A DNA stretch of 64,000 nucleotides. Origin: Paragordius varius (Eukaryota; Animalia; Nematomorpha). Location of the stretch: assembly GCA_964247055.1 (NCBI GenBank), contig OZ176050.1, positions 12,152,001 to 12,216,000 on the forward strand, written 5' to 3'. A program made the position numbers and the translations under genes. The number at the start of each line of letters is the position of its first letter. Position 1 is the stretch's first letter. The notes under the pieces were generated by a model, which did no database searches, was not told the origin of the DNA, and saw only the letters and a list, made by a program, of their open reading frames with translations. Of this stretch, positions 1 through 64,000 are shown in pieces.

Positions 1-564
1 GTGAAGATATTTTGTTTGTTGTGCAATTTATCCAAGAACCCAATTCAAAATTGATCTGATTAAATTTTAGTGATTATTTAGGGCTGTTTTGAAATTTTAT
101 TGTTTTTACCAATAAACTAATATTTTATTTTATTTCTAGTATTAATGAATAGCATTGGACTGACCGCTTTTAACACAATAACCAATCAAATTTAACATTT
201 AATCACGAAATATAGATAAAAATTAATCGCATAATATTAAATTGAAAGTTGTGAAATTTCAATAATTTTTTCTTGTTTAATAAAAAAACACTAAATAATA
301 ATTTTGTATTTCGTTTTTTATATATAGCATTTTTGTTATAATTAATTAGTTATGACCGTTAAGAGCATATGCACGATTAGACCATAAATTAGAACTGCCA
401 AAATCTATTTGCAAAATATATTTTTGCTTTTTACGCACAAACACACCATAAAACGCACAAGGAAAGAGAAAAAAATTATAAGCAAATACAATAAAATACG
501 GCAAAGTTATAGGGAAAATCATCTTTTAGTATACAAGTTTTATTTTATAATAAATTATATACAG

Positions 565-3500
565 TTGGCTGATCTCCAAAGCAATTCACAACGCGAATCC
601 GATATAGCATCAACGCTGAGGGAAGAATTGTATACCCTGAGATCCCAAGAGGAGGAAGTAAAGAGTCGTTTGAGGGGTGTTGAATCAGCCTTGAATGCCG
701 CAGAGGCTAGAATCAAAGACTTGGAAAATAATCTTGAAAGGTTGTTTGTCTTCAAATCTTTAAAATGTTTTGTTTTGTGATAAAGCATATAGACAGAAAA
801 ACAATTATGAGAAACGTTGCTTTTGGAACAATCTCTTCAAGAAATGTGATTTTGGGAGAGTCTATTACATAGATAGCTGACCGATTTTTATCAATTTTCG
901 TAAAATTAACTTTTGCTCCTCTTTTGTGCAATACTATTTATGCAAATATATGGGCCTAAAACTGATTTCCAATTTTTCTGTAAAAGTTTAAGGGACATGA
1001 AAGTTTTTTAGTGTTAAGCTATTTTTTATATATTCCAATTAATTATAGTTGATGTTAATAATTTGTTAATATAGGAGTATCACTTTAAAATATTTTTTTA
1101 CATAATTTTTTCAGTATTATTATTATTAATCTTTTCATCTTATATATTTTGTGTAGAGAAAAACTTGACAAAGAACGTAGTATACGGGCACGAGATGAGG
1201 AAATTAAACGATTGCGTGAAACAATGTCAGATTATTTGCATGAATACCAAGAATTGATGGATATCAAATTAGCTTTGGATATGGAGTTGGTTGCATATCG
1301 TAAAATGTTGGAGGGTGAGGAAGCTAGGTAATTTTACCGAAAAAATTTAAGGAAATAAATTTATAATTTTCAAGCAAAAATTGTTTTTTTATCGTTAGAT
1401 GAACTTCATCAGGAGGAATATTTTTTAGCATATTTTGATGTGAGATAATCGGTTTTGTTTTTTTATTAGAACTGGCTTAATTATTTATATACAAAATAAA
1501 TGATCAAACACCTGAATTTTTTGTCTTACTTTCATATAAGATATTGAAATTTAATATACAGAAACATATTGAAAAAATAAAAAACATATTTAACTGTTTC
1601 TTTTGTTAGCGGTATTAAAAACTAATTAATTGTTTTGGTTTTTCATTTTTTCAGTTTGTTTTGTCTGAATTCTCTTTATATGTTTTTTTAATTAGATTAA
1701 ACCTGACACCTTCAAGCAAGCAATCTAGCGTTGCACGAACTTCTGTTGAACGATCTCAATCAGCATCTCAAAACACTTCTAATCGAACCGCAGGTGGTGC
1801 CTATAAGGAAACTCCGAAAGCTACTCCTATGCCATATCTGGAAAAACATCACCAAGGTAATTTGTTATAGATGTGATAAATAGTATTTGTAATGCACCCG
1901 CTTCCTCATATCCCGATTATGGGAAAGATGGCTCATTTTTTTATTATAACCTCTGAAAATACAATTAATATATATTTGATTGATTGCTTTCCTATTGTCT
2001 TAGGTTTTTGATCTTAAGATTTTACAAACTAAGACACAACTTTTTACTAGGACCTTATTTAGCAATCCAAAAAATGCATAAAAATTAGCATTAGCGCTCT
2101 CCCCATTGGTGTTGAATTATTCTATTAAATGGAATATATGCACATATATACATATACCATATATAAAGGTGGTACCATTGGTGGTAAACGGAAACGCAAT
2201 GTACATGAAAGCTTTGAGGAAGATCATTACAGCTCTCATTTTAAAGCTACACGTGGGATAAGCTCCCAAGAGCATTGTGACATTGAAATTGCAGAAAGCG
2301 ACCCTGATGGACTCTTTGTCAAACTTGTTAACCGTTCAAATAAGGTAATTAACTTTTTTTTATAAAATTTTGATTTCAAACGATTTTCCCAATCGGAAAT
2401 TTGAGTGTCAAATAATATTTATTGTTTTAATATAAAAAGTCGAACCTTTTCTTTGATCCATACAAAAGTATCAATATAACATAAAAATTACACATGTATT
2501 CATTTTAAATGCTTATTCTAACAGAAAATATTTTTTATAATTCTCATAAAGAAAATATTTCTACAAGAATATCACATTAAATTACGATAGTCATTAGTTA
2601 TATTATAATATACATTTTCAGGACATAACTCTTACGGGGTGGACTTTGGTGCGTACAGCCAAAAATACACATGCCAATAAATCATCATCTCCAACACATA
2701 CTGCTAATAAAACGCCAAAAATGACCACCACAACTCAGCATCAAAATAGGGGCGATAATACAGCTCATGAAATCTTGATTGTAGATGGGATTGAAGCCAA
2801 CAATAATATGGATTCTATAAATGAAAAGAATACTGAAACCCATATGCCAAATACAGTGGGAGGCGAATTGGAAACTCAAAGTGTAGATGAAAGTATAGTT
2901 TCTGATCAAACGATAGACGGTACTAGTAAAACATCATTAAACAATGCTAAAAAAAGTGGCAACACAGAAAAAATGGGAACGCCTGGTACTTTTTTGTTCT
3001 GTATAATTTATTGTCTGTTTTAAAAAAATATGAAATAAGAATATTTTTGATTTTAATTGGTAATGCTATAATTTTGGTTGTTTTTTTGGATTTACTGCAT
3101 TAATCATTTTTTAGGCTTAATTATATTTATTTTCCTATATAAATTCAACTTGAAAAATTACCTACTGTGTCATATATATTTGTGAATATAATTAATTTTG
3201 CTGCACAATGATAGTTAAAAAATCTGGTGGAAAACATAGTACTATTACATCAGCCGCAATAAGCGATGCAAATACGGTTGTTACATATCGAATCACTCGT
3301 TGTGTCCTAAAAGCCAAAGGTGGAACTCTCACGGTTTGGAGTTCGAGTCCCCCACGCGGTCTCTCAGAACTGTCACCGCCCCCGGCTGCTAATCCTCCTA
3401 CCCACTTGGTTGTGAGTTTACCCAAACATCAGGCTTGGCCCACGGGAGATCATTACTCTACCAAATTGTATAGCAAGGATGGTCAGGTATTTTGTCATAT

Positions 3501-4044
3501 AATATAAACCTTTTTAAAAAACGGCGTTAAAAATGGAATCATATGATAAAATATATGTAAGGAGTTGTATTATTGATATTTAAATTGAATGATAAAGTAT
3601 TGTGCTTAAAAATGATATGCGCTTTTTAATTAGTTTTAAATACTTCTTTTCGCCCAAAATTTATTTACCTTGATTGCTCTTAGACTAATCCGGATTTATT
3701 ATATTTTTCAAATCTATTTTTTATGCACATTAATAAGATCATAACGTGTATAGCCTGTTTATATCTAAAGTCCAAAATGAATGGATTAATTAAATTATGT
3801 TTATATAACCAACTTTAAAACTGTATATTTGATATATCTGCAAAATGATTAGGAAATCGCCTGGCATGAAGCCATCAAAACCGTTTCAACAGTTAAGAAA
3901 TCTCACGCAAAATATGGCGGTGGTAGCACTATGGGCGGACACAACCCCAAACATTTTCGCCAATATGTGGATTACGTTGAGGGTAAAAGCATAAACGGAA
4001 CTGGAACAACTGGTACTCCAGAGGATAGATGTCGCATTATGTGA
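565..4044 (+). CDS. Lam: Nuclear lamin (B-type-like, CaaX), 5'-partial; exons 565-740, 1157-1327, 1696-1856, 2169-2344, 2622-2985, 3215(or 3254)-3486, 3853-4044
   Basis: Coil 2B end YQELMDIKLALDMELVAYRKMLEGEEAR|L, NLS GKRKR, lamin tail Ig-fold (DIEIAESDPDGLFVKLVNRSNKDITLTGWTLVR...TYRI...LTVWSS...PPTHLVV...WPTG...KLYSKDGQEIA) and C-terminal CRIM-stop. All junctions are GT-AG with compatible phases. Confidence 0.96.
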
Positions 4045-5047
4045 TCCATTTTGTAAAGCGTTTTTACCAATAATAAATTTGTCATTTTTTCCATTGAAAT
4101 GCATGAATAAATTATATCCACATAAGATGTTTTTTAATTATCAGTAAAACACTTTACATTAGTGTGTATATTTCAAATATATCTCAATTTTACAAAATGA
4201 TAAGTTGGTGTGATATTTCGAGATTTATTGTAACATTTAAACAACTTTATCCCATTTTTAATTGTTGTTCCGTCACACTTATGTATCCATATGATGAATA
4301 TATACATACCCAATTTATATTTAATGAATTATATACGAAATTTTAATGAATATTACAATGTATACTTGTGAAATTATAAAAATAAATTTTAAGTCTTTGA
4401 TCATGTGTGTTAAATCAATTTTCGTGGTATTCTGAAGCTAAAAATGATTAGATTTGTTGAATGTTTAGGATATATTATATGCAAACATCAAATTATTTGA
4501 GCGACAAAGGTTTACCCTTATTCCATATTTATAGCAGAATTTAAGATCTCATTCTTCCAATTAATTAAAGTTTAATATTACATTAAGCAATCACACCCTG
4601 ATGTTATATGGTCTTAAAGATATTTATGATACATACTCAAGATTTTTGAAATTTATTGTTATGCAATTTCACATGAAGGTATTTCGCTCAATTTTAAGGA
4701 TAAGGAAATATATTTTAAAACTTGAATAATCTTTTTTTATATCGCATACACTTATATTATTAAATCAAAATTTAATGATATGTGACATTTGTTAAAATTA
4801 ACAATAAAATTATTCATTAAATATTTATTAACAAATTCATTGATTCTTTTTATGGTTAAACTTTCGATATATCCACCAATTAAATATTTTAGATTAGTCC
4901 CTGCCTATATATTTATGGCTGACTCTGTTACAGAATATAAATTCATGATTTGGTATATTTATTTCAATTTAATCAATTATAGAAAAATTAACATCGTTAA
5001 AATATTATTTTGTCACAAATATACAAATTAAGAACAATATGATTATA

Positions 5048-5496
5048 TTAATCAAAATATTTTTCCAACACATATTTTACCAATAAAGTTATGTTTTGCA
5101 TAATATCATAGTCCTTACTCATGTTTAGATGAGAATGAAATTTTTCAAACTTTTTGTACTTTTGGGTATTTTCTCGGTGAATGGGATTCATCACAAAAGT
5201 TTTATTCTTTAAACATGTTTCCGATTTGAGATTGCAGACGTATCCGTTGGGACAACAATGGACTCCGTCCGTACAGCACACTGCTTTTTCGTATGGACAA
5301 CATCCATACTTGTCAAACTTTTTAACATTACCATGGTTTTTGTCTTGATTTCGGATTATTCCATGTATCGATTTTAAACGTAATGAACCGACATTTTCAT
5401 CATAATAATACATGCTTTTTACCGGGTAATTTTTGTTACGGATCATGGTAACTGCCAATTCACAGCATGTTGTTTTGGGTGGACATGTCTCGGCGT
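5048..5496 (-). CDS. GRN: Granulin-domain protein, terminal exon (upstream exon(s) not resolved)
   Basis: After acceptor TTAG at 5497: (D)AETCPPKTTCCEL-[~48 aa]-KYGCCPYEKAVCCTDGVHCCPNGYVCNLKSETCL, which matches the granulin cysteine pattern. Confidence 0.85.
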
Positions 5497-5705
5497 CTAA
5501 GACATAAAATAATGAAGAATGATATATTACGGATAAATTTTGTATTGTATTTTTAATTATATTACCCTAATATATCGCTGCGTATGTTGAATCTTTTTAC
5601 ATGTCTACTGTGTTTGCTATCTTAAATACTATATTTAAAATTAACCCTTATTAAAGTTTAACACAACCAAATCACGCATAATTTAAATGTTTTACATTTA
5701 GTTTA

Positions 5706-5819
5706 CCATTTTTCAGTCAAAAGCAACACTTTTTTAACCAAACGTAACATTGTTTATTTCGATTGGTTCAAGAAATGTTGCGTTTGGTTAAAAAAGTTCT
5801 CCATTTGACTGAAAAATGG
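5706..5819. mobile_element. ~114-bp foldback MITE with TA target duplication (Tc1/mariner-type)
   Basis: TA|CCATTTTTCAGTCAAA ... TTTGACTGAAAAATGG|TA, plus internal inverted match AACCAAACGTAACATT / AATGTTGCGTTTGGTT. Confidence 0.75.
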
Positions 5820-6280
5820 TACAATCTATTTTGCAAAGGTTTGATTGATTGGTTATGACGTCTTATAAATGGTCAGACCGGATTTTTCTGGATCAATAGT
5901 AATCTATCAGGATTATATATATGTATATATCTTCGGATTATATAACCTGTGAATAAGTATAAGTACATTCATAAACGGTGAGGCAGAAAATAAACACCAA
6001 TAAAATAAACAAATGATTAAATAAAGACGAGTAGCCTTTTAATAACCTTCTCCCATTATGAGCTTTAATAAATACGGCCTATATGCTAATTATCTCACTT
6101 AAATATCAGGCATTTTGATTTTTTAATTACTCCCTTTCCACAATTACACCTACGTTCCCATTTTTAATCATCATCATTAATAGCCAAAACAAAACCTTTT
6201 TTCCCAAAAATTATTCAATATTATTCAGCAAAAGTCAATATTAATTTATTGGATATTGTTTACGCTGAAGTGTGATAGTA

Positions 6281-7358
6281 TAATTATATATGGAATCAAT
6301 CAGCAAAAATTATATAATTTATTATAATATAATATTTCGATTACTACAAGTAATCTTTGTCAAACGTAAAAATAAAATTAAAATATAAACTAAAATTTAA
6401 ATTATAAAGTAAAAATATTTAATGAAACTAAAAAAACATGTGTGTATTGTTAATAAGAAAAAAATTTGTAATATTATTAATATTGTTAAGGTCTTTCTTT
6501 CTATTCATTATATTCCCTTCTTTGTTAATATAAAAACTTTCTTTCAATATTCTTTTTGTTTTATTTTCTTCTGTATCGACAACTTCGGCATTCCAGTCTA
6601 TTTTATGTTTACATTTAAAGGCATGATATGCCAAGGCCGAATCATTAGTTTTATTCTTGCTAACTGCTGTTTTATGTTCTTTTATCCTAACATCTAATCC
6701 TCTTTTTGTTTGACCAATGTATACACTGTCGCAATCTTGACATTTAATTTTATATATTATACACTGAGAATTAGGATTCTTTTTCTGTGAATTTAATAAT
6801 TTATAGATATTATTTAATGGTTTAAATATTATTGTGTATTTCTCTTTAAGTATTTCTTTGATTTTGTAACTTACGGATTCATAGAATGGTATTATAATTT
6901 TCTTTTTGTTATTATCGTTGTAAATTTTTTTAGGTTTTGAGTTTAAAATTTTGTTGATGGCGTTAGTGATTAAATTTTGTGGGTAATTATGTTCTAATAA
7001 TTTTTTTACTATTTCAGATGTTTGCGAGGTTCTTTTCTCTATACTATTAGGAATTAGTAATGTTACAGAAGAAAATAAAACAAAAAGAATATTGAAAGAA
7101 AGTTTTTATATTAACAAAGAAGGGAATATAATGAATAGAAAGAAAGACCTTAACAATATTAATAATATTACAAATTTTTTTCTTATTAACAATACACACA
7201 TGTTTTTTTAGTTTCATTAAATATTTTTACTTTATAATTTAAATTTTAGTTTATATTTTAATTTTATTTTTACGTTTGACAAAGATTACTTGTAGTAATC
7301 GAAATATTATATTATAATAAATTATATAATTTTTGCTGATTGATTCCATATATAATTA
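6281..7358 (-). mobile_element. Penelope-like element (PLE) 3' remnant with GIY-YIG endonuclease and an inverted copy of its 3' end
   Basis: Minus strand, disrupted: LLEHNYPQNLI...PFYESVSYKIKEIL...YKIKCQDCDSVYIGQTKRGLDVRIKEH...SALAYHA...HKIDW...KRILKESFYI...MN. The 295-bp arms 6281-6575 and 7064-7358 appear to be exact inverted copies. Confidence 0.9.
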
Positions 7359-8416
7359 ATTTATTATTGAACCAAATTTATACTTAAAACAATTGGGATA
7401 AATTGTTAAATTAAAGGAATTCGATCATGAGTATTATCATTGAGGTTTAATAAAGTCTACATGTACAAAATTTTATTTAGAAATAATAACTAATTATACA
7501 AATATGGTCCAGTACGATTATAACCTAGCAATTAATCCACAAATAAATTATTAGTGGGATTTATAATACATTTTGAATTTTGACCATTTTATATCCCTAT
7601 TTTGTAATGAAAGTAAACAGATGTTCATTTTCTTAAGTGGTTATTTTTAAAATGTATATCCATAACCGGTTACATCCAAAATTATGCGCCACTTTAAAAC
7701 AAACAAATGATTGACATAATGAGGTAAATATCAGAATTTTTAAATATAGGAATGTTAAAGTAATTACCAGGGCACGTAACTCCATCGGTTAAGCCGTATT
7801 TCATGATTTTTGCGATTTCATTTTTATCATTTCGGTCAATCTTACTAATCTTTTTATTTATAAATAATAATTTTTTACATCAATTTTAGAATCATCAAAA
7901 TGCCATTGATTTTCCACCAAATTCTCATGGAATAGTAATGAACCAACTAAGATCCAATGAATAAAACTTTTCATGGTTGTTTTGTAATAATAACTTAAAA
8001 AATGCTAAAATAAATTGCGTAAAAAATTAATAATAGTGTTTTATGCACGCTTTTGTGTTCGCTTTGTATGATGGGTTAGGGTTATATGCCTTTACAAATA
8101 ATAAAAAACAATGAAAAAGACGCTAACTCACGTCCATTTGTTTATATAATAAACTTTTAGTAAAACATATTGGGAAAATGGGGGAAAATGCAAAAATTGT
8201 GCATTAAATTTTCAATCTGAGATTCCATATGCAAAGAAGATCAACTCTAATTTCCTTATCATAAACCGATTTTTTTAATGATACATTATTCAATTTATTA
8301 AATTTACAGTTTAACCATGCATCTTGCGACGGATTTTAAATGATTGAAAATAATGGATTTGTAGCTCTTGGCAAAAATCTTTATAATTTACCAGATTTTA
8401 TGGATTACTGCATACC

Positions 8417-10560
8417 TAGAGTGACCAGACGTCCCGCCCGCTACGTTTTTGAAATGTCCCGCTTTTTCACGATATATAAAAAAAAATTTTAATACATTTA
8501 AATTTTTTATAAAAAATTTATTTTTTTTTCCGTTTAAATTTTTTATCAGTTATCTTTAAAATCTATATCATTAAATTAAAATTTTTTATTTCTAAATTAA
8601 AAATATTTATTTTATTTATATCATATGATTATACACTTTGCTTCCTACTCCTACTGCCAACATTATCAAAAAGACAAATTAATACCGCAAGTCGGTAGGT
8701 TATAAGTTTAGTCCATAAAAATTAAAATAATATAAAATTTTCTTATATTAATATTAGTTTAAAAATATGAGTATAAAAAGAGGTTGTAAATTCAACGATG
8801 AATTAATGAAAGAATTTCCTTTTATCAAAAAATGAAGAATGAATCATTTGTTAAATGTTCTTTATGCGAGGGGAATTCACCCTGGCACATGGCGGCAAGC
8901 ATTATTTACAAAGCATATGACACAGAAACATGAAAAATGTTTAGATTTGCGGCATCATCTTACAAAATGAGCGATTTTTTTCGAAAAACCGCTTTTAGAG
9001 GGGAAGAAAAGAATTTGGCACTAGCCGAAGGCGTTTTATCTTTCACGTCGTTAATCACAATCATTCCATTAGATCTTTGAATTGTACCTCATAAGTTAGT
9101 TATTCGTACTTAAGTCAATAAAAATTTTACATGTGCCCGTACAAAGGCTGAAGCCATTGTTCAACTTTCGCCATATACATTTTCTGAAATACAAAAAGAT
9201 GTGCTGAAAATTAATTTCATTTAGCTATACTCTGATGCATCAAATCACAAGGAAATAAATCTATTTCCCACTTTAATAAGATATTTTGATCCAGAAAATT
9301 AAAATTTTAGATTTTATTTCCCAGTGAAAATTCCGACATAATTTTACCTCAATAATGAATGTTCTAGACATAAATAATATAAAAGACAAAACTATCGCAT
9401 ACTCACAACACCAATACGAACTTCGGTAGAAAAGCAAGGAGGGGAACAAAAAATATTTTTCATAAATTAGCAGATAATCTTAATGAAAACATTATTGGCG
9501 TTGAGTGTGCAGCTGATTTGTTACCGTTACCCCTAGATGTGGAAAATGTAGTTGTTAAAATACATTCCTGTTTTTATATATACACGGTACGCATTGAAAC
9601 GCTTAAGGAATTCTGTGAAATTGCAGAAGTTTAATATCAAAATTGGATATTTAAAACTCGTTGGTTAATTCTGCCAGATATTGAAAGAATTTTAAAAATG
9701 TACGAACCTTTAAAATCCTATTTTTTATCACAGGAAAAATGTCCTACAACGTGGGAAAAGTTTTTTGAAAGTGATTCTTTAAAAATATAGTTAGAGTTCC
9801 TACATAATCAAGTTTCTCTCTTTCAAAATGTTATTAAATTGATAGAAGGTGGCAAAATTTCGACAATCGAAGTAGCCATTGAAGTTAGTAACCTAAAATT
9901 CCAATGTCAAGAAAGGCTAGAAAATTATTTTATACCATTAACCATCCGTAATATTATGAAAATTTAGAAAAGCAAGGTTTATAAATCACCAAGATATCCT
10001 GTACCATATAAAAATGTTTTATACAAACTGTAAAGATTATTTGGAAGTGGACGGTGCCATTCAATGAAATTGATCATTTTCATTGGATAACATTAAAACC
10101 AGAATTTAATTGTCAAAAATCATTTGATCACATCTGCATCTCCTAAAACCAAAAGTAATTTTCAGAAGATGATCTTTTTTCTGAAGTTATCATTAGTTAA
10201 AAAATATATTAATAATGAAAAACTTAAATTATCGACAACAAAAAAAAATACAGTAGAAAAGAAATGGTTTTATTTCATCATTTTGTAACAAACCATGTTC
10301 CATACAATAATATTTTAAAAATTGAGAAATTTGCTCTATCTTTACCTGGAACCAACGCTGCTGAGCGCGTTTTTTCCACACTAAATCAGGTGTGGACATC
10401 GTAAAAATCAAATTTAAATGTTAAAACCTTAAGGCCATTTTATCTGTCAAATAAAATTTGACAAATTTTTGTGAAGACTCACAATATTTTAAAAAATGAT
10501 GACAATCTGCTAAAACGCATTCACTCATATAAAAATATATCAAAAAAATAAAATATTTTC
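8417..10560 (+). mobile_element. hAT (Blackjack-like) transposon, frameshifted transposase pseudogene (~8768-10470); right end missing
   Basis: TIR TAGAGTGACCAGACGTCCCG at 8417. Motifs across frames: KRGCKFNDELMKEFPF, TCARTKAEAIV, SDASNHKEINLFPTLIRYFD, KTRWL, ERILKMYEPLKSYF, SLPGTNAAERVFS. Confidence 0.88.
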
Positions 10561-11711
10561 TTATATTTATAAAGTTTTTGTGTTAAAAAAAATTTACTTA
10601 AAATATTGTTTATGTCTTCATAATAATTTGTCAAATTATATTTAAACACATAAAATGGCTTTTAAAGTTTCAGCATTTAAATTTGATTTTTCCATGTCCA
10701 CACTTGATTTACTGTGGAAAACGCGTTCAATAACAGTGGTTCCAGGTAAAGAGAATGCTATTTCTACAATTTTTAAAATATTATTGTATGGAATATATTT
10801 TATTAAAAAATGAATATTTCAAACCATTTCTATACTGTATTTGTTTCTGTTGTCCATAATTTAAGTTTTCATTCTCAATATATTTATTTAATAATGATAC
10901 TTCAGAAAAAAGTGTCATTGAATTTCACCGTCTTGTCTTCCAAATAATAATTTTTTCAGTTTGTATAAAACATTATATCCTGGATATTAATTTGTTCTGG
11001 ATGATTTACAAATTTGCGATTAGGTAATGGTATAAAATTATTTTCTAACCTTTCTTGACTTGGAATTTTAGACATTTGTCCTGTGATAAAATATAGGATC
11101 TCATACATTTTTAAAAAATTTTTCATAGCTAGCATAAGCTAACCAACGAGTTCTACAATATCCAAGCATTTTAACAACTATATTTTCCACATCCAAGGGT
11201 AACAAATCAGCAGCTGTTTGAATAGCGTTGTGTAGCCGCCAATAATGTTTTGATTAAGATTATTCGCTAAATTATTATATTTGTGCGGCTTCTTGCATTT
11301 CCACCCAGCGCACTTTGTGATGATTTTGTCTTTTAAATTATTTTTTTCCAGAATATTCATTATTAAAGTAATACTTAAGTCAGAATTTAACTGGCTGGAG
11401 AATGAGAAATAACTTTGTGCATCAGAATATAGCGATATCTTTTTCTGTTTCAGAAAATTCATGTGGTGAAAGGACATCGCATACAACCGCTTAACCCTTC
11501 GTTCGTGCACATGTAAATTTAATGAATAAGGTACGAACAACCTGAGACCAAGGAATAAAATATTTTTTATATAAAAATGTATTTATGTTAAAAATAAATA
11601 AATATTACAATAAATATTTTATATAAAAATTTTTGGTTGTACCCCTCTCTTGCCCCCCCCCCCCTTCTCAGATTTTTCCCGCTTTTTCCTTCAAAAAATC
11701 TGCTCACCCTA
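10561..11711 (-). mobile_element. Second, internally deleted Blackjack-like hAT copy in opposite orientation
   Basis: Its reverse complement aligns by eye to copy 1 (FTCART region at ~11520; LSLPGT..ERVF at ~10720-10760). Outer TIR CTGCTCACCCTA ends at 11711. Confidence 0.8.
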
Positions 11712-11717
11712 AATATA

Positions 11718-11900
11718 CACTATGTGCAAAAAAATTTTTAACAAAATAATTTTTTTATGAGATAGCTTATGACCAGAGTATTCATTTGCTGTAAAAATTT
11801 TATTTTTACGACCTAGTTTTCGAAATATTAAGCGAAAATCGAAAGCGTGGAAAAAGTGAAAATTAAGGATTAAAAAGTCTAAAAATAATGATAAATGAGA
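11718..11900. mobile_element. Tc1/mariner-type TIR end fragment
   Basis: TA|CACTATGTGCAAAAAAA resembles the TA|CACTGTGCAA and TA|CACAGTGTGCAAAA ends elsewhere in the window. The other end was not found and the 3' boundary is approximate. Confidence 0.4.
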
Positions 11901-12755
11901 TATTATGGTTTATTAACATTTTAGGAGATATTTTTAATATATATAAATAGCCTAAAATTTAGTTATAGTTTCCATAAAATCTCATTTTAAAATATGGGGT
12001 TTTTTAACAAAGTAAAAAGACAAATTTTTTTAATAAAACTATAGGAAAATAATTTTTTTTAATTATTTTTAAGCTAAACTCACTATTAAAATCTTAACAT
12101 TCAAAATTTTGAAAGTCATACAAAGGTAATAAATTAATTGATGCAAGAGTAAATGCGTAATTAACAATATATATTCCCAAAAATAGAACTAAAATTAGCA
12201 AAAATTCTAGGAAGCAAGAATGTTACCAAAAAGAACAAATAATAAGTTAATTTTAATTAAACAAGTTATAAGAGTCGTAAACCAAAATATTTGACCAAAA
12301 ATAGAATAAAATTAGCAAAGATTCCAAGGAGGCAAGAATACTAGCAAATCAAATAATAATAAATAAAAATTTAATTTTAGACTACAAGTCGTATTGAAAC
12401 TGCCCAATGATTTGATAAGTTAACAGAGGCAAAAATATTTATGAATAATTAGACTACATTATATTAGAGGTGAAAGATAAGTAAATCCCCCCTATGATGG
12501 AGCTTTTGAGTTAAAAATCCAAATAAAGATATGAAGATTTAAGAATATATAATTATAATATAAATGACAAGTTAAAGCCAATTTATAATAGACAAAATAT
12601 TTAAAATTAAAGGTCTTATATATGGTGTGATACATCCGGGCGGCTACAATTACGCAAGCGCTGCAAAATAACATCTGCACACTTGACGCGACACCCCAAG
12701 CGCTCCTATAATTATGCCTTTAAAGATAATTTTGACCATTCGTAAAATCATCTGA

Positions 12756-14872
12756 ATGTCTTACCGTACGCTTGGTCCTAAACCCAAACCTTTTCAGTTT
12801 ACAGAAGATGGGGAAAAGTACTATTTGGGCTCGGAGGTTGATACATAGTTATATTTAGATTGGTAACTATATAAGACAATTTCGTGGATCTCTATACAAA
12901 AAGTATCCCTCGCTTTGGCGACGTATAGCAACTCCCGAGGAAAAGCGTCATATAATGAAATTAGGTGATATTAGTAAATAATTTTATGGCCTGATGCTTA
13001 TTGCACGCTTTTGGCTATTAAATGTAATACTTTTACTTTTTGATATTTTAGGCGTATCACAACACACTATTGTTGCGAATATTACATTGATAAAGTATTC
13101 CGAAGCGGAAGAAATACTAAGCGGGCATGATGAAAAATATAAAGCACTTTCTCTGTCCCCAACAGTTGCCACAAACACTAATGAAACCAAGTAAAATTAA
13201 ATTGTTTTTTAGCCATTTCACAAAAATATTTTGTTTATACAGTGTATTTATTTTAATACTTTTGAATTTTTTTAGCTTTATAAATTTAGGGTAAAAATAA
13301 TAATCTATTTAAAATTCAGGGCTAATAGGGCTAGTTTATTAATTTTTTGTTTTTTCATTTTGGATTTTAATTTTAAAAAATTTTCCATTTTAAAAATATT
13401 TTATTTTAGTATTCGTGGCTCATTTTAATAAAAAAATTACCTAATTTAAAAAAATAATGCAAAACTTGAGTCTGAATACAAAAAATAAAGTAGCAGGCTT
13501 ATAACGCATACATTTTACTTGAATTGTTAGTCGTTTTCCCCCCTAACATTTTTAATTTTGGCCTAAATTTTGAAATTTAAGTGTTTAACGGTGATATAAA
13601 AGTTTAGATGATATATATTTTATTTAAATTAATCACACATATGTGTTTAAACCATTAGAGATAGTAAAATTGGGAAACGGAGTACGGCAGTAAATTTATT
13701 GCTTGCAAGTGCTGGTAACATGACTGTTTCTGCAAACCCAAGTAAATTATAAAAAGTTTTCTTTTCAAAATTGGTATGAATTTTTGTAATTTCAATCAGT
13801 ATATATATAGATATATTGTATTATATTGTCACACAATCAATATGATATGAAAGCGAATTTATTTATAATTTTTTATTTGTATGCCACAGCATTTAAATTT
13901 TATGTTATGCCGTGGGTAAATTTAAATTCATTTTTATTTATACTTTACCATATAACAGTTTTTACATTAAATAATGATCATTCCATAAAAAACTTTTTTT
14001 ATAAATATGTTTCTATACACATTTCCAAAATTGAAAACGAAATATAAATTTTACTTTAATATTTTAAAAGTTTATCGCATCTTACCCAAATTAATATTCA
14101 AAATAACCTTGGAAATATGTTTTTAAGTAGAACCACTAATGTAGGGACTTGATCATCCTTTAAAGAGACATATGACTTTAATATTGTTTTTTCCCGAACA
14201 TTATTTAATTTTCGAAAAATGGAAATGAAATATATCTTTTTAATTTAGCATTAATATTAACTTTATAAAATTATTATAAAAGGTAATACATCTTTTCGTG
14301 AAAGTGGTGGGCCAGGAAATTTATCTTTGAGTGGTTCTACCAATCTGGGCACTTCTTTTAGCGGAACAGCCTTAAATACAGTCCCTGGTTCACAATCATC
14401 AAATTGGAATAATTCTTACCATCTTGATGCTGTGCCTTCGGCTACGCCTGTTACGCGTTGTCGCATCAATAAACGGATTAAAAAGTTGGTTTTACACAAT
14501 CTACTTTTGACTTTGAAAACATAAATAATATTTTCACATACAATTACAACCATGTTTTGAGCCTTATTTTTTAAATATATTTACCTATCGTTTTATGTAA
14601 TATTACGCGTTGTCGCATAAATAAACGGATTAAAAAGTTTGTTTTACACAATCTACTTTTTATAAAAGACAAAACATGCAAAACAACTATATAACATGTA
14701 TGTTTTGGGTTACAAATGAAGAGATGTAAATTATAAAGACAAAACATGCAAAACAACTATATAACATGTATGTTTTGGGTCGCAAACGAAGAGCTGTATT
14801 TTATAAAGACAAAACTTAAAAAATAAAAGACAACCACATTTTTTGAACCTCATTTTTTCACATACACACACA

Positions 14873-14908
<36 letters not shown>

Positions 14909-17340
14909 TATTTCTATTTGTTGGCAATATGATGTTATACATATATAATATAAATTGTATTAGTTATGCGTAATTGATTATTTATCATTAATTAGATGGA
15001 CTCAACTAAATTACTCATTTCGTATAAAATATATGTAAATTTCAATATTATCTACAATATTTTTAGCTATGATGATATTTTGAACCATGACTTAAGTGCT
15101 TTGATTAATATCCTTAATAATAATACGCACATGATTCCACCCAATGTATTGTATGCCAATCTCGAGGGCTCTAAAGTTAGTTTTATTTTAATTCAAAAAT
15201 ATTTCAAGACTTAATTTCTTAATCAGTATTCTATGGAAATATATTTTCATCATCACTTACGATTGCTATGAAAGATTTATCCCTATATGATTGCTATGAA
15301 TATAAATACTGTAAAATTTTGGCCATATTTATGTAGTCTATTGTTTATATTGTTACTAAATTACAAGAAAAATTTATTTTATGATAAAACATATAAAGTT
15401 AAAAAAATACTGTAACGAAAAACTTTATTTTTAATCCTTGTTTTTTACTTTTACCATTATGGAAAAGAGCATTAAATGTATTACTTAGTTGCATCTCTAA
15501 TCTTAACGCAATCCTAAACGTGAGCTTATTTTAAAAATGCGGTTTTCAAAATACGTCAAAATTGAATTATTTAACATTTTAGTGATATTATCAACGCCTT
15601 TCACTCATAAAATTTTCATCAATTCTTATAAAATATACCCAAAATTTTTTATACTATGTAGTATCTTTTTCAATGAATAACAACTGAGATGAAAAACTAT
15701 ATTATTTAGATATAAAAATTATTTTTTTGTTTCAATTATTATTAATATTAATAATTGTTAATATATGTTTTTTGTCCTTAAATATTTAATTTACCGTATT
15801 TATTAGAATGAAAATGATAATAATTCTCAAACGATGATTCGTTATTTGCCTGAACAATTGGTCCCTATAAGACTTGATATGGAAATTGAAGGAACCAAAA
15901 TTCGAGATTGCTTTATTTGGGATCGCAGTTTATATTCAACATTAACATCATCTAACACTGGACAAAGTAAATATTTAACAAATTAATGATATGTTATCGA
16001 TATTGTTTTTTAGGGGTAGTTTATATATATGTATATAGATGATCTCAGTATTGTATGTTTGTTGTATTATTGGTTTTTGTAAATGCTATCTCAAAATTTA
16101 AACCACAAGTTCATTTATTTATGCGTTCAAGTATGAATTCATTTTAAATAATGGAAATTTTTGTTAAAAGCCCTTTTTTAATTTTTTAATAATTTAAGCT
16201 CTAAAATTTTAGTTTATAATGCAACTTTATCAATAATTATTAATAACATTTGCCTTTTAATTCGTTCCTCAAAAAAGGAATAAGGGTGCCATTGAATATA
16301 TTTTTTTATATATAGTAAGAGAACGCTTTCTTTTATAATTTTGATCCAAAAAATGAAAAACTAACTTCATGATTTGCAATTTACACTATCCATATATTTC
16401 TTATTAGTGCAAGTTTCCATATTGAAAATATTTTTTCTAATTTATCTTTGAAACCTTTAAGCAAAGCCATATTTTTCCAAAGTGTGTGGTATATCTTCAT
16501 GTTTAAAATATACAGCATTACACCTTATCTCAATTTTAAAAGTTTGGTTAAGTTAATTATAGATATAAAATATGATGAAAATATATGTTTTACGGTACTT
16601 TTTTAGGCAACCAATCATTCTTAGAGGATCCACGAAGGTTTTTGGAAGCATTCGTCGAGATATTTTGCGAAGACTTGGGACTTTTACCCATCTCGACATA
16701 TGCTCCCTCTATAATCGCTGCTCTAAAACAACAAATTGAATGTCACATGGATAACTTTTATTATCCCCCTTTAGCTGTATGTATACATATATACTTCGGC
16801 CAAATATATATTATCTGGTTGTTATATTTTTGAATGTTGTAAAGATCCGATCAATTTTGAATATCTTTGATTAGTTTAAAGATAATTTGATTTTTTCGAA
16901 ACACATTATTGTTATAAAACATAAAATAATGGTATAAAATTTAAATTTAATTTCAAAAAATATTTTTTATAATTTTTTCAAATAATGTTTTTGACAAGTT
17001 ATATTTTAACGATTAGCTTCATTTCGTTTGGTGTAGCAACAACATATATTTTACATTCGTGGTGTAAAAAGCTGACTCTCATAAACGGTCAAACAGATAT
17101 TATTTTCCTGTTAAACCCTAATTTTAATTAACTAAATATATTAGTATGTGGCTATTTTTTATTACGGTATCATAAAGGCTAATTTTGGTTAGAAATACAG
17201 TCATGATTAATGGTACCGTAGTTTTGATCATTTTTAACATTGAATACATAATGAAAATATCAAATCATGGTATAAAGTTTAATTTATATGTAAAAAAAGA
17301 TATGAAATGAAGCTCTGATTGATCTTTTGTCCAATCTATT

Positions 17341-17387
<47 letters not shown>

Positions 17388-19988
17388 GCGTTTATCATTT
17401 TAATTTACCTGTGATAACTCATCATTGCATTCCTAAAACCGATTCCCAGGTATATGTGAAAAAAATCAAAAATATTACAGCACTACCCACAAATTTATTG
17501 AATTATATCCAAAATACAGAATTTATATCATAATTTATCTGAATATAGGTTAAGTTTTAAAAATTTTAATTCATTACATTCAGATTACGGATAAAACTAC
17601 TGTTGATAACGATACTGCATTTACTGCGCGAACACTTCGAAAAGATGACAAAAAAACCATTAGTCCAAAAGTTAAACGTATAGCAGGTAACCCCAATGAA
17701 AATGACTCTTTTGAAAAACTCAAAAATAGTAACGATATTGATATGCTAGAAAACTCTGATTTTAATAAAGACCGTGTTGATGATGAATATCGAAAGCCAT
17801 CATCACTAAAAATTTCGGAAGAATTGCAGGAGACAGATGGGAATCCAGATGACTTACAAACAATTCCTAAAACAAATGAATTGCGACCTAAAGAAATTGT
17901 CAAAGGCCCCTTTTCACTAGATCAAAGGGTTGTTATAAAGGTAATTTTGCTATTTAAATTTGATATGATTATAAACGATTATGATATAATTTTTAAATAT
18001 TGTTTGTCGCTTATATGAATAATAAAAATATTTTTAAAAAGCTAACGGCGTCTGACATAAATAACATTTGTATAACAAATTTCATTTAAGACTAAAGGAA
18101 TCGAAATCGTTTTTATCAAAACCATTCTTTTTGGGACCAAAAACATGCAAAAATTAATATTTGTTTTTTTTTCAATTTTTATTACAAGCTTGGAACTAAA
18201 ATGTTTCAATTCTGATTAAAATTTTCCTCAAACTTTTTTTAAAATAAATTATGTGAAACTCTTATAAGGTTAAATACTTTATTAACTGTTCTTAATAGCT
18301 CAATATACATGTGGGGAATGTTAGTTTAGTTGATCAATTTGAATGGGATATCTCTGATCCCAACAATGATCCAGAACTTTTTGCCAATGTGTTGTGCCGA
18401 GAATTGGGTCTTGGTGGGGAGTTTGTTACCTCAGTTGCTTACAGTATACGGGGACAAATTGCGTGGCATCATAAAACTTATGCATTTAGGTTAGTTATAA
18501 AACAAGATATCAAAGAACGGATTTTTACTATAAAATTATTAAGACAAAGTTTATTCATAGATACAACCATCAGGAAATATATAATTGGATGTCAATTACA
18601 TTTTTATTCCTTATTTTGTATACCTAACGATGAGTTGGTTATATGGAATAATATCATAAATGTTGCCTTTTGTCGTAATGTTTTGTCTGTATAATAATTT
18701 TTACTGTAACATGAAAGTTTTGGCATCGATACATGGAAATAATAAACGGTAACGGTTGGATTAATTATGTCGATTAGGTGCACCAAAATTTGATTTGCTT
18801 TATTTTTTATTAAATATTTTAATGATTGTTTATAAGGATAATTAAAATGTTTACCAAGTATTCAAGTGCGATGCAATATTTATATTTGTGTTAAAGTATG
18901 CATTTTCGGCTATATTTAAAAGTTTTTTTAATTATTTATTAATAAAATTAGTGTCACCAACAAGATTATTTGCTTTCCCAAATGTTTCGAAAAATTAATT
19001 CTTTAATCACAGCTAATTCTGACTTTTAAATGTGGTTAAAATTTAGTTAGTTTGTTACGCCTTTAAAACCATTCGGAACATGTTTTTATAAAGTCAGTAT
19101 TAGAAGAATAAAACGAATCTTATTTCCAAAAGTTACATTAATTGATTTTTATCCATATATTTGCGTTTGTTAATATCCAAAAACACAAATGCAAATTTAT
19201 TGAATCTCTGCAAATTACAACTATTAGGCTATAAAGCAAAAATATAATCCCAAACTGTACCGATTGTGTGTTAAAAAAGTCTATAATCTGTAAAAAAATA
19301 TTTTGATTATCCCAAAACTTTATGATTTTATTCGTTAGACCTCTTTTTAAAAAAATGATTCATGGACAAAAAGCTCATAAATATTTTGCGTTTTTATGCC
19401 GTCCCACGATAGAGATATATTTGATCTTTCTTAATTATTTTTTGTGAGTTAAGTAGAATACTATATATTTTAATCCAATATTGACACTGCATTAATTTTG
19501 AACCAGAAAACATTTTTCTTTCTCATATTATTTAGTCGATTACATTTACTGGTAATTACTCCTGTCTAAAATGTTGTAAACTAATTTATTTTATCTGTTC
19601 TTTAATTTTGGAATTGCTTTAAATACAGTGAAGCTCCATTGCCTACACTTGAATCAGCTTTTCGAAACCCAAACGAAGTGGACAATTGGTGTCCGTGCAT
19701 GGAAACGTTGACTGATGCTGAGATGGAGAAAAAAATAAGGGACCAAGATAGAAATACTAGGTTTTTTATTACTGAATTTAATTATACCAATTGGTTATTA
19801 AAAAATATTATATTAGTGTCTATTTTATAATATATAAGGTAATATTATATTAAAATACCTGATTTAATAACACTTGTAAGATTCGTTATAATTTTGAAGT
19901 GGTAGATTTACATTTTATAAACACCGTAAATATATTTTGTATATTTAGGCGAATGCGAAGATTAGCAAACATTGCTCCAGCTTGGTAA
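12756..19988 (+). CDS. SMARCB1: SWI/SNF subunit SNF5/SMARCB1; 11 exons: 12756-12836, 12859-12964, 13052-13190, 13659-13741, 14283-14484, 15067-15175, 15807-15966, 16607-16776, 17584-17940, 18299-18489, 19629-19760, 19949-19988 (12 segments listed including the terminal one)
   Basis: [15 protein letters not shown]...GSE|[56 protein letters not shown]|[17 protein letters not shown]...[59 protein letters not shown]-stop. Phases are consistent throughout. Confidence 0.97.
14603..14660 (+). repeat. ~58-bp local duplication of the SMARCB1 exon 5 3' end and its donor site (source 14451-14509)
   Basis: TTACGCGTTGTCGCAT(C/A)AATAAACGGATTAAAAAGTT(G/T)GTTTT...ACACAATCTACTTTT occurs twice. Confidence 0.9.
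14661..14815. repeat. 70-bp tandem repeat, ~2.2 copies
   Basis: Unit starts TATAAA(A)GACAAAAC at 14661, 14731 and 14801. Confidence 0.9.
17344..17385. repeat. (TA)n microsatellite; others at ~14878-14902, 32188-32209, 39655-39679, 43170-43197, 63414-63438
   Basis: Directly visible. Confidence 0.95.
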
Positions 19989-20057
19989 TAAAGATGAACA
20001 TGGCAGATCTCAAAATTATATATTAAATTTATAAATATTGTAATAGAAATGTGTAAT

Positions 20058-20378
20058 TTATAAATATTTATGTAATTCATCTTTGGTGAAATTTCGAATT
20101 TCAGATAATATCGTGAATTCATCTTTATTCATAGAAGGTAATTGAATATCTTTAGCAGTTATCCAATTAAACAGATCAATTTCATTGTAATTATTGATAA
20201 GCGTGTCATATTTAATAAGGTTTTGATTTGAATAGCATGGTAAACGTATTTTAGCGAAATTGTGCAAAATTATTCCCAACTCTTTAGTGCCTCGATATTT
20301 GCTTTGGTATAATAAACGATCATAAAATTGTTTCGAACTCGCTTTAGCCAATTGGGTATAATACCTTGCTAAAAACAT
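20058..20378 (-). CDS. SDHAF2: Succinate dehydrogenase assembly factor 2 (Sdh5), intronless, 106 aa
   Basis: MFLARYYTQLAKASSK (transit-peptide-like) followed by RLLYQSKYRGTKELGIIL...YDTLINNYNEIDLFNWIT, the Sdh5/SdhE signature. The start codon is inferred. Confidence 0.9.
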   Translation of the reverse strand: MFLARYYTQLAKASSKQFYDRLLYQSKYRGTKELGIILHNFAKIRLPCYSNQNLIKYDTLINNYNEIDLFNWITAKDIQLPSMNKDEFTILSEIRNFTKDELHKYL

Positions 20379-20757
20379 TTTTTTGATAGCTTCATTCGTC
20401 ACATGTAAAAAATAAAATAAAAATTGAAAACAAATATATTCTGATAATGTATCAGAATTATAATGTCCTTATAATTTTGGTACGAATGATTTAAAAAAAA
20501 TAACTAAGATTAACTACTAAGGTTCACCACATTACAAAAAAATTACTATATGGTAAAGTACTAATAAAGTGAACAAACTTGTGTTAAAAATAATGGATTC
20601 CGAAAATCTGATTTTTTTTGCCTTTTTACAAAAAATATATTTTTAAAAAATTAATACTTTTTAGAAAAATTTTGTGGAAGCGTACTTTATACTTTTTTAA
20701 TAATTAAAACGATATAAAACTTTGGATATTATAAAACATTTTTTCTACAAAATTTAA

Positions 20758-21319
20758 CACTTCGATTCAAATTGGGGTATCTAAATATAGACTTAATTTA
20801 AATAGATAATTTTAAAAAACTACTGAAGAAAACGGTCCCAATTTATAATTATGCTTCTATCCTGATAAATATTATAATTATATGCCAAAATATCTTGATA
20901 GTTTTGAAAAAAAAAGCTCCATCTCAAACTACTTCGACGCCATTTTTATTTTACAAAATTTTTGCAAAATATCGTCTTTATATAATTTAAAGGGTAAAAC
21001 TAAAGTTTTATATAAATTACATCTAACATTGATAGAAATAGAAAAAGCGGTTTAGTTTGTATAATTTTTCAATTTTACAATTTGACACACGTCACGTTGA
21101 CGAAATTTTACCTTTCGGTTTTAGCTTAAAATAAGTAATATCAAGTATTTTTGAATAAATTTTTATACATATTTCGGTTTATTAATGTTATATAAGTGCA
21201 AAATTTTGCCATGATGTTGATCCCTTTACTTTTTATGTATTTGATTTTAAACAGGCCTGGGGTATCCTACTACCCCAATTTGAATCGAAGGACTAAAATG
21301 AGCGTGTTGTATCCAAGTG
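20758..21319 (-). mobile_element. piggyBac-like non-autonomous element, copy A (562 bp)
   Basis: TTAA|CACTTCGATTCAAATTGGGG ... GTGTTGTATCCAAGTG|TTAA. Confidence 0.85.
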
Positions 21320-21434
21320 TTAATGATGCTGAATATTTCTATCACCTCAGGATTTCGATTTTTGAATACAACACGTTAATTCCAGTTCCATTCTAATTCG
21401 GATAGTTGGATACCCCAGGTTTGTTCGAAATTAA

Positions 21435-21994
21435 CACTTGGATACAACACATTTATTTTAGTCCTTCGATTCAAATTGGGGTAGTTAAATACCCCAGGCC
21501 TGTTAAAAATTAAAGTCTTTAAAAAAATATGAATTGAAACCATAGTAAAATTTTGCACTTATATAACATTAATAAACCGAAATATAAAAAATTTTATTCA
21601 AAAATATTTGATATTACTTATTTTAAGCTAAAACCGAAAGTTAAAAATTTAGTCAACATGACCTATGTGCAATGGTAAAATTGAAAAATAATACAAAATA
21701 AACCGATTTTTCTATCAAAGTTAGATGTAATTAAATAAAAAAATAACTTAAATATTACCCTTAAAATTAAATGAAAACGATATTTTTCAATAATTTTGTA
21801 AAAAAAATGGCGTTGAAGTAGTTTGACATGGAGTTTTTTTTTCAAACAAAATTTTATTTAGATATTTTAACATATTTATATAATTTTTATTAGGATAGAA
21901 GCATAAATTGGGACCGTTTCTTTCAGTAGTTTTTTAAAAATCCTAACTCGAATTTTTACTGGGGTATTTAGATACCCCAATTTGAATCAAAATG
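21435..21994 (+). mobile_element. piggyBac-like element, copy B, nested in older copy C (~21358-21430 + 21995-22390)
   Basis: TTAA|CACTTGGATACAACAC...CCCCAATTTGAATCAAAATG. The flanks on both sides are consecutive degenerate parts of the same consensus, and copy C ends CGGGTG|TTAA at 22390. Confidence 0.75.
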
Positions 21995-22480
21995 TTGGAG
22001 ATCGAAACCATGGCAAATATTTGCTATATAACATTAAACCAAAATATATAAAATTATTTAAAAATACTTGATATTAATTATTCTAAGGTAGACAAACCAT
22101 ATTAAAAATTTAGTCAACATGACACATATGTGCATTAGATAAATTTAAATACAAAACAACCATTTTTTCCGTTTCTACTAATGTTATATGTGATTTAAAT
22201 AATAAATTAGTTTTAATTTTAACTTAAGAATTAAATAAAGTTTTTTCATTTACATAGATATTTCGGCTTATTCATTTAATTTCTATAAAGTGAAAAGCCT
22301 GAATTTTAATTGGGACCTTTTCTTTTGTTTTTTAAAAATATCAACTTAAACACAGTCTGGGTGTTTAGATACCCGAATTCAAATCGGGTGTTAAAATATT
22401 TGTGTGTCCAAATTTATGTTCTGTTTTTATATAAATTCACCAATATTTGAGAGTAATTTTCAAATTCTGAAGCTATTTAA

Positions 22481-24367
22481 CACTTCGATTCAAATTGGGG
22501 TAACTAAATACCCCAGACTAAATTTGAGTTAAGATTTATAAATAACTACTGAAGGAATCGGTCCCAATTTAAATATATGCTTCTATCCTAATAAAAACTA
22601 AATATGTAAAAAAGTTCCATGTCAAACTATTTCGACGCCATTTTTATTTTACAAAATTTTTTTCTTGTTCTCATTTAATTTTAAGGGTAAAATTACAGAT
22701 AATTATTTATTTAAATTACATCTAATATTGATAGATATAGAAAAAGCTATTTTTTAGTATTATTTTTCAATTTTACCATTGCACACATGTCACGTTGACT
22801 AATGTGACCAGATAGGCTGTTTTTCGCAGTACAGTACTGGATTTTCAGAAAAAAACTGCGACTGTACTGCGCCAAATTTTGTACAGCTTTTTGAAATTAA
22901 AAAATAATTATTTATGATTATATATTGATTATCTTTTGTTTATTTAAAAAAATTATTTTAGAATTTGATATAGTACCCTCTGAATCACCCCATAATTTTT
23001 AGTTCATTTTGCGGTAAAAAAATAAGATTGGCTTATTTTTAATTGGTCATTATTTTATTTTCCGCTCGAACTATACATAAAATTGGATTTTGGATCGGTC
23101 AACCGATTATGATTGCAGCCTTTCGCCTAATGGCGAACTATAAATCTCGGACTTCACCGTAAGATTCAGGCTAATGGCTCTTTCACTCAGGGCTTCCGCA
23201 AAAAGAGATGCCTCAAAATTTAAAATTAACAAAATTAATTTAAGATATTTTAATAAATGTTGGATCAAGTTTAAAAAGTTCATTTTTTACTATAATTATA
23301 CGGAAAATTATATAGAAAATTGTTATTCCCGTAAATATTATTTAAAATTTACTATAAATGGCATATGATGTCGAAAAAACCTTTTTTGATAAAATAAGTG
23401 TTTTTACGTTTTCTATACTCATTAGGTGGGAGGTTTGATAATACTAATTTTTTTTTCTAATTAATTTTCTTTAGTGTTCTTATTTTTTGCATAAACAAAT
23501 TTGAGATATTTTATTAAGGCTTACTTCTAACGATTTTGAAGCATGATGGAAACGGTTTAACGCTTTAAGATATAATAAAACTTTTTTTCTAAATTGATGT
23601 TGAACAATCACAATTATAATTTAAAGGTTTGTTTGCTTGCAAATTTTGGTGAATTTTTGTAAAAAAACACAATTTACATAAATTGAATATATTAACAAAA
23701 TTCTGATTGAGAAATTAGCATTATCGAATTATATGTAGTTATAACTTCTCAACCGTTTATATCGTTTCCATCATGCTCAAAGCTTCCACAAAATCATGCT
23801 AAAAATTTTGAAAGTATCCATTTTTTAAAAAATATATTTAGTGGTCAAAATTTAGCACATATTTAAAATTATTGCACAATGTCGAAATTTCGCGTTTATT
23901 TTAATTAAACAGTCCATTTTGAAAGGGCCCAAAAATTGGGACTTTCAGAGCCTACATCTAAAAATTTGACCCAAAAGCACCATGATCATCCTGATATTTT
24001 CCTATCAGAATATATATATTTTATCTGGATATTTTTTTGTGGAAACTGTGAAATATACCACACCGATGTTGTAAATACAGGCAAAGTATGTTTTAATTTT
24101 GTACTGCGTTAGAGTTCAAAATATCTGGTCACATTAACGTTGACTAAATTTTTACCTTTCAGTTTTATCTTAAAATAAGTAATATCAGGTTTTTTTGGGT
24201 GAAATTTTTTATATATTTGTGTTTAGTAATGTTATATAAGTGCAAAATTTTGCCATGGTTTTGATTCCTTCCATATTTTTTAAAGTATTTAATTTTAAAC
24301 AGGCCTGGGGTATCCAAATATCCCAATTTGAATCGAAATACTGAAACGAATGTGTTGTATTTAAGTG
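22481..24367 (-). mobile_element. piggyBac-like element, copy D, interrupted by a hAT insertion
   Basis: TTAA|CACTTCGATTC at 22481; the consensus resumes after 24144 and ends TTAAGTG|TTAA. Confidence 0.8.
22800..24136. mobile_element. Non-autonomous hAT element (1337 bp) with perfect 8-bp TSD
   Basis: TIRs TAATGTGACCAGATA / TATCTGGTCACATTA, with TSD ACGTTGAC at 22792-22799 and 24137-24144. A minus-strand remnant ALSERAISLNLTVKSEIYSSPLGERLQS resembles the hAT dimerisation domain. Confidence 0.9.
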
Positions 24368-25855
24368 TTAAACTACCCAATGAGCGTTTGTGGTGCTCAA
24401 TTTCAACTTTGCAAAATGTGAGGGAAAATTCGTAAATTTTTGAATTGGTTTTATACATGTCAGTTATAAGAGCGGTCATGAAATAAAACCTTTCTAGCCA
24501 TAGAGCTCTGCATATCCGTGTAACTTTCATTTTTGTTTCGCTGTATTCCCATCATCTATCTCATTGTACAGGCCCCAATTTCTCTTTCATTTGATTATTG
24601 ACTATTATTTGGCTATATAGGGTATATCTCCTTTTGATGTACCCAAACGTGGTCGAATTGTATTCTTTCTGATATTGGTGTAATATAAGTGCCACAAATT
24701 AATTAACTTTTAACTTTGTTCTCTCCAACACTACACATCATCCTAACCATTTTCATTTTTTCAACATTCTAATTCCTATTTTTGATGATTTATCTTTCTT
24801 GATAAATAATCGTGAATTAAATCGAACCGTTTTTACCTATTTTGACTTTAACACTTTAATCAGAAAAAGCACTTGAGTTTTTTTCCAATTAAACCAACTG
24901 CTCTCAGTCGTAAATCAATATTAGTTAAAGAACCATCTGAATTTAACATCCCATAAACTAGTAACTTAGTATGGTGATGGCTAATTACTCCCAAATTGGT
25001 TTTCAAATTACATAAGCACTCACATGTGAAAACGTGTAAAACAGTAATTTAAAAATCTTTACCAGACTTTTGCCAAGCCCAACTTTGGCACTTCAGGAAC
25101 TCTTTTCATAATAAAATAATAATCCATTTGAGCTACGGGTAATTAAAAAACATGGCTACCAATTATTTAAACCGAAAGACCTTTTGAAAAATTGAAACCG
25201 TTTTACCCGAAACTGTTTAAAATGTGTGAACCTGTAAAAATAGTACAAAATTGAATATTCCGTTTCTAACCCCTAATAACATCGATGCCGAGAAGTTATG
25301 TTGACTTGATAAGTTCTAATAGGACCATAACTATTATTAAGAAAATTATTACATATCGTGGTAAGTTGTTTATTTTAAAAGGTTTAATAAAGTTATGTGA
25401 TGGAGTAATTGTATTCTCTTTGTGGAATTTTAGGAAAACTTTATTAAATAAATAGATACCTATTATACCAAAAGAGATAAAAAATATTATAAAAATACAA
25501 AAATATTTTTCTTTATTAGTCTACAAATATACCACAAAATATATAAATAATATATCAAATATTTATAAAGCAATATATCGATTTGGGTTAGATTTACAAT
25601 TTAATTATATAATAAATTAAATATTTTTTGAAAAGGTATTTAATTACTAAAATATTGCAACATAAATTTATCATGAATGTATGATGAGCTTCTTATTTTT
25701 GCATCAAACACGAAAAATTAATAAAAAATAATTGAATTTGATGTTTAAAAAGTTTTGTGCCATGTTAATAGATGATTCGAGAGATATGGGAAGCTAAAGC
25801 ATACAAGTTTTGCATTGCATTAAGTAAAGTTTGTTTTTGTAGAAGACCAAATCAA

Positions 25856-28800
25856 TCAACTAATCGTACACTATTGTAAAAGAGAAAAAAAATGATATAT
25901 AGAGTTAATTTGTGGTAAAAAACCTAATTATAAATAAACCTTTTTCTTCATATTATCCCGTATTGTAGATTCATCATTTATATGAACTTGGTTCCCCCCG
26001 GATTCTTGTGTGTGAGGCAAATTATTTTGTGCAGCAATATTCTCATTCATAATTTGTTGTGGACCTAAAGATAGAAATACGAATTTTACATTCAGATATA
26101 AATATTGAAATAAAAGTTTCTCCATAAGAAAGTAATACATAAATAATTTAAATACAAAAATTACACGGACAAAACACAAAAATATATAGACAAATATTTT
26201 TTTGAAAGGCAAACATACTTTTTAAAACCTTAATTTTCATGTATAAATTATTTTAAATTTGAAAAATATATAATTGATTGTATTACCAATTACATGTATA
26301 TAACACACTTTGCACTTTCCAACAATATATAAAAAGTATGATTGTCTTTTAGAAAAAAATAATTGTTTAGATATTTTTAGCTCTTATCCGTATAATTTCA
26401 ATTTTTACTGTGTCTAACAATCAAAATTTCTAGATGGATTAACTGGTATGGGTAAATAACACTGTGCAACAAATTTTATCCTTTTCTTTTAGATCAGAGT
26501 GAAAATTACGACATCTTATAGAGAATTTTTTTCTGAAAATAATGATATAAATATTTTCCTAGCACTTTTTCACGAGCCGCTAAAAGGTTTCAAAAATCCA
26601 AAAACCATCAAAAATGCCTGTTTTTGTAACCCTATAACTTTTTGAATTATATAGCTTATTATATTTTTTTGGGGGGATATTACAAATTATATTTTAAAAT
26701 TCATGTAACATTTTAAAATTTTAAAAAGTCTCTACTACTTTTTGATTTATTTGGAAAAAACAAAACTTAGCTCCAAAAAATAGCGTTTCAAAACAATGAA
26801 AAATTAAGAGACATACTGGCATCATTTGATTGACAGCTTTTCATTATACATTACTAAAATAATAAAATTTAATTGCTTTTTTATTTATATGAAAAACAGT
26901 ATATATATTTAACACTTGGATACAACACACTCATTTTAGTCCTTCGATTCAAATTGGGGTAGTTGGATACCCCAGGCCTTTTTAAAAACAAATACTTTAA
27001 AAAGTATGAAAATATTCTAAATTATGGCAAAATTTTGCACTTATATAACATTTATAAACCGAAATATGTAAAAAAATTTATTCAAAAATACTTGATATTA
27101 CTTATTTTAAGCTAAACCCAAAGGTATAAATTTCGTCAACGTGACATGTGTGTAATGGTAAATTTGAAAATAATACAAAATAAACCGCTTTTTCTGTTTC
27201 TATTAATGTTAGATGTAATTTGACTTTAAAATTAAATGAAGACGATATTTTGCAAAAATTTTGTAAAATAAAAATGGCGTCGAAGTAGTTTGAGATGGAA
27301 CTTTTTTTTCAAAACAAAATTTGATCAAGATATTTTGGCATATTTATATAATTTTTATCAGGATAGAAGCATAAATTTAAATTGGGACCGTTTCCTTCAG
27401 TATTTTTTTAAAAATATTAATTTAAATTTAGTCTGGGGTATTTAGATACCCCAATTTGAATCGAAGTGTTAATGTTATAATAATAAATTTAATAAAATGA
27501 TAATATTTTTAAATTTATTAATGTTAATGGATAATAAACTCTGTGTTTGAATTAATATTATATGATTTTTAATAATATTTCAATTATGTTATTATATATT
27601 TTTGTTATTAATTTTAAAGTAAATTTATTTATTCTAAACTACTAATGTTTAAAAAAATTTAATACAGAAATGATTTCAAAATTATAAATATATTAAAATA
27701 TTTTTAATTTAGACACCATATACGAATATATTTATTATGAAAATTGATACTTGTTACATATTATTTGCATATATCAAATTTAAATTGTGTTTAACCATAT
27801 TAAATGCATAAAAATATTTATTATGAAAATTGATAAATGTTACATATTAATTGCATATAATAACTTCACCTGTAACAACGCGACAGAACACTTTTTTACA
27901 CATCAAAAAATCAAAATAAGCGTTCTTTAAACGTCTTATTTACTGTTTCAAGTTATGTTATGGATTGAAAAATGAAGTTAAATTTTATTTAAACGTGCCA
28001 CATTTAAAAAAGGGTAAATTTAAATTAAAAAATTGATTATATTGAATTTATTTAACTAAGAATGTTCTAATATAATATAAAAAATGACATTGGGATTCAT
28101 GGATATAAAATTATGAAAGTTATTTCCGGGAAAAAAACAAATGAATGCCTTTTTTGCTTTTCTGTTAGTTCAACATTTCAGTTTATATTTATTGCATGTT
28201 TATATTTTTTATTTGTTAAAAAAAACTTTCGTATATTAAAAAACAAAATATCATGATTCATATAATCACGTACAATACATAATAAATAAATTTGCATGTT
28301 TAAAAGTAATTCTTATTTATAAATAATATATATCAAATATATTATATATTTATTATTTTATTAAGTTTATAAATATACTTGATTTATTCCTAAAATTAAT
28401 ATTTACATTTTTTAATTAATATTAACATATATTTATTATTTTATTAATTATACTATAAATATACTAATTTATTCCTAAAATTAATATTTACATTTTTTAA
28501 TTAATATTAACATTAAATTTTTCCATTTTGTTATGTATAAAAAATGGTATGGTGCCTGCACGTCTCTTAATTTTTTATTGTTTTGAAACGCTATTTTTTT
28601 GGAGCTAAGTTTCGTTTTTTCTAAATAAATCAAAAAGTAGTAAAGACTTTTAAAAATTTTAAAATGTTACATGAATTTTAAGATATAATTTGTAATATCC
28701 TCCAAAAAATAAATAATAAGCTATAAAATTCAAAAAATTATAGGGTTACAAAAACAGGCATTTTTGATGGTTTTTAAATTTTTAAAACCTTTTAGCGGCT

Positions 28801-31800
28801 CGCGAAAAAGTGCTAGGAAAATATTAAATATATCATTATTTTCAGAAAAAATTTCTCTATAAGATGTAGTAATTTTCACTCTGGAAAATCGTGTTGCACA
28901 GTGTAATCATTGAAATAAGCCGAACTACAAAGTCTGATTCAAAATATTAAAAATTCAATTAAAAATTAACCTTTTGTGGAGGTATTTCGATTCGGAGATG
29001 TTTTAGTAATATTTGCTTCGGTCTGTGGCTGTTCGTTTTGTTCAGCGGCGGATATTGCTTGAGCCAATTTAAAATCTTCTTCGGCTTGCAACTTTTTTGC
29101 CAAATCAGAACTGAAATAATAGTTTACAAAAAATATTAATAAATTTTTGGGCATATAACCCTAAAAGTAATGAAACTCGTTATAAGCAGATTTATTATAA
29201 AACTACAACAATAATATAAAATTAAAAATTTTAGCGTTATACTATTAATAAAAGTTATTGCACCATTACAGTCATGTATCCTTTATTTTATTAAAAATTT
29301 ACTTTATTTTGTTAAATGGGTAAAAATATTTGGTATGGAAAAACAAGAGCTCTAACGTATTAACCATATCATATCATCATAAAAGTAAAAGAAGTGTGGG
29401 GGAAGGGCGTCGGAAATCTTGTATAAAAAATAAAAATCTTAAAATATTGTTAAAGGAAAATGGCAATATTTTTGTAAATTTTTTAGCAAAATTTTATTAC
29501 TAATTTTTAGGTAAAATTTTTATTTCGAACAAAACAAATAAACCACGTAAATATTAATTTTTATATATAGTTAAATAAATATTTATTAAAATTTATTTAA
29601 TACGATATCACAATAATTAAAACAAACATTATAACGGACAATATATAAGGAACTAATCAATCGTGTATATATATAAGGCAAAACATAGGAAATGAATACT
29701 GATAATATAGCGTTCATAAAAAATATTAATGAACTAAATGCGTTTCATCCAAAAATGCTCTATTTTGGGAAATTTAAAAAACAATCATATGAATATACCA
29801 GTTTACCACTATTTAACCCTATTGAATGTTTTTTTCTACGATAACGTTTTAAAAAAGGCAAGATATATCTGGGAATTATTTTGATATCATACTGTCCGAT
29901 CAAAGAAAAACGAAATCGTCTCTGATACCTACAATAAATGATGGTTGAAATTTCATTCTCCAACCTTAGTTTTTTAAAGCAACATCAATTAAAACTCTTT
30001 TTGATAATTTTAAAATAATTTTGAACATAACATCTATCGTAGATATCTCTTTTAAAATCTTTCCTCTATCGAAACAAAAAAATATAATTGAGATAAAAAT
30101 TACGATTCCAAACCTTTTATACAATAATTTTAAGTGAGGGGTTAGTTTTTAGTGTATTTTCATTTTTTACCAAAGATTTCCGACGCTTTTCCCCACACTT
30201 ATTTTACTTTTTTGATAAATATGATATGGTTAACACCATAGAGCTCTTATTTTTCCATTCTTTACCAAATATTTTTACCCATTTAATGAAAAAAAGAAAA
30301 TGATAAAATAAAGTATACATGACTGTAATAACTAGATATTATTGAATCACTTAATTTAAATTTTTCATGATAATTTGCTGGATCAAATAAATTAATTGTA
30401 AAATTAAGCATACAATATACTACTCACTCAGTTAATAATTCATTTGGGACAAATTCTAGCGGTGTGACAGGTTTTTGATACTCCATAAATGGTGAAAGCT
30501 CTGTTTGCGTCTTTGCAATATTTGAATTACTAACTTTTAATCCACCATCAGTGGGACTAACGTTATGTTTCGTTGGTGTTAAACAAGTTTTTTCTTGCTG
30601 CTGAGATTCAAGCAATTCATATTCCTTCTCTTCATTCTCAAGCGTTAAGGCAATAAGATAACTGCGCAATTATTCAAGAAAGTTAATAGTAATAAAATGG
30701 TAAAAAATTATATGTGTGGAAGCTTAAAAAATGATTTTTTACATATCTATCGGCTTATTTTATTCGATTCTAACACAAAATTAAACTATTTTAGCAGACA
30801 ATATACTTGAATCTATTAAATTCACGTAAAATTAACATTACGAACAGTTATAATTATTGGGTAAAAATTACTCAGCATCAATTTGTTGTTTAATGGGTGA
30901 TACTTTATCTTTTTTATCTGATGTTTTTTCTGGCGTTATATTGTGGTGGCCTTTATCATCTTCGTTACTAATCTTTGCTATACTACTTTCACCCATGTAT
31001 TGTGGCTCTGATACTGATTGAGAGGATTCAACCAATTCATAAGTTGGTTCTGAAACCATTTTATTTGGTGAAACTTTTGGTGTAATTGGAGTTTCATCCA
31101 CATTTTCTGGTCCGGTTAAAGTATCTACATTATCTTTTTCAGAACTTAATTCTCGCAACTCTTTATTAATTGATTCACCAATCTGTTTAGTTTTTGTGAC
31201 ATCTTGTATGTTAGGGAATGCTTCATCAGTTAATTTACCCGGGCTTGAAATAACTATATCCATATACAATAGGTGTAATAAAAAAATGTTAAATATAACT
31301 TGAAAATAAGTATTATATTTAGCATTTTTGGTTAAAACGGTCTTGTAGTTAATTTTTCAATTCAAAATACCAATTTATTTATATTAACGCCAAACTTGTT
31401 CTTAAAACTTTATCACAAAACTAATTAATGTGAAATTAAAAGTACGTCGAAAATATTAAAACATTACTTGTTTGAACATTTATTCAACTAATTTTTAATT
31501 TACCTTTATTGCCTTCAAAAGATTTTTGAGGGGATGTTTCCATAGTGTTTGTAGTGGAAACATTGAATTTAGTATTCGTATTGGTATAGTTGTTATTAGT
31601 ATTTTGGTTTGTAGAATCAATAGGTTGAAATAAGCCATTAACGAATGTTTCATTACCTTCAACTGATGTTAACGTTTCCCACATAATTAGGCGCTCTGAT
31701 AAATATCCTTGGTCCGTAACAAGGGTATAAAGATTATCCTACGGGGAAAAAAATAATTATACATAAAGGTGCAAAATTTATAGAGTTTAAGGGTGGCTTT

Positions 31801-33905
31801 CAAAACTGAGAGATTAATAAAAATTACACAGCGAAATGTAAGTCTTAAAATATAATCTCTATCTAAGCAAAAAACTGCTTTATACTGATCCCGATTCTGG
31901 GAAATTCCTTAGTCTTTTTAGGCAAAAAAAAATTAAGTTCAAAAATAATTAATAAATAATAATTGGAGCTAAAATACAGAAACTATTATAAGTTTTTCTT
32001 TTTATAATAACCTGATTAATTTAAGAACGATATAAATAATACAATTATTTCTTTAAAAGGGTTATTATTGAGGGAGTCTTGTTACAAGAAAGAGATTACT
32101 ATAAACATAGTGCTTTATAAATGTTCGCAAACATTATAGTAAAAAAATTTTTGTTCAATTTTAAATTTGACAACAAAATATGGTTATATATATATATATA
32201 TATATATATAAGAAGTTTACGTTAAATTTGGTCAACGTGCAAAAGTGATTATTGCGAAAAAGAACGACCATTTCACCGGGTTTGATTACGGCATTGAGTT
32301 CACACAAACCGTGATATGTTAATTGGTGAGATGTGTTCTTTAAGAAAGTTTCAGCAACCAAAGCTATGTATATCATAAATAAAAATATATGAGATTTGGC
32401 ATAACAATTAACAATGCCATAACAATTAGGTTCATCTGAATCACAAAGTTAGTTATTAAAGCCGTCACAGTCGCCGGTATCACAATTTCATATACAGAGT
32501 GGATTAAAAAAAATTTGTAATAAAGAAATAAATATTAGAGTAAAAAAATGAATATTAGTGAAAATAAAAAAGAAACAAAGGGCCATGGTGCACGAGTAAA
32601 CATTACCATGTCCATCAAATAATAATTATTTTTTACAATTTACTAATGAATAGAAAGAATATTACGTAGAAGTAGTATGGTATTACCTACTCAATAAATG
32701 CCCTTCCTTTCCTTTTTTTCTTTCACTGATGGTAAAAAATAATTATTTGATGGGTATGGTAATGCTTGCTCGTGGACCATGGCCCTTTGTATTTTACTTT
32801 CACTAATATTCATTTTTTTACTCCTAATATTAATTTCTTTATTACAAATATTCTTTTATTTAATCCACTGTATGAGTAAATATTATAAACCTGTGCTAAC
32901 AAGCTCAGGATTATCCGAAAATTTGTCCGTTATAATTTTATCAATGATTTGGTTGTAAGTTGCATTCCCAAGAGCACTTGCGGTTTGAGATTCGTTGAGA
33001 GGATCAACTATCCAACCATGGCACAACGGAATGTTCAACAAATCAAATATGATGCATTCAGGAGTATATTCAAAATCTTTGGGTCTATGAGAAAAATGTA
33101 AATTTTAACAGAAGCTAAGCTTATAGAAAAACAAAGGGTAAAAATACAATATTTAATGCTAAATACGCATAAAAAGAAATAATAAATATTTATTTGTTTT
33201 GTATTAAAACCAAAAAAAATTATTTAACAAAACTTTGGTATCACAAGATGAGTTTTAATATCGGCACCATAAAACGTGAATTTTTGTTGCATTATTTTAA
33301 ACCAGCATTATAAAATACCCAGTAAAGCGAATATTGACGTCCAAACCCGTTTGCAATTTGGGTAAAAGAGATAAAGCATCCTGAACATTTTGTTCATAGT
33401 TGATCAAATGTTCTTCTGGAATATCCTAATATTTATAAAAGTTTCATAAATTAATTAGAGAAAAAATCAGATTAAAATAATAGCATAAAAAATTTATAGA
33501 AATATAAATATATTAATCACACTTTTTATAATTTTTAATATATGCAAAACATACTTTTGGTTTATTGCTTAATATATAATCCGCGATATATTCAATTAAT
33601 TGATCTGGTGTTATAATTTCTATAACAGTAGGTAGAGAAAGTTTTTCCATTAGAAGAAGAGCATTAACAAGTGCTAATAATGGACAAGGACCATTTTCAT
33701 TTTGAGTAATAATAGGTATATCTTTACCATGCCATTTGACCCATTTGATTTGATATACCGTTAGTGGTGGAGATTTAGGAGGACTAGATTCAATGTGCAT
33801 CGGTACTCCCGGAGATAATTGCATATCACGGTCGTTTTTTGCTTGCATATTATCTGATTCAGAATTTTGTTGGATTGAATATTCGGTATTTTCGTTTGAT
33901 TCCAT
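25856..33905 (-). CDS. MINDY1: MINDY1/2 (FAM63) K48 deubiquitinase; exons 33555-33905, 33319-33425, 32891-33084, 32221-32363, 31504-31738, 30872-31253, 30428-30661, 28971-29110, 25940-26064, 25856-25870
   Basis: Catalytic motifs IITQNENGPCPLLAL, LQTGLDVNIRFTG|PKDFEYTPECIIFDLLNIPLCHGWIVDP, FRNNHF, LYTLVTDQGY, MIU-like DYLIAL and SDLAKKLQAEED, and terminal KKK|CTIS-stop CaaX. Phases are consistent. Confidence 0.95.
26460..28903. mobile_element. Long-TIR (foldback/Tc1-type) element, ~355-bp TIRs, non-coding interior, in MINDY intron 8
   Basis: 26460-~26815 and ~28560-28903 are highly similar inverted copies. Ends are CACTGTGCAAC / GTTGCACAGTG|TA. Confidence 0.8.
26913..27468 (+). mobile_element. 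piggyBac-like element, copy E (556 bp), nested in the long-TIR element
   Basis: TTAA|CACTTGGATACAACAC ... TTTGAATCGAAGTG|TTAA; TTAA is intact on both sides. Confidence 0.88.
29269..30325. mobile_element. Tc1/mariner-type element with ~170-bp TIRs and TA TSD in MINDY intron 7
   Basis: TA|CAGTCATGTAT ... ATACATGACTG|TA. Arms ~29269-29430 and ~30165-30325; the interior is degenerate. Confidence 0.8.
32495..32870. mobile_element. Tc1/mariner-type MITE (376 bp, ~145-bp TIRs, TA TSD) in MINDY intron 3
   Basis: TA|CAGAGTGGATTAAA ... TTTAATCCACTG|TA; the arms share AAAGGGCCATGGT / ACCATGGCCCTTT. Confidence 0.82.
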
Positions 33906-34176
33906 CTTGAATCAATTAGGAGACGACCATATGAATTTTACCTTGTCTTCACTTTTATTAGATCGTCATTTAGAATAACACCGTATACTTTGGGGTATAT
34001 TTTAACCCAAAGCAAATGCTTATGAAAAAATGTTACCAAATTTTTGACTTAAAATATAAATGTACTCTTAACTGAAATAAAATTATTTCAATTTTGATTA
34101 TGGGGTATATTACACTCCATGACCTTTTGCCGTTTTATATCCCAGAGCGATTTGAATATTTTTTAACTATTTAAAG

Positions 34177-36577
34177 CAGTGGTACTCACCAAAAAAATTT
34201 GACGGGCCAAATAAAATATATTTTTTTTTCGAGGGCCATTCCCTTATAATAATTCCATAGCTATTTAACACATATGCACATATTTATACTCTAAATCAGC
34301 ACAATGAATTTTTTGCGGATCGCATGTAAATCCAGCTAAAAACTGGTTTACCATTTAGTTTAAAAAATTAAAATATTTTGATAAAAATTTTTATTTCGAT
34401 ATTAACCAATATTTTTTGACAAATTTGGTTTCACCTCATGACAGGCCAATCTTAATACGTCGTCCATATGAACATCGGTTAAGCAGTTTCTGTATGTATT
34501 CTTGAGATATTTTATTTTTGAATATGACGTCTTGCACGTATAAGTTGAGGGAAAAAGAGTTAGGATAACTTCAGCACATTTTTTTATATTTTCATATTTA
34601 TTTGGCACATCTTGCTAAAACTCTACATATCTTTCTTCTCTACGATTCTCTTTGAATATCCAAATTGGAATTTTAAAACCTACGTCTTTAATGATATGCG
34701 CCCGATCAAAACCGAAGTGCTCAAGTCGCTTAATGCTGGATATATCCATATGCCATAAATATTCAACGAGTTTTAAGCAATATTTAATATATCTTAATTT
34801 TTGAAACTGACTCATTAGATAAAAATGTTAGATGATCTATTATTACATTAATCTCCGCGATAAATTCCATATTTTCTTCATGAATCGTTTTAAGTGTTGA
34901 ATACAGAAGTGTTTAATTTATAAAATCTAGTTTATATTATTAATTTTTAAAAGATATTTCATTAGCAAATTGGGTAATTATTTTGCTTCCTTGACGAGGT
35001 ATTGAAAAAGTTTATAAGTAATGTCGCAAAGGTAGGCTAATAAAACCCACCATATGTCACTATAAATTTCCTCGTCAAACTTTCTATTATCTTTTATAAA
35101 TATTAAAATATCATGTCTTAAAACAAAAAATCTATTTAGTACTTTGCTAAAGCCATCTCACAGCTGTGTACAAAAGTATATAATCAAAATCACTGTGGAT
35201 ATCTTTCAGAAAGTTTTTGAATTTACGGCGGTTGAATTCTCTGCCACGGATGTGGTTAACTATATCCACAACCGTTTAAATTACTGAATTGAGTGATTCA
35301 TCTTTTACACGCGAAACCAAGTTTGATGAATAAAGCAGTGAAAGGATAAAATATTTTAAAGAGGAATAAATCATTTGGTTATTCCAATCATAGAGGGACA
35401 GTTATCTGTGCAGATCGAAACCGATTTTTCATAGATATACCATTATTATCGAAAAAAGTTTTAATTATTTCGAGAAAATCACTTCCTTTCGTGGTATTAT
35501 TCAATAGTAAAAATTTTAAATATTTATCGTTGATTATGTTGCCGTTGCAAAATCTTACAAAGAGCGCACATTGAGGTGTTGTACTAATATCAGTGCTAGA
35601 ATCAATACTAAAATATTTGCAGTTTTTTAGAGCCAATAATGTATCGTAAAAAAATATTAATACATATCTTCAATGCGTCCAGCACATGTTCAGAAAGTTG
35701 AAGTTTTTTAATTTGCCTCATGATTTGATCTTTATATGGTTTATCAAATAAAAAAGTGCAACCATTTATTAGACATTCTTTTAGTTGGAAATCAGTAAAC
35801 GGTTTCATATTTTTTCCTAAAATATAACTTTCATACGAAGCTAATTATACAACTTTTTCCTGGGAGAAAGCTATGGACATAATAGACTTTCCTTTGTACA
35901 ATTCCTTAATCTTTTTATATTTTTCGTTTTTCCTCATTTTCTGGTAATTTATGAGAAAATGGATTTTAAAATTCTTTCAATATTGTATTTTTTTATAATT
36001 ATGTTGTCCTTACATATAAGGCTGGTAACAACATTTTTATTTTAAACGAGAAAGAATTTTTCTTCCCATACTTTTAAAAGGGCGATTTTCATCGGATAAT
36101 TTACGTTTTTTAGCATTAGATGTCATCCTTTATATTTATGGTTAAATATTATGTAAATTTTTTCAAAAAAACAGGAATATTTGATATGCTTAAAAAAACA
36201 GGTCGAAATTTAATGATGTGGATTTGAAAAATATTTTATGGGAATAAGTTATATAAAATGAGGCAGGATAGCTATGAAAAGATTATGTATATGCAAGTTT
36301 GGGTGAAAGGCTTGCTTAAATTCAAAAAAGGAATGCAATAAAAATTTCAAAATAAAAAAGAAAATAGAATGAAAGAACGTGTGCCAAAATTTTGTTTTAA
36401 TGTAGGGAAATTTTTCTACATATCGAATTGGGTAAAAAAATAAAAACTACCAAAATGAAATCTAAAGAAAATAAATTAATATTAAAATAATCGAAAATTC
36501 GTTTATGTGTTAAAGGGCAATTTTAAAGCACTCTTAGGGCCGCATGCGGCCCGCGGGCCGCGGTTTGAGTATCACTG
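34177..36577 (-). mobile_element. hAT Charlie/Buster/SPIN-type transposon with frameshifted transposase (~34402-36125)
   Basis: TIRs CAGTGGTACTCA / TGAGTATCACTG, the GCGGCCCGCGGGCCGC subterminal motif and a perfect 8-bp TSD ATTTAAAG. Motifs FSIDSSTDIS..QCALFVRF and LTLFPSTYTCKTSYSKIKYLKNTYRNCLTD. Confidence 0.92.
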
Positions 36578-37898
36578 ATTTAAAGTATCAATCTAAACTA
36601 AAATTATGCTTTTTTAGCCTTGACTTCTTTTTAAAAAATTCTCATCTCACACCTTTCCCCCCATTTTTTTCTATAAATAAGAAATCTTATGCAACAGGCA
36701 AACTGTATATTATGGTTAGAAAATGTAAATAATTAACTTTGAAGTATTAGTCTTCATTTTACAAGCAAATTATATATTGATTTTAATATTAACTATGTTT
36801 CAATCGTGATATAAACCGGTCCGAATTGAAAGACCCTAGAAGTGTCTCACTGCAAAAAAAATATTTTATCTAATACATGAAAAAAAGGTATGATAATTAA
36901 TTTCAACTAAAATATTAATACAGTAGTTTATTTTTAAGATAGAGTTCTGAGATAAACTACTCCAATATGTCATCGCGGACAAAAAAATGAAAAGGTGATG
37001 AAGTTTTAATTTTGTTTTGACACCATATTCTGAAAAAATTTGGAATCAACAGTAGAAGAAAGTTTTGAAATTGGTGCTTAGTTCTACATCGTCGAGTTTT
37101 AATAAATGAAAAAAAACTTATTGAAATTGCCAGTGCCTTTACCGTTTAAATGTTTCAGACCAGAGTTGAGTTACGCCAGTTAAAACATTTATTGGTAGTT
37201 ATTATGCATCATATATGAGATATCTCCTTTATTTTATTTTCCGGAGTTTTTCTTTAATTAGCGAGCTACTCCTCTAACTGTGTTTGGATTGCTATAGTAA
37301 TTCTAAAAATTTTTGCTTATATTATTTTCCACAATTCTTTTATTTAATTCTACATATATTTCCAATCTTATAAAAAATTCCAGGTGATGGCCCAGTTTTT
37401 TCATTTGGATCTGCCATAAAATAGATAGATTAATTTTTTATTTTCTTGTGTATCATGAGTGCCTAAATGTTTAGACATGTAATTATGCTTCTGGAACATC
37501 CTTAAAACCAGTTAGGGTAAATTAATTTATGCTCTTCAGCGCACCTGCTTATAACTCCATAGACTTCCTAATAAACGGATTTTATTAGCGTCAAGGAACA
37601 ACCTTTCCTACATTTATCCTTACCAAAATATGGAAATATGCTTACCGACTCTATATCGAAATCGCAGCCCTTCTCAACATATATTTTACTTTAGAAAAGA
37701 TTTGAGTGTCCATCCCTAGACATTTCAGAGCTTATCAACTGTCATTCATGTGTACCAACCATAGCTTTGTGTAGGATTATAAAAACGTATTTTATTGAAT
37801 AAATAGCTTTAGTGGTATAGAGAAACCTTGCCAAAGACCACAATTAAATATCAAAACGATCTTAATGTTATTGCTATCAAGCCAAAAAATAATATCTA

Positions 37899-38010
37899 TC
37901 TATATATTTATGAAAATGGAAAATGCTGGCTTTGTGATCTGGTACAGGAAAATGGGCCAAACATCGAAAAAATATAATCATTAATGAATGCCCCGACAAT
38001 GACAATGACA
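37899..38010 (+). mobile_element. Helitron-family 5' end fragment
   Basis: TCTATATATTTATGAAAATGGAAAATGCTGGCTTTGTGATCTGGTACAGG matches the starts at 39701 and 50715. Confidence 0.7.
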
Positions 38011-38744
38011 ATAGCACGGGGTACACCCCTTCGTACAATTGGTGAACCAATTGTCAGAGTACCGTGAGCTATATAAGTATTTGGAAAAAACCTTTTAAAA
38101 CTTTTCTAATAAAATTTTTATGATTGTAAAAGTTTGTATATATATATGTATGTATATAAAATATTATTGTGATTTCATTTTTTATGTAAGTTAGTGTTAT
38201 TAAATTTGCTTATTAGAAAAAAAAGGAATTAAAAAAAATACCGTACATAACCTGCACTTTGGAAAGGACATTATTGTTTGATTTTTGGAACAGAGGTTTG
38301 ATAACAATTGAGTTGTTGATATGCGACAATAGTTTTAATTAAATGAAACGTTAACGACAAAAAACAATAAAGATTTAATCGAGCAGACGATAACCCAAAT
38401 AAAATTTATAAGAATATATGGTTAAAAGATTATTAAAAATATATAATTTAGTAGAAAAAGGTACTTATCTTTGATTTTCCTGTGGCATAGGTGTTCCCCT
38501 AAACAACTGAAGTTATACGGGTGACTCAACTTTTATTAAAAAAACAATTCGTTTCCGAGTATCGAAAAACTTCATCAGGGTAATAAGCCTCTTTGGATTG
38601 CACTCTTTACAAATAAGGAATCATCCATATCCCTAAAGTATAAATATATAAAATGTATTTAATGGTTTTGGTGTGTTCTTCTCATATCCAAAAGGCAGAC
38701 GATTTCGACCGAATCGTGAAAAGTCCGTTGTTACATGAATATTT

Positions 38745-39622
38745 CCCCGACAATAGCTTCGCCCATTTTTTGAATTAGGCCCCCAGTTCGGGCCCACCTG
38801 GTGTGAAAAATGGGTTTTTTTGAAAACAGAAGTCCACAAAAATCGTGTCTTTGAGACAATTTTCCGGAGAACGTGTTGGACCATTCAATTTCAAATAAGA
38901 TTTTTGTTTACTTATTTTCGATTGCGCCGAACATAGTCGTCTCGCTTTTTTGATTTAGGTCCTCTTTTTACCCACTCCCCCCGTAAAATGCCACCTTTTT
39001 CAAAAAACAAAGTCCACATAATTTTTTAAATCGATTTTTTGCCCAAGGTATGAGACCGTAAAAATTCAATATGGATCCCACGTATTCCCTGTTAAAACGC
39101 AAAAATTTTAGTCAAGCGTTTCTTTGATGATAGCTGCTGGGTAAGGAGCTACCCGCGAAAAACAGATTCATCATGTAACTTTGTGATCTGTTTCCGGAAA
39201 ACCGGTGAACCCAATCAAATCCAAACATCGAAAAAATATAATCATTAATAAATGTCCCGACAATAGCTTCGCCCTTTGAATTAGGTCCCCAGTTCGGGCC
39301 TACCCCCTGTAAAAAACAGGTTGAGACTATTTTCCGGAGAACGTGTTGGACCATTCAATTTCAAATATGATTTTTGTTTACTTATTTTTGATCGCGCCGA
39401 ACATAGTCGACTCACTTTTTTGATTTAGGCCCTCTTTTTACCCGCTACCCCCGTAAAATGCCATTTTTTTCAAAAAAAACAAAGTCCACAAAAATAATAT
39501 TTTGATTGTGTTTTTTTGCCCAAGATATGAGACCGTAAAAATTCAATAAAGATTCCACGTATTCCCTGTTAAAAGGCAAAAAATTTAGTCAAGCGTTTCT
39601 TTGATGATAGCTGCTGAGTAAA
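38745..39622 (+). repeat. Two head-to-tail partial copies of the Helitron 5' segment
   Basis: ~38745-39157 and ~39176-39622 both repeat CCCGACAATAGCTTCGCCC...GAGACCGTAAAAATTCAAT...TTTCTTTGATGATAGCTGCTG. Confidence 0.85.
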
Positions 39623-39648
39623 AAGTATCTATCATATGTATAGGATGT

Positions 39649-39679
<31 letters not shown>

Positions 39680-39700
39680 ATAAAACATTATTTATGGTAA

Positions 39701-41662
39701 TCTATATATTTATAAAATGGAAAATGCTGGCTTTGTGATCTGGTACAGGAAAAACGGTAGACCCATTCAAATCCAAACTTTGAAAAAATATAATCATTAA
39801 TGAATGCCCCGACAATAGCTTCGCCCTTTTTTTTAAATAGGCCCCCAGGTCGGGCCCACTCCGTGTGAAAAATGGGTTTTGTTGATAATACAAGTCCACA
39901 AAAATCGTGTCTTTGAGACAATTATCCGGAAAACGTGTTGGACCATTCGATTTCAAATATGATTTTTTTACTTATTTTCGATTTCGCCGAACATATTCGG
40001 CTCGCTTTTTTAATTTAGGCCCTCTTTTTACTCGCTCCCTTGTAAAATGCCACTTTTTACAAACAATTTTTGATTCTATTATACGCCCAAGGTATGAGAC
40101 CGTAAAACAATGAAGATTCTAGGTATTCCCTGTTAAAAGGCAAAATTTTTAATCGTGCAATTCTTTTATATTGGCTGCTGGGTGAGGAGATACCCGCTAA
40201 AAACTGCCCCGTCATATCGAAATAGCCTGCTTTTGGGGCTGAATTTCAGAAAATCTATCATGCCATATGAGTTCAATAGTTGCTTAACATATTACCCGTA
40301 ACAAGGCAAAAATTTATGCCGTTCGGGTTTTAAGATTAGCCGTTAATTAGGCCCTTCACGCCCTGAAAAATGCGCCACTATAAAAAATTTTCCCAAAAAC
40401 TAATGAGAGCATATGGAATCAATCATGATTCCAGGAATTCTCCGTAAAGAGGCAAAAATTTTAATCAGCGCGTTTTTTATATCAGCCTCTGGGTAGGGGG
40501 CTACCCGCCAACAACTGCGCCACATATCGATACAGTGTGACTTTTGATACAGATTTTAGGAAACTTATCAGGCCATAAGAGTTCAATAAGGGCTTGAAAT
40601 ATTACCCGTAAAAAGGAAAAAATTTAAGTGGAGCGGTTTTATTAAATTACCCCTTAATTAATCCTTGCCCTAAGAAATGCGCCACCATAGAATGACTTTT
40701 TGGTTTTGAGGCAATTTTTTGAAAATCCCACGAGAGCATATGGAATCAATCATTCCAGGTATTACCCGAATTAAGGCAAACATTTTAATCGAGCGTTTTG
40801 TTTCGCCCCTGGTTAGGGGCTACCCGCATAAAACTAACACCATATCGATACAGAATGCATTTGGAGCCAAGTTACAGAAAATCTTTGAGTCTTATAGGAA
40901 CATATGGATCCATGATAATTCCAGATATTCCCCATATAATGGCAAAATTTTTGCCCGACACTTTTTTAATTCCTGCTTCTGGATAAGGAGCTACCCGTCA
41001 AAAACTGGGCCACTATATAGAAATTGCGTTGTTTTGGAGATAATTTACGGAAAATTTATGAGGCCATATGTGCATTGAAACATGAAATATTACCCGTAAC
41101 TAGGTAAAAATTAAGGTCAGGCGTTTTTTGTTAGCCGTTAATTTGGGGCCTTTATGCCCTAAAAATACGCCATCATATAACGATTTAGTGTTGAGGTATT
41201 TTTTCGAATATCCATGAAACGATGGTATCAAAGATGATTCCAAATATTTGCACTATAAAGGCAAAAATTTAACTCAGCGCTTTTTTCAAATAGGTCTATG
41301 GGTAGGGGTCTACTGATATAAAGAGACGCCATATAAAAATGGCGTGGTTTTGGAGCTAATTTTCAAAAAACTTAAGAAGCCATACGATTTTAATAAGGCT
41401 CTAAATGATACCCATAAATAGGTAAAAATTATAGTGCAGTTTTTTCCGTTAGCCGTCAATTTGGCGCCTTCACACCAGTAAACAATTTATTGGCATGAAG
41501 CCACAGTTTTGAAAATCGTATGAGATCATAACTATTAAAAAATTCTTCGAAATAATCCACATATATGGATCACAATTTAATTGATCCCTTTTTCCAAATA
41601 GCTCCCCCCAAGAAGTCCGAAAGACTTCCTCGGGCTGCGTAGCAGCACGAGATTTACGCTAA
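39701..41662 (+). mobile_element. Non-autonomous Helitron copy H2 with internal ~160-bp subrepeats
   Basis: A|TC 5' end; aligns by eye with 50715-52300. It ends in a hairpin CTCG-GCTGC-GTA-GCAGC-CGAG followed by CTAA|T at 41659-41663. Confidence 0.7.
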
Positions 41663-43167
41663 TATATAGAGTATTCATAGCTATGTATCATGCTAAGGTC
41701 TTTAATATACGCAAGTCATAAAAATTGGGGAGATATGTTTCATATTTCTAACATAAAAATTAGAGTGTTTATGCGCAGAATATGGTGCACGGTTAACTGC
41801 CAAGAATAGATCTTGACTCTATTTTATTTTATTCAGGGTGCAGCGTTTCAAAGCTGATTCCTTCTCTTTGTTAACAATCATGTAATTAATTATTTAAGCT
41901 TTGCCTAGAGTTCCTATTTAAATAATCATTTCATCGAACTTCCTCCAATAGAAAAAACGTAAAAATTATATTTGTCACTGATGTTAAATGTTCTGACTCT
42001 AATATTCATCCCGGACACGCAATTTCTTAATAGATTAATCAGTATCAAAACTCATAAAAACTTTTTTACGTAATTATTATCACAACAAAAAGTAGAGTAA
42101 GGCTTTAATTTTAGTTTTTTTCCAATCAATCGTTTGCTCTGTAATATAATCTCGAAGGGTTGGATAGGATAATTGTTCAAATACGCAAAATAATTATTTT
42201 AAAAATTATCATTATTAGGAATGCCTAAACTTAACGAAAATTAAAAGAAAATCATACAGCACAAAAATTAAGGAAATGGTTGCAATTAAATTTGCATCAT
42301 GATAGCCATTCCACTTTCCCGACAACGGCGGCCCAATATTTTCAGATAATTGTAATCCGACTACCACACCTTAAGATACTAATAATTTAACAACACCTCC
42401 CAATAACGGAACCGCAATATTTTTAGGTAATTATAAGTAAACAAAGCCTCGTAACAAAGGCGCCTCATTTTTCGACAATATCCATTCAATAAAAGGACCT
42501 TAATAATAATTATACGATAAAAAATATGGATTAAATATATAATATGCTATATTGATGTCTAGGGATACAATAACATGAAAAATTATATTTAATCTTTGTA
42601 TTATTTTTTTATGTTTTTGATACCTAAGAATTGCCACTCTTTTTCGGGCGCAAGCGATTTTTCAAAAAAACTTTTTAGTCGGGCCATGCATTTGAATGCA
42701 GGTTAATAACTGCTTTTATACAACATCTATATTTAATTAAGGCAAACTTTTCGCGCAGAAACAAATATTTTTTTTATTACTTATACATTTGCTAAACAAC
42801 CCGTCGTTTTCGAAGGAGAGGGTAGAATGTGCATATTTTTTTTCACGCGTTTTTATTGACGGGTCACATTTGTCCCGCTCACGGTTTGAATTAAATAATT
42901 TTTTAAAAGCTACGCCTCTGTCGCTCATTAAGCGCAAAGTTAAAAATTATTTTTTTTTTGAAATTATTGTTTTGCTTTATATATTTATGATATATTTTAG
43001 TTATATTTTTTGGTATGAAGCCTCTAGTTTTAACCCCAAAAAAATTTTTTTAAAAAAATGTGCCCAAATATTGCCATTTTCTGAGATAGAGACTTACCAT
43101 AAAAGTGTACCTTAAATCACTAGTCAGGGCCAAAACCAAAAACACCATGATCATCCTGATACTATCA

Positions 43168-43199
<32 letters not shown>

Positions 43200-44542
43200 C
43201 CACGGTTATTATTTTATAAACATTGTGATATTGTATTTATTGACTATTTATTTGCATTTAAAAATAATATAACTATCAATTATTTTACCTAAAAACGAAC
43301 AAAGCCGGATGGCCTAAATACTCTAAAAATCCGCAACACTCTGGAATCGCGTCCAAAGGCAAAAAATCTTGGAACCGGAACACAAAAATAATATATAATT
43401 ATGGTAATGTAAAATATGGGCCATTAATTTTAAAGCATAATAATTTCCATAATGAAAAGGCGCAAGGTTTTTTAAATCAGCAGATAACGGTTACAAAACA
43501 TACAGAATGTCAAAACTGTTGTTTGAACGCATTTTTTGGGAAAAGGTAGGCTTACTTAAATTTAATATTGAATACTTATTTTTATGCACCAAATATATTT
43601 AAGTCATCTTTCTATTCCTCCTTCCCCATGAAACTTGCGTTTTGCCTAAAAAACTATGTGTTAAAATATTAGACAATTTTTGGAAAACATATGAGATCAT
43701 ATGTATCTATTAATAAGTCTTTATGGAGTTAAATAGCGCTTTTAAATTAGCCCTCCTTAGTCCTACCTCATGTAAAATGCGCCACCAAAAAATCGTGGCA
43801 TCTAATATTTTTATGAAAAACGGGTAGCCTTCCTTTAAGCCGTTCATGGCCCAATAAATCTGCTTTTTAATGCGCTCATCATGACGCGCTACTTTTTTTG
43901 CATTAGCTCCTTCAGTTTTATTCTACCCCATTCAGTTTTTTAAAAAAATGACTCAATGGTTTATCGAGGTATTTTTTGGGGAAAGTGTTACAACTAAAAT
44001 CGATTATGGCCATTTACACTGTTTATATATGCGCCTATCCAGATTAAACCATTTATTCCCGGAAACAACCCCACACACCGTAAAAACCTTCGTTTACAAG
44101 ATTTTATTGAATTTTTGGTTGTTTATTGATTTCAAATAATATTAAAATGGTTACAAATTAGATTAGTTAAGGATTTTCTACTTATTAAAACATGTTTTTA
44201 TTGATGTTTTTTACACCAGTTTCTTATTCAGTTAATGGAAAAAAGTCACTTCACGCTTATCCTATTTTCGACTACGACGGCATAATTAAAGTTTTTTTTA
44301 CTACTTGCTAACCAAAAATTAATTAAATAAGCTTTATAAAATACCATCATAATGATGCATTAGCCTTTTTTTTGCGCACAATGCAATACCTACTAACATA
44401 TAAATAGTCTGCACTAATTAAAAATTAATTAAAACATAGATGTTTTCTCTAGTGCTTATATTTTCGTTTTCTAAATTAGCATTTGTATAGATGTTTCATA
44501 GATAAATTCATTAACCATTTTAATCAGCTTTAATTTTAGGTG

Positions 44543-46872
44543 ATGATCGATATCACAAATCCTGGATACACATTTAATGGAAGAAATGTGACCGGATTCG
44601 GGATGATAGATTTGAAATATATGAAGTTTGCTGAGATTGATATAGCAAAATTTTATAAAAATAATGCACACAATGATGTAGGCTTAACGCCTTCGTCACA
44701 TTATAGCCGGAGATTATCCACCGCAAGCACTAATTTTTTACATTCATATTCACCATCACCTCTCTTAAATTATCCAAAAACTACCTCATCATCCACATTC
44801 GATTCCCTGTGCATCTCAAATTATGAAAAAAAGTTTTCACTTACACGAGCCATCTATGTAATAGTTTTACCTATCCTACTTATAATCGGATTCGTTGGTA
44901 ACATTACGGGGCTAATTGTGATAAGCCGCATACCTAAAAGTGTGAAAAAAAATTCCAACAATTACTTTTACGTAGCTTTCATAGGGTGGCTCTTGCTACT
45001 AAGTATGCTCTTTATGATCCCCATCTATTTCGACATTGCGCACAGATGGATTCGTTCAACCGAATACACCATGAACCGGAGATGGGCAATCTATACAACC
45101 AAATATGATATTATTTTAGTGCATGTCTTTTTTGATGCAAGCATTTGGATGCAGGTTTCGGATTTAAAATTTGTGAAATAAATATATATGGTTTAGAGAG
45201 GTTGATGTGTAATTCTAACGTTAAGATTGTTAAATAACGTTCGCATTTCGAAATGTATGTGTCAATGGTAAATTGTTTAAAATTTTAATTTAAAGCATAA
45301 GAGGCAGTAATTCGCCCCTCTAATAAATATTTTTACACCTTAAAAAGATCCGTGAGATATAAATAAATTTAGCTGTTTTATCTGGCTAAAAGCTTCTATA
45401 TGAAATAAATTTAATTAGCGGCTATAATACCCCCAAAAAATTCATTATTTTAAATATAAAACTAATGATGAAAAAATCCACGTAATTAATATGCCTGAAT
45501 AAAATTTCCACCTACAATCCCATGCGATGACATTTCTTTTTATGAATGTTATACTTTTATAAATTTAGGAATTCATTAGTTTGTACCAAATTAAATAAAA
45601 GGCCCACATTAGTTTGGCTCTAAAAAGAATGATTACAACAAAACCGTAATTTCGCTCATTAATTTTTTCGATTTATATATTTAGATAAATTATTTGTAGG
45701 TCCTTCTGTTACTGGACAGATATATGAAGGCCAGATTTTACACCAAATACGATGAAGTAAGGAATGCTTGCCACTTAAATTGGACGCCATGGATCATAAT
45801 TATTTTATCATTTTTATTGAGTTGGACTACCTTTTTTTGGTATGATCCTGTTACGTGTTTTGGTGTCGATAAGTATGATATCGCAGAAAGCATTAGGCCG
45901 CCACATCGAGATTTTGTAACACTTCATGGTAATAGCATACGGTCAAAAGTTAAGATGAATAATACGCGTAATATAGCCATCTATAATTTATTCATAATTT
46001 ACATCAATTATTATAATGTGACACCTGAATTGCATGGGACACGTCCGGTTTATTTTATCCAGTTATTCAATTGTTTTGCCAAGGAATGCCTTATATTGTC
46101 CAACGATACTGGTTTCAGGTCCCTGTATCCTCAGCCCTTGAAACTAATTAAGCTGTATCGATGTGGCCTAAGGGATTTAACACCACGGGTTGTAGCGTAC
46201 GATATACTACGCATTATAATTATGATGATTATCCCGTTACTGATAAATTTATACCTTGGATTTTGTTTGACTCAACTCATAGTTACCTTTTATCGGAAAA
46301 GGAATATTATAATGACATCCGGTACACCAAATGTCCAAAAAACTAATGAAAATCTTACAACAAACACAAACGTATCAGCCATTGATTCGAATGTATCTTC
46401 AAGCAGGATGGATATAAAAAATACATCAAATTTTATGGGACCCGATACCTTGAATACTGAGAATAATTGGCTTCAGCGCAAAAAGAATCTATATCAATAC
46501 TATTATTCAGTTTTCAAATCGGATATTGATCTTATGGTACGGTATAACCGCATTAATCCAAACGCTGGTCAGCTTGGCAAAAACCAAAAAATGTCGTCAC
46601 GCAAAGCTCACAGAGCACAAAGCATACTAGTCAATTATTCGGCTCTTATATATTCTGTCATTTATATCATATTTGTGTCACCTAATGTTGTGTTGTACAT
46701 TACACGTCGCAATCTCCGTATCCTACTCTTCAAAGATTTCCAACTTTCTTATGATCTTTCTGCGATTGGGAATGTTTTAGAGGTGGCTTATGGTGCTTTT
46801 ATCATGTACATTTACATTATATTGGATAATAATATGATATCTCAAGTACGGAGATTATTAAGTTGTAAATAA
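44543..46872 (+). CDS. Rhodopsin-class (class A) peptide GPCR, FMRFamide/srw-like; exons 44543-45154, 45700-46872
   Basis: Seven hydrophobic segments: TM1 IIGFVGN, TM3 IWMQ|VLLLLDRY, TM5 IMMIIPLLINL, TM6 YIIFVSPNVV and TM7. The intron 45155-45699 is phase-0 GT-AG. The ligand class is inferred. Confidence 0.88.
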
Positions 46873-47208
46873 CTGTATAGTTTTATATGGGATATTACTC
46901 AATTTTTATAATTTTTAATCGTATTTAATTTGATGAAAGTCACATATGATCCTAATATCTTTATCGTTTGGGTATAACACATTCAAATCAATCATCAAAT
47001 TGGAATAACTTTTCAAAAAATGGATTACATTAAAATGGCAAAAGTTTGCACTTATATAACATCAATGAACCGAAATTTAAAAAAAGGATGTAATAAAACT
47101 TGATAATATTTATTTTATAAATAAACCCAAAAGTAAAAATTTAGCTAACATTATAAGTGTGCATTAAAAAAGACAACTTTATTATATCAATGGTAGATGT
47201 GATTTTAA

Positions 47209-47786
47209 CACTTGGATACAACACATTCATTTTAGTCCTTCGATTCAAATTGGGGTAGTTAAATACCCCAGGCCTGTTTAAAATTAAATTCTTTAAAAAA
47301 TATGGAAGGAATCGAAACCATGGCAAAATCTTGCACTTATATAACATTAATTAACCGAAATTTATTAAAAATTTTATTTAAAGATAATTGATATTCTTTA
47401 TTTTAAGCTAAAACCGAAAGGTTAAAATTTACCCAACGTGACATGCGTGCAATGGTAAAACTGAAAAATAATACATAAACAGCTTTTTCTATTTCTATCA
47501 ATGTTATATGTATTAAAAAATTAAAAATTAGCTTTAATTTTACCCTTAAAATTAAATGAAGACGATATTTTGCAAAAACTTTGTAATATAAAAATGGCGT
47601 CGAAGTAGTTTGACATGGAACTTTTTTTTCAAAAAAAAATTTATTTAGATATTTTGGAATATTTTTATAATTTTTATTAAAATAGAAGCATAAATTTAAA
47701 TTAAGACCGTTTCCTTCAGTAGTTTTTTAAAAATCCTAACTCAAATTCAGTCTGGGGTATTTTGATCCCCAATTTGAATCGAAGTG
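47209..47786 (+). mobile_element. piggyBac-like element, copy F (578 bp), nested at a TTAA inside older copy G (~46966-47204 + 47791-48017)
   Basis: TTAA at both ends. The flanks are consecutive degenerate parts of the same consensus, and G ends TCAAAGTG|TTAA at 48017. Confidence 0.85.
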
Positions 47787-48450
47787 TTAATATACTTCAT
47801 TTTTAGCGTGAAAAAAACATATTAAATGTTGTAAAAATGGCGTCGTAATAATTTGACAAGACATTTTTTCATAATTAAATTTTATATAGACATTTTGGCT
47901 TTTAACATAATTTTTAATTAGAAGTATAAATTAAAATGGAACCGTCTCTTTCAGTTTTTATAATATCAATAAAAATATGGTCTGTGGCGACTAGTTATCC
48001 CAATTCGAATCAAAGTGTTAACAAATACATATATTGTTTATGCTTTACTGTACAACCAAAATAACGCAACTGTTTATAATTGTAAACTTTTGATTTCATG
48101 TCCAACAATAAATTCTATTATATAAGTTCTGTTATAAGCGAGGAGCAATTAATTACAGATCTATTTGCTAAAAGTTTTGCTTTTTTGACATGTCTTGACA
48201 TAAATACGCAATGTGTAGCAAGCATTTTTATGGCAAAAATGACGTTTGAATATTAAATATTTTTTATATGTAAAATTATTTATTTCAAGCATGTGTTATA
48301 CCATTCAGAGTTCAAATTCACCCTAAAAGAATTCAAATTCATCCTAAAATAAATTGTGTTTTTTAAAATTATAAATTACATTTATTTTATAAAATTTTTA
48401 ATATATAAAATTCCGTAACTAATGTAATTCTGAAAAATTATAAACTATGT

Positions 48451-50341
48451 CGTAAAATAAAAATTGGATTCCAGGTATTCCCTGTTAAAAGGCAAATTTA
48501 GTCGTGGTTTTTTTATATTGGTTGTTGGGTAAGGAGATACCCGCTAAAAATTGCTTGGTCATATCGAAATAGAGTGCCTGGGGCTAAATTTCAAAAAAGC
48601 TATCAGGCCATATGAATTTAATAGGTGCTTAAAATATTACCCTTAAAATGGCAAAAATTTAAGTAAAGCGGTTTTATAAACTACCCCTTAACTAGGCCCT
48701 TGCCCTGAAAATGCGCCACCATAGAATGATTTTTTAGTTTTGAGGCAATATTTCTAAAAACCTATGATTATGGAATCAATTACGATTCCAGGTATTCTCC
48801 GTAAAAAGGCAAAAATTTTAATCAAGCGCTTTTTTGTATCTGCCTCTGGGTTGGGAGCTACCCACCAACAACTGCGCCACCATATCGATACAACGTGACT
48901 TTGGAGGCAAATGTGAGAAAATTTATCAGGCCATATGAATTCAATAAGGGCTTGGAATTACCTGTTAAGCAAAAATTTAAGTAGTGATGTTTTATTAAAT
49001 TACCCCCTAATTAGGCCTTTGCCTTTAAAAATGCGCCATCATAGAATGCATTTTTGGTTTTGAGGCAATTTTTTGAAAATGGCACGAGAGCATATGGAAT
49101 CAATCATGATTCCACGTATTACCAGAATTAATGCAAAAATTTTAATCGAGCGTTTTGTTTCGCCCCTGGTGAGGAGATCCACGTAAAACTGCGTCACCGT
49201 ATCGATACAGCATACTTTTGGAACCAAATTTCAGAAAACCTATGAGACTAATAGGGAAATATGAACATGATAATTCCAGATCCCCATATAAAGGCAAAAA
49301 TTTTGCCCAATGCTTTTTTATAATGACCCTGGGTTATGAGCTACCCGGCAAAACCTGCACCACTATATAGTTGCGTAGTTTTGAAGCTAATTTACAGAAA
49401 ATTTAGAAAGCTATATGAGCTCATTAAAAGCTTGAAATATTACCCGTAACTAGGTAAAAATTAAGATGCGTTTTTTTATTAGCCGCTAATTTGGGGTCTT
49501 ATGCCCTGAAAATAGGCCATTATATAACGATTATTTAGTATAGAGGTATTTTTTCTAATAACCCATGAGACGATGGTATCAAAGTTGATTCCAAATATTT
49601 GCCCTATATATATATAAGTTTTATAATTTTTGATCAAGTATTATGCAAATAAATTGATTTTTTCCCAATATATCCATATATGGACAAAGTGAAACAAAAT
49701 TTTTCTACATTGACAATTTTTTTTATCCTTATATTTTTAAGATGTATATGTCACAACGGTCATATTAAGCTTAATATGATATCCTGAGATAAAAAATACC
49801 CCCAATTTTGCACACTGTGTAAAGGCAAAGAATATAACTCAGTGCTTTTTTCATCTAGGTCTATGGGTAGGGATCTACCGGTTTAAAACTGGGACGCCAT
49901 ACGAAAATGGCGTGGTTTTGGAGCTAATTTTCAAAAACTTAAGGAGCCATACGAACTCAGTTAAACACATTACTGGGGAATCGGTATAATATCATTCTTT
50001 CCTTTAAAAAGGCACCACAAATTATTTACTTTTTATATCCCTTTATCGCAGCTGTGTGAACACAATTAAATAATACTTTTAAATATGATTACGTAAAATG
50101 AAAATCTTAAAATAAATCCAATAATAGTTGAATATTAACTCTAATAAGGTACAGTTTAAATATGGTCAATTTCGAGTCAATATTTGAGTCTATGCAAAAA
50201 CCTGTAAAAGAATAATAATTAAAGACATTCTTTTTATTAATGTTTTTTATTATTTTTTCATCTCCATTACCTCTATTTATTGAAAATTATATAGAATAAT
50301 TATTGGTGAAGGTCACAGCAAAGCGTGACAGGTCAGGCTTG
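48451..50341 (+). mobile_element. 5'-truncated Helitron copy H3
   Basis: Aligns with H2/H4; 3' hairpin GTCAC-AGCAAAGC-GTGAC followed by CTTG|T at 50338-50342. Confidence 0.75.
49608..49819 (-). mobile_element. One-ended Tc1/mariner-type fragment inserted at a TA within H3
   Basis: H4 reads CCTATAAAGGCAAAG uninterrupted, whereas H3 has ~210 extra bp there ending TTTTGCACACTGTG|TA. Confidence 0.55.
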
Positions 50342-50714
50342 TATTTATAAATATACTTGTATGTAATTAAATGATATAGGGAAAATAAGTTTTTTCAGTA
50401 TATGCAATATATTTATAAATATACTAATGGTTCAATTTTATGGTTTTTAATAACGTTCTTTAAGTACAACGTATATATATTTTAGCTGATTTTAACCGAA
50501 GTATATACATATAATCATGTTATAAGAGAACTTTTTTGTTTACTACGATTTTTTAGAGCTGTTAAGTTCGATAAGTGTATTTTGGTGTTATTAAGATGGT
50601 CTTGAATTAATTTTTGCTTCTTGAGTTAAATTATAAATTCAAGTTGGCATCGATTAACGTTTTTTAGTAATTAAATCAATTTTTTCCGATATTATAAAAT
50701 TACCAATTTAATAA

Positions 50715-52736
50715 TCTAATTTATAAAAATGGAAAATTGTGGCTTTGTGATCTGTTTCCGAAAAATTGGCAGACCCATTCAAATACAAATGTCAAAAAAA
50801 TATAATCATTAATGAATGTCCCGACTATAGCTTCGCCCCTTTTTTTGAATTAGGCCCCCAGTTCAAAAACGGTTTTTTTGAAAAGAGAAGTCCACAATCG
50901 TGTCTTTGAGACAATGTTCCGGAGAACGTGTTAAACCATTCGATTTCAAATATGTATTTTTTTACTTATTTTCGATTGCGCCGAACACAGTCGGCTCGCT
51001 TTTTTTATTTAGGCCCTCGTTTTACCCGCTCCCCCCGTAAAATTCAGTTTTTTTCAAAAAAAAATAAGTCCACAAAATAATTTTTTGAATCTATTTTTCT
51101 CCCAAAGTATGAGACCGTAAAAATTCAATTAGGATTTCGGGTATTCCCTAAAAGGCAAAATTTTTTGTCAAGCGTTTCTTTGATGATAGCTGCTGGGTAA
51201 TACCCGCCTAAAACTGCGCCACCATATCAAAATTGCGTTGTTTTGGATTTAATTTTCAGATACTTATTAGGCCATATAAATTTAATAATGGCCTGAAATA
51301 TTACCCGTAAAAAGGCAGAAATTTACGAGCGATTAGCCATTGAGGCCCTCTACGCCCTAAAAAATGCGCTATCAATGAACTATTATTTAGTTTTGAAGCC
51401 ATTCTTCCAAAAACTATTAAGAACATATGGAATGAATGATGATTCCAGGCATTCCCCTATAAAGGCAAATTTTTTTTGAACGTCTTTATTATATTGGCCT
51501 CTGGGTGGTACCCGCCAACACCTGCCCCACTATATCGATACAGCGTGACTGAGGCAAATTAAAATTTATCAGGCCATATTTTAATAAGGGCTGGAAATAT
51601 TACCCGTAAAAATGCAAAAATTAAAGTAGAGCGGTTTAATTATATTACCCCTTAATTAGGCTTTTGCCCTAAAAAATGCGCCACCAAAGAAGGACTTTTT
51701 GGTTTTTAGTCAATTTTTCGAAAATCCCACAGCATATCGATCATGATTCCAGGTATTACCCGAATTAAGGCAATTTAATCGAGCGTTTTTTTGTTTCGCC
51801 CCTAATTAGGGGCTACCCGCCTATAACTGAGCCACCTTATCGATACAGCATGCCTTTATAGTCAAATTTCAGAAAACCTATGTGTCTAATAGGAACAGAT
51901 GAAATCCATGATTTCCCATATAATGGCAAAATTTTGCTCAACGCTTTTTTTACACCTGCCCCTGTGTAAGAAGCTACTCGCCAGAAACTGAGCATAGAAA
52001 TGGCGTTGGGCTAATTTACAGAAAATTTATAAAGCCATATGTCATTAAAAGATTGAAATATTTCCCGTAACCAGATAAAAAAGGTCAAGCGTTCTTTAAT
52101 CAGCCGTTAATTTGGGGCCTTTATGCCCCTACGCCATCATATAACAAAGTGTTGAGGTATTTTTTCGAATAACCCATGAGACTATGGTATCCAAGATCCA
52201 AATATTTGTCCTATAAAGGCAAAGAATACAACTCAGCGCTTTTCCATATAGGTCTATGGGTAGGGGTCTACCGGTTTAAAACTGAGACGCCATACAAAAA
52301 TGGCGTGGTTTTGGAGGTGATTTAAAAACTTAAGAAGACACACGAGTTCAGTTAAACACATTTCTGGCAAATTTGTATATCATTCTTTCCTTTAAAAAGG
52401 GACCAAAAATCAGTTACTTTTTATATCCCTTGATCCCATCTGTGTGAACACAATTTTTAAAATAAAACTTTTAACCATAATTTCGTAAAACGAAAATTTT
52501 AAATTAAATTCAATGATATTTGAATATTAACTTTCATAATGGTCAGTTTAAATATGGTCAATTTAGACCAAACAATATTTGAGCCTATGCAAAAACCCGT
52601 AAAAGAATAATTTAAAACATTTTTTTATTTAATATGCTTTTCATTATTTTATCTCCATTACCTCTATTTATTGCAAATTATTAAAAATAATTATCGGTGA
52701 GACAACGTCACAGCGAAGCGTTACAGGGCCAGCTAG
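50715..52736 (+). mobile_element. Full-length non-autonomous Helitron copy H4 (2022 bp)
   Basis: A|TCTAATTTATAAAAATGG ... GTCAC-AGCGAAGC-GTTAC ... CTAG|T. The A/T insertion site has no TSD. No RepHel ORF is present. Confidence 0.82.
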
Positions 52737-53289
52737 TTTTAATATAAAATTTAATTCGTCAAAAATACTCTCACCTTTTCATTTAAGAACTTGTCAATAT
52801 GCCGCATTATTAACATTATCTTTTAAACTGTAATTTCACGTTTATTTTCTGATATGATATCCCGCATTTATATATTAATTGCTAATCGTGTTTTAGTAAA
52901 TGCCTTCCCAAATTTATTATCACATTATTATCAATTTTAACTTTTAGTAATAAAAATTAGCAAATGGTAAACATATTATATTGAACATTCAAACTTTCTT
53001 ACCATAGTGGATTATAATAATCTAGGATATTTCGTGTGGTTTTTTTTCTTTCTAAAATAGAAGTTTGATTTATATTGATATACACACACATACAATGATG
53101 TTTTTTGATTTTAAAAATAATTTATTTTGACGACACATAGCACAAAATTTTAATTTTATTACTAATCGATATATTTAGTAAACAACATAAGTTATAATAA
53201 ATCAATTCCTAAATTCCCACTATTATAATAAGTATAGTAAATTTTCTATATTTCAACTAGATTTTTATTAATTTAGCTAAAATCTTTTA

Positions 53290-55050
53290 TTCCCTTAACG
53301 AATCACAAGAAGTTAGTCGAAACCCTAAAAGGTAAATTTGAATTTATAATTTCATTCCTGACTCGTGTAACCCATTGTATTTGCAAAAGAGCTCCTCCCT
53401 AAATTAGTAGCAAATGAAGCAGTATGGAGAAATATACCAGGAATTCGTGATGGACACTGGGGAAGACATTGATATTTCTCAATTGAAAATAAAATGTCGC
53501 AAAACATTATATCAACTCTTTAGAAGAAAAATGAAAATGGATCTTTGTCAAACAGGTATTATTTATAACAGGGTTACCATTTTTTATGATTTCAAAGCAA
53601 TTTCACTACGCTCATTATTTTATATATGAGAAATATGGTAAAGTGCATTTTTAATATAAATTAGCAAGCATGTTCGAAACTTTCAATTACATATACCTGT
53701 TATTGACATACATAATATTAATATCACACATCTCGGTTAATATTTTTTTAGATGTTTATAAATCCCTATATACGCATCAATATAGGTAATATAAAAAGTG
53801 TGTTAAAACCCCATGAGAATGTTATGTTGGATATTATGGATTATGAAGATAATCCAGTGCATATTAATGTTCCTGGTGGTAAGGAATGTGGTATCGTAAC
53901 GATTGCTGATGATATTTCTTTGTTAGCCAAAATCCATTTATATATGCATATATATATATATATATATAAATATATGTATACTACAATTGTAACTAAGATT
54001 TTTTTATTTAAAAATTGATATTAAAGATATATAGCTGTAAATTGTTAAGTTAAATTTTTATTATAGGTACATCCGTGTCCTAATCACCCACGATTAAAAA
54101 ATATATAAAGAGTCAGAAAATGTTTCTCAAACACAAAAGTTAACATGCAATTCAACGTTTTGGAATTATTGATATGCTACTGCTTCAAAAAGAGATTTGC
54201 TTCTAGAAAAACACAAAGTTTAATAATTTTAAAAATTTATAGTAAAATCATTCATTATTAACAATCTAGTTGAAATCCAATAGAAAATTATAATAAACAT
54301 ATGAGGATTTGATATATAAATCATTATTTTTAGCAAAAATTGAGAAATTATTATAAAATATATGCGTTTAATATATTTACAATATTATCTCGTTTCTCTC
54401 GCCCTGAGATTCTTTCTTCTCTCAGATTACCATTACTGTTCTCATTAATATTATCTAGATCAATCGATATCACATCTAATTCAAAATCATCCTTTAATAG
54501 CTATGTTATAAAAAACAGCTCAGCTAATTATTTTAATCGCGGTATCCAAACGGACTTGCATTTTATTATGCAATATTGGAAATTGGCGTTTGAGATGACC
54601 AAAAATAGTCTTTCAAGGATTATTCTCTTTTAGGCGTGAAATGTATTGCATTCAGTTTGTATAAAGTTGATAGGGATTTTAAATGGTATTCATTAGATGT
54701 GGAGTAATTCCATATCCATTGTCACCCAACAGTGTGGCGTTGGTATTGGCTAAAAAGGAACGTATTATACTTTTGCGGAAAATCCGGCTATTGTGAACGC
54801 TTCCCAGCATTTTAACGTTTAAACTCGATATAAATTCATCACTGTCACAATACAGGTAAATTAATAATTAAGGCTATATCCACCTTTCCTGTTTAATGTT
54901 CCAAATTAGTTATGCCTCATGGTGTGGATGTGACAGTCGATAGCACCTATGATTGTCGGCATTTAGTGGTCTGAGAAATGAAAGAATCTCAGGGCCAGGG
55001 AAACGAGATAATTTGGTAAATATGTTAAACAAACATAACTTATAATTTCT
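53290..55050. mobile_element. PIF/Harbinger remnant: DDE transposase pseudogene (minus, ~54490-55050) and Myb/SANT-like ORF remnant (plus, ~53290-53560)
   Basis: Minus strand, with stops: PTIIGAIDCHIH, NRKGGYSLN, GSVHNSRIF, LLGDNGY, FGHLKRQFPIL. Plus strand, frameshifted: AVW..IYQEF..DISQLKIKC. TIRs were not found. Confidence 0.8.
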
Positions 55051-55464
55051 CAATTTTTGCTAATTATAACGGTTCATATATCGAATCTTTATATGTTTAT
55101 TATAATTTTCTATTGGAGTACACATAGATCGTAAATATATATATAAATTGATTTTACTAAGAATTTTTAAATTGTTGAAGTTTGTGTTTTTTAATAGTAA
55201 AACTTCTTTTTGAAGCAGTAACACTTCAATGTAATTCCAAAACTTTAAATTGCATGTTAGCTATCGTGTTTTGAGAAACCTTTTCTGATTCTTTATATAT
55301 TTTTTGATAGTAGTTGGTTGGGGCACGGATGTACCTAGAATAAAAATTTAACTAAACATTATTTATTACTTTTATTGTAATATCAAGTTTGAAATAAAAA
55401 ATTCTAGTTACAATCGTAGTATATATATAAATAAATTATGATTTATATTTTGCATGCTATACAA

Positions 55465-56228
55465 CCGGTTTATTTTATCCAGTTATTCAATTGTTGTGCC
55501 CAGGAACGTTTTATACTGTCCAATGATACGGGTTTTAAATCTACCCACAGCCCTTGAAATCAATTAAGGAGTATCGATTTGGCCTAAGGAATATAATAGC
55601 TTGGATTGTAGCATACGATATTCTATGTATATATAAATAATAAGGATGATGATTATACCGTTAAAGGTAAATTTAGACCTTACAGAGACTTTTTATAGAA
55701 AGAGGAACAATACAATGACATCGGGTAGACCAAATGTCCAAAAAACTTATGAAATCTTACCACAAACACAAACGTATCAGCCATTGAATCGAATGTATCG
55801 TCGATACCTTGAATACTGGTAATGATTGGCTACACAAAAAAGGTCTATAATACTATTACTCAGTTTTTAAATCGGATATTGATCTTATGGTACGGTATAA
55901 CCGCATTAATCCAAACGCTGGTCAGAAAATTGGCAAAAACCAAAAAATGTCGTCACGCAAAGCTCACAGAGCACAAAGCATATTAGTCAATTATTCGGCT
56001 CTTATATATTCTGTCATTTATATCATATTTGTGTCACCTAATGTTGTGTTGTACATAACACGTCGCAATCTCCGTATCCTACTCTTCAAAGATTTCCAAC
56101 TTTCTTATGATCTTTCTGCGATTGGGAATGTTTTAGAGGTGGCTTATGGTGCTTTTATCATGTACATTTACATTATATTGGATCATAATATGATATATCA
56201 AGTGCGGAGATTATTAAGTTGTAAATAA
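55465..56228 (+). pseudogene. Degenerate paralogue of the GPCR 3' half (ECL2 to C-terminus)
   Basis: Homologous to ~46050-46872, with frameshifting deletions in 55465-55860 and near identity in 55861-56228. No 5' half was found. Confidence 0.9.
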
Positions 56229-56514
56229 TAATTTCATTCTAAGGTGTGAGGCAAAAAAATGTGTTACTTTACAAATTTATGAATTGTTTTTTGATTTGAT
56301 AAATGTATAAATATATGAGCCAAATATCGAATAAAACTATTAATATTTATTTTTTTACAGTAAAATATAATTGTTACTAATTAGAAAGTATGTCCAATGT
56401 TTATATATATAAATTAAATTTATGTTTTATAATTATAAACACATGAATAATCAATATAACTAACTATTTGATAAACGATAATCAACACCTATGTGAAACC
56501 CTTCGACAATAGTA

Positions 56515-56557
56515 ATCGCAGACTAGTTTCGTGCTTGTTAGCACTCATCAGTACGAC
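56515..56557 (-). ncRNA. Minimal type I hammerhead ribozyme (identical copy on the minus strand)
   Basis: Its reverse complement is identical to 57153-57195; predicted cleavage is at 56521. Confidence 0.88.
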
Positions 56558-57152
56558 ACAACTATTTGACTTCGGGTTTTCACATATCGATTTCGTATAT
56601 ATATCCAACTTTGCAATTTTGGTATAAATGCAGTTGGTTATAAGAATTTAAATTATATTTAATGGTATTTATGAAAATTAAACTGAAAATTTGAAAATAA
56701 ACTGAAAACTCTAGGGGCGAGCCTAGATTTAGAGTATAGCTACTTAGGGATTTCATAGAAATCAATTTAATAACTAAGAAGCACTCTATTTTGATAAGAA
56801 ACATAAGATAAATATGATATTGTAATGGTAAACAACGGATTGGTTATGTTTTTGTAATAACAGTTGTTAAAATCCGTAATATAACGATAAAGGATAATTA
56901 AATAGAATTATTCTTATCAAAATAGATTCCTTCTTAGTTATTAAATTGATTTCTATGAAATCCCTAAGTAGCTATACTCTAAATCTAGGCTCACCTCTAG
57001 AGTTAGTTTTCAGTTTATTTTCAAATTTTCAGTTTAATTTTCATAAATACCATTAAATATAATTTAAATTCGTATAACCAACTGCAATACCAAAATTGCA
57101 AAGTTGGATATACATACAAAATCGATATGTGAAAACCCCAGCAAATAGTTGT

Positions 57153-57195
57153 GTCGTACTGATGAGTGCTAACAAGCACGAAACTAGTCTGCGAT
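57153..57195 (+). ncRNA. Minimal type I hammerhead ribozyme
   Basis: GTCGTA CTGATGA GTGCT-AACA-AGCAC GAAA CTAG TC TGCGAT. The catalytic core is intact, with a 5-bp stem II, palindromic loopless stem III (ACTAGT) and 6-bp stem I including two G-U pairs. Predicted cleavage is after GUC at 57189. Confidence 0.88.
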
Positions 57196-57885
57196 TACTA
57201 TTGACGAAGGGTTTCATATATCGTTTATAATTTCTATTTATACTTTCATTTAATTATCCTTTATCGTTATATTACGAATTTTAACAACTGTTATTACAAA
57301 AACATAACCAATCCGTTGTTTACCATTACGATAATCAACACCTTTTTTCGGAATGTCTTAACAAAATTAACATATATGAAGAGCATCTTAATAAATTTCG
57401 AAGAAATATAATCATGTATTAATTTCAAATATTTTTTTCTAAAAATCCATTTACTATTTTCCATATGTCGTTCAAGGTCAAAATTGTTTAAGTAGCGTGA
57501 CAAACAATCGTATATTTAACATCAAAGTCGGTTCGGATTAAGAAAACATCCAAGATTATGGAGTTTTGTAAAAATCTATAACCTAATTTTAAAAAGATAA
57601 AGTGCATGCTAAATTTTTATATACTGAAATAAGTTGTGTACGCAATATAAATCCTTTAATTATACAGATTGAAGCGATATATTTGTTTTAATAAAGATAT
57701 TAATTTAGAAAAAAAGAGAGTTTTATATATTTTGCTGAATGCAATTGTATCACACTATATTTATTTCAAAATATATAAAATTAACTTAAATTCAAAAATA
57801 TCACATTTTTGGTATACTAAATCAAATGTTATTAGTCATTTCATTATTTTTAGATATAAAATTAATTAAGTGAGATCTATATATA

Positions 57886-58127
57886 CCATTTCAGTTCAAA
57901 TTCATCCTTGAACAATTTAAATTCACCTTAAAAATAAAATGTGTTTTCGAACTAATATAACTCATCATTAATATAAAATATATCTTTATGGCATTTCAGT
58001 ATTATTAATTCAAAACATATTTTATTTTTTAAAAATACATTAAAATATAGGTAATTTTTAATCTTAAAAACATATAATTTATTTAAGGGTGAATTCGAAT
58101 TGTTTAAAATTGTTGAATCATAAATGG
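57886..58127. mobile_element. MITE with CCATTT-type TIRs and TA TSD (a related fragment lies at ~48300-48360)
   Basis: TA|CCATTTCAGTTCAAATTCATCC ... GGGTGAATTCGAATT...ATAAATGG|TA. Confidence 0.55.
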
Positions 58128-58205
58128 TATAGAATAATGTAAAAATGAGATTCGTAAATGCACGATTGTATCACAAAATAATCCAATGCCTATAAATTAA
58201 AATAA

Positions 58206-61200
58206 TTATAATTCGTCGTAATGCAAAGAGTCCGCATCCAAATCTTGTCCATCACTGTAATCAATTGAGCCATTTAAGATAGCTGGGCATTTTAGACATT
58301 TACTTTCATTCTTACCATAACTAATATATTATAACACAAATCTTTAATATATTATACATTATATATGACTAACATATATAAAAACCTTCATTTAATTCTA
58401 ACTAATATTAATTTGAGAGCTGATAATATAATCAAATCGAATTGGAATCCATGCAAAACAATCCGCATATAAAATTAAAGGGACATACACATTATTATTA
58501 AATTTTACCATATTGTTTCAAAAATAAATAATTTCATCAGCGGTTTTATACATTAATTCTGAGCAGTTAAATAAATTATGTTTTTAGATTATTATAAATT
58601 GGTTCCACGTAAGTAGCAAAAAGGTAAAGCAAAATGCATTGTATTATAAAAGTCATATTTAATATGATTTAAACAATTGTTAGCTGGTTATTATAACAGA
58701 ATATACAGAGTGTTGAACCTATAAATTAATCCCTAAAATGTAATTTAGTTATAAATCTAAAATTTTACACATTTTTTTTATAAAAGAAAAGCCAATAACA
58801 TGTTTACCTTAAACACGTGTGTCCAATACATTGGCAACACGCATCATGAAACCAACGGAACTTCGAAGCTCCCATACTGTAACAAGTCATACGGCATTTA
58901 TGTAATGACATACATTGAGCCATATATAAAACGGTACAGTTTACAGTGGGTGTTTTTTGTTCATCGGTGTCGTGTGGTAAAGATTTTTCATTTAATCCAT
59001 CGTCCCTATTTATCAAAGTTTTGTCAAACTTCACCTTTTCTTGAAATTGGTGGGAGAATTCAACATTAGGATCGGACAGGAGTAATTTTGATATTTGATC
59101 CAACTTTTTGGAGGGGCGGTTTAATTTTTCATTCAACAATGGTGATGATGTTTTTGTTTTTACAATTTCATGCGTATCATTAGCATGGGCTTTGTGATTA
59201 GAGTCAGGTAGCAATTCTACAAAAAAATATTCTAAAATATTTTGATAATCATATAGAAAACTCAAAATAACAGCAATATGTTCTCTAACAGCAAACATTC
59301 GGGTTCAAAATTTCGATAAAGGGGTCACACCAATACTAATATTCAATAATGTGTGATTTAAACGAGATATTTACACGTACGTTAGTGGATAGAGTTAAAA
59401 TCATATCCATGTATGGATTACATATATCTGGCATCTAAAAAGAAGCTGGCGAGTTCTGCGGTAAACTCTACCATTAAATGTTTATTTCGAAGCGACAGTT
59501 TTTGGGGAACAGTCAAGCACTATTTCTTAATTTATCAGATTTCGGAATTTACCAAGATAAGAGGTATATGCCAAACCATACTTATCCAAATTAATCAATA
59601 AGGTTCTGACTAGTCCGAGTTTGACGTGAAAGGGAGGTACAATTAGTCTACCCATATAAAGTATGGTCGTGTTCTTATACTTTATTTTCTAATAATATCT
59701 TTTAGCCCTGGGCTTGTGTTATTTGCAATTCCACCGCTGCCTAAAAAAGCAAATGTCCAAAGGTATTTTACTACTCTTTACACGAAATATTAAAAATACG
59801 ATTCAGATATTCGCAAATCAAATATCAAGCTATAGAAAGAGCAAAATGCTTAGAAACACTGCATTGTGTAATACAAAAAAAACCATAAAAACTTATCAGA
59901 AATTCTGAAAAAAAACAACAGATATTTTCAGGACGAAAAACATTGGAAAAAAGCTTTGTAAAATGAGGTGTTTGAAAATTATGAAGAAAATATCATGTAT
60001 TAAAAATATGCTTCCAATCACTGTTTTTTAAATATCGCATCACAAAGCAAGATCAAGAGGGAATAATTTTTTTTCTTTAAAGCAGATATATTCGTGGTAA
60101 AAATTGTCTTTATTTTTATTAATGCAGCAGGATATGACTATCTTTTCTGTATTAACCAGTTCACTATGTCAACACTGATTTCTTTTAACCAAACTCACGC
60201 GAAACTCGTTTCGAATTTAATAGCTGGAATCATATATCCATTGTTTAAAACCTAATATGCATAATCCATAATAAATTATTAAGATATTTGCCAAGAGCTA
60301 CAAATCCATTTTATTTCAATCATCTAAAATCCGTCACAACATTTACAGTCAATTATTATATATTGTAAATTTAATAAATTGAATAATGTAAATGTTTTAG
60401 TAATTAAACTTATTGCAACCAAAGGTCTTCTGAATCAAAATATTTATGTATTTTAATAAAACTAAGATTATATATGAAAATTACTACACAAAATAAATTT
60501 TTTCGTAATATATATTTTAATAAGGCTTGTGCTAGTCACGACAATCGGTAAATAGAGATATATATTTCCATTATTTGTGTTGAAGTGATAAATAAACTTT
60601 TAATACGCAATATTCATATACGCCCGCGTGAAAATTTTTCCAAAAACATAGCCGGCGGGAAATAAAGATTGACCACCCCTGATCTAGATGAACCAAAAAT
60701 TGATGTTAAAGATGCCTACAACCGTAATGTAGAAAAAAAATATATCACCACTCGAGTACCCTGATCAAGAATGATGAAGCATCTATCATTAAACGCCCTT
60801 TCTCATATATCAAGGTTGAAATCAAAAGTCACAAAAAACCGGCTACAATTTTTGTAATGTTAATTTAAATAAAGAAGATTCGGTACTTGACGCGCCTCTT
60901 TTAAATGTATAAATAATATATATTTATCGCCTGAAGTATAAATTATCATTATTTAACAATTAATATATTACAATTCAAAGTCAAAAAATATCATTGAAAA
61001 AGTTGTTTAACCTGTTTCATAAATATTAAGCGTTTGACCAAGCTGTATTTTGAATTTTTGCCAATCTGGTGTCAAAATTTCGAGGTCTTCGTATATTGGA
61101 TATCTTCTAAATTAAAAATATATAACTTAAATATGGTCCATCGGTTTAATGAATCAGCTTCTTCAGTTAAAACATTAAATAATTGATGCAGGGAATTTGA

Positions 61201-61548
61201 TGGAAGGTCTTCAAAAGTACTTTTAACAGATTTTTTAAAGGGAGAAGTCAAGCTATCTAAAAACAATATATTAATTTAAACCTGGACACATATCAACACA
61301 ATTACAGCATTCGCCATATAAGTTCTGTAAACATTTGTAGCAATCCTTACAGCATGTACAATTATGTCGCATATCGCATCCACAAGATTTTATGAGCAAA
61401 CATTTGCTAACCTATGTAATAATTTATTACGATTTACCAAACTAGCACAGACAGCTTCGTTACAATTATTTTTGATTGATTTTATTGATATAATATATTG
61501 AAAACTGCCGAAAAACAATAAAAATACAATGCAAGACAATTTTCCCAT
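58206..61548 (-). CDS. TWSG1: Twisted gastrulation (BMP modulator); exons 61438-61548, 61282-61411, 61127-61256, 61012-61106 (or 61103), 58808-59216, 58206-58320
   Basis: Signal peptide, then CNEAVCASL|VSKCLLIKSCGC...CTCCKDCYKCL...ECCNCVDMCP, KSTFEDLP...LFNVLTEE, and the C-terminal domain CTVLYMAQCMSLHKCRMTCYSMGASKFRWFHDACCQCIGHTCLSYG...KCLKC. Confidence 0.95.
59300..60681. mobile_element. Probable degenerate Charlie-type hAT remnant in the long Tsg intron
   Basis: TTGACCACCCCTG|ATCTAGAT at 60669-60689 resembles a Charlie end followed by an NTCTAGAN target. The other end was not found and the boundary is approximate. Confidence 0.4.
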
Positions 61549-62326
61549 GTGTTTTACATTACCTCGTGATTCGTAGTTTTATGTAACATATTTTAAAATC
61601 GACAAAAATGGCTTTAAAATCTTTTTCCTAAGAGTATTAAGAGTCTGAATAGTCTATCGATCATATCAATTCGATTATTGTCGGCCCGAACAGGCAGTTG
61701 ATATATACATAAACCGGGTTTTTTTCTTCCTTTCCCCCGACAGATTAATTTGGTGGCATTTTAGTTCAACTATAAAATTTCCGTTTCACGAAGCTTAAAT
61801 TTTGAGATTAACTCATAACTAGTCATTTTATCAAATTTTGAAAATGTTTACATTCAGCCTTATGTACGGCGTAAGTGCATCAATAATAAATGCTATTTTG
61901 GTGGCTTATAGGGTTTCTTTAGGTAGTACATTGCATTGTTTTTTATATTTTGCTATATTTTAATAACGAGCATTCTCCTTTCATTAAAAAATTACGTGTA
62001 AATATTTTTTTTATTTACTCCCAAGGCCCATAATTAACACACCATGCTAATCCTAATACATTTTATAAGAAATAACTTATCATATTTTTATCGTGCCGTG
62101 TTTAAATTTTAAACGCAAAACAACCTACTTACCATCAATAATTAAAAAATGTCCATCTTTTAACTAAACTATATAACAATATAAATTATGGTTATGCAAA
62201 ATTTATTGTTGTTTTATAAAAAAATAAGATTATAAATATTTGGCAATTTAGATGCAAAAGGAATAGGGATTAATTTAAATAAATTTGTTAATATACAGCT
62301 AAACTATAATATAATAAACAATATTT

Positions 62327-64000
62327 CTACAAAGCAAATCTATTGGAGGCTTTTCGGAAATAACAAGCTCTTTTGACATCATCCGAATCCGCTTCAATCC
62401 AAATTTCATTGCGTCTATCCGTGTCTTGTGGTCTAATAAATAATATATGGTATTTGATTTATATACTTTTAAATTTTTGGAGGGTAAATAATCAAAAATT
62501 AAACAATATAAACAACTAGCCTAAATAACAGAGATAATTCACACTAAATTTTATCATAACAAGGATACGATACACGAGGAATATCACTTTATCTCATGCT
62601 TTTAACCAAATAAATTAAGTCCAATAATTATTTAATACGCGTTATATCCTGCCACATAGTAATCGGAATCTGAATCAACAGAAACTCCATCTTTTTTCAA
62701 CAAGACTCTCAGTTGATTAAACTCTCCGTCAGTATCATAAAGTTTTGGGACTCCACCAGGGTAACGATAAGCAAAATAATATTTGGGTTTCCAAGTTTCG
62801 ATCTCCACCTTTTATTATTTAAATAATAGTTTTTAATATTTTTTGGTTTCATATAAATACAGTATGAACATTAGTGCTGGTCAATTTACCTTATTGTCGG
62901 GCAATTGGTAATGTAGTACGGTATGGGTAAAAAATAAAAAATTGTTCATTAATTATTATTTAATTATGGACAAATATTTATTTATATCATACGCTACTGT
63001 ATTACCCATTCCTCAATAATGTGAATTGACCAACATTCATGTGCATACTGTATATAACTTTTAAATGAGTAAAATATAATTAAGTGTCCGGCAAGTCTAA
63101 ATATAGAATAAATTAGTGAGAAATAATCAATTATTATGAATTACTTGTGGATATGTGTGGTAAATGTGCTAAAGATTGTTTTAAAAAATACAACCACCCA
63201 TGATAGTTCAAACATAATTTTTAGATATTTTAAATTGTTATCAGGACTAAATTTATACATTTGGATCGCTTGGTTGAGGATTGCTGGAATCCGTCAAATA
63301 AAAATAAACGGTATAAGATCCATCGTCAATCGGATTTTTAACCAATGCAGGAGCATTCATAACCAAATTGGCCTCTGTTCAAATTAAAAATAGTGAGAAT
63401 GTTGTATATACCTATATATATATATATATATATATATATGCTTGTCTGATTTTAATAAAACTCTGTGTAAAAATAAAATATAATCGAATAGTTAGGGTGT
63501 AGTTTTTGACCGCCACTTATAAGTGCAGGCCTTCAAGGTCAGAGGCAGACAATTATTGCCAAATTTTTATGTTGTAAATAAACAAAAATAAATTTAACAC
63601 CAATTATATATCCTTTAGGACCGGAACATTGATATTATAATAATAAAAATATTGAAATTTAAATTATATATTTTCTGATTTTTATACCATGATTTTGTAT
63701 AAAATCACGTGATAAAAATTATAATTGCATATGTGTTTTAGATAGTAAAGACTTGTCTAAAACTCAATCGCGCTTTGTTAGAACGCTATAAGTTTAACTT
63801 AAGAATTTAGCAGATTGTAAAAATATATTTTTTAAGAAAGATAAAATAACAATAATTCTACCACACAAGGTTATGTTTAGATAAATGCATAAAATCCAAT
63901 TTTTATAAACATAATCAAAGTTTATACGAACCTTCAGTATAGTTGGATAAAGCAAAAAAAGCTTTAGTTACTGCTTCAACCTTTGTCGCTCCAGATGCTT
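62327..64000 (-). CDS. SOUL/heme-binding protein family (HEBP2-like), 5'-partial; exons 63932->64000, 63259-63374, 62639-62808, 62327-62432
   Basis: KAFFALSNY...VMNAP...GSYTVYFYL...PQPSDPN|VEIETW...YYVAGYNA|PQDTDRRNEIWI, matching SOUL-family motifs. Phases are consistent. Confidence 0.85.

Follow-up and report, generated by a model that had tools for sequence, protein, structure and literature searches.

A non-coding hammerhead ribozyme unit of Paragordius varius, probably inserted as two head-to-head arms by a Penelope-type retrotransposition

The window analysed here is a stretch of 64,000 nucleotides from the nematomorph Paragordius varius (contig OZ176050.1 of assembly GCA_964247055.1, positions 12,152,001 to 12,216,000 of the forward strand). 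Inspection of the window, together with a repeat search of positions 56200-57600, showed that one 440-nt unit, devoid of an open reading frame (ORF), makes up 56491-57327 in the form of two head-to-head arms; the longest reading frame in the insert is 74 aa. Each arm is about one unit long and is opened at a different point, and both carry the identical hammerhead motif (Table 1). In an inverted-repeat search, 56490-56800 was complementary to 56911-57220 in four blocks (96-99%; segment P), and 56818-56911 was complementary to 57240-57333 (95%; segment Q). Along the plus strand, the insert is thus ordered as the reverse complement of P, 17 nt, the reverse complement of Q, P, 19 nt and Q; that is, the direct arm reads P-L2-Q on the plus strand, and the inverted arm reads Q-L1-P on the minus strand. 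The L2 linker of 19 nt (57221-57239), which separates P from Q in the direct arm, is partly retained in the inverted arm, where it carries a 12-nt deletion, and the 5' end of the inverted arm lies near unit position 317. When combined, the two arms give a circularly closed period of 440 nt. These results confirm a sequence-only reading of the same DNA, according to which two back-to-back, differently permuted monomers of about 440 nt are present and supply both the P-to-Q and the Q-to-P junction. The 3' ends of the arms, which read ...CCATTA and ...TCATATA, show no A-run. Local GC content is 27% at the insert and 25-33% across the window. A fragment of a twisted-gastrulation gene is found 1.5 kb from the insert.

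Table 1. Features of the insert, in window coordinates
Feature	Position	Strand	Remarks
Left copy of the 16-bp target-site duplication (TSD), ACGATAATCAACACCT	56475..56490	.	exact repeat
Inverted arm	56491..56910	-	unit ~317-423, L1 (17 nt), unit 1-310; blastn to unit 93.7% and 94.7% identity; spans the Q-L1-P tandem junction; 3' end at unit 310, at the left TSD
Type I hammerhead, inverted arm	56511..56562	-	Rfam Hammerhead_HH9; predicted cleavage between 56521 and 56520
L1 linker, from unit end to next unit start	56801..56817	-	17 nt
Direct arm, P-L2-Q	56911..57327	+	unit 1-417/418; 3' end of the usual tail-bearing type, adjoining the right TSD
Hammerhead hairpin with extended helix I (~30 bp), closing the ribozyme	57126..57220	+	direct repeat D1, inverted repeats I4/I5; closing stem in the predicted circular fold
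Type I hammerhead, direct arm	57148..57199	+	Rfam Hammerhead_HH9; predicted cleavage after GUC, between 57189 and 57190
Tail, ~30 nt between the two preferred family 3' ends	57301..57327	+	in the insert, at the right end only
Right copy of the 16-bp TSD	57328..57343	.	exact repeat of the left copy

Both arms match the Rfam model Hammerhead_HH9 with 26.7 bits (E = 3.3e-4), short of the gathering score of 52. At gathering level, Rfam returned no match in the whole window, and the hammerheads appear only at a permissive threshold. The low score results from the deletion of helix III, the palindrome ACUAGU, in the alignment. On inspection of the alignment to HH9, the core letters CUGAUGA, GAAA and GUC are complete in both arms, which accounts for every element of the core required of a type I hammerhead (CUGANGA, GAAA and an NUH triplet; Rfam clan CL00010). 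Helix II is formed by GUGCU/AGCAC, helix I, at which the motif is open, extends to about 30 bp, and the palindromic helix III has room for 1-2 bp only. A layout with a short palindromic helix III fits animal hammerheads of type I, for which cleavage as a dimer within multimeric transcripts has been proposed (PMC4209133). When the 52-nt ribozyme was folded by energy, both as monomer and as dimer, CUGA paired with UAGU and the catalytic fold was not produced, so that the folding is uninformative on activity. In unit coordinates, the predicted cleavage and ligation site corresponds to 279/280. The hammerheads of the two arms are letter-identical across 52 nt, so that the identity over 43 nt claimed earlier holds and extends further; by itself this identity is not significant, as roughly 0.1 of 43-nt stretches can be expected to lack any difference by chance when two sequences diverge by 5%. 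The window locus has one sense ribozyme per strand and no same-strand pair; release of a unit-length RNA is therefore impossible, and the locus is a dead footprint.

To place the insert within its family, the direct arm (56911..57327) was used as query against the genome of 110.6 Mb in 44 contigs. It matched 84 scored places among 418 candidates, at 83-93% identity, and the genome contains 129 exact occurrences of the hammerhead core string, versus 0 of the reversed control. Twenty-six distinct loci, the window locus included, were mapped onto the unit. Hammerhead columns are less variable family-wide than the remaining columns, with 1.4% versus 3.5% non-majority letters (Fisher p = 1.4e-8, which overstates independence because the family copies are related). 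Same-strand Q-L1-P tandem junctions are common, for example in L002-L007 and L009-L013; both the spacing of L1 (17-18 nt) and its sequence are the same at tandem junctions in at least 14 other loci, and same-strand hammerheads are spaced 443-446 nt apart. One of these examples, L012, comprises 2.45 units, with an arm of up to 1080 nt. Tandem monomers and the Q-to-P junction, which the sequence-only reading had expected of other genomic copies, are therefore present. Composite loci, in which an inverted arm abuts a direct arm, number 21 with the window locus, and in all 21 the 3' ends point outward. Likewise, close hammerhead pairs are in (-,+) order in 16 of 16 cases, a uniformity with a chance of about 2^-16 or lower under random orientation.

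The ends of the arms are not randomly distributed over the unit. Two sites are favoured by the 3' ends of family copies, unit ~384-392 and ~418-423 (up to 437 with L1). Of 20 scorable composites, 18 combine an end at unit ~412-437 with one at ~345-398, which mostly falls at 384-392, and the match table shows the same one-tailed pattern in seven further loci. The ~33 nt between the preferred 3' ends hence constitute a tail that is present at one end only in 18/20. In the window, the 3' ends are at unit 418 on the right and at unit 310 on the left, of which the latter, tail-less end is atypical for a family whose tail-less ends are mostly at 384-392. Arm 5' ends cluster at unit 313/314 (six loci), just beyond the hairpin, with those of the window (~317) and of L021 (~319) nearby; this cluster looks like stalling of reverse transcriptase at the hairpin. 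Further 5'-end clusters occur around unit 1 and at 88/89. In addition, the 5' ends of four inverted arms form a group at unit 282-290, at a distance of 2-10 nt beyond the site of predicted cleavage; in so small a sample, this group may stem from cleaved templates or from stalls at the three-way junction.

The 16-mer ACGATAATCAACACCT has exactly two copies in the window, which abut both outer ends of the insert, and matched nothing (0 matches) in shuffled sequence. The exact direct repeat described from the letters of the window is thereby verified at both ends. Across the family, TSDs of 12-18 bp surround the whole composite at 16 of the 26 mapped loci, with a different sequence at each. Because the TSD sequence differs from locus to locus, the window 16-mer is target DNA rather than part of the element, which upholds its earlier interpretation as a target duplication. 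The left flank of the insert is single-copy in the genome; among the joints listed for four runs, no contig joined both flanks as in an empty allele.

A single intact 16-bp TSD encloses both window arms, and there is none between them. This arrangement argues against two independent insertions, in which a later copy of opposite orientation would have landed exactly at the 5' end of an earlier one. Such a sequence of events would be in keeping with the divergence of the arms, which differ at ~5% of 404 shared positions, and with the abundance of the family, which makes nested insertions possible. The pattern of the differences, however, points to a common origin: the arms share nine non-majority letters, four of them nearly locus-specific (unit 96, 139, 149 and 408), and each arm has the same number of private differences (10 and 10). 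Moreover, 21/21 composites have the same outward orientation with abutting arms. We therefore regard two separate insertions as highly improbable. Both window arms carry the family majority letter at 375 of the 404 shared positions. Over all loci, 267 between-arm differences are private versus 43 that are shared with family-variable sites; as the differences are mostly private, the arms were alike at insertion and have decayed since. On the same grounds, we rejected mosaic or heterogeneous templates as the source of the unequal arm identities, for the differences within a locus are mostly not family polymorphisms. Each window arm has undergone ~2.5% private change since insertion, which is compatible with the intact 16-bp TSD. 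The window locus is thus a single old and dead insertion, an inert and decayed footprint.

Inverted repeats of this kind also call for consideration of origins other than retro-insertion, namely a fold-back artefact of the assembly or a DNA-level palindrome such as a MITE-like foldback transposon. Tandem and inverted structures of Penelope-like elements (PLEs) are known to trouble assemblies (PMC8557442), and the centre of the palindrome, 56910/56911, was not bridged by any of the read contigs listed. These are short contigs from public runs that break inside the repeat. The left junction, on the other hand, is bridged without mismatch by an independent 383-nt contig that runs from the left flank through the TSD into the left arm, of which it covers 46 nt, and that may stem from the same sample as the assembly. 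At the right junction, contigs were found in two samples, one of them with 8 differences and 2 gaps, and the element side amounts to only 28 nt, where the rule is 31. Reads cover the insert hundreds of times more deeply than the flanks, which is normal for a repeat. From an artefact, two identical mirror arms would be expected. Here, one arm is a circular permutation of the other, they differ by 5%, and 20 further loci have the same layout; an assembly palindrome is unlikely for these reasons, and an assembly of 44 contigs also suggests long-read data. As to a foldback transposon, outer ends and truncation points vary among the family copies, and no fixed terminal inverted repeats were found. 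Overall, we give an origin other than retro-insertion very little credence.

We consider it highly probable that the insert arose in one PLE-type retrotransposition of a non-autonomous, ORF-less non-LTR retrozyme, from a template longer than one unit and with both target strands primed. The animal non-LTR retrozyme is, on this account, a non-coding derivative or parasite of PLEs. The earlier proposal that an ORF-less, retrozyme-like unit was copied twice, in opposite orientation, into one target is supported, since it fits the arms, the TSD and the frames of at most 74 aa. As template RNA, a multimeric transcript from tandem copies would serve, or else a rolling-circle copy. A PLE reverse transcriptase with GIY-YIG endonuclease would cut both target strands, with nicks 16 bp apart, and each 3'-OH would prime cDNA synthesis. 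One cDNA would start at the tail-bearing site, unit ~418, and extend back to unit 1. The other would have an internal start at unit 310, where the hammerhead hairpin has its 3' foot, and would run back across the L1 junction to ~317 of the preceding unit. The two cDNAs would then be joined 5' end to 5' end, and gap repair would generate the 16-bp TSD.

The layout in the window could have been copied only from a circle or from a template of at least ~2.2 units. A linear RNA of monomer length cannot produce it, which agrees with the earlier statement that the segment order is incompatible with simple twin priming of a single linear RNA. With regard to the circular or multimeric template that had been proposed, a multimer fits the data; a circle is not required, because a linear transcript of more than one unit suffices. 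A covalently closed 440-nt circular RNA, subject to rolling-circle reverse transcription from both target strands, would equally provide both junctions, P-L2-Q and Q-L1-P, would permit arms of more than one unit such as the 1080 nt of L012, and would explain why the monomers within a locus were alike at insertion. The unit also folds better as a circle than do shuffled sequences (-77.3 versus -55.6 +/- 4.8 kcal/mol, z = -4.5, 52% paired), mostly because of the long helix I, and circular accumulation forms are known for animal retrozymes (PMC7229834). The linear multimeric transcript nevertheless accounts for the same data and corresponds to the published PLE model (PMC11167929), and no arm ends exactly at the predicted cleavage and ligation site, unit 279/280. 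The clustered 3' and 5' ends suggest defined starts or stalls and are compatible with circle and linear multimer alike. Taken together, we deem the circular template unlikely and favour reverse transcription of a multimeric RNA by a PLE enzyme.

The architecture of the insert is not special to the window locus; it is the standard published architecture of Penelope-like insertions. PLE insertions show 5' truncation, partial tandems that form pseudo-LTRs (pLTRs) and, often, an adjacent inverted 5'-truncated copy, as well as a tail of 30-40 bp, which in many cases only one end carries (PMC8557442). In purified form, a PLE protein was able to nick the two strands of the target DNA and to extend both; it starts reverse transcription at two adjacent internal sites of the RNA, the spacing of which equals the tail; a transcript with several copies of the element has been proposed as template (PMC11167929). 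PLEs are present in the P. varius genome in several lineages that combine reverse transcriptase (RT) and GIY-YIG domains, with open frames of 788, 758, 727, 708 and 868 aa. The GIY-YIG domain is C-terminal to RT in these frames; in L039, RVT_1 and GIY-YIG lie within a single frame, and in L032 GIY-YIG scores above the Pfam cut-off, Pfam scores being marginal for some PLE copies. At six or more places, an inverted truncated copy abuts a longer PLE copy in the same layout as in the non-coding unit. Those PLE lineages that carry a hammerhead have a different variant, with a U3-A8 core and a helix II of 5-7 bp; in nine further PLE loci, no Rfam hammerhead was matched. An autonomous PLE sharing segment P, as anticipated by the sequence-only reading, was sought by blastn at word size 7 among 18 PLE loci, which represent part of the genome's PLE lineages, and was not found; no meaningful match to the unit was obtained. 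A PLE fragment 240 bp from the L018 copy was considered as a partner and discarded, as it lies outside the TSD of that copy and is a separate element. Mobilization of the unit by a PLE enzyme is inferred from the insertion footprint and the PLEs in the genome. In this respect, the dependence on PLE reverse transcriptase postulated earlier holds in part: the insertion signature and the resident PLEs speak for it, whereas an autonomous element sharing sequence with P was not among the loci compared.

Non-LTR retrozymes have been argued to derive from PLE pLTRs (bioRxiv 10.64898/2026.07.22.740005). That preprint based the link on co-occurrence and pLTR similarity, and did not examine tails and inverted arms. 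So far, the connection of animal retrozymes to Penelope has come from these two lines only. Opposed hammerhead pairs 100-700 bp apart were already on record in 2014. It is possible, if somewhat doubtful, that the present footprints are the first structural evidence of Penelope-integrated animal retrozymes and that the ends at 282-290 derive from ribozyme-cleaved or circle-derived templates in vivo. The footprints in question are both-strand priming, the one-sided tail of ~33 nt and the abutting inverted arms. In a study of anole PLEs, ribozyme-cleaved RNA was not seen as template.

The family provides a clean natural data set on the poorly understood Penelope integration reaction, as in dozens of short, TSD-bounded insertions the starts, stops and junctions are readable at base level. 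A retrozyme with a canonical hammerhead here leaves a footprint like that of coding PLEs, with a tail that is nearly always one-sided and with cDNA 5' ends that accumulate at the base of the hairpin that holds the ribozyme. In vitro studies of PLE enzymes, and of the way in which retrozymes are mobilized, could take these regularities as a guide. For annotation, they carry the warning that inverted hammerhead pairs are single events, not MITEs or assembly errors. The window locus itself is ordinary, and the remaining interest lies in the one-sided tail and the 5'-end clusters across the family.

Comparison with known systems places the unit closest to two of them. With the metazoan non-LTR retrozymes (Cervera and de la Pena 2020, PMC7229834), in which animal type I hammerheads reside in AT-rich tandem units of 150-450 bp, it shares the type I hammerhead with tiny palindromic helix III, the AT-rich and ORF-less unit, whose 440 nt fall within the range given, the same-strand tandems, TSDs of more than 4 bp and a self-paired RNA fold. 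In contrast to these retrozymes, the loci studied here are mostly composites of 0.3-2.5 units with an inverted arm and not long arrays; inverted arms are not mentioned in PMC7229834. Expression as self-cleaved linear and circular RNA is the functional hallmark of retrozymes; none of the RNA runs searched contained the stretch, and the contigs that matched it were DNA-like. With PLE insertions (PMC8557442; PMC11167929), the family shares the partial tandems, the inverted 5'-truncated arm at the 5' end, the one-sided tail of ~33 nt and TSDs of variable length. Unlike PLEs, the unit has no ORF and no detectable sequence in common with the PLEs examined, and its core is the canonical C3-G8 instead of the U3-A8 of the genome's hammerhead PLEs; the window copy further departs from the PLE architecture of the family in that its tail-less end is at unit 310 instead of 384-392.

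Extension on both target strands is a property of the PLE's own protein (PMC11167929), as opposed to an occasional accident in LINE-1. LINE-1 twin priming nonetheless resembles the present case in the priming of both strands on one RNA, the 5' inversion, the single TSD and the outward 3' ends. It differs in the class of enzyme and in the poly(A) that the unit lacks, and the contents of the two arms overlap almost fully here, such that a template of more than one unit is needed. Short, non-coding repeats with type I hammerheads also occur as SINE-like or satellite sequences in schistosomes and newts, where helix III is weak and palindromic and is proposed to act as a dimer within multimeric transcripts; the unit differs from these repeats in sequence and length. 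By structure, then, the unit qualifies as a non-LTR retrozyme as defined in PMC7229834, and by its footprint it appears to be a non-autonomous user of the Penelope integration pathway, consistent with the derivation proposed in 10.64898/2026.07.22.740005.

In the hammerhead family, an ORF-less repeat of 440-nt units, four inverted arms begin shortly past the predicted ribozyme cleavage site at 279/280: at the centre junctions of L005, L017, L025 and L030, their 5' ends fall at unit positions 282, 283, 287 and 290, at a distance of 2-10 nt from it. Further arms of the family start at unit 313/314 (n=6) or 88/89 (n=6). Within L012, a single insert bounded by a target-site duplication, the two full monomers share 98.6% identity with each other, but their identity to the inverted arm and to a third monomer, which is partial, drops to 93-96%; this disparity in sequence suggests a later internal duplication or gene conversion. 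Two differently structured family insertions, L010 and L018, share one target site, ATATT[A/T]TGGATAT, which belongs to a small repeat with inverted ends. The coincidence may reflect a target preference or a hotspot.

In the window, the hammerhead element lies ~1.5 kb past the 3' side of an exon homologous to twisted-gastrulation (Tsg). Another repeat of very high copy number occupies 57872-58000 and beyond, where summed contig depth exceeds that over the element and the contigs show numerous loose ends and small back-joints. A string similar to this repeat is found in the right flank of the family locus L021.

Features located in the window and elsewhere in the genome
Feature	Location	Strand	Detail
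PLE ORF 3' fragment	window 6431-7096	-	225-aa open frame
GIY-YIG within this fragment	window 6515-6763		
Tsg homologue exon	window 58804-59298	-	Pfam PF04668, E = 4.4e-27
L012	G000:C4:11694271-11697695		
L010	G000:C7:9318222-9321654		
L018	G000:C4:5135473-5138874		
PLE hammerhead-like motifs	L038:4253-4281, 6738-6766, 7432-7460		
PLE hammerhead-like motifs, further loci	L043, L050, L053, L056		

The window also holds a Penelope-like element (PLE) fragment, whose open frame is 96% identical to residues 568-788 of a 788-aa PLE frame at G000:C1:4914348-4916711. Directly downstream of the ORF, the coding PLEs of this genome carry variant hammerhead-like motifs in two forms, each lineage-specific. 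In the core (U3-A8), CTGATGA is replaced by TTGACAAA or TTGAAAAA, and both forms have one additional base and a helix II of 5-7 bp. These motifs are consistent with hammerhead variants reported in 2014 (PMC4209133).
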